Source: a virus. From it: a stretch of 64,000 nucleotides of DNA. The stretch covers positions 64,001 to 128,000 of IMG/VR virus record IMGVR_UViG_3300025137_000014; one strand, written 5' to 3'. Both the position numbers and the translations under genes were made by a program. Of the stretch, positions 1 through 64,000 are shown piece after piece. The notes beneath the pieces were generated by a model. The model saw only the letters and a program-made list of their open reading frames with translations. It searched no databases and was not told the origin of the DNA. Every line of letters begins with the position of its first letter. Positions within the stretch are counted from its first letter, which is position 1.

Positions 1-7009: not shown

Positions 7010-8710
7010 ATGAGCTGGAAAAAATATTTTAAGACATACGACGGAATGCCGGAGAAAATGCCTCGTTCAACAGGTACTGGTTATGCCGGAGATGCAGACA
7101 CAAAACGATATAGTAGTTGGTTACCTGAGGTTTATCAGGGACAGCCTAATCGTGTTCAACGATACGGTCAATACGACCAAATGGATTTGGATAGTGAAGT
7201 AAACACTGCACTAGATACTATTGCAGAATTTTCTACACTAAAAAACGAACAGACTAAACTTCCATTTCATATTGAATATCATGAGGACTCAACTGAGACT
7301 GAAAACGATATCATTCAAAAATCACTAAGACAGTGGTGTGCAGTAAATAAAATTACTAAAAGAATGTTTCGTATTTTCAGAAATACAGTAAAATACGGAG
7401 ACCAAATGTTTATTCGTGATCCTGAAACATACAAACTTTTTTGGGTAGATCCAGCTAAAATCGAAAAAGTTATTGTGAATGAAGGCAAGGGAAAAAAGAT
7501 TGAAGCGTACTATATTAAAGATTTAGATATTAATTTACAAACTCTTAATATTACAGCGGATACAACTAAACTATTACAAACACAAACAGGGTTAACAGGC
7601 GCACCTAATATCAATGCTAATACAACACAAGGCTTTGGTGGCGGAGCGGCAGGCGGAACACGTTTTGTTTCAGACCAAACGTCAACACCTGTAGATGCTA
7701 AACATGTTGTACATGTTTCTTTGAATGAAGGTATCGATGGCTTCTGGCCTTTTGGTAACTCAATTCTTGAACCAGTGTTTAAAGTTTACAAACAAAAAGA
7801 ATTATTAGAAGATGCTATTCTCATTTATCGTGTTCAAAGAGCACCAGAGCGTAGAGTATTCTACATTGATGTTGGTAACATGCCAACACACAAAGCAAGA
7901 GCCCACTTAGAACGTATTAAAAGTGAAATTCATCAAAGACGTATTCCAAGTAAAACAGGCGGTGGACAAAACATCGTTGATAGTGCATACAATCCACTAT
8001 CTATTATGGAAGATTACTTCTTTGCTCAAACGGCTGAAGGTCGTGGTTCTAAAGTTGAGACACTACCAGGTGGTGAGAACTTAGGACAGATTGACGATTT
8101 AAAATATTTTAATGATAAGATGATGCGTGGACTTAGAGTTCCGCCAAGCTATCTAGGTAGTATGGACAGTGATGGTAACGGCTATAATGATGGTCGTGTA
8201 GGTACTGCATTTATTCAAGAATTTAGGTTTACTAAATTCTGTGAACGTCTACAAGCATTAGTATGTGAAGACTTAGATAGAGAATTTAAGATGTTCATGA
8301 AGCACAGAGGTGTGATAATTGAAAGTTCTTTATTCGATTTGAAGTTTAATACTCCACAAAACTTTGGTAAGTATCGTCAAGCAGAAGTTGACCAAGTTAT
8401 GATGAATGTATTCACTGCAATCGAAGGCGCAGACTACATCAGTAAACGATTTGCAATGAAACGTTTCTTAGGACTAACTGATGAAGAAATCATGCAAAAC
8501 GAGAAGTTGTGGAATGAAGAAAAAGGTACTGGTGACCCACAAGATGCAGACGACCTCAAATCAGTAGGAGCAAGTGTTCCTGGTGGTGATTTTGAAGGTG
8601 GTGGCGATGTAGACTTTGATGAGACTGACCAAGATGATAATGAAGAAGGTTCAGTAATCGATGGTTCAGAAAATTCCGAAGAAGGCGAAGAAACGCCTAT
8701 AAACGTATAA
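7010..8710 (+). CDS. gp20: Portal protein
   Basis: LLEDAILIYRVQRAPERRVFYIDVGNMP, EDYFF, GSKVETLPGGENLG motifs of T4-type portal. Confidence 0.95.
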   Translation: MSWKKYFKTYDGMPEKMPRSTGTGYAGDADTKRYSSWLPEVYQGQPNRVQRYGQYDQMDLDSEVNTALDTIAEFSTLKNEQTKLPFHIEYHEDSTETENDIIQKSLRQWCAVNKITKRMFRIFRNTVKYGDQMFIRDPETYKLFWVDPAKIEKVIVNEGKGKKIEAYYIKDLDINLQTLNITADTTKLLQTQTGLTGAPNINANTTQGFGGGAAGGTRFVSDQTSTPVDAKHVVHVSLNEGIDGFWPFGNSILEPVFKVYKQKELLEDAILIYRVQRAPERRVFYIDVGNMPTHKARAHLERIKSEIHQRRIPSKTGGGQNIVDSAYNPLSIMEDYFFAQTAEGRGSKVETLPGGENLGQIDDLKYFNDKMMRGLRVPPSYLGSMDSDGNGYNDGRVGTAFIQEFRFTKFCERLQALVCEDLDREFKMFMKHRGVIIESSLFDLKFNTPQNFGKYRQAEVDQVMMNVFTAIEGADYISKRFAMKRFLGLTDEEIMQNEKLWNEEKGTGDPQDADDLKSVGASVPGGDFEGGGDVDFDETDQDDNEEGSVIDGSENSEEGEETPINV

Positions 8711-8736
8711 ATAGATATAGTTAACGGAGTCTTTAA

Positions 8737-8955
8737 ATGAAGTACAGTGATATTAATGAAAACTATTCTCCCGATAGGGATGAACATAATAGTATAGAAA
8801 TAGATGATACAAGAAAAAATCGTCTAACACTTACTCACCTTAATGACTTACGTAAAATGCGTGAGTATAGAAAAGTACAGAATTCACAAGAAAAAGTAAA
8901 GCTAAAAGCACAATATGCCGGTAGTTCTGAAGGATCTTCTGAGCCTGAACTTTAA
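8737..8955 (+). CDS. Small head-module protein
   Basis: Between portal and core genes, TATAAATA at 8706-8713 upstream. Confidence 0.6.
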   Translation: MKYSDINENYSPDRDEHNSIEIDDTRKNRLTLTHLNDLRKMREYRKVQNSQEKVKLKAQYAGSSEGSSEPEL

Positions 8956-9196
8956 TACTTAAGAGTCAAATAATTGCTTCAAAAAGCAGTTATATATGTA
9001 TATAAGTTGTATATAACCTTTGTTAAATAACTTATATCTGAAAGACGGCTTAAAAAACAGCCGTTTTGTACTATTTCCATAATAAACCTCAAAAACCTCT
9101 ATAAATACATGTGAAACAAATAGAAGTGTTTCTACAACCTTGCCACATCAAGCGACTTTGCAAACGTGGCGATTATAGAAGATAAGGAGACATATT

Positions 9197-10096
9197 ATGT
9201 CAGACAGAAGTACATTAGAACAAGTACTAGAACTTCTAATCAACGAGGAAAAAGACGCCGCAGAAAATATGCTACATGACTTTATAGTAGCAGAGGCTCG
9301 TAGGATCCACGAAGAACTTCTTAACGATAGTGACGAAGTTGTAGAAGAAGACCTCGAGGATATAGACGAATCTGAGGCCGAAACTGACCAAGTTGAGGAC
9401 AAAGAAGAAGTACAAGAAGTAGCATCAATCGAAGATAGCCAAGCTATTGAAGACGATACTGCTGAAATCGAAAACGAAGAATTCTATGATGCAGACGAAT
9501 CTGATGAAGACGAAGCTGTTGCAGACCTAGAAATGGGTGATGCAGAAGCGGAAGCTCCAGCAGAAGATATGGAAGCACGTGTAGACGACCTAGAGTCAAA
9601 TCTAGCGGATCTTGAAGCGGAATTCGAAAAAATTATGTCAGGTGAAGGCGATGACATGGAAGACGAAGCAGACGAAGAAGAAATGGATGCGGAAGACGAC
9701 ATGGAAGAAGCAACTGAAATTGAAGCTGTTGAAGAAGTATCAGCGGATGAATCAGATGAACTAGAACTTGATTTAGACGAATCAGAAGACGAAGCAGAAG
9801 CAGACGAAGATGAAAAGTTGGAAGAATATGTAACTCCAGCATCAGCTTCAACAGGCGATGACGGCGATAAAGCGGCATCACCAGTTAATGCAAATGCAAA
9901 GCGTCCTGGTGACGACTCAAATGCAAAACCAGTAGGCCAAAGCGATGGTAACACCGCAGGCGGAAAAGGTGATGCACCAAAAGATATGTCAACAGGTAAC
10001 GTTAACGTTTCTGGAAACAGTAAAGCACCTGCAATGAGCCCAAAATCGGCTTCTGAAGGTGATGGCGGCGCTAACACTAAGTCAGTTAGTAGCTAA
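9197..10096 (+). CDS. Highly acidic prohead core protein (gp67/68 position)
   Basis: D/E-rich, follows late promoter 9100-9107, precedes protease. Confidence 0.55.
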   Translation: MSDRSTLEQVLELLINEEKDAAENMLHDFIVAEARRIHEELLNDSDEVVEEDLEDIDESEAETDQVEDKEEVQEVASIEDSQAIEDDTAEIENEEFYDADESDEDEAVADLEMGDAEAEAPAEDMEARVDDLESNLADLEAEFEKIMSGEGDDMEDEADEEEMDAEDDMEEATEIEAVEEVSADESDELELDLDESEDEAEADEDEKLEEYVTPASASTGDDGDKAASPVNANAKRPGDDSNAKPVGQSDGNTAGGKGDAPKDMSTGNVNVSGNSKAPAMSPKSASEGDGGANTKSVSS

Positions 10097-10116
10097 TAAA
10101 ACTTTGGAGAAAACCA

Positions 10117-10746
10117 ATGACCGTTCTTATTGAAAGACTATCCCACAAACAAGCGAATGTGAAATCACGTATCGTTGAAGGTGATGACGGTGGAAAAAAC
10201 ATGTTCATGGAAGGCATTTTCGTTCAAGGTAACGTAAAAAATGCTAACCAAAGGGTTTACCCTGTATCTGAAATTACTAGGGCTGTTGAATCAGTTCAAG
10301 CTAAAATCAGTGACGGATTCCCGGTTTTAGGTGAATGTGACCATCCGCCGGAGTTAACAGTCAATGTTGACCGTGTTTCGCATATTATTGAAAGTATGTG
10401 GATGGATGGACCGAACGGATATGGTAAACTTAAAATTGTTCCTACACCCATGGGTAACATTATCAGAACACTAATCGAATCAGGTGCCACGCTAGGTGTC
10501 TCATCTCGTGGTTCTGGTGAAGTTGGCAACAGTGGGAATGTTAGCAATTTTGAGATTGTCACAGTGGACATCGTAGCACAACCAAGTGCTCCGGAGGCAT
10601 ATCCGAAGGCAATCTACGAAGGTTTAATGAACATGCGTGGAGGTTACCAAACTTGGCAACTTGCACAAAATGTACAAACAGACAAGGTCGCTCAAAAATA
10701 CTTGTCAGAACAAATCGTTAAGTTCATTAATGAACTTAAACTATAA
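10117..10746 (+). CDS. gp21: Prohead protease
   Basis: EGIFVQG...NANQRVYP, GECDHP, GVSSRGSG catalytic Ser motif. Confidence 0.93.
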   Translation: MTVLIERLSHKQANVKSRIVEGDDGGKNMFMEGIFVQGNVKNANQRVYPVSEITRAVESVQAKISDGFPVLGECDHPPELTVNVDRVSHIIESMWMDGPNGYGKLKIVPTPMGNIIRTLIESGATLGVSSRGSGEVGNSGNVSNFEIVTVDIVAQPSAPEAYPKAIYEGLMNMRGGYQTWQLAQNVQTDKVAQKYLSEQIVKFINELKL

Positions 10747-10761
10747 ACAGGAGAAGCAACA

Positions 10762-11883
10762 ATGGCAAACGAAATCCTTGCTAATCTTTTAGAGTCAGGA
10801 GCACTTTCCGAAGAGGCAGGCGCTCAAATTAAAGAGGCTTTAGAAGCAAAATTGAATGAAGCAAGAGAGGAGATTACAGCCGAGTTGCGTGAGGAGTTCG
10901 CACAGAAGTTTGAACATGACAAATCAGTAATAGTTGAAGCTATGGATAACATGCTTAATACAACAATTAAAGCTGAAATGACAGAGTTTAAAACAGACCG
11001 TGAACAACTTATCGCAGAAAGGGTAGCATACAAGAAAGCAATTTCTGAACATGCTAAACTCCTTGAAAGATTCATTGCATCTCGTTTAGCGACCGAAGTT
11101 AAAGAACTCAGAGCAGATAGGGCAAAAGTTAACGAAAATCTACAGGAAACTAAGAAATTCGTTGTTAAACAACTTAGCCGTGAACTAGCTGAGTTCCACA
11201 ACGATAAACGTGAATTAGTTAATACTAAAGTACGTTTAGTAGCAGAAGGAAAAAATATTCTTAACAAGACCAAAGAATCGTTTATTAAACGTTCAGCGGA
11301 ACTTGTTGAAAATACAATTAAGAATTCTTTACGTTCAGAAATGAAAACGCTTAAAGAAGATATCGTACAAGCTAAAGAAAACGAGTTTGGACGTAAAGTC
11401 TTTGAAGCATTTTCAGGCGAATTTATGGCTTCACAATTAAATGAAGGCACAGAAGTAGCTAAAGTGAACAAGAAACTTAGTGAGTCTGCTAACAAGGTTG
11501 CAGAACTTGAAAAAGTGATAACTGATAAAAATACAGATATTGAAGGCGCTAAGAAGGCCCAACGTATACTAGAAGACAAGATGAACCGTAAAGAGGTTAT
11601 GTCAGGTCTACTATCACCGTTAGGCAAAGAAAAAGCAAACGTAATGTCTGACTTATTAGAGTCAGTAAAAACTTCAAATCTACAAACAGCATTCAAGAAA
11701 TATCTACCAGCTGTTTTAGATGAAAAGAACGTTTCAACGAAAGACGAAACAAAAACATTAACAGAAGGCAAAGTAACTGAAATAACTGGTGACCGTGAGG
11801 TAGCAACACACGTGGAATCACAGTCAACAGGAAGCGATGCCCAAATTATCCAGCTTAAGAAACTTGCTGGATTAACCAGATAA
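10762..11883 (+). CDS. gp22: Prohead scaffold protein
   Basis: Coiled-coil protein between protease and capsid. Confidence 0.75.
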   Translation: MANEILANLLESGALSEEAGAQIKEALEAKLNEAREEITAELREEFAQKFEHDKSVIVEAMDNMLNTTIKAEMTEFKTDREQLIAERVAYKKAISEHAKLLERFIASRLATEVKELRADRAKVNENLQETKKFVVKQLSRELAEFHNDKRELVNTKVRLVAEGKNILNKTKESFIKRSAELVENTIKNSLRSEMKTLKEDIVQAKENEFGRKVFEAFSGEFMASQLNEGTEVAKVNKKLSESANKVAELEKVITDKNTDIEGAKKAQRILEDKMNRKEVMSGLLSPLGKEKANVMSDLLESVKTSNLQTAFKKYLPAVLDEKNVSTKDETKTLTEGKVTEITGDREVATHVESQSTGSDAQIIQLKKLAGLTR

Positions 11884-11899
11884 ATCAGGAGAATAAAAG

Positions 11900-13054
11900 A
11901 TGGAAAATCTTTTTGAAGGAAATAACTGGGACGGTACACGTGATGCACTACTAGAAGGTCTAGAAGGCACAAAACGTGACACAATGTCCGCAGTTTTAGA
12001 AAACACTAAAGTAGCACTTAATGAAAGTGCAACTGCTGGTGCAACGCAGGCTGGTAATATCGCTACTCTAAATAAAGTGATTCTACCAGTTATCCGTCGT
12101 GTAATGCCAACAGTTATCGCAAACGAAATCATCGGCGTACAGCCAATGACAGGTCCAGTAGGCCAAATTCACACACTAAGAGTACGTTACGCAGAAGCAA
12201 AAGCTGGCGTGGCGGCAGGTGATGAAGCACTAAGTCCATTTGAAATTGCTAACGCATATTCAGGTGACGCGGCAGGGGCTCCGGCTTCTACAGCATCACT
12301 AGAAGGTGAAGCAGGTTCAAAAATGTCAATTCAAGTACTAAAGCAAACAGTTGAAGCGAAAACTCGTAAACTGTCTGCACGTTGGACATTTGAAGCGGCT
12401 CAGGACGCTAACTCAATGCACGGTTTAGATATCGAAGCTGAAATCATGGCGGCATTAGCAATGGAAATCACTGCTGAAATCGACCAAGAAATCTTAGGTT
12501 CACTATCAAGCCTAGCAACTACTGGCGCTACATATGACATGTCAGCATCTTTCACAGGTACACCAACATTTATCGGTGACAGACATGCCGTTCTTGCGAC
12601 ATTAATTAACCAACAAGCTAACCTAGTAGCACAGCGTACAAGACGTGGCGCGGCTAACTGGGCAGTTATCTCACCATCAGCACTAACAGTTCTACAATCT
12701 GCAACTACATCAGCATTTGCACGTACAACTGAAGGTACTTTTGAAGCACCAACTAATACTAAGTTCGTAGGTACTCTAAACAGTACTATGAGAGTATATG
12801 TAAACACATATGCATCATCAGATGACGTATTATTGGGTTACAAAGGTCAAGGCGAAATCGATGCGGCGGCGTTCTATTGCCCATACGTACCGTTAATGTC
12901 TTCAGGCGTTGTGGTAGATCCAAGTTCATTCGAACCAGTAGTGTCATTTATGACTCGTTACGGTTATGTTGAACTAACAAACACTGCATCATCACTAGGT
13001 AATGCGGCAGACTACGTTTCTAAAATCGCAGTCTCAAATCTATCTTTCGTATAA
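11900..13054 (+). CDS. gp23: Major capsid protein
   Basis: GVQPMTGPVGQI, EAKTRKLSARWTFEAAQD, FYCPYVPL, MTRYG. Confidence 0.97.
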   Translation: MENLFEGNNWDGTRDALLEGLEGTKRDTMSAVLENTKVALNESATAGATQAGNIATLNKVILPVIRRVMPTVIANEIIGVQPMTGPVGQIHTLRVRYAEAKAGVAAGDEALSPFEIANAYSGDAAGAPASTASLEGEAGSKMSIQVLKQTVEAKTRKLSARWTFEAAQDANSMHGLDIEAEIMAALAMEITAEIDQEILGSLSSLATTGATYDMSASFTGTPTFIGDRHAVLATLINQQANLVAQRTRRGAANWAVISPSALTVLQSATTSAFARTTEGTFEAPTNTKFVGTLNSTMRVYVNTYASSDDVLLGYKGQGEIDAAAFYCPYVPLMSSGVVVDPSSFEPVVSFMTRYGYVELTNTASSLGNAADYVSKIAVSNLSFV

Positions 13055-13076
13055 TTCGTTATACACAGATTACAAG

Positions 13077-13105
13077 AAAGCCGGGATTTATTCCCGGCTT
13101 TTTTT
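13077..13105 (+). terminator. Intrinsic terminator after capsid gene
   Basis: AAAGCCGGGA-tttat-TCCCGGCTTT then T-run. Confidence 0.85.
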
Positions 13106-13177
13106 ATGGCTAAAAAACCATGAAATCTGATAAATACAATTAGATAAGAAATATAACCCGTTTGAGAGAGAAACCAC

Positions 13178-14914
13178 ATGGCAGAGCAAATTAAATTCGG
13201 AGACAGATTATTTCTAAAAGGCGAAAAGCTAATTTTAGATTCTGTCGCTAACGCAGTAATTAAACCTAAAAATGGAACACTAGAAATTGATGGTGACTTA
13301 CATGTATTGGGTGCAACTACTACAGTTAACTCAGAAACAGTTTCAATCGCAGATCCATTTATATTATTAAATGGTGATTTAACAGGATCAGCTACAGAAG
13401 ATGTTGGTATCGAAATCAATCGTGGAACAGACGATAATAAGAAATTAGGTTGGGACGAATCAGACGAAAAGTTTTCAACTTTTGGTAGCGAGTTTGTAAC
13501 AACGGCTATTGAAGCAAATAGTATTGAACTTACAGGCGCCCTAGTAGGTGATGTAAATTCAGAAAACGGTGATGTAATAATTGATGTTACTGGTAATGGC
13601 ACAGTTGATATTAACTCAGGTAATATTGACGGAACTGTTATTGGTGCAACTGTACCAGCACAAGCGACATTTACTACTATAACTGGTGATGGTACTGCAA
13701 TAACAAACGTATTAACAAATTATACTACAGATGATTTAACTGAAGGCACTGCATTATATTATACAGATGCACGTGCTAGAGCGTCTATTAGTATGTCAGC
13801 CAATAGTGAGTTAACATATGATCCAGCAACTGGTGTTATATCATTCTCAGGAAATTATTATCAAGATTCAGATGCTAGAGCGGCAATCTCAGTTGATGGT
13901 AATGAAATAGGTTATGACTCAGTAACTGGTATTATAAGTTATGATGCTCCTACAGACTTTGGTCTTTTAACAGATGCAAATGTTATTTCAGGAAGTACTG
14001 GAGGATCAACAGGTTCTAGTTTACCAACTAATGTTGGTTCTTTCTTTAATGATGCAGGGTATGTTACACAGAGTTATCAAGGCTTCACCGCAGATTGGCA
14101 AGCAGATGATGTAACTAATTTAAATGCGGCAAAGGCTTACACTGACCAACAAATTAATTCGGTTGTTGACGTTGCTCCGTTACAATTAAACACATTAAAA
14201 AAATTAGCGGCGGCAGTAAATAACGATGCCAATTATAGTACATCAATACAAAATCAAATTAATGCTATGGCAATAGCCAATAATTTAGCAACTGTGGCTA
14301 CATCAGGTAGCTTTAATGATTTACTAGACCAACCAATTATTCCTACAAATGTAAGTGACTTACCAAATGACAGTGGTTACTTAACTTCTGGTGATTTACC
14401 AACTAATAATATGATTAACAATGGTAATAATACAGTAGCAGGAAGCATAACACCATTAAACGATGCATCTTTCAGCTTGGGTTCTCCAACAAAAAGATGG
14501 GAATATGTATATGGTGAAACCATTGAGGCAACATATGCCGACTTGGCTGAAAGATACGAGGCAGATGCTGTTTATGAAACTGGCACTGTACTTATATTCG
14601 GCGGCGATAAAGAAGTTACTAGAACAGACGTACACACTGACTATAGAGTAGCAGGTGTAGTAAGTACTAACCCAGCTTATAAAATGAATTCAGATGCCGG
14701 CACAGATGATACACATCCTTACATTGCATTACGTGGTAGAGTTCCATGTCAAGTAATGGGACCAGTATCAAAAGGTGATTTAATGGTAACATCTAGTGTC
14801 AAAGGACACGCAAAAAGTGTTAAAGGAAATGACGTTGGTAATGCAGTTTTCGCCAAATCTTTGACAAATGACCCCTCAGAGGGCTCTAAAATTATAGAAG
14901 TAGTAATACTTTAA
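13178..14914 (+). CDS. Tail fibre / virion appendage protein with C-terminal YADLAERY chaperone-like domain
   Basis: G/T/S-rich beta repeats, TDDLTEG unit, LNTLKKLAAAV fibre motif, GATAAATA at 13129-13136. Confidence 0.7.
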   Translation: MAEQIKFGDRLFLKGEKLILDSVANAVIKPKNGTLEIDGDLHVLGATTTVNSETVSIADPFILLNGDLTGSATEDVGIEINRGTDDNKKLGWDESDEKFSTFGSEFVTTAIEANSIELTGALVGDVNSENGDVIIDVTGNGTVDINSGNIDGTVIGATVPAQATFTTITGDGTAITNVLTNYTTDDLTEGTALYYTDARARASISMSANSELTYDPATGVISFSGNYYQDSDARAAISVDGNEIGYDSVTGIISYDAPTDFGLLTDANVISGSTGGSTGSSLPTNVGSFFNDAGYVTQSYQGFTADWQADDVTNLNAAKAYTDQQINSVVDVAPLQLNTLKKLAAAVNNDANYSTSIQNQINAMAIANNLATVATSGSFNDLLDQPIIPTNVSDLPNDSGYLTSGDLPTNNMINNGNNTVAGSITPLNDASFSLGSPTKRWEYVYGETIEATYADLAERYEADAVYETGTVLIFGGDKEVTRTDVHTDYRVAGVVSTNPAYKMNSDAGTDDTHPYIALRGRVPCQVMGPVSKGDLMVTSSVKGHAKSVKGNDVGNAVFAKSLTNDPSEGSKIIEVVIL

Positions 14915-15030
14915 TAATTAAATACATATAGTCATATATTAACATCCTAAGATAAATAAGTGTAGATTACACTTAACCCAATTCAGTGTAGTTTATAATA
15001 AATCGATTTTTTATAGACGGGAGAAACAAT

Positions 15031-17229
15031 ATGGCGGCATATGCAATACAGTTCCGTCGTGGGACAACGACACAACACTCATCATTTACTGGCCTAGTAG
15101 GTGAAGTTACTGTCGATACTGACAAGAAAACTCTTGTAGTCCACGATGGCGCAACAACCGGCGGTTATCCACTTATGAGAGAAGGCGGTACTTCGTCTTC
15201 AACAACAGGAGCGTTCTCAAGTAACGTAACTATTGGTGGAACCATAGCGGTAACAAATACAGCTACATTCTCGGCAGGCGTAAATGTAACAGGTGATTCA
15301 GAATACACCGGTCACATAATTCCTGGTACGGATGACACATTTGACTTAGGCTCAACAACAAAAAGATGGCGTGACTTATACTTAGGCCCTGGCTCACTTT
15401 ATGTTAACAACAAGAAAATTCTTGAAGATGACAGTGGTACCATTACTATCAAAACTGATACTGATGAAAACCTAAAATTAGTGACTACAGGTACTGGTAC
15501 GATGCAAATCGAATCAAGCAACGGAATTCAGTTCACAGGCGAACTTAAAACTTCATCTGGTGATATTCAGGTCGGTGACCACATTGACATGAACTCAAAT
15601 ATCATCAAAGAAGTTGGCGCTCCAACAACTGGCTCTGATGCGGCCAACAAAACATACGTAGACAGTGCAGTTAGTACAGGTATCGGTTCAGGCGCCAATG
15701 CTGTTTCAGGTACAACTGGTGCGTTTACAAGTGATGTAACTATTGGTGGTGACTTAACTATTAATGGTACAACTACTACAATTAACACATCACAAATTAA
15801 CTTAGCAGACAACATTCTATTACTAAACTCAGATGCAACTGGCTCAGCCACAGCATCAGGTGGTATTGAAGTAGAACGTGGTGATGACTTAAACGTTCAG
15901 TTCTTATGGGACGAAACTAATGACCGTTGGTCAATTGGTGCAGAAGACCTATATTCATCAGGTGACTTTATCGGTAATTTAACTGGTAATGTAACTGGTA
16001 ATGTAACTGGTAACGTAACAGGTACAACAAGTGATATTTCAAATCATGACACAGATGACCTAGCAGAAGGTACAAACAAGTTATACTTCACAGATGCAAG
16101 AGCAAGGTCGGCTATATCAGTTTCAGGTGACTTAACATATAATTCAACAACTGGTGTAATTTCGACTCAAGGCTTAGCTTCAAGTGATACTGATGACCTA
16201 GCTGAAGGTTCAACAAATCTTTACTACACAAATGCACGTTTTGATACAAGACTAGCGGCAAAAGATACAGATGATGTATCAGAAGGCTCAACTAACTTGT
16301 ACTATACAGATGCACGTTGGGACTCAAGAATATCAACTAAGAATACAGATGATTTAGCTGAAGGTTCAAACAATGTGTATTATACAGATTCAAGAGCAGA
16401 TGCAAGAGTGGCATTGGCAACAGGCGCAAACTTAAATCTAACTAATCAAGACACTGATGACCTTTCAGAAGGTTCAACAAATCTTTATTATACAGATGCA
16501 AGAGCGAACTCAGCCTTTGATACAAGATTGGCACTTAAAGATACAGATGATGTATCAGAAGGTACTACTAACTTGTTTTACACTGATGCACGTGTAGGTT
16601 CTTATCTAAACACTAACTCATACGCAACTGAGGCATTCGTAACAAGTGCAGTTCAAGGCGTTGATAACTCAGACGAAATTACTGAGGGTTCAAGCAACTT
16701 GTTCTTTACTAACGAAAGAGCCCAAGATGCGGTTATGTCAAATGTTTCTGCAGGAACAGGTATCTCTGTATCATATGATGATGCGGCAGGTTCTTTAACT
16801 GTAACAAACACACAGACAGAACTTAATGATTATCTTGATAGTGCTTCATTCTCAGGCGGTACTCTAACTCTAGGAGTTAGTACTCAATCAGATGTAACAG
16901 TATCTTTAGATGGTCGTTATGTACAGTTAGGTAACACTTCTAAAAAACACACACATGCTTATGAGACAACTGCACAAGACGAAACAGATAACACTGGTTC
17001 TACTCATGCAATCACATGGGCAACATTAACTTCTGGTAAAATTTCTCTAGGCTCAGATGCCGTAGATTTTGCATCAGAAATAAATGACTCACCATATGCT
17101 GTTGTTTATATCAACAGAATGGTAGCACGACCAAATGAAGTAACGATTACTTCAACAGGTATTACTTTTGCGGCAGATGTTATTGCAGAAGACGATGAAG
17201 TTGAAATAGTCTACATGGACGAGCAATAA
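15031..17229 (+). CDS. Tail fibre protein with Mtd-N/hyaluronidase-like N-terminus and TDDLxEG repeats
   Basis: IQFRRGTT...GEVTVDTDKKTLVVHDG N-terminus; seven internal repeats. Confidence 0.7.
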   Translation: MAAYAIQFRRGTTTQHSSFTGLVGEVTVDTDKKTLVVHDGATTGGYPLMREGGTSSSTTGAFSSNVTIGGTIAVTNTATFSAGVNVTGDSEYTGHIIPGTDDTFDLGSTTKRWRDLYLGPGSLYVNNKKILEDDSGTITIKTDTDENLKLVTTGTGTMQIESSNGIQFTGELKTSSGDIQVGDHIDMNSNIIKEVGAPTTGSDAANKTYVDSAVSTGIGSGANAVSGTTGAFTSDVTIGGDLTINGTTTTINTSQINLADNILLLNSDATGSATASGGIEVERGDDLNVQFLWDETNDRWSIGAEDLYSSGDFIGNLTGNVTGNVTGNVTGTTSDISNHDTDDLAEGTNKLYFTDARARSAISVSGDLTYNSTTGVISTQGLASSDTDDLAEGSTNLYYTNARFDTRLAAKDTDDVSEGSTNLYYTDARWDSRISTKNTDDLAEGSNNVYYTDSRADARVALATGANLNLTNQDTDDLSEGSTNLYYTDARANSAFDTRLALKDTDDVSEGTTNLFYTDARVGSYLNTNSYATEAFVTSAVQGVDNSDEITEGSSNLFFTNERAQDAVMSNVSAGTGISVSYDDAAGSLTVTNTQTELNDYLDSASFSGGTLTLGVSTQSDVTVSLDGRYVQLGNTSKKHTHAYETTAQDETDNTGSTHAITWATLTSGKISLGSDAVDFASEINDSPYAVVYINRMVARPNEVTITSTGITFAADVIAEDDEVEIVYMDEQ
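15973..16023 (+). repeat. 12-bp coding tandem repeat (GN[LV]T x4)
   Basis: ggtaatttaact ggtaatgtaact ggtaatgtaact ggtaacgtaaca. Confidence 0.85.
16048..16719 (+). repeat. Seven TDD(L/V)xEGxxNL(Y/F)(Y/F)TxxR coding repeats
   Basis: Read directly in translation; variable linkers. Confidence 0.85.
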
Positions 17230-17318
17230 AAATTAAACTTAACAAAGTAGGGGAGTAATCCCCTACAGTTCAATATTGAACATGAGGTCAGCTAAAGACC
17301 TTTCGATTTAAGGAGATA

Positions 17319-18509
17319 ATGATGGGAAGAAAATTTAGACACAATGGTTCTACGAATACAAAAATTGGTCGTGGAACTTCATTCAAGTACGACAGTGATG
17401 GTAATCTATCACAGATTACAGGCACAGTAGATACAACTACTGATGATATTATTTTTACTGGTACAAAATCAAACCTAAGACGTATAGCAGATTTAGAGCG
17501 TAACGTATCTATTCTTGCATCACAAGATAGAGGTGACGGTGGTTCATCTACTGGTAAACTATTCGGTGGTAAAGTCAAATTCAAAAATCAAATTGAAGTT
17601 GATGGAACTTTAAAAGCGGATGGTGATGTTGACGTTGCAGGTACACTAGATGTACAAGCAGGTCTAACTCTTGGTTCAACTGCACAAGAAGTTGTACAAG
17701 ACTTAATCGGTGGTATGGCTAACACAGGCCTATCATACGATGATGCAAACAATCAAATTAATGTTGATACGTCAACAATAGCGACAAAATCTTATGCAGA
17801 TACGGCGGCAACAGATGCCGCGAATGCAGTAGTGGCGGCGGCACCTGGTTCATTAGATACACTAAACGAACTAGCGGCGGCTCTTGGTGATGATGCCAAC
17901 TTTGCTACAACTACAGCTACAAACATTGCTACAAAGGCGGCCCACGCAAGAACTATTACTGCGGGCAACGGTCTTTCAGGCGGTGGTGACTTAAGTGCAG
18001 ATAGAACAATCGCAATGGACGGTTCATATACTGGTGACTTTACAGTATCAGGTGATATCACTGCTAACGGTGGTGACATGACAGCAACACGTTTCAACGG
18101 TGAAGCAACAACGGCAAAATATGCCGACCTTGCAGAACGTTATGAAGCAGATGCAGAATACGATGAAGGCACAGTAATGATGTTTGGTGGAGAAAAAGAA
18201 GTAACAGCGGCAGAAGGTCACGGTTGTGACAGACTAGCAGGTGTTGTTTCAATGAAACCAGCTTATCTAATGAACGGCGAAGCAGGTGATGATGCGTCAC
18301 ACCCAGCTATCGCACTTCAAGGTCGTGTTCCAGTTAAAACTATGGGTGCAGTCAAAAAAGGCGACATCATGGTAGCGGCTGATAACAAAGGTCATGCTAT
18401 AGCATGGAAAGAAGACCACGATCCTAAAATGACGGCATATATCGGTATCGCAATCAAAGATAAAATCGAAGAAGGCGAAGGTATGGTCGAAGTTAAAGTA
18501 GGTAAGTAA
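17319..18509 (+). CDS. Tail fibre protein with C-terminal YADLAERY chaperone-like domain
   Basis: APGSLDTLNELAAALGDDANF motif; C-terminus paralogous to 13178 ORF. Confidence 0.72.
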   Translation: MMGRKFRHNGSTNTKIGRGTSFKYDSDGNLSQITGTVDTTTDDIIFTGTKSNLRRIADLERNVSILASQDRGDGGSSTGKLFGGKVKFKNQIEVDGTLKADGDVDVAGTLDVQAGLTLGSTAQEVVQDLIGGMANTGLSYDDANNQINVDTSTIATKSYADTAATDAANAVVAAAPGSLDTLNELAAALGDDANFATTTATNIATKAAHARTITAGNGLSGGGDLSADRTIAMDGSYTGDFTVSGDITANGGDMTATRFNGEATTAKYADLAERYEADAEYDEGTVMMFGGEKEVTAAEGHGCDRLAGVVSMKPAYLMNGEAGDDASHPAIALQGRVPVKTMGAVKKGDIMVAADNKGHAIAWKEDHDPKMTAYIGIAIKDKIEEGEGMVEVKVGK

Positions 18510-18533
18510 GTAACTTAATAATTTACAATATAG

Positions 18534-18567
18534 AGAAGGTCGGCATTATAGTCGGCCTTCTTTTTTT
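18534..18567 (+). terminator. Intrinsic terminator
   Basis: AGAAGGTCGGC...GTCGGCCTTCT then T-run. Confidence 0.75.
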
Positions 18568-18582
18568 AAGGAGGAGAAAGTT

Positions 18583-18687
18583 ATGAAAAAACTAATGAAA
18601 AATAAGAAAGTATGGATTGCAGTAGCAGTTGTTATAATTGTTGCATGGTACATGTTCGGTGGTCAAGCACCAGTCGAAGCAGTGTAA
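18583..18687 (+). CDS. 34-aa single-pass membrane protein, not in ORF track
   Basis: SD AAGGAGG; MKKLMKNKKVWIAVAVVIIVAWYMFGGQAPVEAV; followed by terminator. Confidence 0.65.
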   Translation: MKKLMKNKKVWIAVAVVIIVAWYMFGGQAPVEAV

Positions 18688-18710
18688 CACAATTCAATAA
18701 TAAGATATTG

Positions 18711-18733
18711 AAGGGCGCTACGGCGCCCTTTTT
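18711..18733. terminator. Terminator between convergent genes
   Basis: AAGGGCGC-tacg-GCGCCCTT then TTT. Confidence 0.75.
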
Positions 18734-18734
18734 A

Positions 18735-19436
18735 TTAGTCTTCTCCGCAGAAGAAATTCTTAAGTGTTTGGTATAATCCCCCACCTTGAGTATTAGTGTT
18801 TTCTTCAACCCAATCAGGAAACTTTTTAAATAGTCTTTTCCATTGTAGCATTTCATTATGTAAATCTATAATTTGTTTATAGTATTCACTTTTATTTGCA
18901 AATCCAAGTTCTTCTCTTATTTGCAAAATTCTTTCTCTACATTCTTTTAAGTCTAGTATATCTCTATCAACTGCAACAATAATATCATCAAATGCTTTTT
19001 CGTCAGAAAACTTATCTATCAAAAACTTATGATGTTTATTTTTCGGTTTACCATTATAAAGAAACATAATCTCTTGTAAGTCATAATATATTGCTTTTAC
19101 AGGATTTATAGTTTCTCTATATCGTTCGGTTACCTCTTTAATCTCAAATCTTATATCATCTGTAGATAATTTTTCTAATGTTGCTAATGCAATTATATTA
19201 ATCTTTTGTCTACTGCCTGTGATTTTCTTTTGTGATGATAATCTTATCTTTTTGATTACAGTATCTATTACTATTGTAGTATCTTTATCGATATCTTTCT
19301 TGATGTATTCTATATATTCTGGAGTGGCACTGTTGACGATGGCTCGTAATTCAGCCTCGGCATTCCCGGTCTTTAGGTACTCAATACAGTCCCTAATGAA
19401 TTTTTGTTTTTTGAAATCTATTATTCCAGTTTCCAC
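18735..19436 (-). CDS. Hypothetical helical protein
   Basis: 233-aa ORF, GTG start with SD AGGGAG. Confidence 0.65.
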   Translation of the reverse strand: METGIIDFKKQKFIRDCIEYLKTGNAEAELRAIVNSATPEYIEYIKKDIDKDTTIVIDTVIKKIRLSSQKKITGSRQKINIIALATLEKLSTDDIRFEIKEVTERYRETINPVKAIYYDLQEIMFLYNGKPKNKHHKFLIDKFSDEKAFDDIIVAVDRDILDLKECRERILQIREELGFANKSEYYKQIIDLHNEMLQWKRLFKKFPDWVEENTNTQGGGLYQTLKNFFCGED

Positions 19437-19475
19437 TCTGTTCTCCCTTACAGTATTTAATAGAATCCTAAAAAG

Positions 19476-19901
19476 TTATAGTGACGATATAATTTCTCTT
19501 ATAACCTTTAATTTATTCTTTTTAAATAATGTTCTGCGAGTACCAGGGTGAAGTGGTTTTGGTAAGTAGTCATGCTCTATCCAAGCATAGCCTCCACTTT
19601 CATGATTTAGTTTAGGCATAAATTCTTTTTTTACTACTATTACAAAAGAATAATAACTAAAATCTTTATTTCGGGAATGGTATTGGTCAAGTGGATAAAT
19701 CTTATTCACATCTTTTTTAATATTGATGTTTAATTCTTCACATACTTCTCTAAGTAATGCTTGAGAAATATTCTCATTGTCTTCAACTTTTCCGCCCCAA
19801 AATCCCCAATTTCTTGGATGAGATCCGTACTTGTCCCTTTGTTGAAGAATAATTCTTTTTGTATCTTTAGCAACTATACATGCACCTGCGGCTTTTAACA
19901 T
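19476..19901 (-). CDS. NUDIX hydrolase
   Basis: Nudix box GGKVEDNENISQALLREVCEEL. Confidence 0.88.
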   Translation of the reverse strand: MLKAAGACIVAKDTKRIILQQRDKYGSHPRNWGFWGGKVEDNENISQALLREVCEELNINIKKDVNKIYPLDQYHSRNKDFSYYSFVIVVKKEFMPKLNHESGGYAWIEHDYLPKPLHPGTRRTLFKKNKLKVIREIISSL

Positions 19902-19912
19902 TTAACGATTTC

Positions 19913-21289
19913 CTACTGTAATAATTCTAATCGCCAGTATCCTGCATCATAGATTCCTTGGAATGTATCATTCCATTCACCGTCTTCAAATTTAAATTGC
20001 TGACCAGTAAAAGTATTAGAAACATATGCTCTTAAATTATAGCTATCTGCATCAAATGATTTAACCCATCCACTGCCATTATATTCAATAATATCATTTT
20101 TAGATGCATCTATTCCCCATGGTCCACTACCAGAAACATCAGTTAATGATAGATATCTTTGTCCAATTGCTGGACTTGGTATATTGTTGAAACCTGGTTT
20201 TGCGGTTGTGGCATCTATTACTCTATCTACTGCCGTAATAGTATTTGTAGGTAATGTATCTTTATCTACTGCAAATTCTAATAATTCAGGATTACCAGTT
20301 GAACTCATTGAACCTATGACATCAGCATCAAGGTTATCCATTTCACCATGATATTTTAGTCTAAGTCTTGAAATTCCATCATCAAGGGATCCGTAATTAG
20401 TTAATACTGTTTCCCATGTAACACTATCTTCATAATTTCCATTTTTTAATGGTTGACAAAAGTACTTGCCGTTTGATTCGGTTACTTTTAATGCATAGTT
20501 CTCTGGTGTTACAACTACTGTTGCAGTTTGTTTTAAATCACTAAAGAATTCAAATGCATCGGGATCATAATCTAATGTATCTAAATCTGTATATGTGTAT
20601 AAGTTGTGAATAATATTTCTTATTACATTTTGTCTTGTTACTTGTGCTGGAGGATTAATCCAAATAGGAATTTGAAAGGACAATGTAGCAATGTCAATTT
20701 GGTCTTCAATTCCTGCAGGTATTCCTCTACTACTCCACTGAATATCAGATAATTCAACAGTAGTAATAGTTGTCCAATCTACTGGATTATCATTGTGTTG
20801 AATTTCTAATGCTGGATTAAATAAAACTAAAATCTGTTCCATAAGTTGCAACTTTTGGTCTGTGTTACTAGTCCAAACATCTACTTGCATGTTAAGAAGA
20901 TAAGGAACAGGCATAAGTCGTTTAACATTAAATCTATTTCCTTCTTCATTTACATACTTACTTGTCACCTCATCAAATTTTCTTTCGGTAACTGCAACTG
21001 CATCGTTAAAAAATGGCTCTTGTACTCTTGCTCTATCAGGCTGTAGACTTTGTATCCAACAACCAATAAATGGTGCAGAGTTTACAATGTTTTCAGAATT
21101 ACCTTTCATGATAGCCGCGGCCATACGTGATATATCGCCGTAACGTGCTGGTACACGAATATAATAATCAGTTGTACCGTCTTTCATTTTCTTACCTGTT
21201 TTTACACTGAACCCACTGAATATTCTAATAAACTGTAGAATATATCTTCTTATTTGTTCATCGTAAAAGTGATGTTGCTTTATTGCCAT
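19913..21289 (-). CDS. gp15: Tail sheath stabiliser / tail completion protein with C-terminal extension
   Basis: FYDEQIRRYILQF, PVPY.L...V...T.N.DQ.LQ..EQIL..FNP motifs. Confidence 0.8.
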   Translation of the reverse strand: MAIKQHHFYDEQIRRYILQFIRIFSGFSVKTGKKMKDGTTDYYIRVPARYGDISRMAAAIMKGNSENIVNSAPFIGCWIQSLQPDRARVQEPFFNDAVAVTERKFDEVTSKYVNEEGNRFNVKRLMPVPYLLNMQVDVWTSNTDQKLQLMEQILVLFNPALEIQHNDNPVDWTTITTVELSDIQWSSRGIPAGIEDQIDIATLSFQIPIWINPPAQVTRQNVIRNIIHNLYTYTDLDTLDYDPDAFEFFSDLKQTATVVVTPENYALKVTESNGKYFCQPLKNGNYEDSVTWETVLTNYGSLDDGISRLRLKYHGEMDNLDADVIGSMSSTGNPELLEFAVDKDTLPTNTITAVDRVIDATTAKPGFNNIPSPAIGQRYLSLTDVSGSGPWGIDASKNDIIEYNGSGWVKSFDADSYNLRAYVSNTFTGQQFKFEDGEWNDTFQGIYDAGYWRLELLQ

Positions 21290-21290
21290 T

Positions 21291-22286
21291 TTAATCTACC
21301 TTTGGTTTAACTGCTTTGGATAAGTTAACCTTTCCTGCAACAGTAGTACCGTCTTCAAGTTTAACAACACCGTCATTGTTGATAAATTTATGATGTAAAT
21401 GATTACCAACTTCCCAACCACCATCACTATCTTCAATTTTATACCACTTAATTCCTTGATATTGAAATAATCTGTTAGGATTATAATCAGTTCTTAAGAA
21501 GTAAGAATTGTCTGCTGGATTGCTAGGAAATCTTGTACCACTTGCAACGGTTGCCATATCTACATCTTTAGGATGTTCTCCTTCAGGTACATATTGCAAG
21601 TTGTTAGTTCTATAATCCCAGTATTTTCCGGGAACATTTTCTTGTGCTTCTTCAATGATAGCATCATTGATTTGAAGTTCTTTATTATAAGTAGACAATA
21701 TATTTTTTAAATCGTCTGCTTCTTCGCCTGTTCCAAGAATATCTGAGTACTCTTGTGTATCTTGTAATTGCTTACAACGAACACGCCAGATATGTGGCCA
21801 CCAACCTGGGTCAAAGCCTTCTGCGGCCTTTGATGCATCTTGCACTACCCAATATTGATTGACTGCTGGTGCGTCCTCGTCAAGTAACAAATCTTCTCTC
21901 ATATGTGGAAGTTCAATAACATCTCCTGTCATTAATTTTCTTCCCATTTTTTCTACCATGTCGTTTATGGCCATTGTGAATACAATTTGGTCATTGCCTA
22001 AAAACATTCCAAACTGAGATAAGTCCATATCTTGGTCTGAAACTGTATAAACACCACGTAAGTCATAGATGCTATCATCATACTTTCTATCACGATTCTC
22101 CATAAACAACAAATCTTGTATTGCTGGTTTGGTAGGATCATAGCTAGGATCAGTTGTATCTTGTGAACCTAAATATTTGTGAACAAGTAGCGAAGTGCCT
22201 CCATGTTCGAAGTGCGCCTTCACCATCTTATCGATGAATTTATAATCATTTCCCTTACGAGGGTTCCATAAACTTAATCTTGGCAT
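21291..22286 (-). CDS. gp14: Neck protein
   Basis: SQFGMF...D...F, MTGDVIELPH motifs; late promoter at 22312-22319. Confidence 0.72.
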   Translation of the reverse strand: MPRLSLWNPRKGNDYKFIDKMVKAHFEHGGTSLLVHKYLGSQDTTDPSYDPTKPAIQDLLFMENRDRKYDDSIYDLRGVYTVSDQDMDLSQFGMFLGNDQIVFTMAINDMVEKMGRKLMTGDVIELPHMREDLLLDEDAPAVNQYWVVQDASKAAEGFDPGWWPHIWRVRCKQLQDTQEYSDILGTGEEADDLKNILSTYNKELQINDAIIEEAQENVPGKYWDYRTNNLQYVPEGEHPKDVDMATVASGTRFPSNPADNSYFLRTDYNPNRLFQYQGIKWYKIEDSDGGWEVGNHLHHKFINNDGVVKLEDGTTVAGKVNLSKAVKPKVD

Positions 22287-22297
22287 ATTTTTTTTCC

Positions 22298-22326
22298 TTG
22301 ACTTCTAACTGTATTTATCATATAAT
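22298..22326. promoter_or_regulatory. Nested divergent promoters: sigma70 (+) with late GATAAATA (-) inside its spacer
   Basis: TTGACT 22298-22303, N17, TATAAT 22321-22326; minus-strand GATAAATA 22319-22312. Confidence 0.75.
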
Positions 22327-22351
22327 GAAAGTATCTTGAAGGAGTAAGTAC

Positions 22352-23038
22352 ATGGATAGTACAGGATATCTTATTACACGTGACTATTTACCTAGAATAG
22401 CAATAGAACAGTTTAGATTGTGGGCGATGAACCCTAATAATGCTCATAGAGGCAACGGGTCAGACGGAATTTATTACGACAAACATGACGGAACACGAAC
22501 ATATGATGTTTGGTGGACAACTTCACCACCTAGAGAAATGTGGTTACCAGTAGTTATACCACTAAAAAAGCATATTAATACATTATTTGAATCTGACCAA
22601 TGGGATATTCATGCAGTTGATTGTATTACTACTGCACCTAATACAAGTAAAGTCTATGCACATATTGATACCCCTTATCGATTCGAAAAATATGCTAAAG
22701 TAGATGCTACATTGGGTGTACAGATAATTATACCTCTTAATGATTTCACTTTAGAGAATGGTGGCACTGCATATCTTCCAGGTTCACACTTAGAAAAATT
22801 ATATTATAAAGATATTGAAGATAATCAAGAGCATTATAATGATAGAATAGTTAATGAAGGTCATCAATTTTTAGCAAAAGCAGGTGACGTATTAATGTAT
22901 GATGGACGAACATTGCATAGCACAATGCCTAATAATTCTAACTTATATAGAAGTGCCTTGCTTATAAATGCATTACGCAATGATGTACTCAGTGATGCTA
23001 TTTTGTTAGATAATAACACAGATAACCTTAAAACTTGA
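22352..23038 (+). CDS. Phytanoyl-CoA dioxygenase-family 2OG-Fe(II) enzyme
   Basis: HID, FTLENGGT..LPGSH, AGDVLMYDGRTLHS, NxS...R motifs. Confidence 0.85.
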   Translation: MDSTGYLITRDYLPRIAIEQFRLWAMNPNNAHRGNGSDGIYYDKHDGTRTYDVWWTTSPPREMWLPVVIPLKKHINTLFESDQWDIHAVDCITTAPNTSKVYAHIDTPYRFEKYAKVDATLGVQIIIPLNDFTLENGGTAYLPGSHLEKLYYKDIEDNQEHYNDRIVNEGHQFLAKAGDVLMYDGRTLHSTMPNNSNLYRSALLINALRNDVLSDAILLDNNTDNLKT

Positions 23039-23109
23039 CAAAAAAGCCTATTTGTAGTTAAATAGAAACTATAATAAATTGATTCGAATTTTCCAGGAGC
23101 GAGAAATAA

Positions 23110-24384
23110 ATGGCATTGGCGAAAAAAAGAAAAGTAGTTAAGAGATCCCCATCCAGACGTGGAGCAAAACTGGCTTCTCCAAAGTGGGATGATTGGGAAA
23201 CTTTATCCGGAGCAGAATATCATCGTAAGAAAGAAGCCGCACGTGCTTTCTATTATGAAAACTATCAAGCAAAAGATATGTATGCATTTGTATTCTCTTG
23301 GATGGCCAAGAATGGTTATACAAATGAAGATATCAAATTAGCTAAACTTCCATCTGAACATATGATAAGCATTACATGTGCAATATGTTGCAGATTGTTA
23401 TTAGATGGTATGCCAGATTTCAATCAAAAAGAAGATGATTATTGGCAAACGCTTCCAGGTACTGGTGGTCATATAACGCCTCTTACTGACTTTATCAAGA
23501 AACGTATATCAGAAACAATAGCATCTGGTAAAAAAATTAATGTAGAGAAAATAGAAATACAGGAAGAGGAAGCTAAGAAGAACTTTCATCGTCCTTCTAT
23601 TCAAGAACTTCTACGTTTAAAAGCAATATCTATGACAGATGAATTAGAAGAATTTATTGATACATTTGATATGAATATAAACTCATTAAAAACATTTAAA
23701 CCTATCAACATATTACGTAAGCAAGAAGCAAAGGCAAATCATGCAAAAGTTATCAAAGAATATTACGTTGCAAACTATAATGAATACGATGAACTAATTA
23801 ATCCTCCTTCAACAAAAGGTATGGACGAAAAAGAGTTAGATTATCATAATCAGTTGATAGAAGGGTACAATCATTTAGATAAGTCTGAAATTAAAGCAAT
23901 GTATGAATTGTACAAGGGTATTGTACAGGCTTGTGATATACTGATTGCTAATGCAAAATTTGACCGAAAGCCTCGTAAACGTAAGCCTATTAGTGCAGAA
24001 AAATTAGTAGCTAAAATGAAGTTCTGTAAAGAACATGTAGATACTGGATTAGTTAGTATTAATCCTATCGAAATAATTGGTAGCAACATATTACTTATAT
24101 ACAACACAAAGTCCCGTAAAGTTGGGGTATATCATACAAGTAATGTAGATCCAATGAACCAAAAACGTGATGGAAGCGGGTTAACAGTCAAAGGTACTAC
24201 ACTGCTACGTTTTAATGAAGAAACAAGCATACAGAAGACGCTACGTAAGCCTCAAGAGCAATTAAAGATATTCAAAGACATTAACAAAAGGTCTCTCAAT
24301 AAACAGTTAGAAGCAGTAAAGAGTGTTCCAACTAAAATGAATGGTAGAATTAACGAACATACACTGCTACTTAAGGTATTTTGA
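23110..24384 (+). CDS. Hypothetical basic protein, 424 aa
   Basis: Long ORF with SD; no motif recognised. Confidence 0.75.
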   Translation: MALAKKRKVVKRSPSRRGAKLASPKWDDWETLSGAEYHRKKEAARAFYYENYQAKDMYAFVFSWMAKNGYTNEDIKLAKLPSEHMISITCAICCRLLLDGMPDFNQKEDDYWQTLPGTGGHITPLTDFIKKRISETIASGKKINVEKIEIQEEEAKKNFHRPSIQELLRLKAISMTDELEEFIDTFDMNINSLKTFKPINILRKQEAKANHAKVIKEYYVANYNEYDELINPPSTKGMDEKELDYHNQLIEGYNHLDKSEIKAMYELYKGIVQACDILIANAKFDRKPRKRKPISAEKLVAKMKFCKEHVDTGLVSINPIEIIGSNILLIYNTKSRKVGVYHTSNVDPMNQKRDGSGLTVKGTTLLRFNEETSIQKTLRKPQEQLKIFKDINKRSLNKQLEAVKSVPTKMNGRINEHTLLLKVF

Positions 24385-24451
24385 TAAATAGTATGTAGAT
24401 ACTGACGAGTATACTAAATTAATTATTAATTTATATCCCGGGAGAGATAGA

Positions 24452-24940
24452 ATGGCAAACAAAAAAAGACACTATTTTGCGGAAGTTAACATTCCTGATT
24501 CCGTAATTACGGCACAGGGTGGCGCAGAAGTTCCTGGCACTAAGATGATTCAAAATCTTTTAGATGCTTACATAACTGAATCTAATAGTAAATATGCAAA
24601 ATCTTTAAAAGATTTTATATACGAAACAGCAAAACCATATGGTTGGCATTCATCAGATGCTAATAAATGTGCATACGGTATTACGTTTATCAATAGCAGA
24701 CATTGGGCCAACTATTCGGCTTATACTGCACCATTCAGACAGTGGTTAAATGATACACATGGTGTAACATATACATACGAAGTAAAAACAGACGTACCAT
24801 ATGAAATTGCGGATGCAGGCGTTTCAGGCGCAGGCGAACCAGTAAAAGATGATGATGGGTTTAATCACACATATGCAACTGCTACGGAACAAGAAATATT
24901 ATCAAATATTCCTACAGACCGTGGTTATGCTATAGCATAA
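24452..24940 (+). CDS. Hypothetical late protein
   Basis: GATAAATA at 24383-24390; terminator 24959-24988. Confidence 0.65.
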   Translation: MANKKRHYFAEVNIPDSVITAQGGAEVPGTKMIQNLLDAYITESNSKYAKSLKDFIYETAKPYGWHSSDANKCAYGITFINSRHWANYSAYTAPFRQWLNDTHGVTYTYEVKTDVPYEIADAGVSGAGEPVKDDDGFNHTYATATEQEILSNIPTDRGYAIA

Positions 24941-24958
24941 TACCTAAAATTTTAACAA

Positions 24959-24988
24959 AAAGAGCCCATTCTTGAGTGGGCTTTTTTT
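24959..24988 (+). terminator. Intrinsic terminator
   Basis: AGAGCCCATTC-tt-GAGTGGGCT then T-run. Confidence 0.8.
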
Positions 24989-25035
24989 ATATCTCCAGTA
25001 AATGATAAATACTGTATATAGTTGGAGTATTATCA

Positions 25036-25785
25036 ATGGCTAAAAACATAAAAATTAGAAATAATGTAATCAAAGAAGTGCGTCTATTATTGGGCGACGG
25101 AATGATTGATATAGAATTAGATCCGGATCATTATGATTTAGCGGTAGATGTTGCTCTATCAAAGATAAGACAAAGGTCTGAAAACGCAGTAGAAGAAGAT
25201 TTCTATTCAATAGAATTAAAAAAAGATGTAGATGAATATACTCTTCCAGCAGAGATTACAGAAGTCAAACAAGTTTGGCATCGTTCATTTGGGCATGGTA
25301 TCTCAGGCGGCGTTGACATGGATCCATTTGAATTAGCTTATGCTAACTCATATTTTTTCTTAAACAACCACATTGGTGGTATCGCAACTTTTGATGCATT
25401 TGCACAATATCGTGAGGCATTAAACAGGGTAGCGGCAACTGATATCCAATTCATTTGGAATCCAAGTACAAAAAAATTAAAACTACTACGAAGAATGAGA
25501 GCCGATGAAATGGTTCTAATTCATGTTCATTTAGAACGACCAGAAGAACAACTACTTGATGACCCATATCTTAAATCATGGATGAGAGATTACACTTTAG
25601 CATATTGTAAAAAGATGCTAGGTGAAGCAAGAAGTAAATTCTCATCATTACCTGGCGCTCAAGGCGGAGTATCATTGAATGGTGCAGAAATGAAAAACGA
25701 AGCAGATGTTTTAATTGACAAGTTGGAAAGTGAACTAACAACGTATGTTGATGGCTCTGCTCCGCTTGGATTTGTAATTGGATAA
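25036..25785 (+). CDS. gp13: Neck protein
   Basis: LG...I.IEL, W.RDYTLA..K..LG..RSKF...PG..GGV.LNG motifs. Confidence 0.85.
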   Translation: MAKNIKIRNNVIKEVRLLLGDGMIDIELDPDHYDLAVDVALSKIRQRSENAVEEDFYSIELKKDVDEYTLPAEITEVKQVWHRSFGHGISGGVDMDPFELAYANSYFFLNNHIGGIATFDAFAQYREALNRVAATDIQFIWNPSTKKLKLLRRMRADEMVLIHVHLERPEEQLLDDPYLKSWMRDYTLAYCKKMLGEARSKFSSLPGAQGGVSLNGAEMKNEADVLIDKLESELTTYVDGSAPLGFVIG

Positions 25786-26902
25786 CTTACCCAATACTGC
25801 TTGTTCATTATTATGGTCTCATGCTAGACTTAAAGTAGACGGTACTGTATTGCCTTGTTGTTTTGTAGAAGAAAACAATATTCCAAATTTACACGAAGCC
25901 CCAAAATTATCAAATGGATTGAACAACGCATTCAATTCTAAATTCTTTGACGATATAAGAAACGAAATGTTGAAAGGTAAAAAACTTTCAATGTGTGATA
26001 AATGTTGGAAGGCAGAAGATAATGGGATTGAATCATTTAGACAACAATATAATCATTACAATAAATTCATAGGACAAGAACCAAAGATAAGATATATTGA
26101 AACTGCTTTATCCACACATTGTAATTTATCATGTAGAATGTGCAATGATACATTTAGTAGTAAATGGAAATTAATAAAAAATCCTGGAATGTCAGTTGAT
26201 GTTTCAGTTGATTCATTTGATTTAGAATACTATGATGCTGATTTATCTAAATTAGATTTTGTTAAGTTTGTAGGTGGTGAGCCACTGATAGATAAGAAAC
26301 ATGCAAATTTTTTAAATCAAATTATAAACAAATCAGACAATCCAAATAACGTAAAACTATTTTATAATACTAACGGTACAATAATACCAAAGCAAGAAAT
26401 ATTTGATGCATGGTCTAAATTAAAAGAAGTAGAAGTTGTCTTTAGTATTGATGCTATAGGCGAAGCAAACGAGATACTAAGACCCCCACACTCATGGGAT
26501 ACTGTTCAGAGCGCCATAAATCACTTTACAGAGCATAAATCAGATAATATGAAGTTGGGTATGCATACTGTGATAAACGTCTTTAACATACACCTATTAA
26601 AGGATATAGTAGAGTTTTCATACGGTTCTTTTGGGAAGATGCCTTATTTTGATATATTAGATTATCCAGAACATATGTCTTTAAAAAATTTAGAAAGTAG
26701 TTTAAAGATTAAACTAATTAACGTACTAAAACATGCATTCGAAGGACAAGAAGAATTACAATTTTTACTAGAATTTATAAGTCAACCAACAACTCACTCA
26801 TACACTCTTGACCAGATTATATCTAAAGAAAAAGAAAACGACAATAAGGTAAATACAATGATAGAAAAATTAGGAACAAGAGAAATATGGAATTCTTTTT
26901 AA
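25778..26902 (+). CDS. Radical SAM protein with N-terminal SPASM/twitch domain
   Basis: CSLLW...DGTVLPCC...CDKC; CNLSCRMC; GGEP. Confidence 0.88.
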   Translation: MDNLPNTACSLLWSHARLKVDGTVLPCCFVEENNIPNLHEAPKLSNGLNNAFNSKFFDDIRNEMLKGKKLSMCDKCWKAEDNGIESFRQQYNHYNKFIGQEPKIRYIETALSTHCNLSCRMCNDTFSSKWKLIKNPGMSVDVSVDSFDLEYYDADLSKLDFVKFVGGEPLIDKKHANFLNQIINKSDNPNNVKLFYNTNGTIIPKQEIFDAWSKLKEVEVVFSIDAIGEANEILRPPHSWDTVQSAINHFTEHKSDNMKLGMHTVINVFNIHLLKDIVEFSYGSFGKMPYFDILDYPEHMSLKNLESSLKIKLINVLKHAFEGQEELQFLLEFISQPTTHSYTLDQIISKEKENDNKVNTMIEKLGTREIWNSF

Positions 26903-27210
26903 AAGCATTAATATCAGGAATAGTAATAGCAACAGTCAGTATGATGGCACAGCGAAGTATAACTTTAGCGGCATTACTGATGGGTATACCTTTCACTGCC
27001 TTTATTGCAATGATTTTTATGTGGTACTCAGGCATTGAGGCCGAAGCGTTTTCGAAGTTTAGTTTCGAAACTATATATTTTGTCTTGACAAGTCTCGTTT
27101 TTTTTGTTATATTTGGGTTACTAGTTACAAAGATAGGATTTTGGTTTAGTGTTATAGCCGGTTTATCTGTAACGATAATACTGTATAACATTATTTTGAG
27201 GATTATATGA
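26887..27210 (+). CDS. Four-helix membrane protein (DUF3147/GlpM-like)
   Basis: KALISG.VIA.VS...R...LAALL.GIP pattern. Confidence 0.55.
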   Translation: MEFFLKALISGIVIATVSMMAQRSITLAALLMGIPFTAFIAMIFMWYSGIEAEAFSKFSFETIYFVLTSLVFFVIFGLLVTKIGFWFSVIAGLSVTIILYNIILRII

Positions 27211-27833
27211 AAAAAATTATAGGTATCTGTGGGCTAATAGGTCATGGAAAAGACACAGTTGCAGGTCACTTAATTGAAAACGGCTTTCAACGAATAAGTT
27301 TTGCAGGAGTTCTAAAAGATGCATGTGCAAATATATTCGGATGGGATAGAATACTACTAGAAGGTAACACACCAGAGAGTAGAGTATTCAGAGAACAAGT
27401 TGATGAATGGTGGGCAAAGAGATTAGGTATTCCTAACTTCACACCAAGATGGGCTTTGCAACATGTAGGCACAGATGTATTCAGAACACATTTTCACCCA
27501 GACATATGGGTAGCGGCTTGTGAAAGACAAGTAGAATTAACAGACAAAAACGTAGTCATTTCTGATTGTAGATTTTTTAATGAATTAGATGTTATTAAAA
27601 GATTAGGTGGTAAGACTACTGTAGTATGGCGAAAAGAAAAGCCTGAATGGTGGCAGAATGCTTGTACATCAAATAAGACTAAATCAGAGAATATGCTTGA
27701 TCCCATGAAACGATATCCTGACGTGCATAAAAGTGAGTATAGTTGGGCAGGATGGGACTTTGACGTAGAGTTTGATAACACAAAAGACTTGGAACATCTA
27801 TATATCCAAGTTGCGGACGCATTGTCTACGTAG
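27207..27833 (+). CDS. gp1: Deoxynucleoside monophosphate kinase
   Basis: P-loop GLIGHGKDT, SFA..LK, TPR..LQ..GT, VISDCRF. Confidence 0.9.
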   Translation: MKKIIGICGLIGHGKDTVAGHLIENGFQRISFAGVLKDACANIFGWDRILLEGNTPESRVFREQVDEWWAKRLGIPNFTPRWALQHVGTDVFRTHFHPDIWVAACERQVELTDKNVVISDCRFFNELDVIKRLGGKTTVVWRKEKPEWWQNACTSNKTKSENMLDPMKRYPDVHKSEYSWAGWDFDVEFDNTKDLEHLYIQVADALST

Positions 27834-27932
27834 TTAATTCAAAAACAGCCACTTTTTTGCATTTTTCGATAAATAGTTGTAGCAATAAAGAATTTTGCTA
27901 TAACGCAATTTAAATAATTAAGGAGAGACAGA

Positions 27933-30620
27933 ATGCCTACATTAGTATCACCGGGCGTGTCAGTTGTTGTTAGTGATGAGTCGCAATATGCGGCCGCTAC
28001 ACAAGGTACACTTCCATTACTAGTTGTTGCTACGGCAACAAATAAAACAGACGCATCTGGTTCAGCAATCGCATCTGGAACACTCGAGGCTAACGCCGGT
28101 GTTGCATATCTTGTTTCTTCACAACGAGAATTAGTTGAGACTTTTGGCGAACCTGTGTTCTACGAAGTTGGCGGATCGGTTGTGCAAGGAGCAGAGACAA
28201 GTGAATATGGCCTATTAGCGGCGTATCAATATCTAGGAGTTTCAAATAACGCCTACGTTGTACGTGCTAACGTGGATATGTCACAATTAGAAGCGACTTC
28301 AACAGAACCATCAGGTGCAATTACAGACGGAACACATTGGCACGATGTATCATCATCAAAATTTGGACTATTCAAATACGATGTTACATCAACAGACTGG
28401 GTCGCAGTAACACCCAAAGTGTTAACAGACGCACCAGGAACAGGCAATGTTGAGACACTAAACGCAGACGGCTTTGCATCACCAAAGAACACATACGGTT
28501 CAGGCGGAGATTTTGCAGTCGTAACTTCAACAACAAAGATTACTTACTGGGAAAAAGTAGGTGTTAACTGGGTTGTTGTAGGCGATACAGGATCATCAGA
28601 CTTTCAATGGGCAAGATTTGCACCATCGAAAAAATCAGATGGAACAACAAATTTAGCAGGTGGCGAAATTTACGGTAGACTTACAACACAAGGCGGTGGT
28701 ATAGATTTATCAGCGGCTGTGTATAACTCAACATCAGGACTATGGGTATCAGTACAATCACCAATGTACAACACAGATGACCTAGCAGGTGTTTCATTAA
28801 TCGATGAAGGCGATATCTATGCACGTTATAATGCAACTAAAGGTTTCGTAGAGTTACGTAGACATACAGGTAAAGTAGCTACATCAATTACATCAGGATC
28901 AATCCCTGATACTTCAAGTGTCACTGCCGACTTTTTAGTTGAAGGTGTACAATTTAATGTTACTGCGGTAACACTAGATGCACTTGTAGTACAAATGCAA
29001 ATGAATCAGGCTTTAAATACAGCTAATGTTTCAGTTGAAAAAATCGGCGCTGATAAAGTCAGATGGACTAAATCAGACGGTTTAGAACTAAACATTGTAT
29101 TTACTTCTGGTTTTGTTGCAATGGGATTTGCGGCTTCAAACAATGTTGACAGTGTTTGGTCTGATTTATCATACGAAGCATCATCAACTACACCAAAAGG
29201 TGCAGTTACAGAAGGTGCTCTATGGTTTGATGCAGATTTAAAAATCGAAATACTTAGAAATGCTTACGTAGGTGGTGTCCAACAGTGGCAGAAACATGCG
29301 TGGTCAGAAGACAATGAAGGTCTATTAGGTAATGAATTACAACTACGTTCAGGTATGCCAACAAAACGTAAAGACGGTACAACTGCTCTTTATACTGGTG
29401 ATATCTGGGTTGATAGTGATGCTATGCCTTATCCATACATCTATCGTTGGGATGGTGGAAAATGGGTTAAGCTAGACAATGCTGACCAATCATCAGAGAA
29501 CGGAGTTATCTTCTCACACTATTCAGATGAAGCACCATTTGATGCAGACGGAAATCAAACTTCTCGTACAGTACATTCAAGAGTATCTAATCCAGAATTA
29601 GCACCAGAAAATATGGTAATGGTTAACATGGATTATTCTACTTATAACGTTAAAAGATATACTAACGGTAAGTGGGAGTGGGCATCTGGTTCTAACTTAG
29701 ATGGCTCAGGTAAATTTGGTAAAGATGCACAACGTCACATGGTTGTAGAAGCTATGCAGGCTTCACTTTCAAGCAATGACGGTATTCGTTCAGAGTCCGT
29801 TTACTTTAACTTGATAGCATCACCTGGTTATCCAGAACTAATGGATGAAATGATTGCTCTAAACAAAGATAAGAAAGAAGTTGCTTTCGTTATTGGTGAT
29901 ACACCAATGGACTTGAAATCAGATTCAACATCTTTGAAAAATTGGGCAACAGATAATGTTCCGGCAGAAGCATACGCCGGCGTTTATTACCCACATGGTC
30001 TTTCAACAGACTTATCAGGTAATGACGTTGTTATTCCATCATCAGCAATCGCATTACGTACTATTGCATTCTCAGACCAAGTATCATTCCCATGGTTCGC
30101 ACCAGCAGGCTTGACACGTGGTGTTGTTACAAATGCAAGTAAAGTAGGTTATGTAACTTCTGAAAACGAATTTGCACAAGTTCGTTTAAGTAATGGACAA
30201 CGTGACGCATTATACACTTCACGTGTTAATCCAATCGCAGACCTTCCAAATCAAGGTCTAGTAGTTTATGGTCAAAAAACAACACAGGCATTTGCATCAG
30301 CACTTGACCGTATTAATGTTGCGAGACTTGTAAACTATATGCGTTTCAATTTGGATCAATTATCTCGTGGTTTCTTATTCGAACAGAATGATAAAATCAC
30401 ACGTGATAATATGCGTGATGCAGTAGAACGTTTCTGTGGTGAACTAGTAACTAACAGAGGTCTATTTGACTTCTTAGTTGTTTGTGATGAATCAAACAAT
30501 ACTCCGGCTCGTATCGATAGAAATGAGTTATGGGTAGATGTTGCAATTCAACCAGTGAAAGCAGTAGAGTTTATCTACATTCCACTACGTATTAGAAATA
30601 CAGGCGAATCTCTAGCGTAA
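27933..30620 (+). CDS. gp18: Tail sheath protein
   Basis: MPTLVSPGVSV, WFAPAGLTRG, DRINVARL, PVKAVEFIYI. Confidence 0.95.
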   Translation: MPTLVSPGVSVVVSDESQYAAATQGTLPLLVVATATNKTDASGSAIASGTLEANAGVAYLVSSQRELVETFGEPVFYEVGGSVVQGAETSEYGLLAAYQYLGVSNNAYVVRANVDMSQLEATSTEPSGAITDGTHWHDVSSSKFGLFKYDVTSTDWVAVTPKVLTDAPGTGNVETLNADGFASPKNTYGSGGDFAVVTSTTKITYWEKVGVNWVVVGDTGSSDFQWARFAPSKKSDGTTNLAGGEIYGRLTTQGGGIDLSAAVYNSTSGLWVSVQSPMYNTDDLAGVSLIDEGDIYARYNATKGFVELRRHTGKVATSITSGSIPDTSSVTADFLVEGVQFNVTAVTLDALVVQMQMNQALNTANVSVEKIGADKVRWTKSDGLELNIVFTSGFVAMGFAASNNVDSVWSDLSYEASSTTPKGAVTEGALWFDADLKIEILRNAYVGGVQQWQKHAWSEDNEGLLGNELQLRSGMPTKRKDGTTALYTGDIWVDSDAMPYPYIYRWDGGKWVKLDNADQSSENGVIFSHYSDEAPFDADGNQTSRTVHSRVSNPELAPENMVMVNMDYSTYNVKRYTNGKWEWASGSNLDGSGKFGKDAQRHMVVEAMQASLSSNDGIRSESVYFNLIASPGYPELMDEMIALNKDKKEVAFVIGDTPMDLKSDSTSLKNWATDNVPAEAYAGVYYPHGLSTDLSGNDVVIPSSAIALRTIAFSDQVSFPWFAPAGLTRGVVTNASKVGYVTSENEFAQVRLSNGQRDALYTSRVNPIADLPNQGLVVYGQKTTQAFASALDRINVARLVNYMRFNLDQLSRGFLFEQNDKITRDNMRDAVERFCGELVTNRGLFDFLVVCDESNNTPARIDRNELWVDVAIQPVKAVEFIYIPLRIRNTGESLA

Positions 30621-30647
30621 GCTGAGATAAAACCAATAAAAATCTTA

Positions 30648-30674
30648 AAAACCCGGCTTTATTGTCGGGTTTTT
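30648..30674 (+). terminator. Intrinsic terminator
   Basis: AAAACCCGGC...GTCGGGTTTTT. Confidence 0.75.
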
Positions 30675-30758
30675 ATTAACTACAACTTTAATTATATTCA
30701 TATTAGATAAATACTCTTATATAAAGTAAAGTTTCGAAACTTTTTAGGAGACAAAAAC

Positions 30759-31358
30759 ATGGCAAGAACATTAAATACTTTTGGTGTACCTACAGACAGT
30801 GGCGATGGCGTAACTGGCTCTGGTATACTACAGCCTAAATTAAACTATCGTTTCCGTGTTCAAGTAGCAGGGTTCGGTGGTGTAGCTACAAACACTACTG
30901 AATTCACAAGACAAGTTATGAACGTAACTCGTCCAAAGATTACACACGAATCAATTCCTGTAGATTCATATAACTCTCGTATGTATATGATGGGTAAACA
31001 CACATGGGAACCTATCACAATTACTCTACGTGATGATATAGCAAATAATTTAACTAAACTAGTAGGCAGACAAGTACAATCGCAGTTGAACCACAGAAAT
31101 CAAGCTGGTCCGGCGGCAGGTACTAACTACAAGTTTTCTACATTAATTGAAATACTTGACGGTAACTCAGGCAATCCAAATGAACAATGGCAACTAGAAG
31201 GTTGTTTTGTTCAGAATGCAGATTATTCTCAGTCAGATTACTCAGTTTCAGATCCAGTAACTATCGCACTTACATTACAGTACGATAACGCTGTATTCAC
31301 TGATACTGAAATTATGCCTGATATAACATTTACAAATAATTCAAGCATTCTCGGTTAA
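30759..31358 (+). CDS. gp19: Tail tube protein
   Basis: Follows sheath; RP.I......, GK.TWEPITITLRDD, LTLQYD. Confidence 0.85.
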   Translation: MARTLNTFGVPTDSGDGVTGSGILQPKLNYRFRVQVAGFGGVATNTTEFTRQVMNVTRPKITHESIPVDSYNSRMYMMGKHTWEPITITLRDDIANNLTKLVGRQVQSQLNHRNQAGPAAGTNYKFSTLIEILDGNSGNPNEQWQLEGCFVQNADYSQSDYSVSDPVTIALTLQYDNAVFTDTEIMPDITFTNNSSILG

Positions 31359-31374
31359 TCTTAGGTAGGCTATT

Positions 31375-32985
31375 ATGGCTACACAGAGACAAGGCGGTTT
31401 TAACTTAACTGGCAATAGGGTTATACAGGATAGCACTAATGCTAGAAAAAGATTTGGGTTCGACGGTGTCGGACCCATTACTACAGCTCCAAAATTTGGA
31501 GATATGTGGTATGTGGAATTCCACACAGTAAATAAAGGCGCTCTAGGTCAATCACTCCCAAACAACAGATTCGTTAAAGCAGTAGGTGGCGTAAGTATTG
31601 CAACATCTACAGTACCAATCGATAGATATGGTAAACGAGTACATATTCCTACACGTGTAGATTTTGGTGAAGTGTCAATTAGTATGTATGATACTATTAA
31701 TGGTGATACTTTTCAATTAATGAATAGTATCTATAACAGATTTTTTAATAACGGTAGTATACCAACCGATACAGCAAATATAGAAAAAAGTATTGCTGAT
31801 ATAAATCAAGGTAGAAAATTCCCAACATCAGGTAAAGCATTTCATCAGAATTTTGAAAAGGTTGTGATATTTCACTTCTTTGGTAACCTAGATGGTTCAC
31901 CAAGTTCATCAGATTTTACTGGAACAGTGCATGACCAAGTTGGCACAGGAAAAATTCAAAAAATTACATTAGTTAACCCTTTAGTTACTTCTATTAATTT
32001 CTCACCAAGTGATTATGCAGATAGTAATCTAAAAATGATTGATTTTAATTTGCAACCAGAAAATGTCACATTCGAAACAGTTGCAGATGAGATAGCATTC
32101 CCTAAATGGATGACAGATGGTCAGCCATATATACTGGAGTCTTTAGTTAGTCAATCAAGTGTTCGTGACACAGAAGCAGGAACAGATGAATGGAATAATA
32201 AACTTAATGAGTTACTAGGACAATTTAAAAAAGATACTAGTGATATTAATAATGTAGAAAATCAAGAACAAGAACTTCCATTCTGGTCAAACGATACTAA
32301 TAGGTCTTTACTTGCTAATCAAACGGCTGAGACACAGGCACTTATCAATAAACAAAAAATTGATGAGTTAACAAAACTTAATAATGCAGTTCAATCAACT
32401 GGATTACCAGCAAATGAATTCAATGGACAAGATATTGACCCAGCCCAATTTTCAAATGTACTACAAGCAAAGAATGAACTTGCAAAAGTAGAATTTGAAG
32501 AAGCAAAATCAAGACATCAATTCATTGAAGCACTACCAACAGAACCTAGATTTAGTGATCCGTTTGTTCCAGAAACAAAATATCCTCAAGTAGCAGATTT
32601 TGCCAACTTAGGCAATACATATGATGGCGGTACGGGATCATATGGTGCAAGTAACTTAGGTGGTGCAATTAAAAATGAATTAGTAAATGCTTTCTTTAAT
32701 GGAAGAAGTATTAATTGGGGTAATATTAGAAATTCAGCCGCTCAAGGTATTGTAGGAAATTCAGGTATCGGTTCTTTACAGAATTTAAGTAAAACAAAAC
32801 AAAGTAAGTTCGGTATCTTAGGTGATTTAGTTAGAGACGGTATTAACAATTCAAGTAGAAAGAGTGGAGGACAAGTACAAACTACTACAGTTCCTTCAAA
32901 CACAACATCAGCTACTTCATCGTCACTTAATAATGCACAATCTTCTATTAATGTATTAAAGAATTTAACGAGAGGTGTACAATAA
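31375..32985 (+). CDS. Tube-fold baseplate protein (gp48/gp54-like) with long C-terminal extension
   Basis: N-terminal tube-like motif IDRYGKRVHIPTRVDFGEVSISMYD. Confidence 0.55.
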   Translation: MATQRQGGFNLTGNRVIQDSTNARKRFGFDGVGPITTAPKFGDMWYVEFHTVNKGALGQSLPNNRFVKAVGGVSIATSTVPIDRYGKRVHIPTRVDFGEVSISMYDTINGDTFQLMNSIYNRFFNNGSIPTDTANIEKSIADINQGRKFPTSGKAFHQNFEKVVIFHFFGNLDGSPSSSDFTGTVHDQVGTGKIQKITLVNPLVTSINFSPSDYADSNLKMIDFNLQPENVTFETVADEIAFPKWMTDGQPYILESLVSQSSVRDTEAGTDEWNNKLNELLGQFKKDTSDINNVENQEQELPFWSNDTNRSLLANQTAETQALINKQKIDELTKLNNAVQSTGLPANEFNGQDIDPAQFSNVLQAKNELAKVEFEEAKSRHQFIEALPTEPRFSDPFVPETKYPQVADFANLGNTYDGGTGSYGASNLGGAIKNELVNAFFNGRSINWGNIRNSAAQGIVGNSGIGSLQNLSKTKQSKFGILGDLVRDGINNSSRKSGGQVQTTTVPSNTTSATSSSLNNAQSSINVLKNLTRGVQ

Positions 32986-33254
32986 TGGCATTTGATATAG
33001 ATGTATTAAAGGCAAAATTCCTAAAGAAAGGCTTTACAGAGGCTAAGGCAGATACGTTTGCTAGAGAAATAACAAACGTAGCAAGAAGTTACGGATTAAG
33101 CCCATATCAATTAGTTGATGAAATAGGACCTAACTTTGAATTAAATGATTTAGGCGCATTTGTAATTAATAGTTCTTTGAGATTCGGTTATCAGACTGGT
33201 AAAATAAAACCATCTAAACCTAACACTATGGTCCAAAGAGCAATTATTACATGA
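32985..33254 (+). CDS. Hypothetical protein
   Basis: Coupled ORF. Confidence 0.6.
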   Translation: MAFDIDVLKAKFLKKGFTEAKADTFAREITNVARSYGLSPYQLVDEIGPNFELNDLGAFVINSSLRFGYQTGKIKPSKPNTMVQRAIIT

Positions 33255-33712
33255 GGCAAAAGTACCATCAAGGAAAATATACAATAAGAAACCCACAGAA
33301 GTATTCTGGGAGAGGTGAACCAACCTTTAGAAGTAGTTGGGAACGTACTTTTATGAATTTCTGTGATGATAATCCAAGTGTTGTAGCTTGGGCAAGTGAA
33401 CCTTGTAAGATAACATATCAAAACCCTTTAAATGGCAAAGTTACTGGATACGTTCCTGACTTTATCATTGTTTATATGGATAAAAAGGGCAATAAGAACG
33501 CAGAGTTAGTTGAAATTAAACCTGCAACACAATCTAACCCAGAATTAGCAAGAAGAAGAACAGACAAAGCGGCTGTTGTACAGAATTTTGCTAAATGGGA
33601 TGCGGCAACCTCTTGGGCGAAGAAAAGAGGCATGCGTTTTCGTGTATTAAACGAAGGTGACATATATCAAAACACAAAAAAGCCTAAGCCTGTCAAAAGA
33701 AAAAAGAAATAA
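33251..33712 (+). CDS. gp4: Head completion nuclease (TnsA-like)
   Basis: FRSSWE..FM..CD.NP.V..W.SEP..I.Y, YVPDF, VEIKP, KW.AA. Confidence 0.88.
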   Translation: MRQKYHQGKYTIRNPQKYSGRGEPTFRSSWERTFMNFCDDNPSVVAWASEPCKITYQNPLNGKVTGYVPDFIIVYMDKKGNKNAELVEIKPATQSNPELARRRTDKAAVVQNFAKWDAATSWAKKRGMRFRVLNEGDIYQNTKKPKPVKRKKK

Positions 33713-33761
33713 TTTTAGCAATGATAAATACTATTAACTACTGATATAATAGGAACAACAG

Positions 33762-34325
33762 ATGACTAAAAAATTAGAAGAAACGTTTAATATTACAGGC
33801 GCAGAAGAAGACAAGACATATGAGAATGAAGTTGAACGTGATACACCTTCTATAGAAGAATCTAACGAGATTACTAAAATCATCAATACTGAAATGAAGA
33901 CGGCAGAGAAAATCGATGCATCACTTCCTATGGTATCAGATTTAAATGAGCATGACAGAGAAATGGATGATATTCATGGAAGAGCCATGCAAACATTTGA
34001 AGATTTACTGCAATTAGGTATGAATGTAGAAGTACATGCAGGTGCAAAGATATTAGAAACAGCAAATCAGCTATTAAAGACAGCTAAAGAAGCCAAAGAC
34101 AGCAAAGTAGACAGAAAACTCAAAATGATTAATCTACAGTTGCAAAAAGCGAAGCTAGACCATCAAGTAGACAGAGATACTAGTAAAGATGACAATGAAA
34201 TAGAGTCTGAAGGCTCTCTAAACCTTGATAGAAATGAATTATTGAAGCGAATTGCTAATGCACAAAAGGTTGCAGATGAAGTAACTGGCAAGAAACCATT
34301 AAAAAATAACAAAAATGATAAATAA
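33762..34325 (+). CDS. Probable terminase small subunit (gp16-like)
   Basis: Helical, ETANQLLKT..EA.DSKVD pattern similar to T4-like small terminases; late promoter 33723-33730. Confidence 0.5.
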   Translation: MTKKLEETFNITGAEEDKTYENEVERDTPSIEESNEITKIINTEMKTAEKIDASLPMVSDLNEHDREMDDIHGRAMQTFEDLLQLGMNVEVHAGAKILETANQLLKTAKEAKDSKVDRKLKMINLQLQKAKLDHQVDRDTSKDDNEIESEGSLNLDRNELLKRIANAQKVADEVTGKKPLKNNKNDK

Positions 34326-34347
34326 GAGTAGTACGTTGGAGAACAAC

Positions 34348-34914
34348 ATGAAGAAATTTAAAGAATTTTTAACAGAGTCAGAAAAAGAACATAAATTCAC
34401 AATGCGTTTTTGCTGTGAATTAGATGCCAATGCAGAAGATAGAATTGAAAAGTTTCTAGGTAAATATGACCTTAGAACACTATCAAAAACTTCTACTACA
34501 CCGGTATCAAAGAATCCAATGTTCTTTAAAGAAGTAGAAAACTCAGAAGTATCTAAGATTGATGTGGTTACAGGTTATCCTATATCAGCCGATATCTTAA
34601 GACAACAACTTTCTGATTTGTTAGGTATGCATTTAACTCATGTTGCAGTACATCCAGAAGGATGGGAACCAACAGAGGAAGAAGAAGCAGATGACAAAGA
34701 AGCATTGCTTACTTCCGAAGAAGAATCAAAATCAGACGATGGTGAAAACTATGGTCGTACTTTTGTAGACGATTTTCTAAAGTCATTAACACCAAAAGAA
34801 ACAGATACAGTAGAAAATGAATTAAGTCCGAAAGAAGTGCGAGACCAAGCACCAGAACAAATGGATACAGAAGAAAAATCTAGTCCATCTGTTATCTCAG
34901 GAGATAAAAAATGA
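34348..34914 (+). CDS. Putative internal head protein (start MKKFKEFLTE)
   Basis: SD GGAGA 34338-34342 and GATAAATA 34317-34324 support this start over track start 34315. Confidence 0.65.
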   Translation: MKKFKEFLTESEKEHKFTMRFCCELDANAEDRIEKFLGKYDLRTLSKTSTTPVSKNPMFFKEVENSEVSKIDVVTGYPISADILRQQLSDLLGMHLTHVAVHPEGWEPTEEEEADDKEALLTSEEESKSDDGENYGRTFVDDFLKSLTPKETDTVENELSPKEVRDQAPEQMDTEEKSSPSVISGDKK

Positions 34915-35771
34915 GCAAACATTATAATTTAACTGTTACTGATGATAACGGGAAGTCAGTTACTACATCAAATACAAGTACAGAGCATCCAGACGAAGTT
35001 TTACGTATGATGCAACTAGCAGGTATGCAATCAGAACCACAATGTGGTATGGAAAGTGTTGAAGAAAATGAATATCAGCCTACTCCAAAAAATGATAAGT
35101 TAGACCTAGATGACTACTCAAAGAAATCTCCAGAAAGTATTTCAAAACAACCTAAAAAACTACAACCGTCAAGAGGCGATAATCCATTAGAATATTCTTT
35201 AGATGAAAATGAAATTTATGAATCTTTAATCAATGAAATGGATTCAGACTGTGGTTGCGGACCAGACTGTGAATGTGAAGGTAATTGTGGACCAGACTGT
35301 GGTTGCGGACCTGAGTGCAATGAAAGTGTAAAAGAAGGAAAACTTCCTCCTGGGTTACAAGCATATCAAGATAAGAAAAAAGGCAAAAAATCTGATAAAG
35401 AAGAAGATAAAGTTGAAGAAAAAGCAAAACCAGATTTTGCAGATATCGATAAAGACGGTAATGAAAAAGAAACAATGAAAAAAGCCGCTAAAGATAAAAA
35501 AGAAAAGACCAATGAATCAGATTCAGCAAGATTACAAGATTTAGCAAGACTAAAGCATCTATCAGGTATGGGATCTGCGAATGAACTACTACATGAATAT
35601 AAAGCTGATAAAGTAGAAAAAGTAGACGAAGTACTTCCAGCAGTAGTAGGTGCAGTAGCAGGTGCGGCAGTAAAAGGTATTGCAAAAGGTGTTGCGAAAG
35701 CGGCAGGCAAGGCTGTAAAAACAGGCGCTAAAGCAGTTGCTGGTATGTCAAATCAACATAACTCTCAATAA
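34911..35771 (+). CDS. Putative head protein with Cys-rich repeat, DxDxDG motif and Ala/Lys tail
   Basis: Translation features; coupled to upstream gene. Confidence 0.65.
   Translation: MSKHYNLTVTDDNGKSVTTSNTSTEHPDEVLRMMQLAGMQSEPQCGMESVEENEYQPTPKNDKLDLDDYSKKSPESISKQPKKLQPSRGDNPLEYSLDENEIYESLINEMDSDCGCGPDCECEGNCGPDCGCGPECNESVKEGKLPPGLQAYQDKKKGKKSDKEEDKVEEKAKPDFADIDKDGNEKETMKKAAKDKKEKTNESDSARLQDLARLKHLSGMGSANELLHEYKADKVEKVDEVLPAVVGAVAGAAVKGIAKGVAKAAGKAVKTGAKAVAGMSNQHNSQ
35245..35311 (+). repeat. Exact 19-nt direct repeat, 48-bp period
   Basis: CAGACTGTGGTTGCGGACC at 35245-35263 and 35293-35311. Confidence 0.9.
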
Positions 35772-35840
35772 TTCAACGAATCCTCTAAATACAGTTACAA
35801 CTTGATTATTCTATCAAGACTATGAAGAGGAGAAACACCA

Positions 35841-36206
35841 ATGTATCATTCAGAAACTATGATCCAGATGATGGAAGACCTGCAACGTCAGGCTTCTGAA
35901 ATGGAAAGACATGTCAAAGACATGATGGAAGCAGAAGGTAGAGCATGTGGCATCGAACTTGATAAAAGAAAAAATGCACGTGACCTAATGCACGAACTAG
36001 TAGAACACCAAACACACTCAGATAACCAAGCAGAAATGACATGGGCATATGTACCTACAGATAATGTAGACTATGATACTCATTCAACTGATTGGGATAA
36101 TGCAATGCATTCACCATGGGCAGGAGCTAATGGAGAAATGCTAACAGAACAAGATTTATGGCACGAAACTGACCACGTAATGCCAGCTGACCAAGACAAT
36201 GCCTAA
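35841..36206 (+). CDS. Hypothetical protein
   Basis: SD GAGGAG; terminator 36244-36273. Confidence 0.7.
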   Translation: MYHSETMIQMMEDLQRQASEMERHVKDMMEAEGRACGIELDKRKNARDLMHELVEHQTHSDNQAEMTWAYVPTDNVDYDTHSTDWDNAMHSPWAGANGEMLTEQDLWHETDHVMPADQDNA

Positions 36207-36243
36207 GGCATTTTAAAGAATAAAAAATTTATGTTCTAAATTA

Positions 36244-36273
36244 AAAGCAGTCTTTATTGGACTGCTTTTTTTT
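36244..36273 (+). terminator. Intrinsic terminator
   Basis: AAAAGCAGTC...GGACTGCTTTT then T-run. Confidence 0.8.
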
Positions 36274-36315
36274 GATAAATATGGTTAATACCAAGTTATT
36301 CTAAAGGAGATTAAG

Positions 36316-37167
36316 ATGGCAAAATATCGTGGTGTAACCTGGCAAAATGCAGGTGCGGGCCCAAAAGTAATAGTTAGACGCTCAATTTGGTTAGCGGAAC
36401 TAGAAGATTTCGGAGTAATAACAGATTCAGCAGATGACTTGCCAACAGGCGGTGCTGTACACAGAGCGTCAACTGGAGGATCTAAATCCGGTACAAGAGA
36501 ATTCGTAGATTTATCTACAGTAAATGATTCGGTAGTAGTCGATACACAAGACCATGGACTAATAACAGATACAGCGGTTACGACTGCATGGCCAACTCAA
36601 ACATCAACTGGAACGCCAACACAGGCACGTACTCATTATCTACGTGTTACAGGTGCTAGTTATAATACTAATATATCATCTTACATAAATGACCATGTTG
36701 ATATGGATAGTGACCACCCTGATTGGACTTCAACTGGTATGACTACTGACGTTACACTTGTTAAAGTAGTACATGCTCCATCAAGTACAACACTGGAATT
36801 AGGCGATGCAATACCGTCTAATACGTTTACCTTGTCGGGCAACAGTGCATATCATACTTGGGGATTGGATGATTCTGCATACTCAAGCATTCATGCACCA
36901 AATGGATATCATATATCAGGATTTACAAAAGATGCTCAGTCAAGTTATACAAGATGGAACATTGATTATGACGGTTCGCAATTCGGTGCAAGAGCAACAG
37001 TACTTGACCAATTGTTTGAAGGACAAGTAATTTCAAATTATGAAAATACTGCATGGCTTACTTTTTACGATGCTGATGGCTATAAATATGAGTTTTCTCA
37101 TCATAGAAGAAGTACAAATGGTTACGATGACCAGTTCGAATATAACGGCACAACACAAGTATATTAA
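36316..37167 (+). CDS. Hypothetical late protein, probably virion-associated
   Basis: GATAAATA 36274-36281; D(F/H)GxITD motifs also in fibre ORF 13178. Confidence 0.65.
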   Translation: MAKYRGVTWQNAGAGPKVIVRRSIWLAELEDFGVITDSADDLPTGGAVHRASTGGSKSGTREFVDLSTVNDSVVVDTQDHGLITDTAVTTAWPTQTSTGTPTQARTHYLRVTGASYNTNISSYINDHVDMDSDHPDWTSTGMTTDVTLVKVVHAPSSTTLELGDAIPSNTFTLSGNSAYHTWGLDDSAYSSIHAPNGYHISGFTKDAQSSYTRWNIDYDGSQFGARATVLDQLFEGQVISNYENTAWLTFYDADGYKYEFSHHRRSTNGYDDQFEYNGTTQVY

Positions 37168-37190
37168 TAATTTTCAACTTATCTAAAATT

Positions 37191-37218
37191 AAAAGGGAGT
37201 TAGTTCTCCCTTTTTTTT
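37191..37218 (+). terminator. Intrinsic terminator
   Basis: AAAAGGGAG...CTCCCTTTT then T-run. Confidence 0.75.
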
Positions 37219-37260
37219 ATGCATAAATAGTATTATATTAGAAGTTAATTAGGATAATAC

Positions 37261-38295
37261 ATGATATGGACAGAATGGGATAAACTAACAGAGATTATTG
37301 TTGGTTCCACTTATGACACAAAGTCTTTAGAACAGTTCGATGACACGCAGTTTGTTGATAGTATGTCAAAGATATTAGAAGAAACAGAACAAGATTTTCA
37401 GAAATTATCAGATACATTTAAATCATTTGGTGTCAAAGTTCACAGACCAAAAAATGTACCTCTAAAATCTGAAAATACAAGACTATGGAAATCAGAGTTT
37501 CCATATCCTGCTATATGTCCTCGTGACCATCATATAGTTTATGGAGATACTATTATTAATACTATAGGTGGCGATTGTAATAGATATACTGAAAGCGATT
37601 ACTTCTTAGATATAATGTTAGAAAAACACAAAGAAGGAAGAAACTATATTGCAATGCCTAGACCTCTGTTGCAATCTCAGTATCAACATTATGAGACAAT
37701 GGAACCTCAGATAATGTATCATGCCGCAAATATTATAAAATGCGGAGATACATTAATTCATTCAAGACCTTATAATGATTCTGAAGGTAGAGATTTTGGA
37801 GCAAGAGGAACAAGAACAGGATTAGAATGGGTAAAAAGAAATATAGGTTGTGAAACTAAATGGATAGAAGTTCCTGAGTGCGGACACGTTGATGGTATGT
37901 TAGCAATTATCAAACCAGGATTACTAATGACATGGAAAGAAAAATATATTCCCGAAGAACTAAAACATTGGGATAAGATTATTTTAACACCATGGGATTT
38001 GCCTGAGTGGTTTCACGAAATGAGAATACAACATTTCTATAAAGATAAAGTAGAAAATTGGCTATCTCATTGGATTGGTTATGTAGATGAAACAGTATTT
38101 GATTTAAATGTAGTTAGTATTGATGAAAATACATTGATTACAAATGGTCATGATACAAGAATTGAAAAAGAATTAAAGAAATATGGAGTTGAAATGATAC
38201 CGTTTGATTTCAGACATAAATATTTCTGGGACAGTGGATTACATTGCGTAACACTTGACTTAAGTAGAAATGGAGAAAGAGAAAGCTATGTATAA
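37261..38295 (+). CDS. Amidinotransferase (pentein family, glycine/inosamine amidinotransferase-like)
   Basis: WTEWD.L.EIIVG, CPRD, GHVDG, GLHC catalytic Asp/His/Cys motifs. Confidence 0.82.
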   Translation: MIWTEWDKLTEIIVGSTYDTKSLEQFDDTQFVDSMSKILEETEQDFQKLSDTFKSFGVKVHRPKNVPLKSENTRLWKSEFPYPAICPRDHHIVYGDTIINTIGGDCNRYTESDYFLDIMLEKHKEGRNYIAMPRPLLQSQYQHYETMEPQIMYHAANIIKCGDTLIHSRPYNDSEGRDFGARGTRTGLEWVKRNIGCETKWIEVPECGHVDGMLAIIKPGLLMTWKEKYIPEELKHWDKIILTPWDLPEWFHEMRIQHFYKDKVENWLSHWIGYVDETVFDLNVVSIDENTLITNGHDTRIEKELKKYGVEMIPFDFRHKYFWDSGLHCVTLDLSRNGERESYV

Positions 38296-39061
38296 TGTTG
38301 TAATGAGAACACCTGAGTGTTTAGTAATTGATGACTTCTTACCAGAAGAAGCACAAGATAAAATTTTAAATCAAGTACAAGTCGATGAGTGGGAACAAAC
38401 TCAAGGCGATGATAAGTTTTGGCATTATACAGATGGTGCAAATTATAAAAATCAAAAGCGTTGGCAAGGCAAGTATCCTTATGGTGATAATTGTGACGTT
38501 TGGTTTGAACATTTTAATAAGTTTTTAAACGAATATGAACATATCGGCGACTATGTTGAAGGTGGAAAGTTTGAAGATTATGCAATGCGTTGTCATGCAT
38601 ATCCCGTAAACTCAAAGAACCCATGGCATAGTGATTTAGGTTTCACAACATATACATATTATGTTCATAAAGATTGGCAAATAAATTGGGACTCTACATT
38701 ATTAATTGTTCCTATGGGAAGTGTACCAGAATACTCTCAGTGGATAGAATTAAAAGAAGGAACAAAACATTATGATAGTTATAAAGAATTACGAAGTCCA
38801 ATGGAAATGTTTCAACAAAAAGAAAAGTTTCAATCATTAATCGATAAAGGTGTGGGTACATTTGTAAGTCCTAAACCAAATAGATTAGTATTGATACAAA
38901 AGAATTCAGTACACGGTATTACACGTGTTGATCCAGATGCTGGTGATAATATAAGAGTTACACTCACAGGTGCAATCGGAGAAGAAGGTTGGCGTGATAG
39001 AGTTACAAGACTAGCAGATGCAGAAATTAAAGAAGACGGAAAAGTCGGAATAAAAAAGTAA
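38288..39061 (+). CDS. 2OG-Fe(II) oxygenase (prolyl-hydroxylase-like)
   Basis: WHSD, PKPNRLVL, HGITRV, R.T motifs. Confidence 0.75.
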   Translation: MYNVVMRTPECLVIDDFLPEEAQDKILNQVQVDEWEQTQGDDKFWHYTDGANYKNQKRWQGKYPYGDNCDVWFEHFNKFLNEYEHIGDYVEGGKFEDYAMRCHAYPVNSKNPWHSDLGFTTYTYYVHKDWQINWDSTLLIVPMGSVPEYSQWIELKEGTKHYDSYKELRSPMEMFQQKEKFQSLIDKGVGTFVSPKPNRLVLIQKNSVHGITRVDPDAGDNIRVTLTGAIGEEGWRDRVTRLADAEIKEDGKVGIKK

Positions 39062-40621
39062 ATGGCAGATTTAACTAAAAAAGCATATCAAAAAACGAAG
39101 TTTAGTAATGCACAACTATTAGAATTTAGTAAGTGTGCAAATGATCCTTTTTATTTTTTAAACACTTATTTCAAAATACAACACCCTACTAAGGGTAGTA
39201 TGACATATGATGCTTATCAGTTTCAAAAAGGATTACTAAATTCTTATCATAATTATAGATTCTCTATTTCTATGCTCGGTAGACAAATGGGTAAATCCAC
39301 TACTGCGGCAGGATATCTATTATGGTATGCGATGTTTATGCCAGACCAAACTATTCTAATTGCGGCACACAAATATTCAGGTGCTCAAGAAATTATGCAC
39401 AGAATTAGACATGCTTATGAATTATGTCCTGACCATATACGTGCTGGTGTTACAAGTTATAATAAAGGTAGTTTAGAATTTGATAACGGTTCACGTATTA
39501 TAGCACAAGCAACAACAGAAAATACAGGTCGTGGTCTTTCAATTTCTTTATTATACTGTGATGAGTTTGCATTCGTTAGACCTAATATTGCAAAAGAGTT
39601 TTGGACTTCAATATCTCCTACTCTAGCAACAGGTGGTAAAGCGATTATTACATCAACACCAAACTTAGATGATGACCAGTTCGCTCTCATATGGAGTGGT
39701 GCTAATAAAAATATAGATGAACACGGTAATGAAAAAGAAACAGGCATTAACGGCTTTAAACCATTTAAAGCTATTTGGAATGAACATCCTGATAGGGATG
39801 AAATTTGGTCTAAAGAAGAAAGAACACGTGTAGGTGAAGAAAGATTTTTACGTGAGCATGAATGTCAGTTTATTGCGTTTGATGAAACGTTAGTAGATAG
39901 TATAAAATTATCTCATTTAGAAGGTAAAGAACCTATTATGAAAACTGGGCAAGTAAGATGGTATGAAAAAATTAATAAAAATTCTACTTACGTTGTCGGT
40001 CTTGACCCTGCTATGGGTACGGGTGGAGACTATTCAGCGATTGAAGTTTGGTCATTGCCAGAACTAATACAAGTAGCAGAATGGCAGAGTAATCGTACAG
40101 ATATGAGAGGTCAAGTAAAAACAATGCATGATATTCTAACTATCTTAAATGATGAAATGAATGAATTAGGAAATAAAAGACCAGAAATATATTGGTCAGT
40201 AGAAAACAATTCATTAGGAGAAGCCGCTCTTATAGTCATTGAAGAAATGGATGAAGATAAATTTCCAGGTGAATTTTTACATGAACCAAAGAAAAAAGGA
40301 ATTCAAAAAGCAATAAGAAAAGGATTTACAACATCTTACAAAACTAAAATAACTGCATGTATGAAACTAAAGTCATGGATTGAGAGTGATAAAATGGTAC
40401 CACTAAGTAAGAATTTAATTAGAGAATGTAAGACATTTATTGCAAAAGGCAAGAGTTATGAAGCAAAATCAGGCGAAACAGATGATTTAGTAAGTGCTAC
40501 ATTGCTTTGTATCAGACAAATTCAAGTAATATCACGATTCGATGAAGAATTTATGGATACGTTAGGAGAATCTCTTGATAGTGAAGATGCTTTTAATGAC
40601 CCACTTCCTGTGCTATTTTGA
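39062..40621 (+). CDS. gp17: Terminase large subunit
   Basis: GRQMGKST Walker A, LYCDEFAF Walker B, ITSTPN, GLDPAMG, DDLVSA. Confidence 0.95.
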   Translation: MADLTKKAYQKTKFSNAQLLEFSKCANDPFYFLNTYFKIQHPTKGSMTYDAYQFQKGLLNSYHNYRFSISMLGRQMGKSTTAAGYLLWYAMFMPDQTILIAAHKYSGAQEIMHRIRHAYELCPDHIRAGVTSYNKGSLEFDNGSRIIAQATTENTGRGLSISLLYCDEFAFVRPNIAKEFWTSISPTLATGGKAIITSTPNLDDDQFALIWSGANKNIDEHGNEKETGINGFKPFKAIWNEHPDRDEIWSKEERTRVGEERFLREHECQFIAFDETLVDSIKLSHLEGKEPIMKTGQVRWYEKINKNSTYVVGLDPAMGTGGDYSAIEVWSLPELIQVAEWQSNRTDMRGQVKTMHDILTILNDEMNELGNKRPEIYWSVENNSLGEAALIVIEEMDEDKFPGEFLHEPKKKGIQKAIRKGFTTSYKTKITACMKLKSWIESDKMVPLSKNLIRECKTFIAKGKSYEAKSGETDDLVSATLLCIRQIQVISRFDEEFMDTLGESLDSEDAFNDPLPVLF

Positions 40622-40648
40622 TAAATACATCTATAAGGAATCAATAAT

Positions 40649-42091
40649 ATGGCTGTAAATTATTCAACTATCGCAGAAAAAATAATGAGAATTATTCAAG
40701 GGAATGGAATTCCTTTGAAGATGTTTAGTTCTGATAATGGTAAAAGTGTTGCTAATCCAGAAGAAGCAAGATTTTTTTATATTGATGAACCTAATATGAT
40801 GGTATCTATTGACGAAAGCACTAACGAAGTTAAACTTCATTTTGGTGAAGGCGTTGACATAGATAAACCACAGGCAGAAAAATTAATGAATAGTTTAAGA
40901 CAATTATCACGTGAATACATGTTAGATTTTGACATGCGTTCATTTGGAAAACATATTGAACCTAAGAACTATGCTTATAAATTAGATAAAGATAAGGAGC
41001 AGACTATGAGTGACGTAATGAAAGAAGGCTTAACGCCTTTAGAAGGATCATCACGTACCAGTCGCCAAACACTAGAAAATGTAAGACTAATCGTCAAACA
41101 CCGCAACGCAGTAAACGAAGAATCACGTGGTGCACGTTCTCGTAATATTTCAGCAATTTTTGTTGAAAATGCTGAAGGTGAACGTTTCAAGTATCCATTC
41201 AAACACTTGAACGGCGCAAGAGCAATGGCGAGACACGTTTCACATGGTGGTGTACCTAGCGACATGGTGGGTGAAGCTATTGTAGAACTTTCATCAAACT
41301 TGGCAAAATTAAAAGAGTTTATGAATGTTGTTAACAAGCAATCACTAATCAACGAAAACAATCGTTCAGTTGTACTGAATGTAAAACGTAGAATGGATTC
41401 AATTAAAGAATCTATCAAACGTGTTACAGGTGCAAAAGGATATACAAACTTTGTTGAGAAATTAGCAACAACAGAAGCAAAACAAAATGCTGAGATTACA
41501 GAAGATACAGTAAACAGCTATGTTTCAAAATTTACAAAATCAACTTTTGAAGAATCTTTAAGGGATGTTATTCCACTTATACATCGTGTAAACGAAGAAG
41601 AAGTAGAAGATAACCGTGCAGACCAAGTTGCACGTGTTAGAGAAATTATTGTGGCTAAGGACAAAAAGACTGGCGAAAAGAAAAACAAGATTACTTTTCC
41701 TAAAAAGCCAGGTGCAGAATACGACTATGACGCAATTAAGAAACAATATGCAGAACCTCGTACTCCACAAGAAGCAGAAGAACAAAAGAAACTTAAGTTA
41801 GCATTATCAATCGATGATTTAGGTGATAGAGTAGATGTTGATACTACAGATGACAATAAGCGTAAAAACAAAGGTCATGATAGAGCGGCTGAATTATCAA
41901 TGTTCTTAATGGACATGGGTAATGCGATTCGTTCAGGTAAAGGTCTTACAAAAGAGAAGATTCAGATTACTGGATATTTAAGAAAACTAGCACAACAGAA
42001 CGAAGCAGTAGAAACTGTGGGTACTCCTGTTAATGAACAGTTTGATACAATGCTTTCAGAAGCATTTTCTAAGTTCGACATTCCAGCATAA
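40649..42091 (+). CDS. Hypothetical late protein, 480 aa
   Basis: GATAAATA 40620-40627; terminator 42116-42142. Confidence 0.75.
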   Translation: MAVNYSTIAEKIMRIIQGNGIPLKMFSSDNGKSVANPEEARFFYIDEPNMMVSIDESTNEVKLHFGEGVDIDKPQAEKLMNSLRQLSREYMLDFDMRSFGKHIEPKNYAYKLDKDKEQTMSDVMKEGLTPLEGSSRTSRQTLENVRLIVKHRNAVNEESRGARSRNISAIFVENAEGERFKYPFKHLNGARAMARHVSHGGVPSDMVGEAIVELSSNLAKLKEFMNVVNKQSLINENNRSVVLNVKRRMDSIKESIKRVTGAKGYTNFVEKLATTEAKQNAEITEDTVNSYVSKFTKSTFEESLRDVIPLIHRVNEEEVEDNRADQVARVREIIVAKDKKTGEKKNKITFPKKPGAEYDYDAIKKQYAEPRTPQEAEEQKKLKLALSIDDLGDRVDVDTTDDNKRKNKGHDRAAELSMFLMDMGNAIRSGKGLTKEKIQITGYLRKLAQQNEAVETVGTPVNEQFDTMLSEAFSKFDIPA

Positions 42092-42115
42092 TATACCAAA
42101 AAAACCAATAAAATC

Positions 42116-42142
42116 AGGGATCCTGTAGGGTCCCTTTTTTTT
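42116..42142 (+). terminator. Intrinsic terminator
   Basis: AGGGATCC-tgta-GGGTCCCT then T-run. Confidence 0.8.
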
Positions 42143-42176
42143 GTGGAAAAAAATACAAAAAATACGTATTTAACAC

Positions 42177-42205
42177 TTGACTTTGATTCCAAAGATAAGT
42201 ATAAT
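42177..42205 (+). promoter_or_regulatory. Sigma70-type promoter for SSB-recombination operon
   Basis: TTGACT-N17-TATAAT. Confidence 0.8.
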
Positions 42206-42241
42206 AGTAAACATGTTTAAGAGTAAACTGTTTGCACTTAG

Positions 42242-42279
42242 GCTAATACAACAAACAAAAACTAATACAGGCTAATATA
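42242..42279 (+). repeat. Three RCTAATAYA boxes in SSB leader
   Basis: GCTAATACA 42242, ACTAATACA 42261, GCTAATATA 42271, last one abutting the SD. Confidence 0.8.
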
Positions 42280-42291
42280 GGAGAATATAAT

Positions 42292-43317
42292 ATGGCTACA
42301 CTAGCAGAAATCCGTGCAAAACTTCTTGCACAAGATTCAAAATCGGCAGATAATGCCAACGCAAATAGAGGCTCAGATGCCATCTATCCGTTCTGGAACA
42401 TGGACACTGATTCAACATCAGTAATTCGTTTTCTTCCAGACTCAGACAACTCAAATACTTTTTTCTGGCGTGAAAGACAAATCATCAAGATGCCTTTTCC
42501 AGGTGTCAAAGATGGTGATGAGTCAAAACCAGTGACAGTTCAAGTTCCATGTATCGAAATGTGGGGTGATACTTGTCCAGTACACGCAGAAATTCGTCCT
42601 TGGTTCAAAGATCCAGCAATGGAAGACATTGGACGTAAGTATTGGAAGAAACGTTCATACATCTTTCAAGGTTTCGTAGTAACGGATCCGATGAATGAAC
42701 AAGCTCCTGAGAATCCAATTCGTAGATTCGTAATTGGGCCACAAATCTTCAAACTATTGAAGTCGGCTCTTATGGATCCAGATATGGAAAATCTTCCAAC
42801 TGATTATGATGCAGGTACAGACTTCCGTCTTACTAAAACTCAAAAAGGTCAGTACGCAGACTATTCAACTTCTAATTGGGCACGTAAAGAACGTTCTCTA
42901 AATGAAGAAGAACGTCAGGCAGTAGAAACTCATGGTCTTTATAACCTAAATGATTTCATGCCAAAGCGTCCTAATGATGAAGAAGTTCGTATCATTATGG
43001 AAATGTTTGAAGCGTCAGTTGATGGGCATCTTTATGACCCAGAAAAATGGGGTTCTTACTACAAACCATATGGATTGGATGTTGGTAATACTAAGCCAGC
43101 AACATCGGCACCTACTGCACCAGCAGTTACACCGAACGTTGTTACTGAGGCTCCGGTAGCACAAAATTCAACTCCAGCTGAAACATCGGCTCCTGCTCCA
43201 AAGGCAGTAGCAACACCTCAACCAGCAATGGCAGAGGCGGGTGCACCAGCAAGTGGTGGTCAGGGAACTGATGCCGCTGATATCCTGAAAATGATTAGAA
43301 GTCGTAAGGCAGACTAA
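42292..43317 (+). CDS. gp32: Single-stranded DNA-binding protein
   Basis: VIRFLP, CPV...W, YWKKRSY, P.DY..G.DF.L, YADYS.S motifs. Confidence 0.85.
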   Translation: MATLAEIRAKLLAQDSKSADNANANRGSDAIYPFWNMDTDSTSVIRFLPDSDNSNTFFWRERQIIKMPFPGVKDGDESKPVTVQVPCIEMWGDTCPVHAEIRPWFKDPAMEDIGRKYWKKRSYIFQGFVVTDPMNEQAPENPIRRFVIGPQIFKLLKSALMDPDMENLPTDYDAGTDFRLTKTQKGQYADYSTSNWARKERSLNEEERQAVETHGLYNLNDFMPKRPNDEEVRIIMEMFEASVDGHLYDPEKWGSYYKPYGLDVGNTKPATSAPTAPAVTPNVVTEAPVAQNSTPAETSAPAPKAVATPQPAMAEAGAPASGGQGTDAADILKMIRSRKAD

Positions 43318-43327
43318 TTGTTAACTA

Positions 43328-43354
43328 AAACGAGGGAGGCTTCGGTCTCCCTCA
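43328..43354 (+). other. Stable c(UUCG)g hairpin between ssb and uvsX, no U-tract
   Basis: GAGGGAGGC-TTCG-GTCTCCCTC at 43334-43355. Confidence 0.6.
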
Positions 43355-43375
43355 TAATATCGAACGGAGAAGAAT

Positions 43376-44467
43376 ATGCCAAGAGCATTTGATGTAAGTA
43401 AATTTAGAAAAAGTATTACAAAAGCGGTACCAGGCGTAAGTGCTGGTTTTCGTGATCCTGATACTTGGATTTCAACAGGTAACTACTGTCTAAACAAGTT
43501 AATTAGTGGAGACTTTCATAAAGGTGTTCCATTAGGTAAAGTAACAGTATTTGCAGGCGAGAGTGGTGCAGGTAAATCCTACATTGCCGCAGGTAATATT
43601 GTTAAAAATGCACAAGACCAAGGTATCTTTGTAGTTCTTATTGATAGTGAAAATGCACTAGATGAGAAATGGCTACATGCATTAAAAGTAGATACAACAG
43701 AAGATAAACTATTAAAACTAAACGTAGCAATGATTGACGATGTTGCTAAAATCATTAATGACTTTATGAAAGATTATAAGGCAGAATATGCCGATAAAGA
43801 CGAAGTAGAGCGTCCTAAAGTTTTATTTGTCATTGATAGTTTAGGAATGATGTTAACACCAACAGATGTTGACCAGTTTCAAAAAGGTGATATGAAAGGT
43901 GATATGGGACGTAAACCTAAAGCACTTGCATCACTAGTACGTAACTCAGTTAATATGTTTGGTGACTACAATGTAGGACTAGTAGCAACTAATCATACAT
44001 ATGCATCACAAGATATGTTTGACCCTGATGATAAGATTTCAGGTGGTCAAGGTTTCATCTATGCTTCAAGTATTGTTGTAGCAATGAAGAAATTAAAACT
44101 AAAAGTTGATGAAGACGGTGTAAAAACATCTAAAGTACATGGCATTAGAGCGGCATGTAAAGTAATGAAAACTAGATACTCAAAACCATTTGAAGGAGTA
44201 CAAGTAGAAATTCCTTATAAAACAGGAATGAGTCCTTATAGTGGTCTAGTAGATTTCTTTGAAGCAAAAGGAATCTTAGTTAAGTCAGGCAATAAGTTGG
44301 CTTACACAACTAAGTCAGGTGATATTATGTCAGAATTCAGAAAGAATTGGACAGATGAAAAACTTGAAGTAGTAATGAACGAGTGGAATCATAGAGATTT
44401 TGATGATGAATCAGAAGAACTTGAAGTTCCAGAAGATAATAAAGTAGAAGTAACTGAGGAAGTATAA
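43376..44467 (+). CDS. uvsX: RecA-like recombinase
   Basis: GESGAGKS Walker A, IDSENALD, VIDSLG, TNH, SGG.GF.YASS. Confidence 0.93.
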   Translation: MPRAFDVSKFRKSITKAVPGVSAGFRDPDTWISTGNYCLNKLISGDFHKGVPLGKVTVFAGESGAGKSYIAAGNIVKNAQDQGIFVVLIDSENALDEKWLHALKVDTTEDKLLKLNVAMIDDVAKIINDFMKDYKAEYADKDEVERPKVLFVIDSLGMMLTPTDVDQFQKGDMKGDMGRKPKALASLVRNSVNMFGDYNVGLVATNHTYASQDMFDPDDKISGGQGFIYASSIVVAMKKLKLKVDEDGVKTSKVHGIRAACKVMKTRYSKPFEGVQVEIPYKTGMSPYSGLVDFFEAKGILVKSGNKLAYTTKSGDIMSEFRKNWTDEKLEVVMNEWNHRDFDDESEELEVPEDNKVEVTEEV

Positions 44468-44913
44468 TGAGTAAATATTTTTCGACTAAACGCTATGGGC
44501 ATAACATTGGACTAAGTGCAGTGTTTAGACAACCTTTAGCACACTCACATTGTAAATTACTGCACGGATATAGTTTAGCTTTTAAATTCACATTTGGTTG
44601 TGATGAATTAGATGAACGTAATTGGGTAGTTGATTTTGGTGGACTTAAACCTCTGAAAGCATGGCTTGAAGATACGTTTGACCACAAAGTTGTAATTGAT
44701 GTAAATGATTCTAAAAAAGATGATTTACTATTACTTGAGACTAAAGGTCTAGCAAGTGTTGTACAACTAGATGGTGTGGGGGTTGAAAAATTCTCAGAAC
44801 ACGCATGGCGTTTTGCTGATAAACTTGTCAGAGAAATGTCAGATAATAGGTGTTACTGTGTTAGTGCCGAATGTGCAGAGCATGGCGCTAACTCAGCCAT
44901 CTATGAGGTGTAG
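44467..44913 (+). CDS. queD: 6-carboxytetrahydropterin synthase
   Basis: HSHCKLLHGY, VVDFGGLK, FDH, V.V.E motifs. Confidence 0.85.
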   Translation: MSKYFSTKRYGHNIGLSAVFRQPLAHSHCKLLHGYSLAFKFTFGCDELDERNWVVDFGGLKPLKAWLEDTFDHKVVIDVNDSKKDDLLLLETKGLASVVQLDGVGVEKFSEHAWRFADKLVREMSDNRCYCVSAECAEHGANSAIYEV

Positions 44914-44919
44914 TGTGTA

Positions 44920-45144
44920 ATGGCGACAGTTGAGTTAGAAACAGTATTTGAGTTATGGGATAAGGTAAAAGGTTTTATTCCAGCAAAAGATAAATTAGAA
45001 GCGGCAGAAACATTTGTAAAAGTTTGTGATGATAGTGGTATCGAACAACATGAGATAGATGAATATGCCGAAAACGACAAGATACTTGAAACGGCAGTAG
45101 ATAGATATTTTGATGAGTTTGAGGAAGAAGAGGAAGACTGGTAA
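44920..45144 (+). CDS. Hypothetical acidic protein
   Basis: 74-aa ORF in operon. Confidence 0.65.
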   Translation: MATVELETVFELWDKVKGFIPAKDKLEAAETFVKVCDDSGIEQHEIDEYAENDKILETAVDRYFDEFEEEEEDW

Positions 45145-45614
45145 TGGAAAATTGGTATAATAAGGTAGTTAAGGATTGGGGTAAAATTCCTGATTGTGTT
45201 GACTATTTTACCAATGAAGTAGCAGAAGCAAGGAAAGAAGTTAGAATATATGGTAACGTAGAAAAGAATGCTACAAATTTACCATCATATGTAGAATTGC
45301 GTTTTGCTCAATTACAAGAATTAGAAGCTATCCTAGAACACTTAAATATACAACTTAGAAAGAAACGTAGTGAGTATTTAAGAAAATATTTAGAAAACTA
45401 TAACAAGGCACTTAGTTCACGTGATGCAGAAAAGTATGCAGACGGTGAGGCAGAGATTGTAGCTATAAGTGAATTAATCAATCAAGTAGCATACACTCGT
45501 AATCAGTATTTAGGTATAACGAAAGGTTTTGAAATAAAACACTTTCAATTAACAAATATAATTAAGTTACGAGTAGCAGGAATGGAAGACGCGGAAATAA
45601 ACAACAGACATTAA
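45144..45614 (+). CDS. uvsY: Recombination mediator
   Basis: Helical, L.S.D..KY.DG, GFE.K.FQ..NI.KL; near uvsX. Confidence 0.65.
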   Translation: MENWYNKVVKDWGKIPDCVDYFTNEVAEARKEVRIYGNVEKNATNLPSYVELRFAQLQELEAILEHLNIQLRKKRSEYLRKYLENYNKALSSRDAEKYADGEAEIVAISELINQVAYTRNQYLGITKGFEIKHFQLTNIIKLRVAGMEDAEINNRH

Positions 45615-45660
45615 TAAACATTGGGAATGAGTAAATACATTACCAGCAAGAGAGACAGAC

Positions 45661-47973
45661 ATGAGCGAAATAAAAGTAATTAAAAGAGACGGCACTCCAG
45701 AGCCATTGGACCTGGAAAAAATGCACAAAGTTGTGATGTTTGCATGTAAAGACATTGCAAATGTCAGTGCAAGTGAAGTGGAACTAAAATCACATATTCA
45801 ATTTTACGATGGTATAAGAAGTGAAGAAGTACAAGAAACACTAATTAAAGCCGCCGCTGATTTAATTTCAGAAGAAACACCTAATTATCAATGGGTTGCT
45901 GGTAATCTAGTAAATTACCATTTGAGAAAAATGGTGTATGACAGTTTTGACCCATGGCATATTAGAGATATTATCAAACTTAATACTAAAAATGGTTTTT
46001 ATGATCCGGCATTACTTAAGGATTACTCAAAAAAAGAATGGGATGAAATTAATAGTTTTATCAAACATGATAGAGATTTTAATATTGCATATGTTGGTAT
46101 GGAACAATTTCGTGGAAAATATTTAGTACAAAATCGGGTAACTAATAAACATTTTGAAACACCACAAGTTGCATATGTTCTGATTGCCGCATCTTTATTT
46201 GGCAATTATCCAAAAGAAACAAGATTGAAATATGTCAAAGAATACTATGATGGAATTAGTAATTTTGACATATCTCTACCTACACCTGTTATGGCTGGCG
46301 TAAGAACCCCACAAAGACAGTTTTCATCCTGTGTTTTGATTGAGACAGACGACTCACTTGATTCTATAAATGCTACCTCAAGTTCAGTAGTCAAATATGT
46401 TTCTCAAAAAGCAGGCATCGGTATTGGTGCTGGTAGCATACGTGCTATCAATTCACCGATACGTAATGGTGATGCAAGTCATACAGGTGTTATTCCTTTT
46501 TATAAACTATTTCAGGCAAGTGTAAAATCATGTTCACAAGGTGGTGTGCGTGGTGGAGCCGCAACTTTATATTATCCAATTTGGCATTTAGAAGCAGAAG
46601 ACTTATTAGTTCTAAAAAACAATAAAGGCACGGAAGATAATCGTGTTAGACATATGGATTATGGCGTACAGTTTAATAAACTTATGTATGAGCGTCTTTT
46701 GTCAGGTGGTAACATTTCGTTATTTTCACCTTCTGATGTTCCGGGTTTATATGATGCATTCTTTAGTGACCAAGATAAATTTAAAGAATTATATGAACGA
46801 GCGGAACGTAATACAAGATTACGTAAGAAATCTATTCCAGCTATTGACTTATTCTCTATGTTTATGAACGAGAGAAAGAACACAGGTCGTATATATTTAA
46901 TGAATGTTGACCATGCAAATGACCACAGTGCATTTGTTACAAAAGATGCACCAATTAGACAGTCAAACTTATGTTGTGAAATTAACTTACCCACAAAACC
47001 TTTAAAACATATGCACGATGAGGAGGGCGAGATTGCTCTTTGTACTCTTAGTGCGATTAATTGGGGCAATATTAAAGCACCAGAAGACTTTGCAAAACCA
47101 TGTGAACTAGCAGTACGTGGACTAGATGCTCTATTAGATTATCAGAGATATCCTGTTTTAGCGGCTGAGATTTCAACTAATAATAGAAGACCTCTTGGTG
47201 TTGGTATTATTAACTTTGCTTATTGGTTAGCTAAGAATGATACATCTTATACTAATCCTAATTTAAAATTAGTTGATGAATGGGCAGAGGCTTGGTCATA
47301 TTATCTTATTAAATCATCAAATATCTTAGCACAAGAAAAAGGTGCATGTCCATTATCTAACGAGACAAAGTATGGTAACGGACTTTTACCAATAGATACA
47401 TATAAACCTGAGGTTGATGAATTAGTTAAAAGAAAATATACTCAAGATTGGGCTTCACTAAGAAAAGATTTAAAAGAACATGGTATTCGTAATTCAACTC
47501 TAATGGCACTTATGCCGGCTGAAACATCAGCACAAATATCGAATTCAACCAATGGTATTGAACCACCAAGAAGTTATGTAAGTATTAAACAATCAAAACA
47601 TGGTGTGTTAAAGCAAGTCGTACCTGGTATTCATAAGCTAAAGAACAAGTACGAACTACTATGGGACCAACAATCTCCTGAAGGATATTTGAAAATTATG
47701 GCAGTATTACAGAAGTATATCGACCAAGGTATATCAGTTAACACTTCATATAACCCTATATTCTTTGATGATGAAAAGATCCCAATGTCAGTAATGCTAC
47801 AACATCTTATTATGTTTTACAAATACGGTGGTAAGCAACTTTATTACTTTAATACATTTGACGGACAAGGTGAAATTGATGTAAGCAAAGATATTCCAGA
47901 TGATTTGAAAGAAAGGGATGAGTTTGACAGCGATTTAGAATATGAGGAATATTGTGATAGTTGTGCCATCTAA
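45661..47973 (+). CDS. nrdA: Class Ia ribonucleotide reductase alpha subunit
   Basis: N-terminal ATP cone, PTP, FSSC, SNLCCE, C-terminal CxxC. Confidence 0.97.
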   Translation: MSEIKVIKRDGTPEPLDLEKMHKVVMFACKDIANVSASEVELKSHIQFYDGIRSEEVQETLIKAAADLISEETPNYQWVAGNLVNYHLRKMVYDSFDPWHIRDIIKLNTKNGFYDPALLKDYSKKEWDEINSFIKHDRDFNIAYVGMEQFRGKYLVQNRVTNKHFETPQVAYVLIAASLFGNYPKETRLKYVKEYYDGISNFDISLPTPVMAGVRTPQRQFSSCVLIETDDSLDSINATSSSVVKYVSQKAGIGIGAGSIRAINSPIRNGDASHTGVIPFYKLFQASVKSCSQGGVRGGAATLYYPIWHLEAEDLLVLKNNKGTEDNRVRHMDYGVQFNKLMYERLLSGGNISLFSPSDVPGLYDAFFSDQDKFKELYERAERNTRLRKKSIPAIDLFSMFMNERKNTGRIYLMNVDHANDHSAFVTKDAPIRQSNLCCEINLPTKPLKHMHDEEGEIALCTLSAINWGNIKAPEDFAKPCELAVRGLDALLDYQRYPVLAAEISTNNRRPLGVGIINFAYWLAKNDTSYTNPNLKLVDEWAEAWSYYLIKSSNILAQEKGACPLSNETKYGNGLLPIDTYKPEVDELVKRKYTQDWASLRKDLKEHGIRNSTLMALMPAETSAQISNSTNGIEPPRSYVSIKQSKHGVLKQVVPGIHKLKNKYELLWDQQSPEGYLKIMAVLQKYIDQGISVNTSYNPIFFDDEKIPMSVMLQHLIMFYKYGGKQLYYFNTFDGQGEIDVSKDIPDDLKERDEFDSDLEYEEYCDSCAI

Positions 47974-48028
47974 ACAAAAGAAAAAAGATAAATATCAGAT
48001 TAAAAGCAAAGAAAGTAGAGAGATATAA

Positions 48029-49159
48029 ATGTCAGTATTCAATTCAGAAAACAAACAAGACCATACAAAAGCATTAGCTTTTTTAGACCCATCAGGCGGA
48101 GTAGCAATTCAACGTTTTGATATGTTAAAATATAAACAGTTTGACAAACTTACTGACAAACAATTAGGGTTCTTTTGGCGTCCAGAAGAAGTAGATGTGA
48201 CTAAAGATAGCAATGACTTTAAAAACTTAACAGAACATGAACGTCATATCTTTACGTCAAATTTAAAGAGACAGATTCTTTTAGATTCTGTACAAGGTCG
48301 TGCACCAGTAGAAGCATTTGGACCATTAGTGTCTATTCCAGAATTAGAAGCATGGATACAAACTTGGACATTTAGTGAAACAATTCATTCACGTTCATAT
48401 ACACATATCATTCGTAATGTCTATTCAGACCCATCAAAAGTATTTGATGAAATGATGGATATTAATGAAATCATGGATTGTGCAGATGATATTTCTAAAA
48501 ATTATGATGAACTAATTGAAATGACAGGTTTTTATAACTTGTTAGGTGAAGGCAAGCATACAGTCAATAGCAAGAAAATAGATATTAGTAAGTATGAAAT
48601 TAAAAAATCTCTATATAAAACACTTATGAGTGTTAACATTTTAGAAGGTGTTCGTTTCTATGTGTCATTTGCATGTAGTTGGGCATTCGCTGAATTAAAG
48701 AAAATGGAAGGCAATGCTAAAATCATTAAGCTGATTGCACGTGATGAAAATTTACACTTAGCAAGTACACAAACACTTCTAAAACTTCTACCAAAAGATG
48801 ACCCAGATTTTATTAAAATTGCAAAAGAAACAGAAAAAGAATGTATTCAAATGTTTGTTGATGCAGTAGAACAAGAAAAAGAATGGGCAGAATATCTTTT
48901 CAAAGACGGTTCAATGATTGGTCTAAACGCAAAATTGTTAGATGATTACATTGAGTGGATTTGTTGTAAACGTATGACCGCAGTTGGATTAAAATGTCCA
49001 TACAAAACGTCACAAGCTAACCCGTTACCTTGGACACAAAAGTGGATTGCAGGTGCAGACGTACAAGTTGCACCACAAGAAACAGAAATTTCATCTTATG
49101 TTATTGGCGGCGTTAAGCAAGACGTTGACAAAGAAACATTTGGTGGCATGTCGCTCTAG
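48029..49159 (+). CDS. nrdB: Class Ia ribonucleotide reductase beta subunit
   Basis: FWRPEE, DSVQGR, ETIHSRSY, EGVRFY, DENLH, VAPQETE. Confidence 0.97.
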   Translation: MSVFNSENKQDHTKALAFLDPSGGVAIQRFDMLKYKQFDKLTDKQLGFFWRPEEVDVTKDSNDFKNLTEHERHIFTSNLKRQILLDSVQGRAPVEAFGPLVSIPELEAWIQTWTFSETIHSRSYTHIIRNVYSDPSKVFDEMMDINEIMDCADDISKNYDELIEMTGFYNLLGEGKHTVNSKKIDISKYEIKKSLYKTLMSVNILEGVRFYVSFACSWAFAELKKMEGNAKIIKLIARDENLHLASTQTLLKLLPKDDPDFIKIAKETEKECIQMFVDAVEQEKEWAEYLFKDGSMIGLNAKLLDDYIEWICCKRMTAVGLKCPYKTSQANPLPWTQKWIAGADVQVAPQETEISSYVIGGVKQDVDKETFGGMSL

Positions 49160-49413
49160 TGATTGATACAAATTCAATAGGTGATATTGTATATGATGTC
49201 GAAGACCATGTAGCAATAACACCGAATACTAATGCTGATTATTGCTTAGTACCAAAGGTTGTAGAACAAAACGTTATCTTAAAACTACAAAAGATAATGA
49301 TGGATATTGGCAACCATAATGTTGAAAAAGATAACTGTCAAAGTTATGAAGTGACAATGAGATTTATAAACAATCATCCTGTAGTGGAAATGTTTCTTAA
49401 CAAAGAGGACTAA
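49159..49413 (+). CDS. Hypothetical protein
   Basis: GTG start overlapping nrdB stop. Confidence 0.55.
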   Translation: MIDTNSIGDIVYDVEDHVAITPNTNADYCLVPKVVEQNVILKLQKIMMDIGNHNVEKDNCQSYEVTMRFINNHPVVEMFLNKED

Positions 49414-50070
49414 ATGACTGAATTTACGGAAGAATGGATTAGACTTAATAATTTTAAATTTGCTATGACTAATGAAGTAGCAAGATTACCAGAAACTGAA
49501 CTAGATAGAAAGCTAATAGACAGACAATTACCACCATTTATACAGAATTCTTATCCAGATAAGAAAGATATCAATATACTTGATATTGGTTGTAACGAAG
49601 GTTATGCTATGGAAAAATTTTCCGAGTTGGGGTATACCAACGTTCAGGGAATTACTATTGAAAAAGAAGAATGGGATAAGTGTAAAGCAAAAGACTTAAC
49701 AGTACATCTTATGGATTATAACTTTAATCAGGTTATGAACAACTATTTTCATATGGTATGGATGCGACAATCATTGCAGTTTTCTCATATGCCTTTTTAT
49801 ACTATGTTAGAACTCAATAGAATTATGAAAATCAATGGTTGGGCTTATATAGAGGTACCTCATTCAGCAAATCAACACAAATATTATGCTACATTGCACC
49901 CAGATAACTATAGATTGTTTATGATTCGTGCAGGATTTGAAGTCGTACAATATGATTCGTATGAACTATCTGCTGGTGATGAGAAAGAAAATCATGTATT
50001 CTTTGCATTGAATAAAAGAAGAAATGTAACATTACCTGATGCTACTTCTGAGACAACCTCAGACAAATAA
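49414..50070 (+). CDS. Class I SAM-dependent methyltransferase
   Basis: ILDIGCNEG motif I. Confidence 0.8.
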   Translation: MTEFTEEWIRLNNFKFAMTNEVARLPETELDRKLIDRQLPPFIQNSYPDKKDINILDIGCNEGYAMEKFSELGYTNVQGITIEKEEWDKCKAKDLTVHLMDYNFNQVMNNYFHMVWMRQSLQFSHMPFYTMLELNRIMKINGWAYIEVPHSANQHKYYATLHPDNYRLFMIRAGFEVVQYDSYELSAGDEKENHVFFALNKRRNVTLPDATSETTSDK

Positions 50071-50215
50071 GTACAAATCCCCACACAGAGCCTACAACAA
50101 TAACGCCTAGAATCATTCCTATTATCACAGAATATTGGTCTAAATTGTTTACAATATTTTCCATACGTTTATTTATGTTTAAATAGTCCAGTATTTCTGC
50201 GGCTTTTTCACGCAT
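50042..50215 (-). CDS. Possible small membrane protein (start MREKA)
   Basis: SD AAGGA; hydrophobic C-terminal helix; fills intergenic gap. Confidence 0.35.
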   Translation of the reverse strand: MREKAAEILDYLNINKRMENIVNNLDQYSVIIGMILGVIVVGSVWGFVLICLRLSQK

Positions 50216-50224
50216 ATTTTTTCC

Positions 50225-50253
50225 TTGACATAACATGCAACTTATGATATTCT
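50225..50253 (+). promoter_or_regulatory. Sigma70-type promoter
   Basis: TTGACA-N17-TATTCT. Confidence 0.6.
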
Positions 50254-50278
50254 TATCCATAAGAAAAGGAGGTACTTT

Positions 50279-50581
50279 ATGTTTAATTGGTTAAACCGTA
50301 AAGATACATTAACACCTAAAGGAGAAATGATGAAAACATCAAAACAAGAAAAAATAATCAATGCTTTAAAAGATGGAGAAGCGTTGACAGAAGCTACTAT
50401 CAAAAATAGGTACGGAGTTGCAAATCCAAGAGCAACTATCAGTGCTTTGAGAATGAAAGGTTACGCCGTATATGCTAATAAAAGCAAACATGGTAAAACT
50501 GTATACAGATTAGGAGCTCCCCTAAGAAGGGTTGTAGCCGCTGGTTACAGAGCCTTAGCAGACGAAAAAGTGTTTGGGTAA
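50279..50581 (+). CDS. Winged-helix DNA-binding protein
   Basis: KIINAL..G..LT...I...YGV.NPRATIS.LR..GY pattern. Confidence 0.6.
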   Translation: MFNWLNRKDTLTPKGEMMKTSKQEKIINALKDGEALTEATIKNRYGVANPRATISALRMKGYAVYANKSKHGKTVYRLGAPLRRVVAAGYRALADEKVFG

Positions 50582-50592
50582 AACATAATATA

Positions 50593-50745
50593 ATGCCCTG
50601 GCCTGATGAAGAAGCACCCGATTGGCCCGATTGTCACATTTGTGGACAATCACTTGACGAGTGCGATTGCATCTGGCCTGGGCAAAACAACCAACCAAAG
50701 ATGATTTATGACGAGAAAAATCAAAGTGAAATTCACAGACAATAA
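50593..50745 (+). CDS. 50-aa Cys-containing peptide, not in ORF track
   Basis: MPWPDEEAPDWPDCHICGQSLDECDCIWPGQ...; no clear SD. Confidence 0.35.
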   Translation: MPWPDEEAPDWPDCHICGQSLDECDCIWPGQNNQPKMIYDEKNQSEIHRQ

Positions 50746-50899
50746 AGAGTTTACAGAAGAAAAAGAAGGTTTAGGACTTAAAAAACTATTCAAATCTATC
50801 AATCCGCCCAAGGGAACTAAAGAAATTCGACTAGAATATACTAATAGAAAAGGTACAAAAATTGATAGATGGGCAAAAATGCCGAAAAAGAAAGACTAA
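50708..50899 (+). CDS. Hypothetical basic protein
   Basis: 63-aa ORF. Confidence 0.55.
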   Translation: MTRKIKVKFTDNKEFTEEKEGLGLKKLFKSINPPKGTKEIRLEYTNRKGTKIDRWAKMPKKKD

Positions 50900-50908
50900 A
50901 AGTGTCGA

Positions 50909-50952
50909 AAAACTTGACAATATAGCGATTCGTGTTATTATATATACATAAT
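50909..50952 (+). promoter_or_regulatory. Early promoter cassette, copy 1
   Basis: TTGACA-N16-TATTAT; 41/44 identical to 52419-52462. Confidence 0.8.
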
Positions 50953-50974
50953 CAAAAGAGAGGGACTAAATATT

Positions 50975-51397
50975 ATGGCCTATATATCAACTAACGAAGT
51001 TAAAGAAGTAAGAAAATCATTAAAAGAAAAGTTCGGTAAGAACATCAAATTTTCAGTAACACGTGACCATTACAGTGGCATTAGAGTTTCAATTATGGAA
51101 GGTGTTATGGACTTCTATAATGATGGTGACATGGATCATACTGACAAATATAACGGTAAAGTTCATAAGTTCGACGGTTATACTCAAGTAAATCATTATC
51201 ACACACATTTTTATGGTAAGTTTGCATCGTTGTTTGACGATATCAAAAGCATATGTCATACTGCTCCTGCTAATGCTGAAGGCGGTAGAGAATATTACGA
51301 TAACTCAGATGCCATGATTGACTACTTTGATACTGCATTTTATGTAAGCATCAATGTTGGTAAGTGGGATAAACCTTACATTCAAAAAGCGGCATAA
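50975..51397 (+). CDS. Hypothetical protein resembling LPD29 polyvalent-protein domain
   Basis: VRK.LK..F...KFSV....YS.I.V pattern, MIDYFD..FY. Confidence 0.5.
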   Translation: MAYISTNEVKEVRKSLKEKFGKNIKFSVTRDHYSGIRVSIMEGVMDFYNDGDMDHTDKYNGKVHKFDGYTQVNHYHTHFYGKFASLFDDIKSICHTAPANAEGGREYYDNSDAMIDYFDTAFYVSINVGKWDKPYIQKAA

Positions 51398-51402
51398 TCC
51401 TA

Positions 51403-51543
51403 ATGTACGTAGTAAAGATAAAAGAGACTGGCGAAATTGTAGCATATTGTTCTGACTGGAATGATGCTCGTTCATATCTTGCTAGTAGTATAATCGATAA
51501 AGTAACATACATCATTGAAGAAGAAGTGGAAAATAAGAAATGA
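51403..51543 (+). CDS. 46-aa hypothetical protein, not in ORF track
   Basis: Fills gap; stop overlaps next ATG. Confidence 0.5.
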   Translation: MYVVKIKETGEIVAYCSDWNDARSYLASSIIDKVTYIIEEEVENKK

Positions 51544-51791
51544 AAAACCAAACCTTGGAAGAAGCTGTTTCTAAAAATGTCCCTGTATATTTGGTATATA
51601 AGGAAGACACTAAAGAAATTTTAGAATGGTGGCCCTTTGGTGAAGCACTAGCACAGTCCAGTGCAAAAATGCGTAATAATATGCATGGACCTGATAGTCA
51701 TAATCATGCCAGTTGGAAAAAGTACGTAGTGATACGTGACCAACACAACCGGCATCTTAAAAACTTGGAAGAAATAGAACGGAGGTTGTAA
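51540..51791 (+). CDS. Hypothetical protein
   Basis: Coupled ORF. Confidence 0.6.
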   Translation: MKNQTLEEAVSKNVPVYLVYKEDTKEILEWWPFGEALAQSSAKMRNNMHGPDSHNHASWKKYVVIRDQHNRHLKNLEEIERRL

Positions 51792-52435
51792 TGCCTGCAT
51801 GTAAAGGAGATACGTATTCGGTTCCACGCCCAGTTTGTCTAACAGAGGGTTGTGATAATTTAGCACATAATACTGCATCAGCGGCTAAGCCAGTTTGGCG
51901 CAAATACTGTGGTAAGTGTCATACGATACGTAGAAAGAATTTTCAAAATTTATCATCTAATTTAACTAAAAATCAATACCCTACTTGTTGTATAAACAAC
52001 TGTAGGAAAAAAGTAACACTATTGGGAACAGACCATGATGGCAATTTAAAGTTTTCTCAATACTGCGAAAGGCATGGAGGAGTCCCATATCATTTACAGT
52101 GGAGAAAACCTGCATGTGATAATATAAATGGTAAAGGATTGCTATCAGATAGAAGTCCTATTGGATTTGGTTGTACAACTTATATACATTATGATCCGCC
52201 CCTTCCTAAGGGAACAAAGTGGTTAGTAGATTATGGCTTCCCACAACCAATGTTACAAGTTGACCATATTGACGGTTGTCCATATAATGAACCAACGGAT
52301 GGGTCTAATTTTCAGACTTTATGTTCTTCTTGCCATGATTACAAATCTTGGAAATCTGGTGATGGGCAAACACCAGGACGAAAAACCCTAAGAAAACAAG
52401 AGGAAATTAATGTTGTCCAAAACTTGACAATATAG
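51791..52435 (+). CDS. Cys-rich protein with C-terminal HNH nuclease motif
   Basis: QVDHIDG...N...SNFQTLCSSCH. Confidence 0.7.
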   Translation: MPACKGDTYSVPRPVCLTEGCDNLAHNTASAAKPVWRKYCGKCHTIRRKNFQNLSSNLTKNQYPTCCINNCRKKVTLLGTDHDGNLKFSQYCERHGGVPYHLQWRKPACDNINGKGLLSDRSPIGFGCTTYIHYDPPLPKGTKWLVDYGFPQPMLQVDHIDGCPYNEPTDGSNFQTLCSSCHDYKSWKSGDGQTPGRKTLRKQEEINVVQNLTI

Positions 52436-52462
52436 CGAATCGTGTTATAGTATATACATAAT
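52419..52462 (+). promoter_or_regulatory. Early promoter cassette, copy 2
   Basis: TTGACA-N16-TATAGT; repeat of 50909-50952. Confidence 0.8.
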
Positions 52463-52490
52463 GAAGATTAACACACAAAGGAGTGAAAAT

Positions 52491-53498
52491 ATGAGTGAGA
52501 CCATAGTAGCACAAATCGAAAAAGGCACATACAGAAATCAGCCCGTTGAAGGTGCGTTTCCTGTAGTACAAGAACTTAAACAAGCTAAAGACGGTAGTTG
52601 GTTTATTACTGTTAATGCTGAGGACACTAAGTTTAAAAGTTCTAAAATTAGAGTTAAGGTAGACCCAGAAAACGTTCAAGTTTCTGAAGGTACTGTCGAA
52701 TCAATTAACGAGTCTGATGAAGACGCAATGAATAGGATTGCAGAAAGGTTTGCAATTCTTGATGAAATGACCGAGGCAACAATCGATGGTGTTGTTAGAG
52801 GTATGGTAGTTTCAGGCCCTCCGGGTGTTGGTAAAACATTTGGTGTTGAGCAAGTACTTGAAAAAGATTCAATCTTTGATATGATGGCTGATAAGCCGTT
52901 AAGACATACTTTTGTAAAAGGTACAATGTCTGCAATTGGTCTTTACTCTACACTTTACAAATACTCAGATCCAAAGAGTATCGTAGTACTAGACGATTGT
53001 GATAGTATTCTTTTTAATGAGGATGCATTAAACATTCTTAAGGCCGCTCTTGATAGTGGTAAGAGGAGAAAGATTTCTTGGAACTCTGACTCACATTTCT
53101 TAAGAAGGGAAGGTGTTCCTGATACTTTTGAATTCAAAGGTTCAGTTATTTTTATTACTAACTTGAAATTTGATAAAGTTAGAGGTAACAAAATCAAAGA
53201 CCACTTGGAAGCAATTCTTTCAAGGTGTCACTATCTTGATTTGACTATGGATACTGCAAGAGATAAAATCTTGAGAATTAAACAGATTGCTAGGGATGGT
53301 GGTTTGTTTGATACTAAAGGTTTGAGCAAGGAGCAAGAAGTTGAAATTATTGACTTCATGGTTGATAATCAAAAGAAACTGAGAGAAGTTTCATTGAGAA
53401 TGGCTCAGAAAATTGCAGACCTTAGAAATATGTCTAAAGTTGGAGATAGATGGAAAGCATTAGCCGAGACTACTTGTATGAAGAGGTCAGCGGCTTAA
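52491..53498 (+). CDS. AAA+ ATPase
   Basis: GPPGVGKT Walker A, VVLDDCD Walker B; SD GGAG supports start 52491. Confidence 0.85.
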   Translation: MSETIVAQIEKGTYRNQPVEGAFPVVQELKQAKDGSWFITVNAEDTKFKSSKIRVKVDPENVQVSEGTVESINESDEDAMNRIAERFAILDEMTEATIDGVVRGMVVSGPPGVGKTFGVEQVLEKDSIFDMMADKPLRHTFVKGTMSAIGLYSTLYKYSDPKSIVVLDDCDSILFNEDALNILKAALDSGKRRKISWNSDSHFLRREGVPDTFEFKGSVIFITNLKFDKVRGNKIKDHLEAILSRCHYLDLTMDTARDKILRIKQIARDGGLFDTKGLSKEQEVEIIDFMVDNQKKLREVSLRMAQKIADLRNMSKVGDRWKALAETTCMKRSAA

Positions 53499-53531
53499 CA
53501 GTTAACTAAGAGCCATCTTAGTTAAAACCGG

Positions 53532-53575
53532 GACGGTACTAGGTTTCTCTCACTCGCCTAGTATCGTCTTTTTTT
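53532..53575 (+). terminator. Intrinsic terminator with 13-nt C/U loop
   Basis: GACGGTACTAGG-TTTCTCTCACTCG-CCTAGTATCGTC then T-run. Confidence 0.8.
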
Positions 53576-53585
53576 ATATCTTCTA

Positions 53586-53614
53586 TTGCATTTACTTTCA
53601 AAACATGTTATAAT
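53586..53614 (+). promoter_or_regulatory. Sigma70-type promoter
   Basis: TTGCAT-N17-TATAAT with TG. Confidence 0.7.
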
Positions 53615-53621
53615 CTAAAGC

Positions 53622-53963
53622 ATGAGTATAGAAGAAACAAAACAAAAGATAATAGAAAACCTTAAAGGTGTACATGACCCTGAAATGGATTGTGATGTAT
53701 ACAACTTGGGTTTAATATATGAGGTAAATGTAGGCGAAATGCCTGATACTAAAAAGTACTGTCATATTTTAATGTCTTTAACTAGTGCTTTTTGTCCAGC
53801 CGCAGATATGATAGTTAACGATGTAAAAGGTGCGGCATTGACAGTTGAAGATGTAGTAGATTGTCAAGTAGAAATCACATTTAACCCTGCTTGGACACCA
53901 GACCGATTAACAGAAGATGGACATGCATACTTAAATTATATGTATATAGATTATCAGGAATAG
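53622..53963 (+). CDS. Fe-S cluster assembly protein, SufT/MIP18 (DUF59) family
   Basis: V.DPE...DVYNLGLIYEV, LTSAFCPAA, VEITFNPAWT. Confidence 0.85.
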   Translation: MSIEETKQKIIENLKGVHDPEMDCDVYNLGLIYEVNVGEMPDTKKYCHILMSLTSAFCPAADMIVNDVKGAALTVEDVVDCQVEITFNPAWTPDRLTEDGHAYLNYMYIDYQE

Positions 53964-53966
53964 TAA

Positions 53967-55412
53967 ATGAAAGAATGTATCATTAAAATTAAAGATGAAG
54001 TAAACATTAAGTTGGAAGGTTTGGATCCTGGTACACGTAGAAAGTGTGCAAATAAACTCAAATTCTTCTTACCACATGCTTATCATATGCCAGCTTATAA
54101 ACTTGGTCGTTGGGATGGCACAGTTAGATTTTGTGATGTTGGAGGTCGTACCTTTTTAAATTTACTTGATGATATCTTACCTGTCATTGTAGAAGAAGGG
54201 TATAACGTAAAGATTGATGATGATAGGAATACGCATAATTTAGAATTTACACAAGTTCAGGAAGATTTTTGGGGTGATGCAGTATGGCCAGCTGGACACG
54301 TACATGAGGGCCAAAAGATACGTTTAAGAGACTATCAGGTAGATATAGTCAATAAGTTCATAGAACACCCTCAATGCTTACAAGAGGTCGCCACAGGCGC
54401 AGGAAAGACGATAATAACTGCTACTTTATCTAGCTTAGTAGAACAATATGGTAGAAGTATTGTTATTGTTCCAAATAAGGATTTAGTTAGGCAGACATTT
54501 GAAGATTATGAAAACTGTGGATTAGATGTAGGTGTGTACTTTGGTGATAAAAAAGATATCGGAAAAACACACACAGTTTGTACTTGGCAAAGTTTAAATT
54601 CATTATTAAAAAGAAGTAAAGCCGGAGAGGCTAATATACAAGATTTTATTGAAGATGTAATCTGTGTTATGGTTGATGAAGTTCATCAGGCAAAAGCAGA
54701 TGTATTGAAAGAGTTACTTACTGGTGTTTTTGCTAATATCCCAATTCGTTGGGGACTAACAGGAACGATACCAAAAAGTGATTGGGAATCAGCTTCATTA
54801 AAAAGTTCTTTAGGAGAAGTTATTCATAAACTTGCGGCTAAAGAATTACAAGACCAAGGAGTACTCGCTAAATGTCATGTCAATATTGTACAAACGGCAG
54901 AAACGGCTGAGTATGGAGATTATCAGAGTGAACTAAAATTTTTATTAGAAGATAAAAAACGTATGCAGTATGTTGCAAATATGATTAGTGATATTTCTAA
55001 ATCAGGCAATACATTGGTTTTAACTGGTAGAATTAGTAACGGTAATATGTTACAAGAACTATTAGATGGTTCTGAATTCGTCCAAGGGTCAATGAAAGTA
55101 GTTGACAGAAAAGATGCATATGACGAAATTAATCAAGCAACAAATTCAATAACTATTGCGACTTACGGTGTCGCCGCAGTGGGAATTAACATTCCAAGAA
55201 TATTTAATCTGGTATTGCTTGAACCAGGAAAGAGTTTTGTACGTGTAATACAATCGATAGGAAGAGGTGTACGTATTGCAAGAGACAAGGACTTTGTTAA
55301 TGTTTGGGATGTGACTAGCAGATGTAAATTTAGTAGACGCCATTTAACAGAACGTAAAAAGTATTATAAGGATGCTCAATATCCTTTTACAATAGATAAG
55401 GTAAATTACTAA
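53967..55412 (+). CDS. uvsW: SF2 DNA helicase
   Basis: LRDYQ, ATGAGKT, VDEVHQ, GLTGT, QSIGRGVR. Confidence 0.9.
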   Translation: MKECIIKIKDEVNIKLEGLDPGTRRKCANKLKFFLPHAYHMPAYKLGRWDGTVRFCDVGGRTFLNLLDDILPVIVEEGYNVKIDDDRNTHNLEFTQVQEDFWGDAVWPAGHVHEGQKIRLRDYQVDIVNKFIEHPQCLQEVATGAGKTIITATLSSLVEQYGRSIVIVPNKDLVRQTFEDYENCGLDVGVYFGDKKDIGKTHTVCTWQSLNSLLKRSKAGEANIQDFIEDVICVMVDEVHQAKADVLKELLTGVFANIPIRWGLTGTIPKSDWESASLKSSLGEVIHKLAAKELQDQGVLAKCHVNIVQTAETAEYGDYQSELKFLLEDKKRMQYVANMISDISKSGNTLVLTGRISNGNMLQELLDGSEFVQGSMKVVDRKDAYDEINQATNSITIATYGVAAVGINIPRIFNLVLLEPGKSFVRVIQSIGRGVRIARDKDFVNVWDVTSRCKFSRRHLTERKKYYKDAQYPFTIDKVNY

Positions 55413-55915
55413 TGAAAATTTTAACACCAGAAAACACATGTTACGAAATGAATAGTCTTCCAGAGAATGAAATTGAAGACATAAGATATTGCGTAATGGA
55501 TGTAACGGATAAGAATGAGCCAGACTTTTTCTTTATACCGTTAGTATTCATTGAAACATTTAACGCACCTAGTATTAATCTAAGTATAGGACCATACACG
55601 ATAGAAATGCCAATAGATTGGAATATTCTAATTGGTGATGCTGACATGGGTCAATTAGAATTCATTCCATTAACAAGTATTAACGAAAGACATTTTCAAA
55701 CTATCTTGACAAATCCTCTTGCAGGCTTTACAATGGGGTGGGAAGACATAAAAGTAAATAATGTATTTGCAGATGTAAAATGGTTTTTTCCAAAACTCAA
55801 ATATGGTCATATATTAGTTATACCATTAGAGCATGGACCAAAACCAAAGTGTGCATATTTCGTTAAAGACTTAAATAGAATACCAGACGTATTAAACAGT
55901 TATGACTTTTTTTAA
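55412..55915 (+). CDS. Hypothetical protein
   Basis: Coupled to uvsW. Confidence 0.7.
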   Translation: MKILTPENTCYEMNSLPENEIEDIRYCVMDVTDKNEPDFFFIPLVFIETFNAPSINLSIGPYTIEMPIDWNILIGDADMGQLEFIPLTSINERHFQTILTNPLAGFTMGWEDIKVNNVFADVKWFFPKLKYGHILVIPLEHGPKPKCAYFVKDLNRIPDVLNSYDFF

Positions 55916-55925
55916 GGAGTAAACA

Positions 55926-56408
55926 ATGGCAGAAAAAATACCATTAAAAGAAATTCTCGGTGCAATGGATCGCCGTGACTTTAATTGGTATTCGAATCTT
56001 GATGATGAGAAAAAGAAACAATTTTCAAGTTGGCTATTTCTCAGATATGCAAGTAGTGCCAAAGGCAAGGACAAGGAAGAAGTTCTATTAAACACAAACG
56101 AATTTGTAAACAAGTATTATAAAGATTTATATAAACATGAAGATTTGATGTGGAAGCTATTCTGCTTAACATCTACAGGTAAAAACCAGTTTCATGAATA
56201 TATAAAACCACCAAACTCACGTATCAAAACAGATACAATATCGCAGTTTATATCACAAACATATCCTCATATGAAAGGTGATGAAGTTGATTTGTTCAGA
56301 CAGTTAAATTCTGATGAAGATATCAAACAAATGGCAAGAGATACCGGAATGACTGATAAAGAGTTTGATGAAATTTTTGGTAAAACGAAAAAAAGGAAAA
56401 AGAAATGA
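55926..56408 (+). CDS. Hypothetical protein, possibly clamp-loader small subunit-like
   Basis: Replication-block context; only weak recollection of similarity. Confidence 0.4.
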   Translation: MAEKIPLKEILGAMDRRDFNWYSNLDDEKKKQFSSWLFLRYASSAKGKDKEEVLLNTNEFVNKYYKDLYKHEDLMWKLFCLTSTGKNQFHEYIKPPNSRIKTDTISQFISQTYPHMKGDEVDLFRQLNSDEDIKQMARDTGMTDKEFDEIFGKTKKRKKK

Positions 56409-56635
56409 CAAATGACGAACTAGTAACAACAATTAAAATACTCGTAAGTGAAATCGAGGTACAAAAATTAAGAATTCAACCACATGACACTGGTCACATA
56501 CATACTACTATCGGCGTATTAGAGGATAGAGTAGAAGAACTTTTAAATGAAGTTAAGACAGGTGTTAATATGTTTTCTTCATCTACCTATGTAGGTGTAG
56601 AAAATGGAAAATACGTAGGCGTTAAAGATGTTTAG
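56405..56635 (+). CDS. Hypothetical protein
   Basis: Coupled ORF. Confidence 0.55.
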   Translation: MTNDELVTTIKILVSEIEVQKLRIQPHDTGHIHTTIGVLEDRVEELLNEVKTGVNMFSSSTYVGVENGKYVGVKDV

Positions 56636-56649
56636 TGGTTGAGATAAAC

Positions 56650-56726
56650 GGACCCGTAGTTCAGCTGGATAGAACGCTTGTCTACGAAACAAGAGGTCAG
56701 AGGTTCGAATCCTCTCGGGTCCGCCA
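56650..56726 (+). tRNA. tRNA-Arg (anticodon ACG), CCA encoded
   Basis: 77-nt cloverleaf: acceptor GGACCCG/CGGGTCC, D-loop AGCTGGATA with A20, anticodon loop CT-ACG-AA, TTCGAAT loop, GCCA end. Confidence 0.95.
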
Positions 56727-56739
56727 GAAAGAGAAATTA

Positions 56740-57411
56740 ATGTTTGAATGTAAATTTTGCAATAAAAGTTTTAAAAGAGAAAAGACTCTTATTGCCCATA
56801 TGTGTGAACAAAAAAGAAGATTTACAAACAAAGATTCTAAATATGTAAGATTAGGTTTTCTTGCATATAATCGTTTTTATGAAATATCTCAAAGAGGAAC
56901 AAAGCAAAGGACATATGAAGACTTTTCTAAAAGTAACTATTATACTGCATTTACAAAGTTTGGTAAATATATTATAGAAGTAAATGCTATAGACCCAGAA
57001 AAGTTTATAGATTTTGTTATAACAGGTGGTATAAAGCTAGACAAATGGTGTTCTGATACTGTATATGAAACTTATATCAGAGAACTAAATAAGAAAGAGA
57101 CAGCCGAACGTGCAGTCGAAAGAGGCATCTTATTGATGCAACAATGGGGAATGGAAAATGATAGACCGTTTAATGTATTCTTTAGGGAGATTAGTAAGCC
57201 ACGTGCTATACATTGGATCAAATCCGGACGCATTAGCCCTTGGATTATTTTTAATTCTATGTCTGGTACTGAACTTTTAAATAGTTTCAATGACCATGAA
57301 TTGAATTTGATTAATGAGTATCTTGAACCTACGTTCTGGACAAGAAAGTTTGAAGTTAGAAACGATGATGTTAAATTTGTAAAAAACATTTTAGAAAAGG
57401 CAGGAATATAA
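56740..57411 (+). CDS. C2H2 zinc-finger-containing protein (true start MFECKFC)
   Basis: CKFCNKSFKREKTLIAHMC; upstream part of track ORF is the tRNA. Confidence 0.75.
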   Translation: MFECKFCNKSFKREKTLIAHMCEQKRRFTNKDSKYVRLGFLAYNRFYEISQRGTKQRTYEDFSKSNYYTAFTKFGKYIIEVNAIDPEKFIDFVITGGIKLDKWCSDTVYETYIRELNKKETAERAVERGILLMQQWGMENDRPFNVFFREISKPRAIHWIKSGRISPWIIFNSMSGTELLNSFNDHELNLINEYLEPTFWTRKFEVRNDDVKFVKNILEKAGI

Positions 57412-57611
57412 TGGCAACTAAGAAAGTATCAAAAGCTACGTCAAGAGTAGTAGAAATACAAGAAGACCCAAATACAAAGGAATGTTATTTTGTATTACCA
57501 CAAGATGTTATAAGAAGCCTAGGTTGGAGTGATGAAGATGAATTAGAATGGGTTGAAAATTCTGATAAAAGCTGGTCACTAAGAAAAGTAGATGATAAAA
57601 ATGACAAGTAA
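57411..57611 (+). CDS. AbrB/MazE-like small protein
   Basis: FVLPQDVIRSLGW...DELEW pattern. Confidence 0.55.
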   Translation: MATKKVSKATSRVVEIQEDPNTKECYFVLPQDVIRSLGWSDEDELEWVENSDKSWSLRKVDDKNDK

Positions 57612-58146
57612 AGAAAAAGAAAAATATATCTATGAAAGCCCAGACGGAGGTAAAACTGTGACTAGAAGAAAGTTTGGAAGTATGGAAAAAGAACTATTAG
57701 AAGAATATAATGAAATTCAGTCCTGGAAAAAAGATGAATTAGAAAAAGAACGAAAAGATGAAGATTTCGTAACACTAGATTTAGGTACTGCTAATTTAAC
57801 TACTATAACAACAACTAACAATACAACAGATACAATGGATGTATCAGGTAATTACACATATACAGCAGGCTCACTGTCACCGTCTAGTTTAACTTTAGGT
57901 GGAAGTGGATATACTTTTGAAGATGTAGATCCCGACATACAAGTTACGGTCAATGGCAAAGAAAGAAGTATGAGTAAAGTGATTGAACAGGTAGATGATA
58001 TCTCAAAAAGATTAAAAGTTTTAGAAAAGCCTGATGAAAAGACTTTAGAAAAATATAAAGTACTTGCAGATATATATGAGCAATATAAAGTTGCTGATGC
58101 ATTCTTAAACTCACCGGGTCCGGAGGACGAAGATGAAGAACATTAA
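57592..58146 (+). CDS. Hypothetical protein
   Basis: IYESPDGGKTV N-terminus. Confidence 0.65.
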   Translation: MIKMTSKEKEKYIYESPDGGKTVTRRKFGSMEKELLEEYNEIQSWKKDELEKERKDEDFVTLDLGTANLTTITTTNNTTDTMDVSGNYTYTAGSLSPSSLTLGGSGYTFEDVDPDIQVTVNGKERSMSKVIEQVDDISKRLKVLEKPDEKTLEKYKVLADIYEQYKVADAFLNSPGPEDEDEEH

Positions 58147-58633
58147 TTATGATTGGGCAAAAGTAGAAAAATCTGTTCAACACATTGCAATGCAAATGTA
58201 TGAAAGTGGATGGAGACCAGATTATATAGTTGGTATAACTAGAGGTGGATTAGTACCAGCAGTTATGCTATCTCATATGACTAACATTCCAATGCATACA
58301 CTCTCAATACAACTTGGCGCAGAAGGTCTTGAAGAAAACACGGAAAGCAACTGTTGGATGGCAGAAGATGCCTTTGGTTACAAAGATAAGCGAAAAAATA
58401 TATTAGTTATTGATGATATTAATCGTGGTGGCGATGCTCTTGCATGGCTTATGAATGATTGGAAAGCAGGTTGTTTACCCAATGATACGTTAAGTTGGGA
58501 AAGTATATGGCATAATAATGTAAAATTTGCATCACTTATTATGGATCCAAATTCTATTGTAGATACTGATTACTATTGTGAGGAACTATATTCAGAGGAT
58601 GAAAACTGGGTAACATTTCCGTGGGAAAAATGA
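58133..58633 (+). CDS. Type I phosphoribosyltransferase (Gpt-like)
   Basis: IVGITRGGLVPAV.LSH, ILVIDDINRGG, WVTFPWE. Confidence 0.85.
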   Translation: MKNINYDWAKVEKSVQHIAMQMYESGWRPDYIVGITRGGLVPAVMLSHMTNIPMHTLSIQLGAEGLEENTESNCWMAEDAFGYKDKRKNILVIDDINRGGDALAWLMNDWKAGCLPNDTLSWESIWHNNVKFASLIMDPNSIVDTDYYCEELYSEDENWVTFPWEK

Positions 58634-59418
58634 AACACATTATTCCATTACAACTTGAACAAGAAACACATTTATTAGAATATTATGCTGGAACATATGG
58701 AGATTATGTTTCTGGTATTATATCTTATTCTATAGAAGATTTTTATGACAACTATTCTACTATGCCTGATGGTGATAGATATTGGGAAGTGGACGATGCT
58801 ATTGTAAGAAGAAATAGATATGCTTTAGGTCTTAGAGGCGGCGGCTACGAACATGTAGAGAATTATACGGACTTCATGTTGTCTCATAAAATATGGTTAG
58901 AATTTCAGCCTCACTATGATAATATGCAACCAAAAAAAGTATTGTTTAATACGCACCCAAGAATTGGATTTGCTGATGATGATACTATAATTTATAGAAC
59001 AATTACAAATAAATTTAAAAATACTAAAACAAAATTCTTAGCAATACCATTAGAGTTTAATGCTATATTTAAAGTTGCATGTAATGAATATTATACTAGT
59101 AGAATACATGACTCAGATATAGATTTAACAACATTTATCGGCATATTTAATTCCCATGTAGATAAACAAAAAGGTGCATTAAAGTACATACCAAAAGAAC
59201 AACTTTTTGTTATAGAGGATATAGATAATTTATCTGCAAAAGATATAGCATGTTACGGTGACGTAAATAGAGAAAAATTTGAAGAATACAAATCTAATTA
59301 TAATATAGAAAAAATGGATTTGTTAAATTATCACATGCAACGGCTTATGAAGTTTTGTGAGTTTACTAATCCAGAGATAACAAAAAAAATGAAAGACTAC
59401 GTTAATTCATCAATATAA
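58621..59418 (+). CDS. Hypothetical protein
   Basis: 265-aa ORF; no confident motif. Confidence 0.6.
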   Translation: MGKMKHIIPLQLEQETHLLEYYAGTYGDYVSGIISYSIEDFYDNYSTMPDGDRYWEVDDAIVRRNRYALGLRGGGYEHVENYTDFMLSHKIWLEFQPHYDNMQPKKVLFNTHPRIGFADDDTIIYRTITNKFKNTKTKFLAIPLEFNAIFKVACNEYYTSRIHDSDIDLTTFIGIFNSHVDKQKGALKYIPKEQLFVIEDIDNLSAKDIACYGDVNREKFEEYKSNYNIEKMDLLNYHMQRLMKFCEFTNPEITKKMKDYVNSSI

Positions 59419-60419
59419 TTAGCAAGTATCTTTCTATCTACATACGGTCTTATATTGTGTGTTTGAAAATCTGAAATCTTATAGTCTATTTCTTGTATAT
59501 TTAAATTATCAAATTTAAACTGTTTAACATAATCAGAAAATCCAATATATTCATTATCGTACTTTCCATATAGATAATCTACTTTAATATGTGGATAAGC
59601 ACCTAAGTGTCTATATGGATCTAATATTTTATTCTCAATATCTAATTTTTTAAAACCCCAACATTTAATCATATGCATCATTGCTACGTTCATCATGTCT
59701 AGCTTTTGTTCTTCAAGGTGTGACGGTCTGTTAAACCATTTGAAATAAGATTTAATCCAAGGGGAATGATCCCAAGAATAAGTTGATTGTCCACCTGTAG
59801 TTAATACATTTGTTACGATATCACTTAGATGGAATGCTACACTTAATGCACTACCGGCATGTTTAGAATCTGCATATATTATTACATGTTTATATTTTTT
59901 CTTAATATATTCTCTTATCTGATTGCACATTTTTTCTTGTGTATCATTCTGTTTGCTTACACCTAATACCATTGCACTAGGGTATAAAGACTCAGGATAT
60001 CTTAATGGGTCTTCATTTACAATTAACAAATCAGTATCTAAGTTTACAATTTTTTCACTTACATTTGTTAGTGAACTTGTCAGTCTACCCTCATGCCCTG
60101 CATAACTTGTAAAGTGAATTATTAGTTTGTCAAAATCTTTATCTGTCTTTTTCCAACACATAGTATAATCTTCACTGACATTTTCAAACTTATCAGTATC
60201 ATATTGATATACTATATCGGAATAAACATCCCAACTACCTGTTTTTGTTTTTTGTGTGTAAGTATCTACAACATCTTTTTTGTAGATTTTGGTGAAGATA
60301 TCGCTACTTTTTATATTGCGTAAGTCAACATACTTATTGTATACTAGCTTTTCATGTAAAAAGTATAAGTCAATTTCATCGTTTAAGTCTATATCTAAAT
60401 CGAGTAGTTTAATTTTCAT
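59397..60419 (-). CDS. Possible alpha/beta-hydrolase-fold protein
   Basis: IIYADSKHAGSAL resembles a Ser nucleophile elbow; later YLYGKYD; inference only. Confidence 0.45.
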   Translation of the reverse strand: MKIKLLDLDIDLNDEIDLYFLHEKLVYNKYVDLRNIKSSDIFTKIYKKDVVDTYTQKTKTGSWDVYSDIVYQYDTDKFENVSEDYTMCWKKTDKDFDKLIIHFTSYAGHEGRLTSSLTNVSEKIVNLDTDLLIVNEDPLRYPESLYPSAMVLGVSKQNDTQEKMCNQIREYIKKKYKHVIIYADSKHAGSALSVAFHLSDIVTNVLTTGGQSTYSWDHSPWIKSYFKWFNRPSHLEEQKLDMMNVAMMHMIKCWGFKKLDIENKILDPYRHLGAYPHIKVDYLYGKYDNEYIGFSDYVKQFKFDNLNIQEIDYKISDFQTHNIRPYVDRKILANYIDELT

Positions 60420-60655
60420 TAATCGTACTCCGCTAGATACTCCACTAAATCTTTAACGTTTTTAATTTCGTCTAGTCTTTGGTTGTCTAATTCGATATCT
60501 AAATCATCTTCTAGTGAAACTAGAATTTCAATACTATCTAAAGAATCTACACCAATGTCTGTAAATGGTTTACCCGATTCAATAAATGCATCAGTTAGTT
60601 CAACCTCTGCCCTATCAAGTGTAATTGCCTTTAGTGCTTCTAATGTTCTACTCAT
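60419..60655 (-). CDS. acpP: Acyl carrier protein, 78 aa (start MSRTL)
   Basis: F.DIGVDSLD.IE....LED..DIEL...I..V.DL..Y with phosphopantetheine Ser. Confidence 0.85.
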   Translation of the reverse strand: MSRTLEALKAITLDRAEVELTDAFIESGKPFTDIGVDSLDSIEILVSLEDDLDIELDNQRLDEIKNVKDLVEYLAEYD

Positions 60656-60656
60656 T

Positions 60657-61595
60657 TTAATAGCCGCCTTCGTTCTCTTTTGTGTGTTCATAAAATGGTG
60701 CAAGTTTGAAGTTTTCTGTAATACGTCCTCTTCTTTTGCTACCTGGGTCTGGAATACCACCATCATTGTCAGTATCCCAATTAGTTATTTTTACCCATCT
60801 TCCTCTATTTAGAAGTTTGTTTCCTTCCTTCAGTGGGAATAGAATAGTGTTCTTTTCATTAAACTTATTGTAGTAAGGTACACCGTGAAAGCTCCAAATA
60901 TAGTCCTCTGAGACATTAAACTGGTCTGCACATAGTTTCACTAGTCCTTGTAGTTTAATGTTACCGTCTGTGTCTTTCTGATATCTACCTAGTTGGCCAA
61001 CGTTTTTAATTCTCATCATTACGTTGTTTATTTTTTCTTTTTCTATAAGTTCTTTTAGTCTTGCTGGTGCTTCATAGTTAATCTCTGGAATAATAATAGT
61101 ACCAGTATTTAAATTCATTTTTCTATCTACAATATTACGAAGTGCTTTTAGTTTTTTCTTTGAACAACGCATTTCGTCTATTTGTTCATACCAATCATCG
61201 TTGTCTACGCCATTCATACTTAAAGTTACACTACGTAAGCCTGCTTCAATTAAAGTATTTAAATATTTGGCATGTGACAATCTTAAACCATTTGTTACTA
61301 AAGTACAACTATGTTTTCTTCCGTTGGTACGTCCACGCTCATAGACTGCACGAATAAAATTTGCACAGTTAGGAGACATTGTAGGCTCTGCACCAATAAT
61401 ACGGACAAATGCACGACCACCAAGCCTATCCATGAAATCTTTGAATTTATCTAAATCCATATCAGGTGGTTCTCTGTTAGGTATATAACAGTTTTTACAG
61501 GTCATATTGCATTTATGTGTAATATCTGCACATATGTCTACAAACGTATTATCTTCTGGTTCTGAAATATCATAATTAAAGAGTTTATGAAGCAT
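60657..61595 (-). CDS. Radical SAM enzyme
   Basis: CNMTCKNC, GAEPT, LVTNG; start MLHKL assumed (track start 61631). Confidence 0.85.
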   Translation of the reverse strand: MLHKLFNYDISEPEDNTFVDICADITHKCNMTCKNCYIPNREPPDMDLDKFKDFMDRLGGRAFVRIIGAEPTMSPNCANFIRAVYERGRTNGRKHSCTLVTNGLRLSHAKYLNTLIEAGLRSVTLSMNGVDNDDWYEQIDEMRCSKKKLKALRNIVDRKMNLNTGTIIIPEINYEAPARLKELIEKEKINNVMMRIKNVGQLGRYQKDTDGNIKLQGLVKLCADQFNVSEDYIWSFHGVPYYNKFNEKNTILFPLKEGNKLLNRGRWVKITNWDTDNDGGIPDPGSKRRGRITENFKLAPFYEHTKENEGGY

Positions 61596-61610
61596 ATAGT
61601 TTTGTACCTT

Positions 61611-61640
61611 AATAAATATGTTTATGTACATCTATTTATC
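61611..61640. promoter_or_regulatory. Face-to-face late-type promoters
   Basis: + AATAAATA 61611-61618; - GATAAATA 61640-61633. Confidence 0.55.
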
Positions 61641-61658
61641 GTCTCAGGAAACACAACA

Positions 61659-62267
61659 ATGTTAAATCATTTATACAAGTTTAACTATAAAATTGATAAA
61701 GACCAACTCAGAAAAGAACACAAACTAATGCAAGAAAGTGAAGAAACTTCCTTACATACAGTTAATACTGAGTTATTAGAGACAGTTAATGCAGGTAGAA
61801 ATACTGGCGAAGATATATTCCCTACGTATCATGATTTAAAAGATAAGGACCAATGGGATGATATGGATACTTTAAAAATAAGAGCATTTAAGGAGTATCA
61901 ATACCAAGATAATTATCCAGAAATGAAAAGATTGACTAATGACTTTGCTAATATATTAGATAGTAAAGACATAACACCATTCTTTGTATTACAAGAGCAA
62001 GACTCAGACTTTCCAATGCATATTGATATGGGGTTTCAATGTGCAATAAACTTAATTATAGATGGTGGGGATACACCAATTATGTTCAGAGAAGACGATG
62101 GATCTATACATAAATACAACTACGATAATGCATTACTTAACATCTGTAACGTCTTTCACGGTGTACCTAAACAACAGGATATGAAAAGAATGCTACTTAA
62201 ATTTAGAATAAAAGATGTATCATATGATGATGCATGTAAACGTATGATGGAACATTTTAGTGAATAA
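61659..62267 (+). CDS. 2OG-Fe(II)-type dioxygenase-like protein, paralogue 1
   Basis: MHID...CAINLI...FHGV...RMLLK. Confidence 0.6.
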   Translation: MLNHLYKFNYKIDKDQLRKEHKLMQESEETSLHTVNTELLETVNAGRNTGEDIFPTYHDLKDKDQWDDMDTLKIRAFKEYQYQDNYPEMKRLTNDFANILDSKDITPFFVLQEQDSDFPMHIDMGFQCAINLIIDGGDTPIMFREDDGSIHKYNYDNALLNICNVFHGVPKQQDMKRMLLKFRIKDVSYDDACKRMMEHFSE

Positions 62268-62823
62268 TTCTATACATAATATATATTTTGTAATAAACAG
62301 AGAAATGCTTATTAAAGAAAGTGAGATTTGTCAATTTGTGCCAATCAATCGTGTTACATTGAAACGTGTTCAGTTAGGTAGCTATGATGCAAAGGGTAAA
62401 AAGTTTTCTGACTATCTTAATAAAGAAGATAAAGATTGGTGGATGAGGCAAGATACATGGCAATCAAGCATGAATGCTGATGCAGAAATGTTATCTAAGA
62501 TGCCAGAGACTACTAGAATACTTTCTATATTTAAAAAAATTATAGGCACAAATGATATCGAGGCTAACTTTTTTACACAAAAAGTAGGCACTAACGTTAA
62601 GATGCATGTTGATGTTGGTACCGCTTGTGCTATCAATTTTATACTCAAAGGAAAAGAAACTCCAATAGTATTTGAAGAAGATGGGACATTTCATTATAAA
62701 GATGCATTGATAAACGTTAGTAAGAAGCATATGGTACCAAAGCAAACATCTACAGATAGAATGCTTTTTAAGTTAAGAATTTTAAACATGCCTTTTGAAG
62801 AAGTAAGAGAAAAACTAAGATGA
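62260..62823 (+). CDS. 2OG-Fe(II)-type dioxygenase-like protein, paralogue 2
   Basis: MHVD...CAINFI...KHMV...RMLFK. Confidence 0.6.
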   Translation: MNNSIHNIYFVINREMLIKESEICQFVPINRVTLKRVQLGSYDAKGKKFSDYLNKEDKDWWMRQDTWQSSMNADAEMLSKMPETTRILSIFKKIIGTNDIEANFFTQKVGTNVKMHVDVGTACAINFILKGKETPIVFEEDGTFHYKDALINVSKKHMVPKQTSTDRMLFKLRILNMPFEEVREKLR

Positions 62824-63452
62824 ACAAGAGCCAAATATTTATATTATTACATCATATATCGTTAGCAGTAGGTATAGCAATGTATGGGTTTGAATGGCCA
62901 TGGGCCATTGTATCATTTTTCTTTGGAATGTTTTGGGCTTGGGTAGTTGGACATAATATTATTCATTACTATTTTGCTCATGGCAAATATAAAGATAATC
63001 TGAAAAGTTATTTTTACACATTATTGTCATTAACGTCTGGACTAGGGTCACCGATATCATTTAGTGCATCACATCGACAACATCATAGATTCACAGATAC
63101 AGAAAAGGATCCGCATTCGCCACATCATATAGGCTGGAAACGTGTATACTTTTTAAATTGGGAACCACAGAATATTAATCCTAGGCTTCTTGCTGATTTT
63201 GCCAGAAGTAAATTTCAGAAATGGGTTCACAAACATTGGTATTATTTACATATTGCAATAGTGCTAGTGATTGCTGTTATAGATTTGAGATTATTATTTT
63301 TTGCGTTATCACCTGGTGTTTTATATAGTTTCCATAGTGCTAGTTTGACAAATACATTATCTCATATTGGTGGTGTACAGAGAAATGTACAGTTACTAAG
63401 ACCTCTTGCATGGTGGGGCTGGAACCACGCTGACCATCATGACTACAAATAA
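62820..63452 (+). CDS. Membrane fatty acid desaturase (delta-9-like)
   Basis: His boxes HYYFAH, HRQHH, HADHH plus NTLSH; hydrophobic segments. Confidence 0.85.
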   Translation: MNKSQIFILLHHISLAVGIAMYGFEWPWAIVSFFFGMFWAWVVGHNIIHYYFAHGKYKDNLKSYFYTLLSLTSGLGSPISFSASHRQHHRFTDTEKDPHSPHHIGWKRVYFLNWEPQNINPRLLADFARSKFQKWVHKHWYYLHIAIVLVIAVIDLRLLFFALSPGVLYSFHSASLTNTLSHIGGVQRNVQLLRPLAWWGWNHADHHDYK

Positions 63453-63456
63453 GCTA

Positions 63457-63485
63457 TTGACTAATCGTATATAATCGTATATAAT
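63457..63485 (+). promoter_or_regulatory. Sigma70-type promoter built from tandem TAATCGTATA repeat
   Basis: TTGACT-N17-TATAAT. Confidence 0.75.
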
Positions 63486-63505
63486 CAGATATATATCTAG
63501 GAGAA

Positions 63506-63826
63506 ATGCCTATGGCAGAATATGGCGAACTTATGCGACATTCTAATGTCAAGAAACGACTTGAAAGACTTAGAAAATTGCAGAATAAAGTAAAGAACTT
63601 AAGAAGGTTCCATAGTGATTTTGAAAACAAAGAGTTTTTAGAATGGACCTGTATGTCACATGAAGATATTAATTATGAAAAGCTATTAGTTGAAGGTGCT
63701 GGATATGTAACACAGTTAGTAGACTGGTGTAATGGTCATTGTAATGATTTTTATGTTGCTTATCAAGGAAAATTGTATTTTAAAAATGATACTGATGCGG
63801 CGTACTTTACAATGGTGTGGAAATAG
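63506..63826 (+). CDS. Hypothetical protein
   Basis: SD AGGAG; 106 aa. Confidence 0.65.
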   Translation: MPMAEYGELMRHSNVKKRLERLRKLQNKVKNLRRFHSDFENKEFLEWTCMSHEDINYEKLLVEGAGYVTQLVDWCNGHCNDFYVAYQGKLYFKNDTDAAYFTMVWK

Positions 63827-63840
63827 TGTATACTATTAAT

Positions 63841-64000
63841 ATGAATAAAGTAGAAACAGATATCGATATTGATGTTATTGACCGTGACACAGTCCTTACA
63901 CATTTTCGACACATAATAGCCAGCATTAAAAAAGGTGATAACTGGACAAAACATAACAGTGGTGTGTATCTACAACCTATTCCATTTGATCCAATATCTG
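63841..64000 (+). CDS. Start of DnaE-like (family C) DNA polymerase fragment; truncated by window end
   Basis: MNKVETDIDIDVIDR...KHNSGVY; DIDID and H.SG motifs of PolIII alpha palm. Confidence 0.5.
   Translation, partial: MNKVETDIDIDVIDRDTVLTHFRHIIASIKKGDNWTKHNSGVYLQPIPFDPIS

Follow-up and report, generated by a model that had tools for sequence, protein, structure and literature searches.

We found that a marine jumbo phage, a myophage of about 340 kb, carries a tightly packed six-gene cassette encoding a radical SAM enzyme, an acyl carrier protein (ACP), an esterase-fold enzyme, two Fe/2OG oxygenases and a membrane desaturase. With moderate confidence we propose that it represents a late-expressed, carrier-protein-dependent module for the tailoring and hand-over of acyl groups. 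The cassette lies in a stretch of 64,000 nucleotides that was analysed as a whole (the window), and all six open reading frames (ORFs) were found where the first-pass annotation had placed them. The start of the radical SAM gene was corrected to M13 (60657-61595, minus strand), giving a protein of 312 aa, the length of its closest database homologues. The ACP start was also corrected, in agreement with homologues (78 aa, 60419-60655, minus strand), and the start of parA, the first oxygenase gene, was set at 61659. Owing to the corrected starts, the divergent spacer measures about 63 bp (61596-61658). On the minus strand, a single base separates the TAA stop of the radical SAM gene from the ATG of the ACP gene, whose own stop shares a TAATG overlap with the start of the hydrolase-fold gene (59397-60419, 340 aa). 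On the plus strand, parA (61659-62267, 202 aa) and parB (62260-62823, 187 aa) overlap by 8 nt, and parB overlaps the desaturase gene (62820-63452, 210 aa) in ATGA. Genes are translationally coupled within each of the two divergent arms, and these overlapping or 1-nt junctions, read directly in the sequence, bear out the earlier description of two tightly coupled divergent operons.

Two motifs resembling T4-type late promoters lie in the spacer, one directed at each arm: GATAAATA (minus strand, 61639) and AATAAATA (plus strand, 61612). ATAAATA is rarer in the window than expected from base composition (24 occurrences vs about 48), and 12 of the 24 sites precede an ATG-started ORF (80 aa or longer) by 15-70 nt. 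These motif matches suggest that the spacer may contain promoters for both arms.

Co-occurrence in relatives had been chosen beforehand as the test that could overturn the idea of a cluster. The radical SAM gene was found to retain ACP, oxygenase, hydrolase and desaturase partners down to 48% identity. Across 11 distinct architectures, with radical SAM proteins 48-95% identical, the partner sets shift in a mosaic manner: an ACP adjoins the radical SAM gene in six, a DSBH, cupin or TauD oxygenase accompanies it in nine, a hydrolase-family gene of Ser or Cys form in six and a desaturase in five, and AcpS lies next to it in one. This mosaic co-occurrence in diverged relatives indicates that the gene arrangement is more than chance, and because the pieces recur jointly in many diverged phages, the cassette probably serves to make and pass on an unusual acyl group. 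In lineages L005-L010, the radical SAM and hydrolase genes have no ACP gene between them, and these partial contigs yielded no PP-binding gene; an ACP encoded in cis is thus dispensable.

We considered whether the six genes might form no single pathway, being instead independent auxiliary genes gathered in a variable genome region: a stand-alone vFAD-like desaturase, generic protein or nucleic-acid hydroxylases, and a radical SAM-ACP pair with a role of its own. The mosaic composition would fit this explanation, as all six genes are kept only in the closest relatives, and so would the two arms being separate transcription units and the unrelated GMP reductase gene that interrupts the cluster in L017. 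Given how abundant 2OG oxygenases are among marine myophages, some oxygenase adjacency could also reflect packing in hyperplastic regions. Moreover, cyanophage desaturases function alone (PMC5776448). The start and stop codon overlaps inside each arm argue against independent genes, however, and a few partner families recur to either side of the radical SAM gene, in varied order, in lineages as diverged as 48% identity, which is the usual signature of functional linkage. We therefore consider this explanation distinctly unlikely and, from coupling and co-occurrence, infer a joint role of the six genes in one pathway.

The radical SAM enzyme clearly belongs to its superfamily (PF04055, 59.1 bits vs a cut-off of 29.5), and its single CxxxCxxC cluster (C41-x3-C45-x2-C48 in ORF numbering) is invariant in an alignment of 10 homologues. 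The alignment columns hold one further conserved cysteine (C156) and no SPASM or second-cluster Cys set. The C-terminal domain is conserved (RRGRxT...AP..E..K.NE..Y), and no PDB chain matched it in profile searches. The best PDB profile match of the family was GDGT-MAS (7tol, 1.1e-17, restricted to profile positions 22-221), followed by MoaA (1.6e-12), in both cases for the core barrel only. The best NCBIfam matches (TrsS, MoaA and Tes) all scored far under their cut-offs. Identity with MoaA (GTP 3',8-cyclase) was rejected (TIGR02666, 52.9 vs a cut-off of 284; no C-terminal Cys triad), as was identity with the tetraether lipid synthase Tes/GDGT-MAS (NF045702, 36.7 vs a cut-off of 450; barrel-only PDB match). 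The 'MoaA' labels that JGI attaches to homologues are automatic names. At least 1198 homologues were found at E<=1e-10; among the 120 matches listed, lengths were 261-318 aa and all came from metagenome or assembly sources. The enzyme thus belongs to a single-cluster family of about 310 aa with over a thousand marine homologues, almost none of them cellular.

ParA and ParB share about 32% identity and gave no Pfam, PHROG or NCBIfam match. Their family comprises 365 clusters at 50% identity, has no Pfam model and displays an invariant HxD...H...R motif in its alignments; in ParB, His116, Asp118, His157 and Arg167 are invariant across 38 diverse sequences. Foldseek searches with the AF2 model of ParB (pLDDT 93.5) returned the human AspH oxygenase domain as top matches (E 9e-7), and in an exhaustive VIA search all 50 of the 50 matches listed were 2OG-oxygenase-type folds (Z 8.8-11.8). 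The nearest named Atlas clusters were Asp_Arg_Hydrox and 2OG-FeII_Oxy_3. Hhalign comparison with the AspH-like cupins that adjoin the radical SAM gene in other phages yielded a probability of 41% with the metal ligands aligned. Judged from the model and the alignments, both proteins are predicted to adopt the 2OG/Fe(II) oxygenase fold, with a DSBH, a metal triad and a basic residue. Membership of Asp_Arg_Hydrox (PF05118) itself was rejected, as none of the 38 family members scanned reached the Pfam cut-off; kinship with PF05118 is seen by structure, Atlas search and hhalign.

As AspH is a protein hydroxylase and many NCBIfam matches of the radical SAM enzyme, all weak, are peptide maturases, the radical SAM-oxygenase pair might modify a peptide or virion protein (RiPP-like or PTM), with the 'ACP' serving as partner or scaffold. 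This appears very improbable to us: the enzyme lacks SPASM or auxiliary-cluster cysteines, no conserved precursor-like peptide was found beside the pair, and the ACP is a genuine PP-binding domain whose attachment Ser is invariant and which, in one lineage, has an adjoining AcpS.

Indeed, the ACP scored well above the PP-binding cut-off (PF00550, 39.9 bits vs 20.8), carries the phosphopantetheine attachment Ser in the motif GVDSLD and matched PHROG 5934 'acyl carrier protein' at 8e-11. Asp37-Ser38 is invariant in an alignment of 10 diverged homologues. Within NCBIfam, the protein matched AcpP-type fatty-acid ACP models best, and identity with the housekeeping AcpP was rejected (TIGR00517, 44.5 bits vs a cut-off of 70.45; E 1e-11). 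The protein is a diverged, dedicated carrier protein. At locus L016, AcpS, radical SAM, ACP and the Cys-type hydrolase form one operon in which AcpS is located directly upstream of the radical SAM gene.

The first-pass annotation had held that host FAS and AcpS would be needed. A correction follows from the complete close relative G001 (342.6 kb), which is 85-90% identical at the nucleotide level to the window's genome and colinear with it. G001 encodes its own AcpS, three ACPs (two beyond the cassette ACP) and an operon of a FadD-like ligase, a halogenase, a desaturase and a FabF-like ketosynthase (KS). The window's genome is an incomplete record whose colinearity with G001 is limited to 117-309 kb, and the AcpS, the two further ACPs, the ligase and the KS lie in regions just outside it. 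No AMP-binding gene is present in the record of the window's genome, and in G001 the ligase is about 160 kb away. Since the G001 genes fall outside the incomplete record, the phage is not necessarily fully reliant on its host for AcpS or FAS. The earlier pathway reading is thus upheld by the domains and their co-occurrence and has to be amended in its reliance on the host. Both phage PPTases (from L016 and the complete relative) scored above the AcpS cut-off (TIGR00516) and are of the AcpS, not the Sfp, type. A fatty-acyl substrate is favoured because the PPTases are AcpS-type, the ACP is AcpP-like and the distant operon of the relative is FadD-like and FabF-like.

Alternatively, the carrier might hold an amino acid or small acid, as in Dlt systems or NRPS tailoring, that is modified by radical SAM, AspH-like and TauD-like enzymes (through beta-hydroxylation or a mutase-type shift, for instance) and then transferred by the hydrolase-fold protein to a glycan, nucleotide or protein. 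Proteins and carrier-tethered amino acids are also among the substrates of TauD- and AspH-type enzymes; SyrP, which is TauD-type, hydroxylates carrier-tethered amino acids. In lineage L025/L043, TauD-family and AspH-family oxygenases flank the ACP, and in L017 and L019 short AMP-binding fragments adjoin the radical SAM gene. The rare bacterial radical SAM homologues reside in a conserved operon with a heme-oxygenase-like diiron enzyme, an unknown gene and a DltB-like MBOAT, a protein whose known donor is a D-alanyl-carrier protein. This operon, which is adjoined by a fatty-acid hydroxylase gene in one of two lineages and in which no ACP was detected, is another 'oxidise then O-acylate' setting and as such also counts in favour of the main proposal. 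We nevertheless regard an amino acid substrate as unlikely. The best-scoring models for the AMP-binding proteins are those of long-chain fatty-acid ligases, the desaturases and the FabF-like KS indicate fatty chains, and no condensation or amino-acid adenylation domain is prominent. The AcpP-type matches of the ACP and the AcpS type of both PPTases argue in the same direction.

The hydrolase-fold protein gave no Pfam, PHROG or NCBIfam match and represents an orphan family: only 51 homologues were found among 5.8 billion proteins, none of them with a Pfam domain. Foldseek and VIA matches of its AF2 model (pLDDT 90.2) were all alpha/beta hydrolases, and an Atlas search was concordant. Ser185, Asp288 and His321 are invariant in the homologue alignment. 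In the model, Ser185 sits at a DSKH turn that links strand 178-183 to helix 185-197, Asp288 follows strand 279-285 and His321 follows strand 306-311. The protein is thus predicted to be an alpha/beta hydrolase with its residues in Ser-Asp-His order. The canonical GxSxG is absent from it, the sequence being A-D-S-K-H instead. Remote relatives carry Cys at the Ser185 position, a swap that a true nucleophile would show and that supports this role for Ser185. We propose that the protein acts as an off-loading thioesterase or an acyltransferase.

The desaturase reached the FA_desaturase cut-off exactly (PF00487, 29.7 bits vs 29.7), and its family profile matched SCD1 (4ymk) at 2.3e-12 across all His boxes. 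The motifs HxxxxH, HRQHH followed by DTxxDPHSP, NTLSH and a C-terminal HADHH are present, and the His boxes are invariant in the family alignment. By tblastn, a weak match to an 'FA_desaturase domain protein' of Pelagibacter phage Mosig was obtained. The DesA-family equivalog NF049918 was rejected (33.7 vs a cut-off of 400; E 2e-8). By FA_desaturase criteria, the protein is a predicted minimal enzyme of the SCD/DesC branch. All domain assignments of the first-pass annotation therefore held when tested by Pfam scores, structure prediction and invariant residues, including its His-box desaturase, its two HxD...H...R dioxygenase paralogues and what it had called a possible alpha/beta hydrolase; for the latter two, the structure prediction it had suggested confirmed the folds.

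The substrate, step order, acceptor and timing in the following scheme are our proposal, built on the gene identities, folds, catalytic residues, coupling and co-occurrence described above. The ACP would be converted to its holo form, probably by the phage AcpS encoded in the complete relative, and loaded with an acyl chain, probably fatty-acid-like, drawn from the host FAS pool or made by the FadD-like ligase and FabF-like synthase encoded elsewhere in the phage genome. The radical SAM enzyme, translated just before the ACP, would remove a hydrogen from the tethered chain at an unactivated carbon, and the two AspH-like oxygenases and the SCD-type di-iron enzyme would introduce hydroxyls or unsaturation. 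SCD/DesC-type desaturases normally use acyl-CoA or acyl-lipids, not acyl-ACP, and the desaturase may act downstream or independently of the ACP steps. Finally, the Ser185-Asp288-His321 enzyme would accept the chain from the thioester as an acyl-enzyme, followed by hydrolysis or by antigen 85/CsaC-like transfer onto a hydroxyl group of an acceptor lipid or glycan. We also speculate, as a possible though doubtful extension, that the radical SAM family performs a so-far undescribed C-H functionalisation of an ACP-tethered chain at the core of a genome-distributed phage pathway (counting AcpS, three ACPs, the ligase, the FabF-like synthase, the halogenase, the oxygenases and the desaturases), whose oxidised or halogenated product would be moved by a new Ser/Cys alpha/beta-hydrolase acyltransferase to a glycan or lipid on the surface of the infected cell or virion.

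Several known systems resemble parts of the cassette. GDGT-MAS/Tes (7tol), a lipid-tail-coupling enzyme and the best solved structure for the radical SAM profile, targets unactivated carbons of lipid tails, whereas the phage enzyme has about 310 aa, one cluster and no extra Cys sets, and only its generic core barrel is alignable. Among PF05118 enzymes, the AspH oxygenase domain is the best structural match of ParB, LpxO and OlsC hydroxylate lipid acyl chains, and the cupins adjoining the radical SAM gene in other lineages match this Pfam family; ParA and ParB, in contrast, fall below every Pfam model, possess the complete HxD...H triad and lack a membrane anchor. The hydrolase-fold protein shares its fold (Z 15-16 over about 220 residues) and Ser-Asp-His order with esterase D/S-formylglutathione hydrolase, antigen 85 and the O-acetyltransferase CsaC, which cleave thioesters or acylate sugar hydroxyls via an acyl-Ser intermediate. 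It is only 6-11% identical to them, is without a Pfam family, adds an N-terminal helical part of about 70 residues and has the DSKH turn in place of GxSxG, with Cys used by its remote relatives.

JamABC/TtuABC terminal-alkyne cassettes consist of an acyl-ACP ligase, a membrane enzyme of the FA-desaturase family and a dedicated ACP. In these, a small dedicated ACP, a di-iron desaturase and an AMP-forming ligase tailor an ACP-tethered fatty chain, and all three gene types exist in the present phage group. Here, however, the core partners are a radical SAM enzyme, 2OG oxygenases and an alpha/beta-hydrolase, the ligase is absent from the window and the desaturase is of the SCD/DesC branch; membership was rejected, as the adjacent ligase-desaturase-ACP arrangement is not found and the record of the window's genome has no AMP-binding gene. 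Cyanophage vFADs, DesC-like delta-9 lipid desaturases described as stand-alone acyl-lipid desaturases (PMC5776448), are likewise phage-encoded DesC/SCD-type membrane enzymes with characteristic His boxes. The present desaturase, at 210 aa, is the shorter protein and stops at the third His box; it is translationally coupled to two oxygenases and stands opposite the radical SAM/ACP/hydrolase operon. Finally, although the phage locus has no MBOAT, it resembles Dlt-type carrier/MBOAT systems in that its bacterial radical SAM homologues are operonic with a DltB-like MBOAT and in the logic of a carrier-bound acyl group that is moved to a surface polymer.

All six open reading frames that the first-pass annotation had placed between 59397 and 63452 are present as described. 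The minus-strand arm encodes a radical SAM enzyme (60657..61595), an ACP (60419..60655) and a 340-aa hydrolase-fold protein (59397..60419), and the plus-strand arm two oxygenase-fold paralogues, parA (61659..62267) and parB (62260..62823), and a desaturase (62820..63452). Read from the sequence, the radical SAM stop codon is followed by one base and then the ACP start, the ACP stop and hydrolase start overlap in TAATG, parA and parB overlap by 8 nt, and parB and the desaturase gene share ATGA. Judged by the lengths of homologues, the radical SAM protein begins at Met13 and has 312 aa, and the ACP has 78 aa. With parA starting at 61659, the divergent spacer is 63 bp long.

This spacer carries the motifs GATAAATA toward the radical SAM arm and AATAAATA toward the oxygenase arm. 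ATAAATA is underrepresented in the window, with 24 sites where ~48 would be expected from composition; 12 of the 24 precede an ATG-started ORF of 80 aa or more by 15-70 nt. Because motifs face both arms and ATAAATA is rare and placed in this way, both arms may plausibly be transcribed late, in the T4 manner. A sigma-70 promoter scan of the cassette region gave a count not above that of shuffled sequence. A near-consensus sigma-70-like promoter (63457-63485; TTGACT, 17 nt, TATAAT; 11/12) sits just past the desaturase stop; here the plus-strand arm ends and another unit begins (gene 63506-63826). At the other edge lie a phosphoribosyltransferase-domain gene (58133-58633) and the gene for a 265-aa protein without a family (58621-59418), both convergent to the hydrolase gene, whose 3' end overlaps that of its convergent neighbour by 22 nt. 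These two genes were excluded as cassette members since their synteny is seen in closer relatives only.

The window corresponds to bases 64001-128000 of an IMG/VR virus record that comprises 187 kb and is rated 51% complete. Its large terminase (39062-40621) shares 55% identity with the counterparts in PA5oct-type jumbo myophages. The complete genome of a close relative, G001, measures 342.6 kb with terminal repeats, and the record aligns colinearly with 117-309 kb of it, individual blocks being 75-92% identical at the nucleotide level, mostly 85-92%. The cassette therefore belongs to a marine jumbo phage of ~340 kb, of which the record represents about half. Isolate phages gave no DNA match to the cluster, and a tblastn search of 50,697 phage records with the radical SAM protein was likewise negative; no cultured relative among the phage records searched carries the cassette.

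The idea that these genes form a cluster also withstood a survey of co-occurrence in relatives. We gathered 28 viral loci via the radical SAM protein, 3 via exact-protein look-ups and 11 via the hydrolase; searching the 31 radical SAM loci with a profile of each family resolved eleven architectures, in which the partner genes do recur. The window and L001-L004 share the order hydrolase, ACP, radical SAM, divergent junction, par, par, desaturase (architecture a); L005-L007 have the same order without the ACP (b), and L008-L010 consist of hydrolase, radical SAM, divergent junction and desaturase (c). A cupin gene is separated by a divergent junction from radical SAM, ACP and two hydrolase genes in L011 and L015 (d), and from radical SAM and ACP in L012-L014 (e). 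L016 has AcpS, radical SAM, ACP and a Cys-hydrolase (f), and L017-L022 a cupin-like gene, divergent junction, radical SAM, GMP reductase, an AMP-binding fragment and par (g). Radical SAM, ACP, cupin and Cys-hydrolase follow one another in L023, L024 and L042 (h), while L025 and L043 carry cupin, radical SAM, TauD, ACP, desaturase, class II aldolase and desaturase (i). L026 is a reduced form of the latter (j), and L044 has radical SAM alone (k). In L028, an extra, truncated locus, a cupin adjoins the radical SAM gene. The cupins match PF05118/Cupin_2 and in hhalign are weakly related to the par proteins, the metal ligands falling in register. Thus the same few partner families stand beside the radical SAM gene, down to 48% identity, in varying orders and orientations, as is typical of functionally linked genes. 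That independent genes are merely packed together here is, in our view, improbable, even though marine myophages are rich in 2OG oxygenases.

The GMP reductase beside the radical SAM gene in L017 was ruled out as a pathway member, being an ordinary nucleotide-metabolism gene. AMP-binding proteins of 235-254 aa (L017:7866-8630, L019:7931-8638 and G001 43.8-44.5 kb) cover the central adenylation domain only (positions ~170-333), and two of them adjoin the radical SAM gene. Truncation, a split gene or a new kind of minimal ligase could each account for them.

The ACP scores 39.9 bits against Pfam, and its best NCBIfam matches are AcpP-type models, under their cut-offs. Its Asp-Ser attachment site is invariant in ten homologues with identity down to 28%. 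The AcpS directly upstream in L016 exceeds the TIGR00516 cut-off, and no other single observation argues as strongly that the ACP functions as a carrier linked to the radical SAM enzyme. About 2 kb from this operon lies a gene for an SbmA/BacA-like inner-membrane transporter (L016:6850-7935).

In the first-pass annotation the pathway depended on AcpS and FAS of the host. This has to be revised, as G001 encodes AcpS (316 kb), three ACPs (34, 115 and 245 kb), a FadD-like ligase and a FabF-like ketosynthase. The latter two belong to a six-gene operon at 82.1-88.5 kb (L064:2103-8550), outside the window's record, which encodes a FadD-like AMP ligase (454 aa), a flavin-dependent halogenase of the Trp-halogenase family (558 aa), a desaturase-like protein (241 aa), a protein without assignment (206 aa), an FA_desaturase (258 aa) and the FabF-like ketosynthase (382 aa). 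Such a set of halogenase and ketosynthase is unusual in a phage. The window's record contains a single PP-binding gene, and neither an AMP-binding gene nor a PF01648 match indicative of a PPTase; as it ends ~7 kb short of the G001 AcpS position, the phage may still encode a PPTase. The record shows no DNA match to the G001 AcpS region except for a repeated element of ~60 bp. Copies of this element (~50-70 bp) occur at 50908-50975, 52419-52465 and seven more sites of the record, and in G001 downstream of a GreA-like gene near AcpS (L040:2722-2790). At 111.9-115.2 kb, G001 carries a carbamoyltransferase, DUF6071, an AspH-like cupin, a divergent junction and a second ACP that is 55% identical to the window's (L065). 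This locus is a copy of L012 (architecture e) minus the radical SAM gene between cupin and ACP, which suggests that the radical SAM and ACP unit has moved between loci.

What does the ACP carry? A fatty chain is the better fit to PPTases of the AcpS type, an AcpP-like ACP and genes resembling FadD and FabF. The main rival holds that the ACP is loaded with an aminoacyl group or another small acid in the manner of Dlt or NRPS systems, which we consider unlikely.

The radical SAM enzyme scores 59.1 bits against Pfam, with C41/C45/C48 and a GAEPT segment invariant. Its family is large, with at least 1198 matches at E<=1e-10 and lengths of 261-318 aa among the 120 matches listed. Every NCBIfam match was far below cut-off. 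Among solved structures, its profile comes closest to the lipid-tail-coupling GDGT-MAS (1.1e-17) and then to MoaA (1.6e-12), the likeness being confined to the common barrel; MoaA and Tes readings were ruled out by scores and missing cluster cysteines. The C-terminal ~100 residues are basic and strongly conserved and matched no PDB chain by profile. A single further Cys is conserved, and a SPASM-like set is absent. We regard a peptide or protein modification system as very improbable; this reading and that of packed genes both rank below the aminoacyl or small-acid rival.

Neither parA nor parB matched Pfam, PHROG or NCBIfam, Pfam matched no family in 38 par-family members, and a PDB sequence search with the parA/parB profiles returned nothing meaningful. 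In 38 diverse sequences of the family (365 clusters at 50% identity), His116, Asp118, His157 and Arg167 are invariant. The earlier dioxygenase call gained support from the predicted fold of parB (pLDDT 93.5), which among known structures comes closest to the AspH oxygenase domain; in an exhaustive structure search all 50 of the 50 matches listed were 2OG-oxygenase-type folds. The desaturase was likewise correctly named and is a minimal 210-aa membrane desaturase of the SCD/DesC branch with every His box present.

The orphan family of the 340-aa protein numbers 51 sequences, and a PDB search with the family profile gave nothing meaningful. Structure prediction bore out the suspected alpha/beta-hydrolase fold (pLDDT 90), with Z 15-16 to esterase D/S-formylglutathione hydrolases, antigen 85 mycolyltransferases and the CsaC capsule O-acetyltransferase. 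Ser185, Asp288 and His321, all invariant, sit at the elbow, post-strand and pre-terminal-helix positions canonical for the fold. The 343-358-aa proteins after the ACP in L016 and L023 are remote relatives (hhalign 54% and 29%) in which Cys replaces Ser185, as expected for a real nucleophile.

Two cellular loci emerged from a scan of 185,579 species genomes. One lies on a short Balneola MAG contig and has cupin and radical SAM genes paired as in the phages; the other belongs to a gammaproteobacterium of the BD1-7 clade, in whose order 4/301 genomes have a homologue. In L079, L086 and L087 (BD1-7 clade and related gammaproteobacteria), the radical SAM protein is 35% identical to the phage enzyme. 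Two diverged bacterial versions share an operon of radical SAM, a heme-oxygenase-like diiron enzyme (Haem_oxygenas_2), a DltB-like MBOAT and a 342-aa protein; an OlsE-like fatty-acid hydroxylase gene lies nearby in L079 and L086, of the BD1-7 lineage, and no homologue of it was found in L087. The bacterial 342-aa, 203-aa and 218-aa neighbours were ruled out as kin of the phage hydrolase, cupin or par proteins and are unrelated. The bacterial operon, which is rare, again joins radical SAM with oxygen-dependent iron oxidases and an O-acyltransferase, and the partner families differ.

The most economical reading, to which we give an even chance, is a dedicated ACP-dependent acyl-tailoring module. 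The phage ACP would bear an acyl chain, the radical SAM enzyme and the iron oxygenases or desaturase would functionalise it while bound, and the Ser-His-Asp enzyme would then take it off or transfer it. Against this reading stand architectures b and c, which have no ACP in cis, and the usual preference of SCD-type enzymes for acyl-CoA or lipids. If it is true, marine phages produce their own specialised acyl metabolites in late infection, and radical SAM, Pfam-less 2OG-oxygenase and orphan hydrolase families without assigned function gain an experimental context. The small ACP offers a direct handle, its chain being readable by mass spectrometry.

Our literature search found no description of a radical SAM, ACP, hydrolase and oxygenase cassette. 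Phage DesC-like desaturases are already known (PMC5776448). Phage ACPs, too, are known as PHROG 5934. Carrier-protein tailoring cassettes are textbook bacterial biochemistry. To our knowledge, the phage auxiliary lipid genes known so far are mainly single enzymes such as cyanophage desaturases; the cassette is a recurring multi-enzyme module around a carrier protein, in a jumbo-phage lineage that also has AcpS, a ketosynthase, a ligase and a halogenase.
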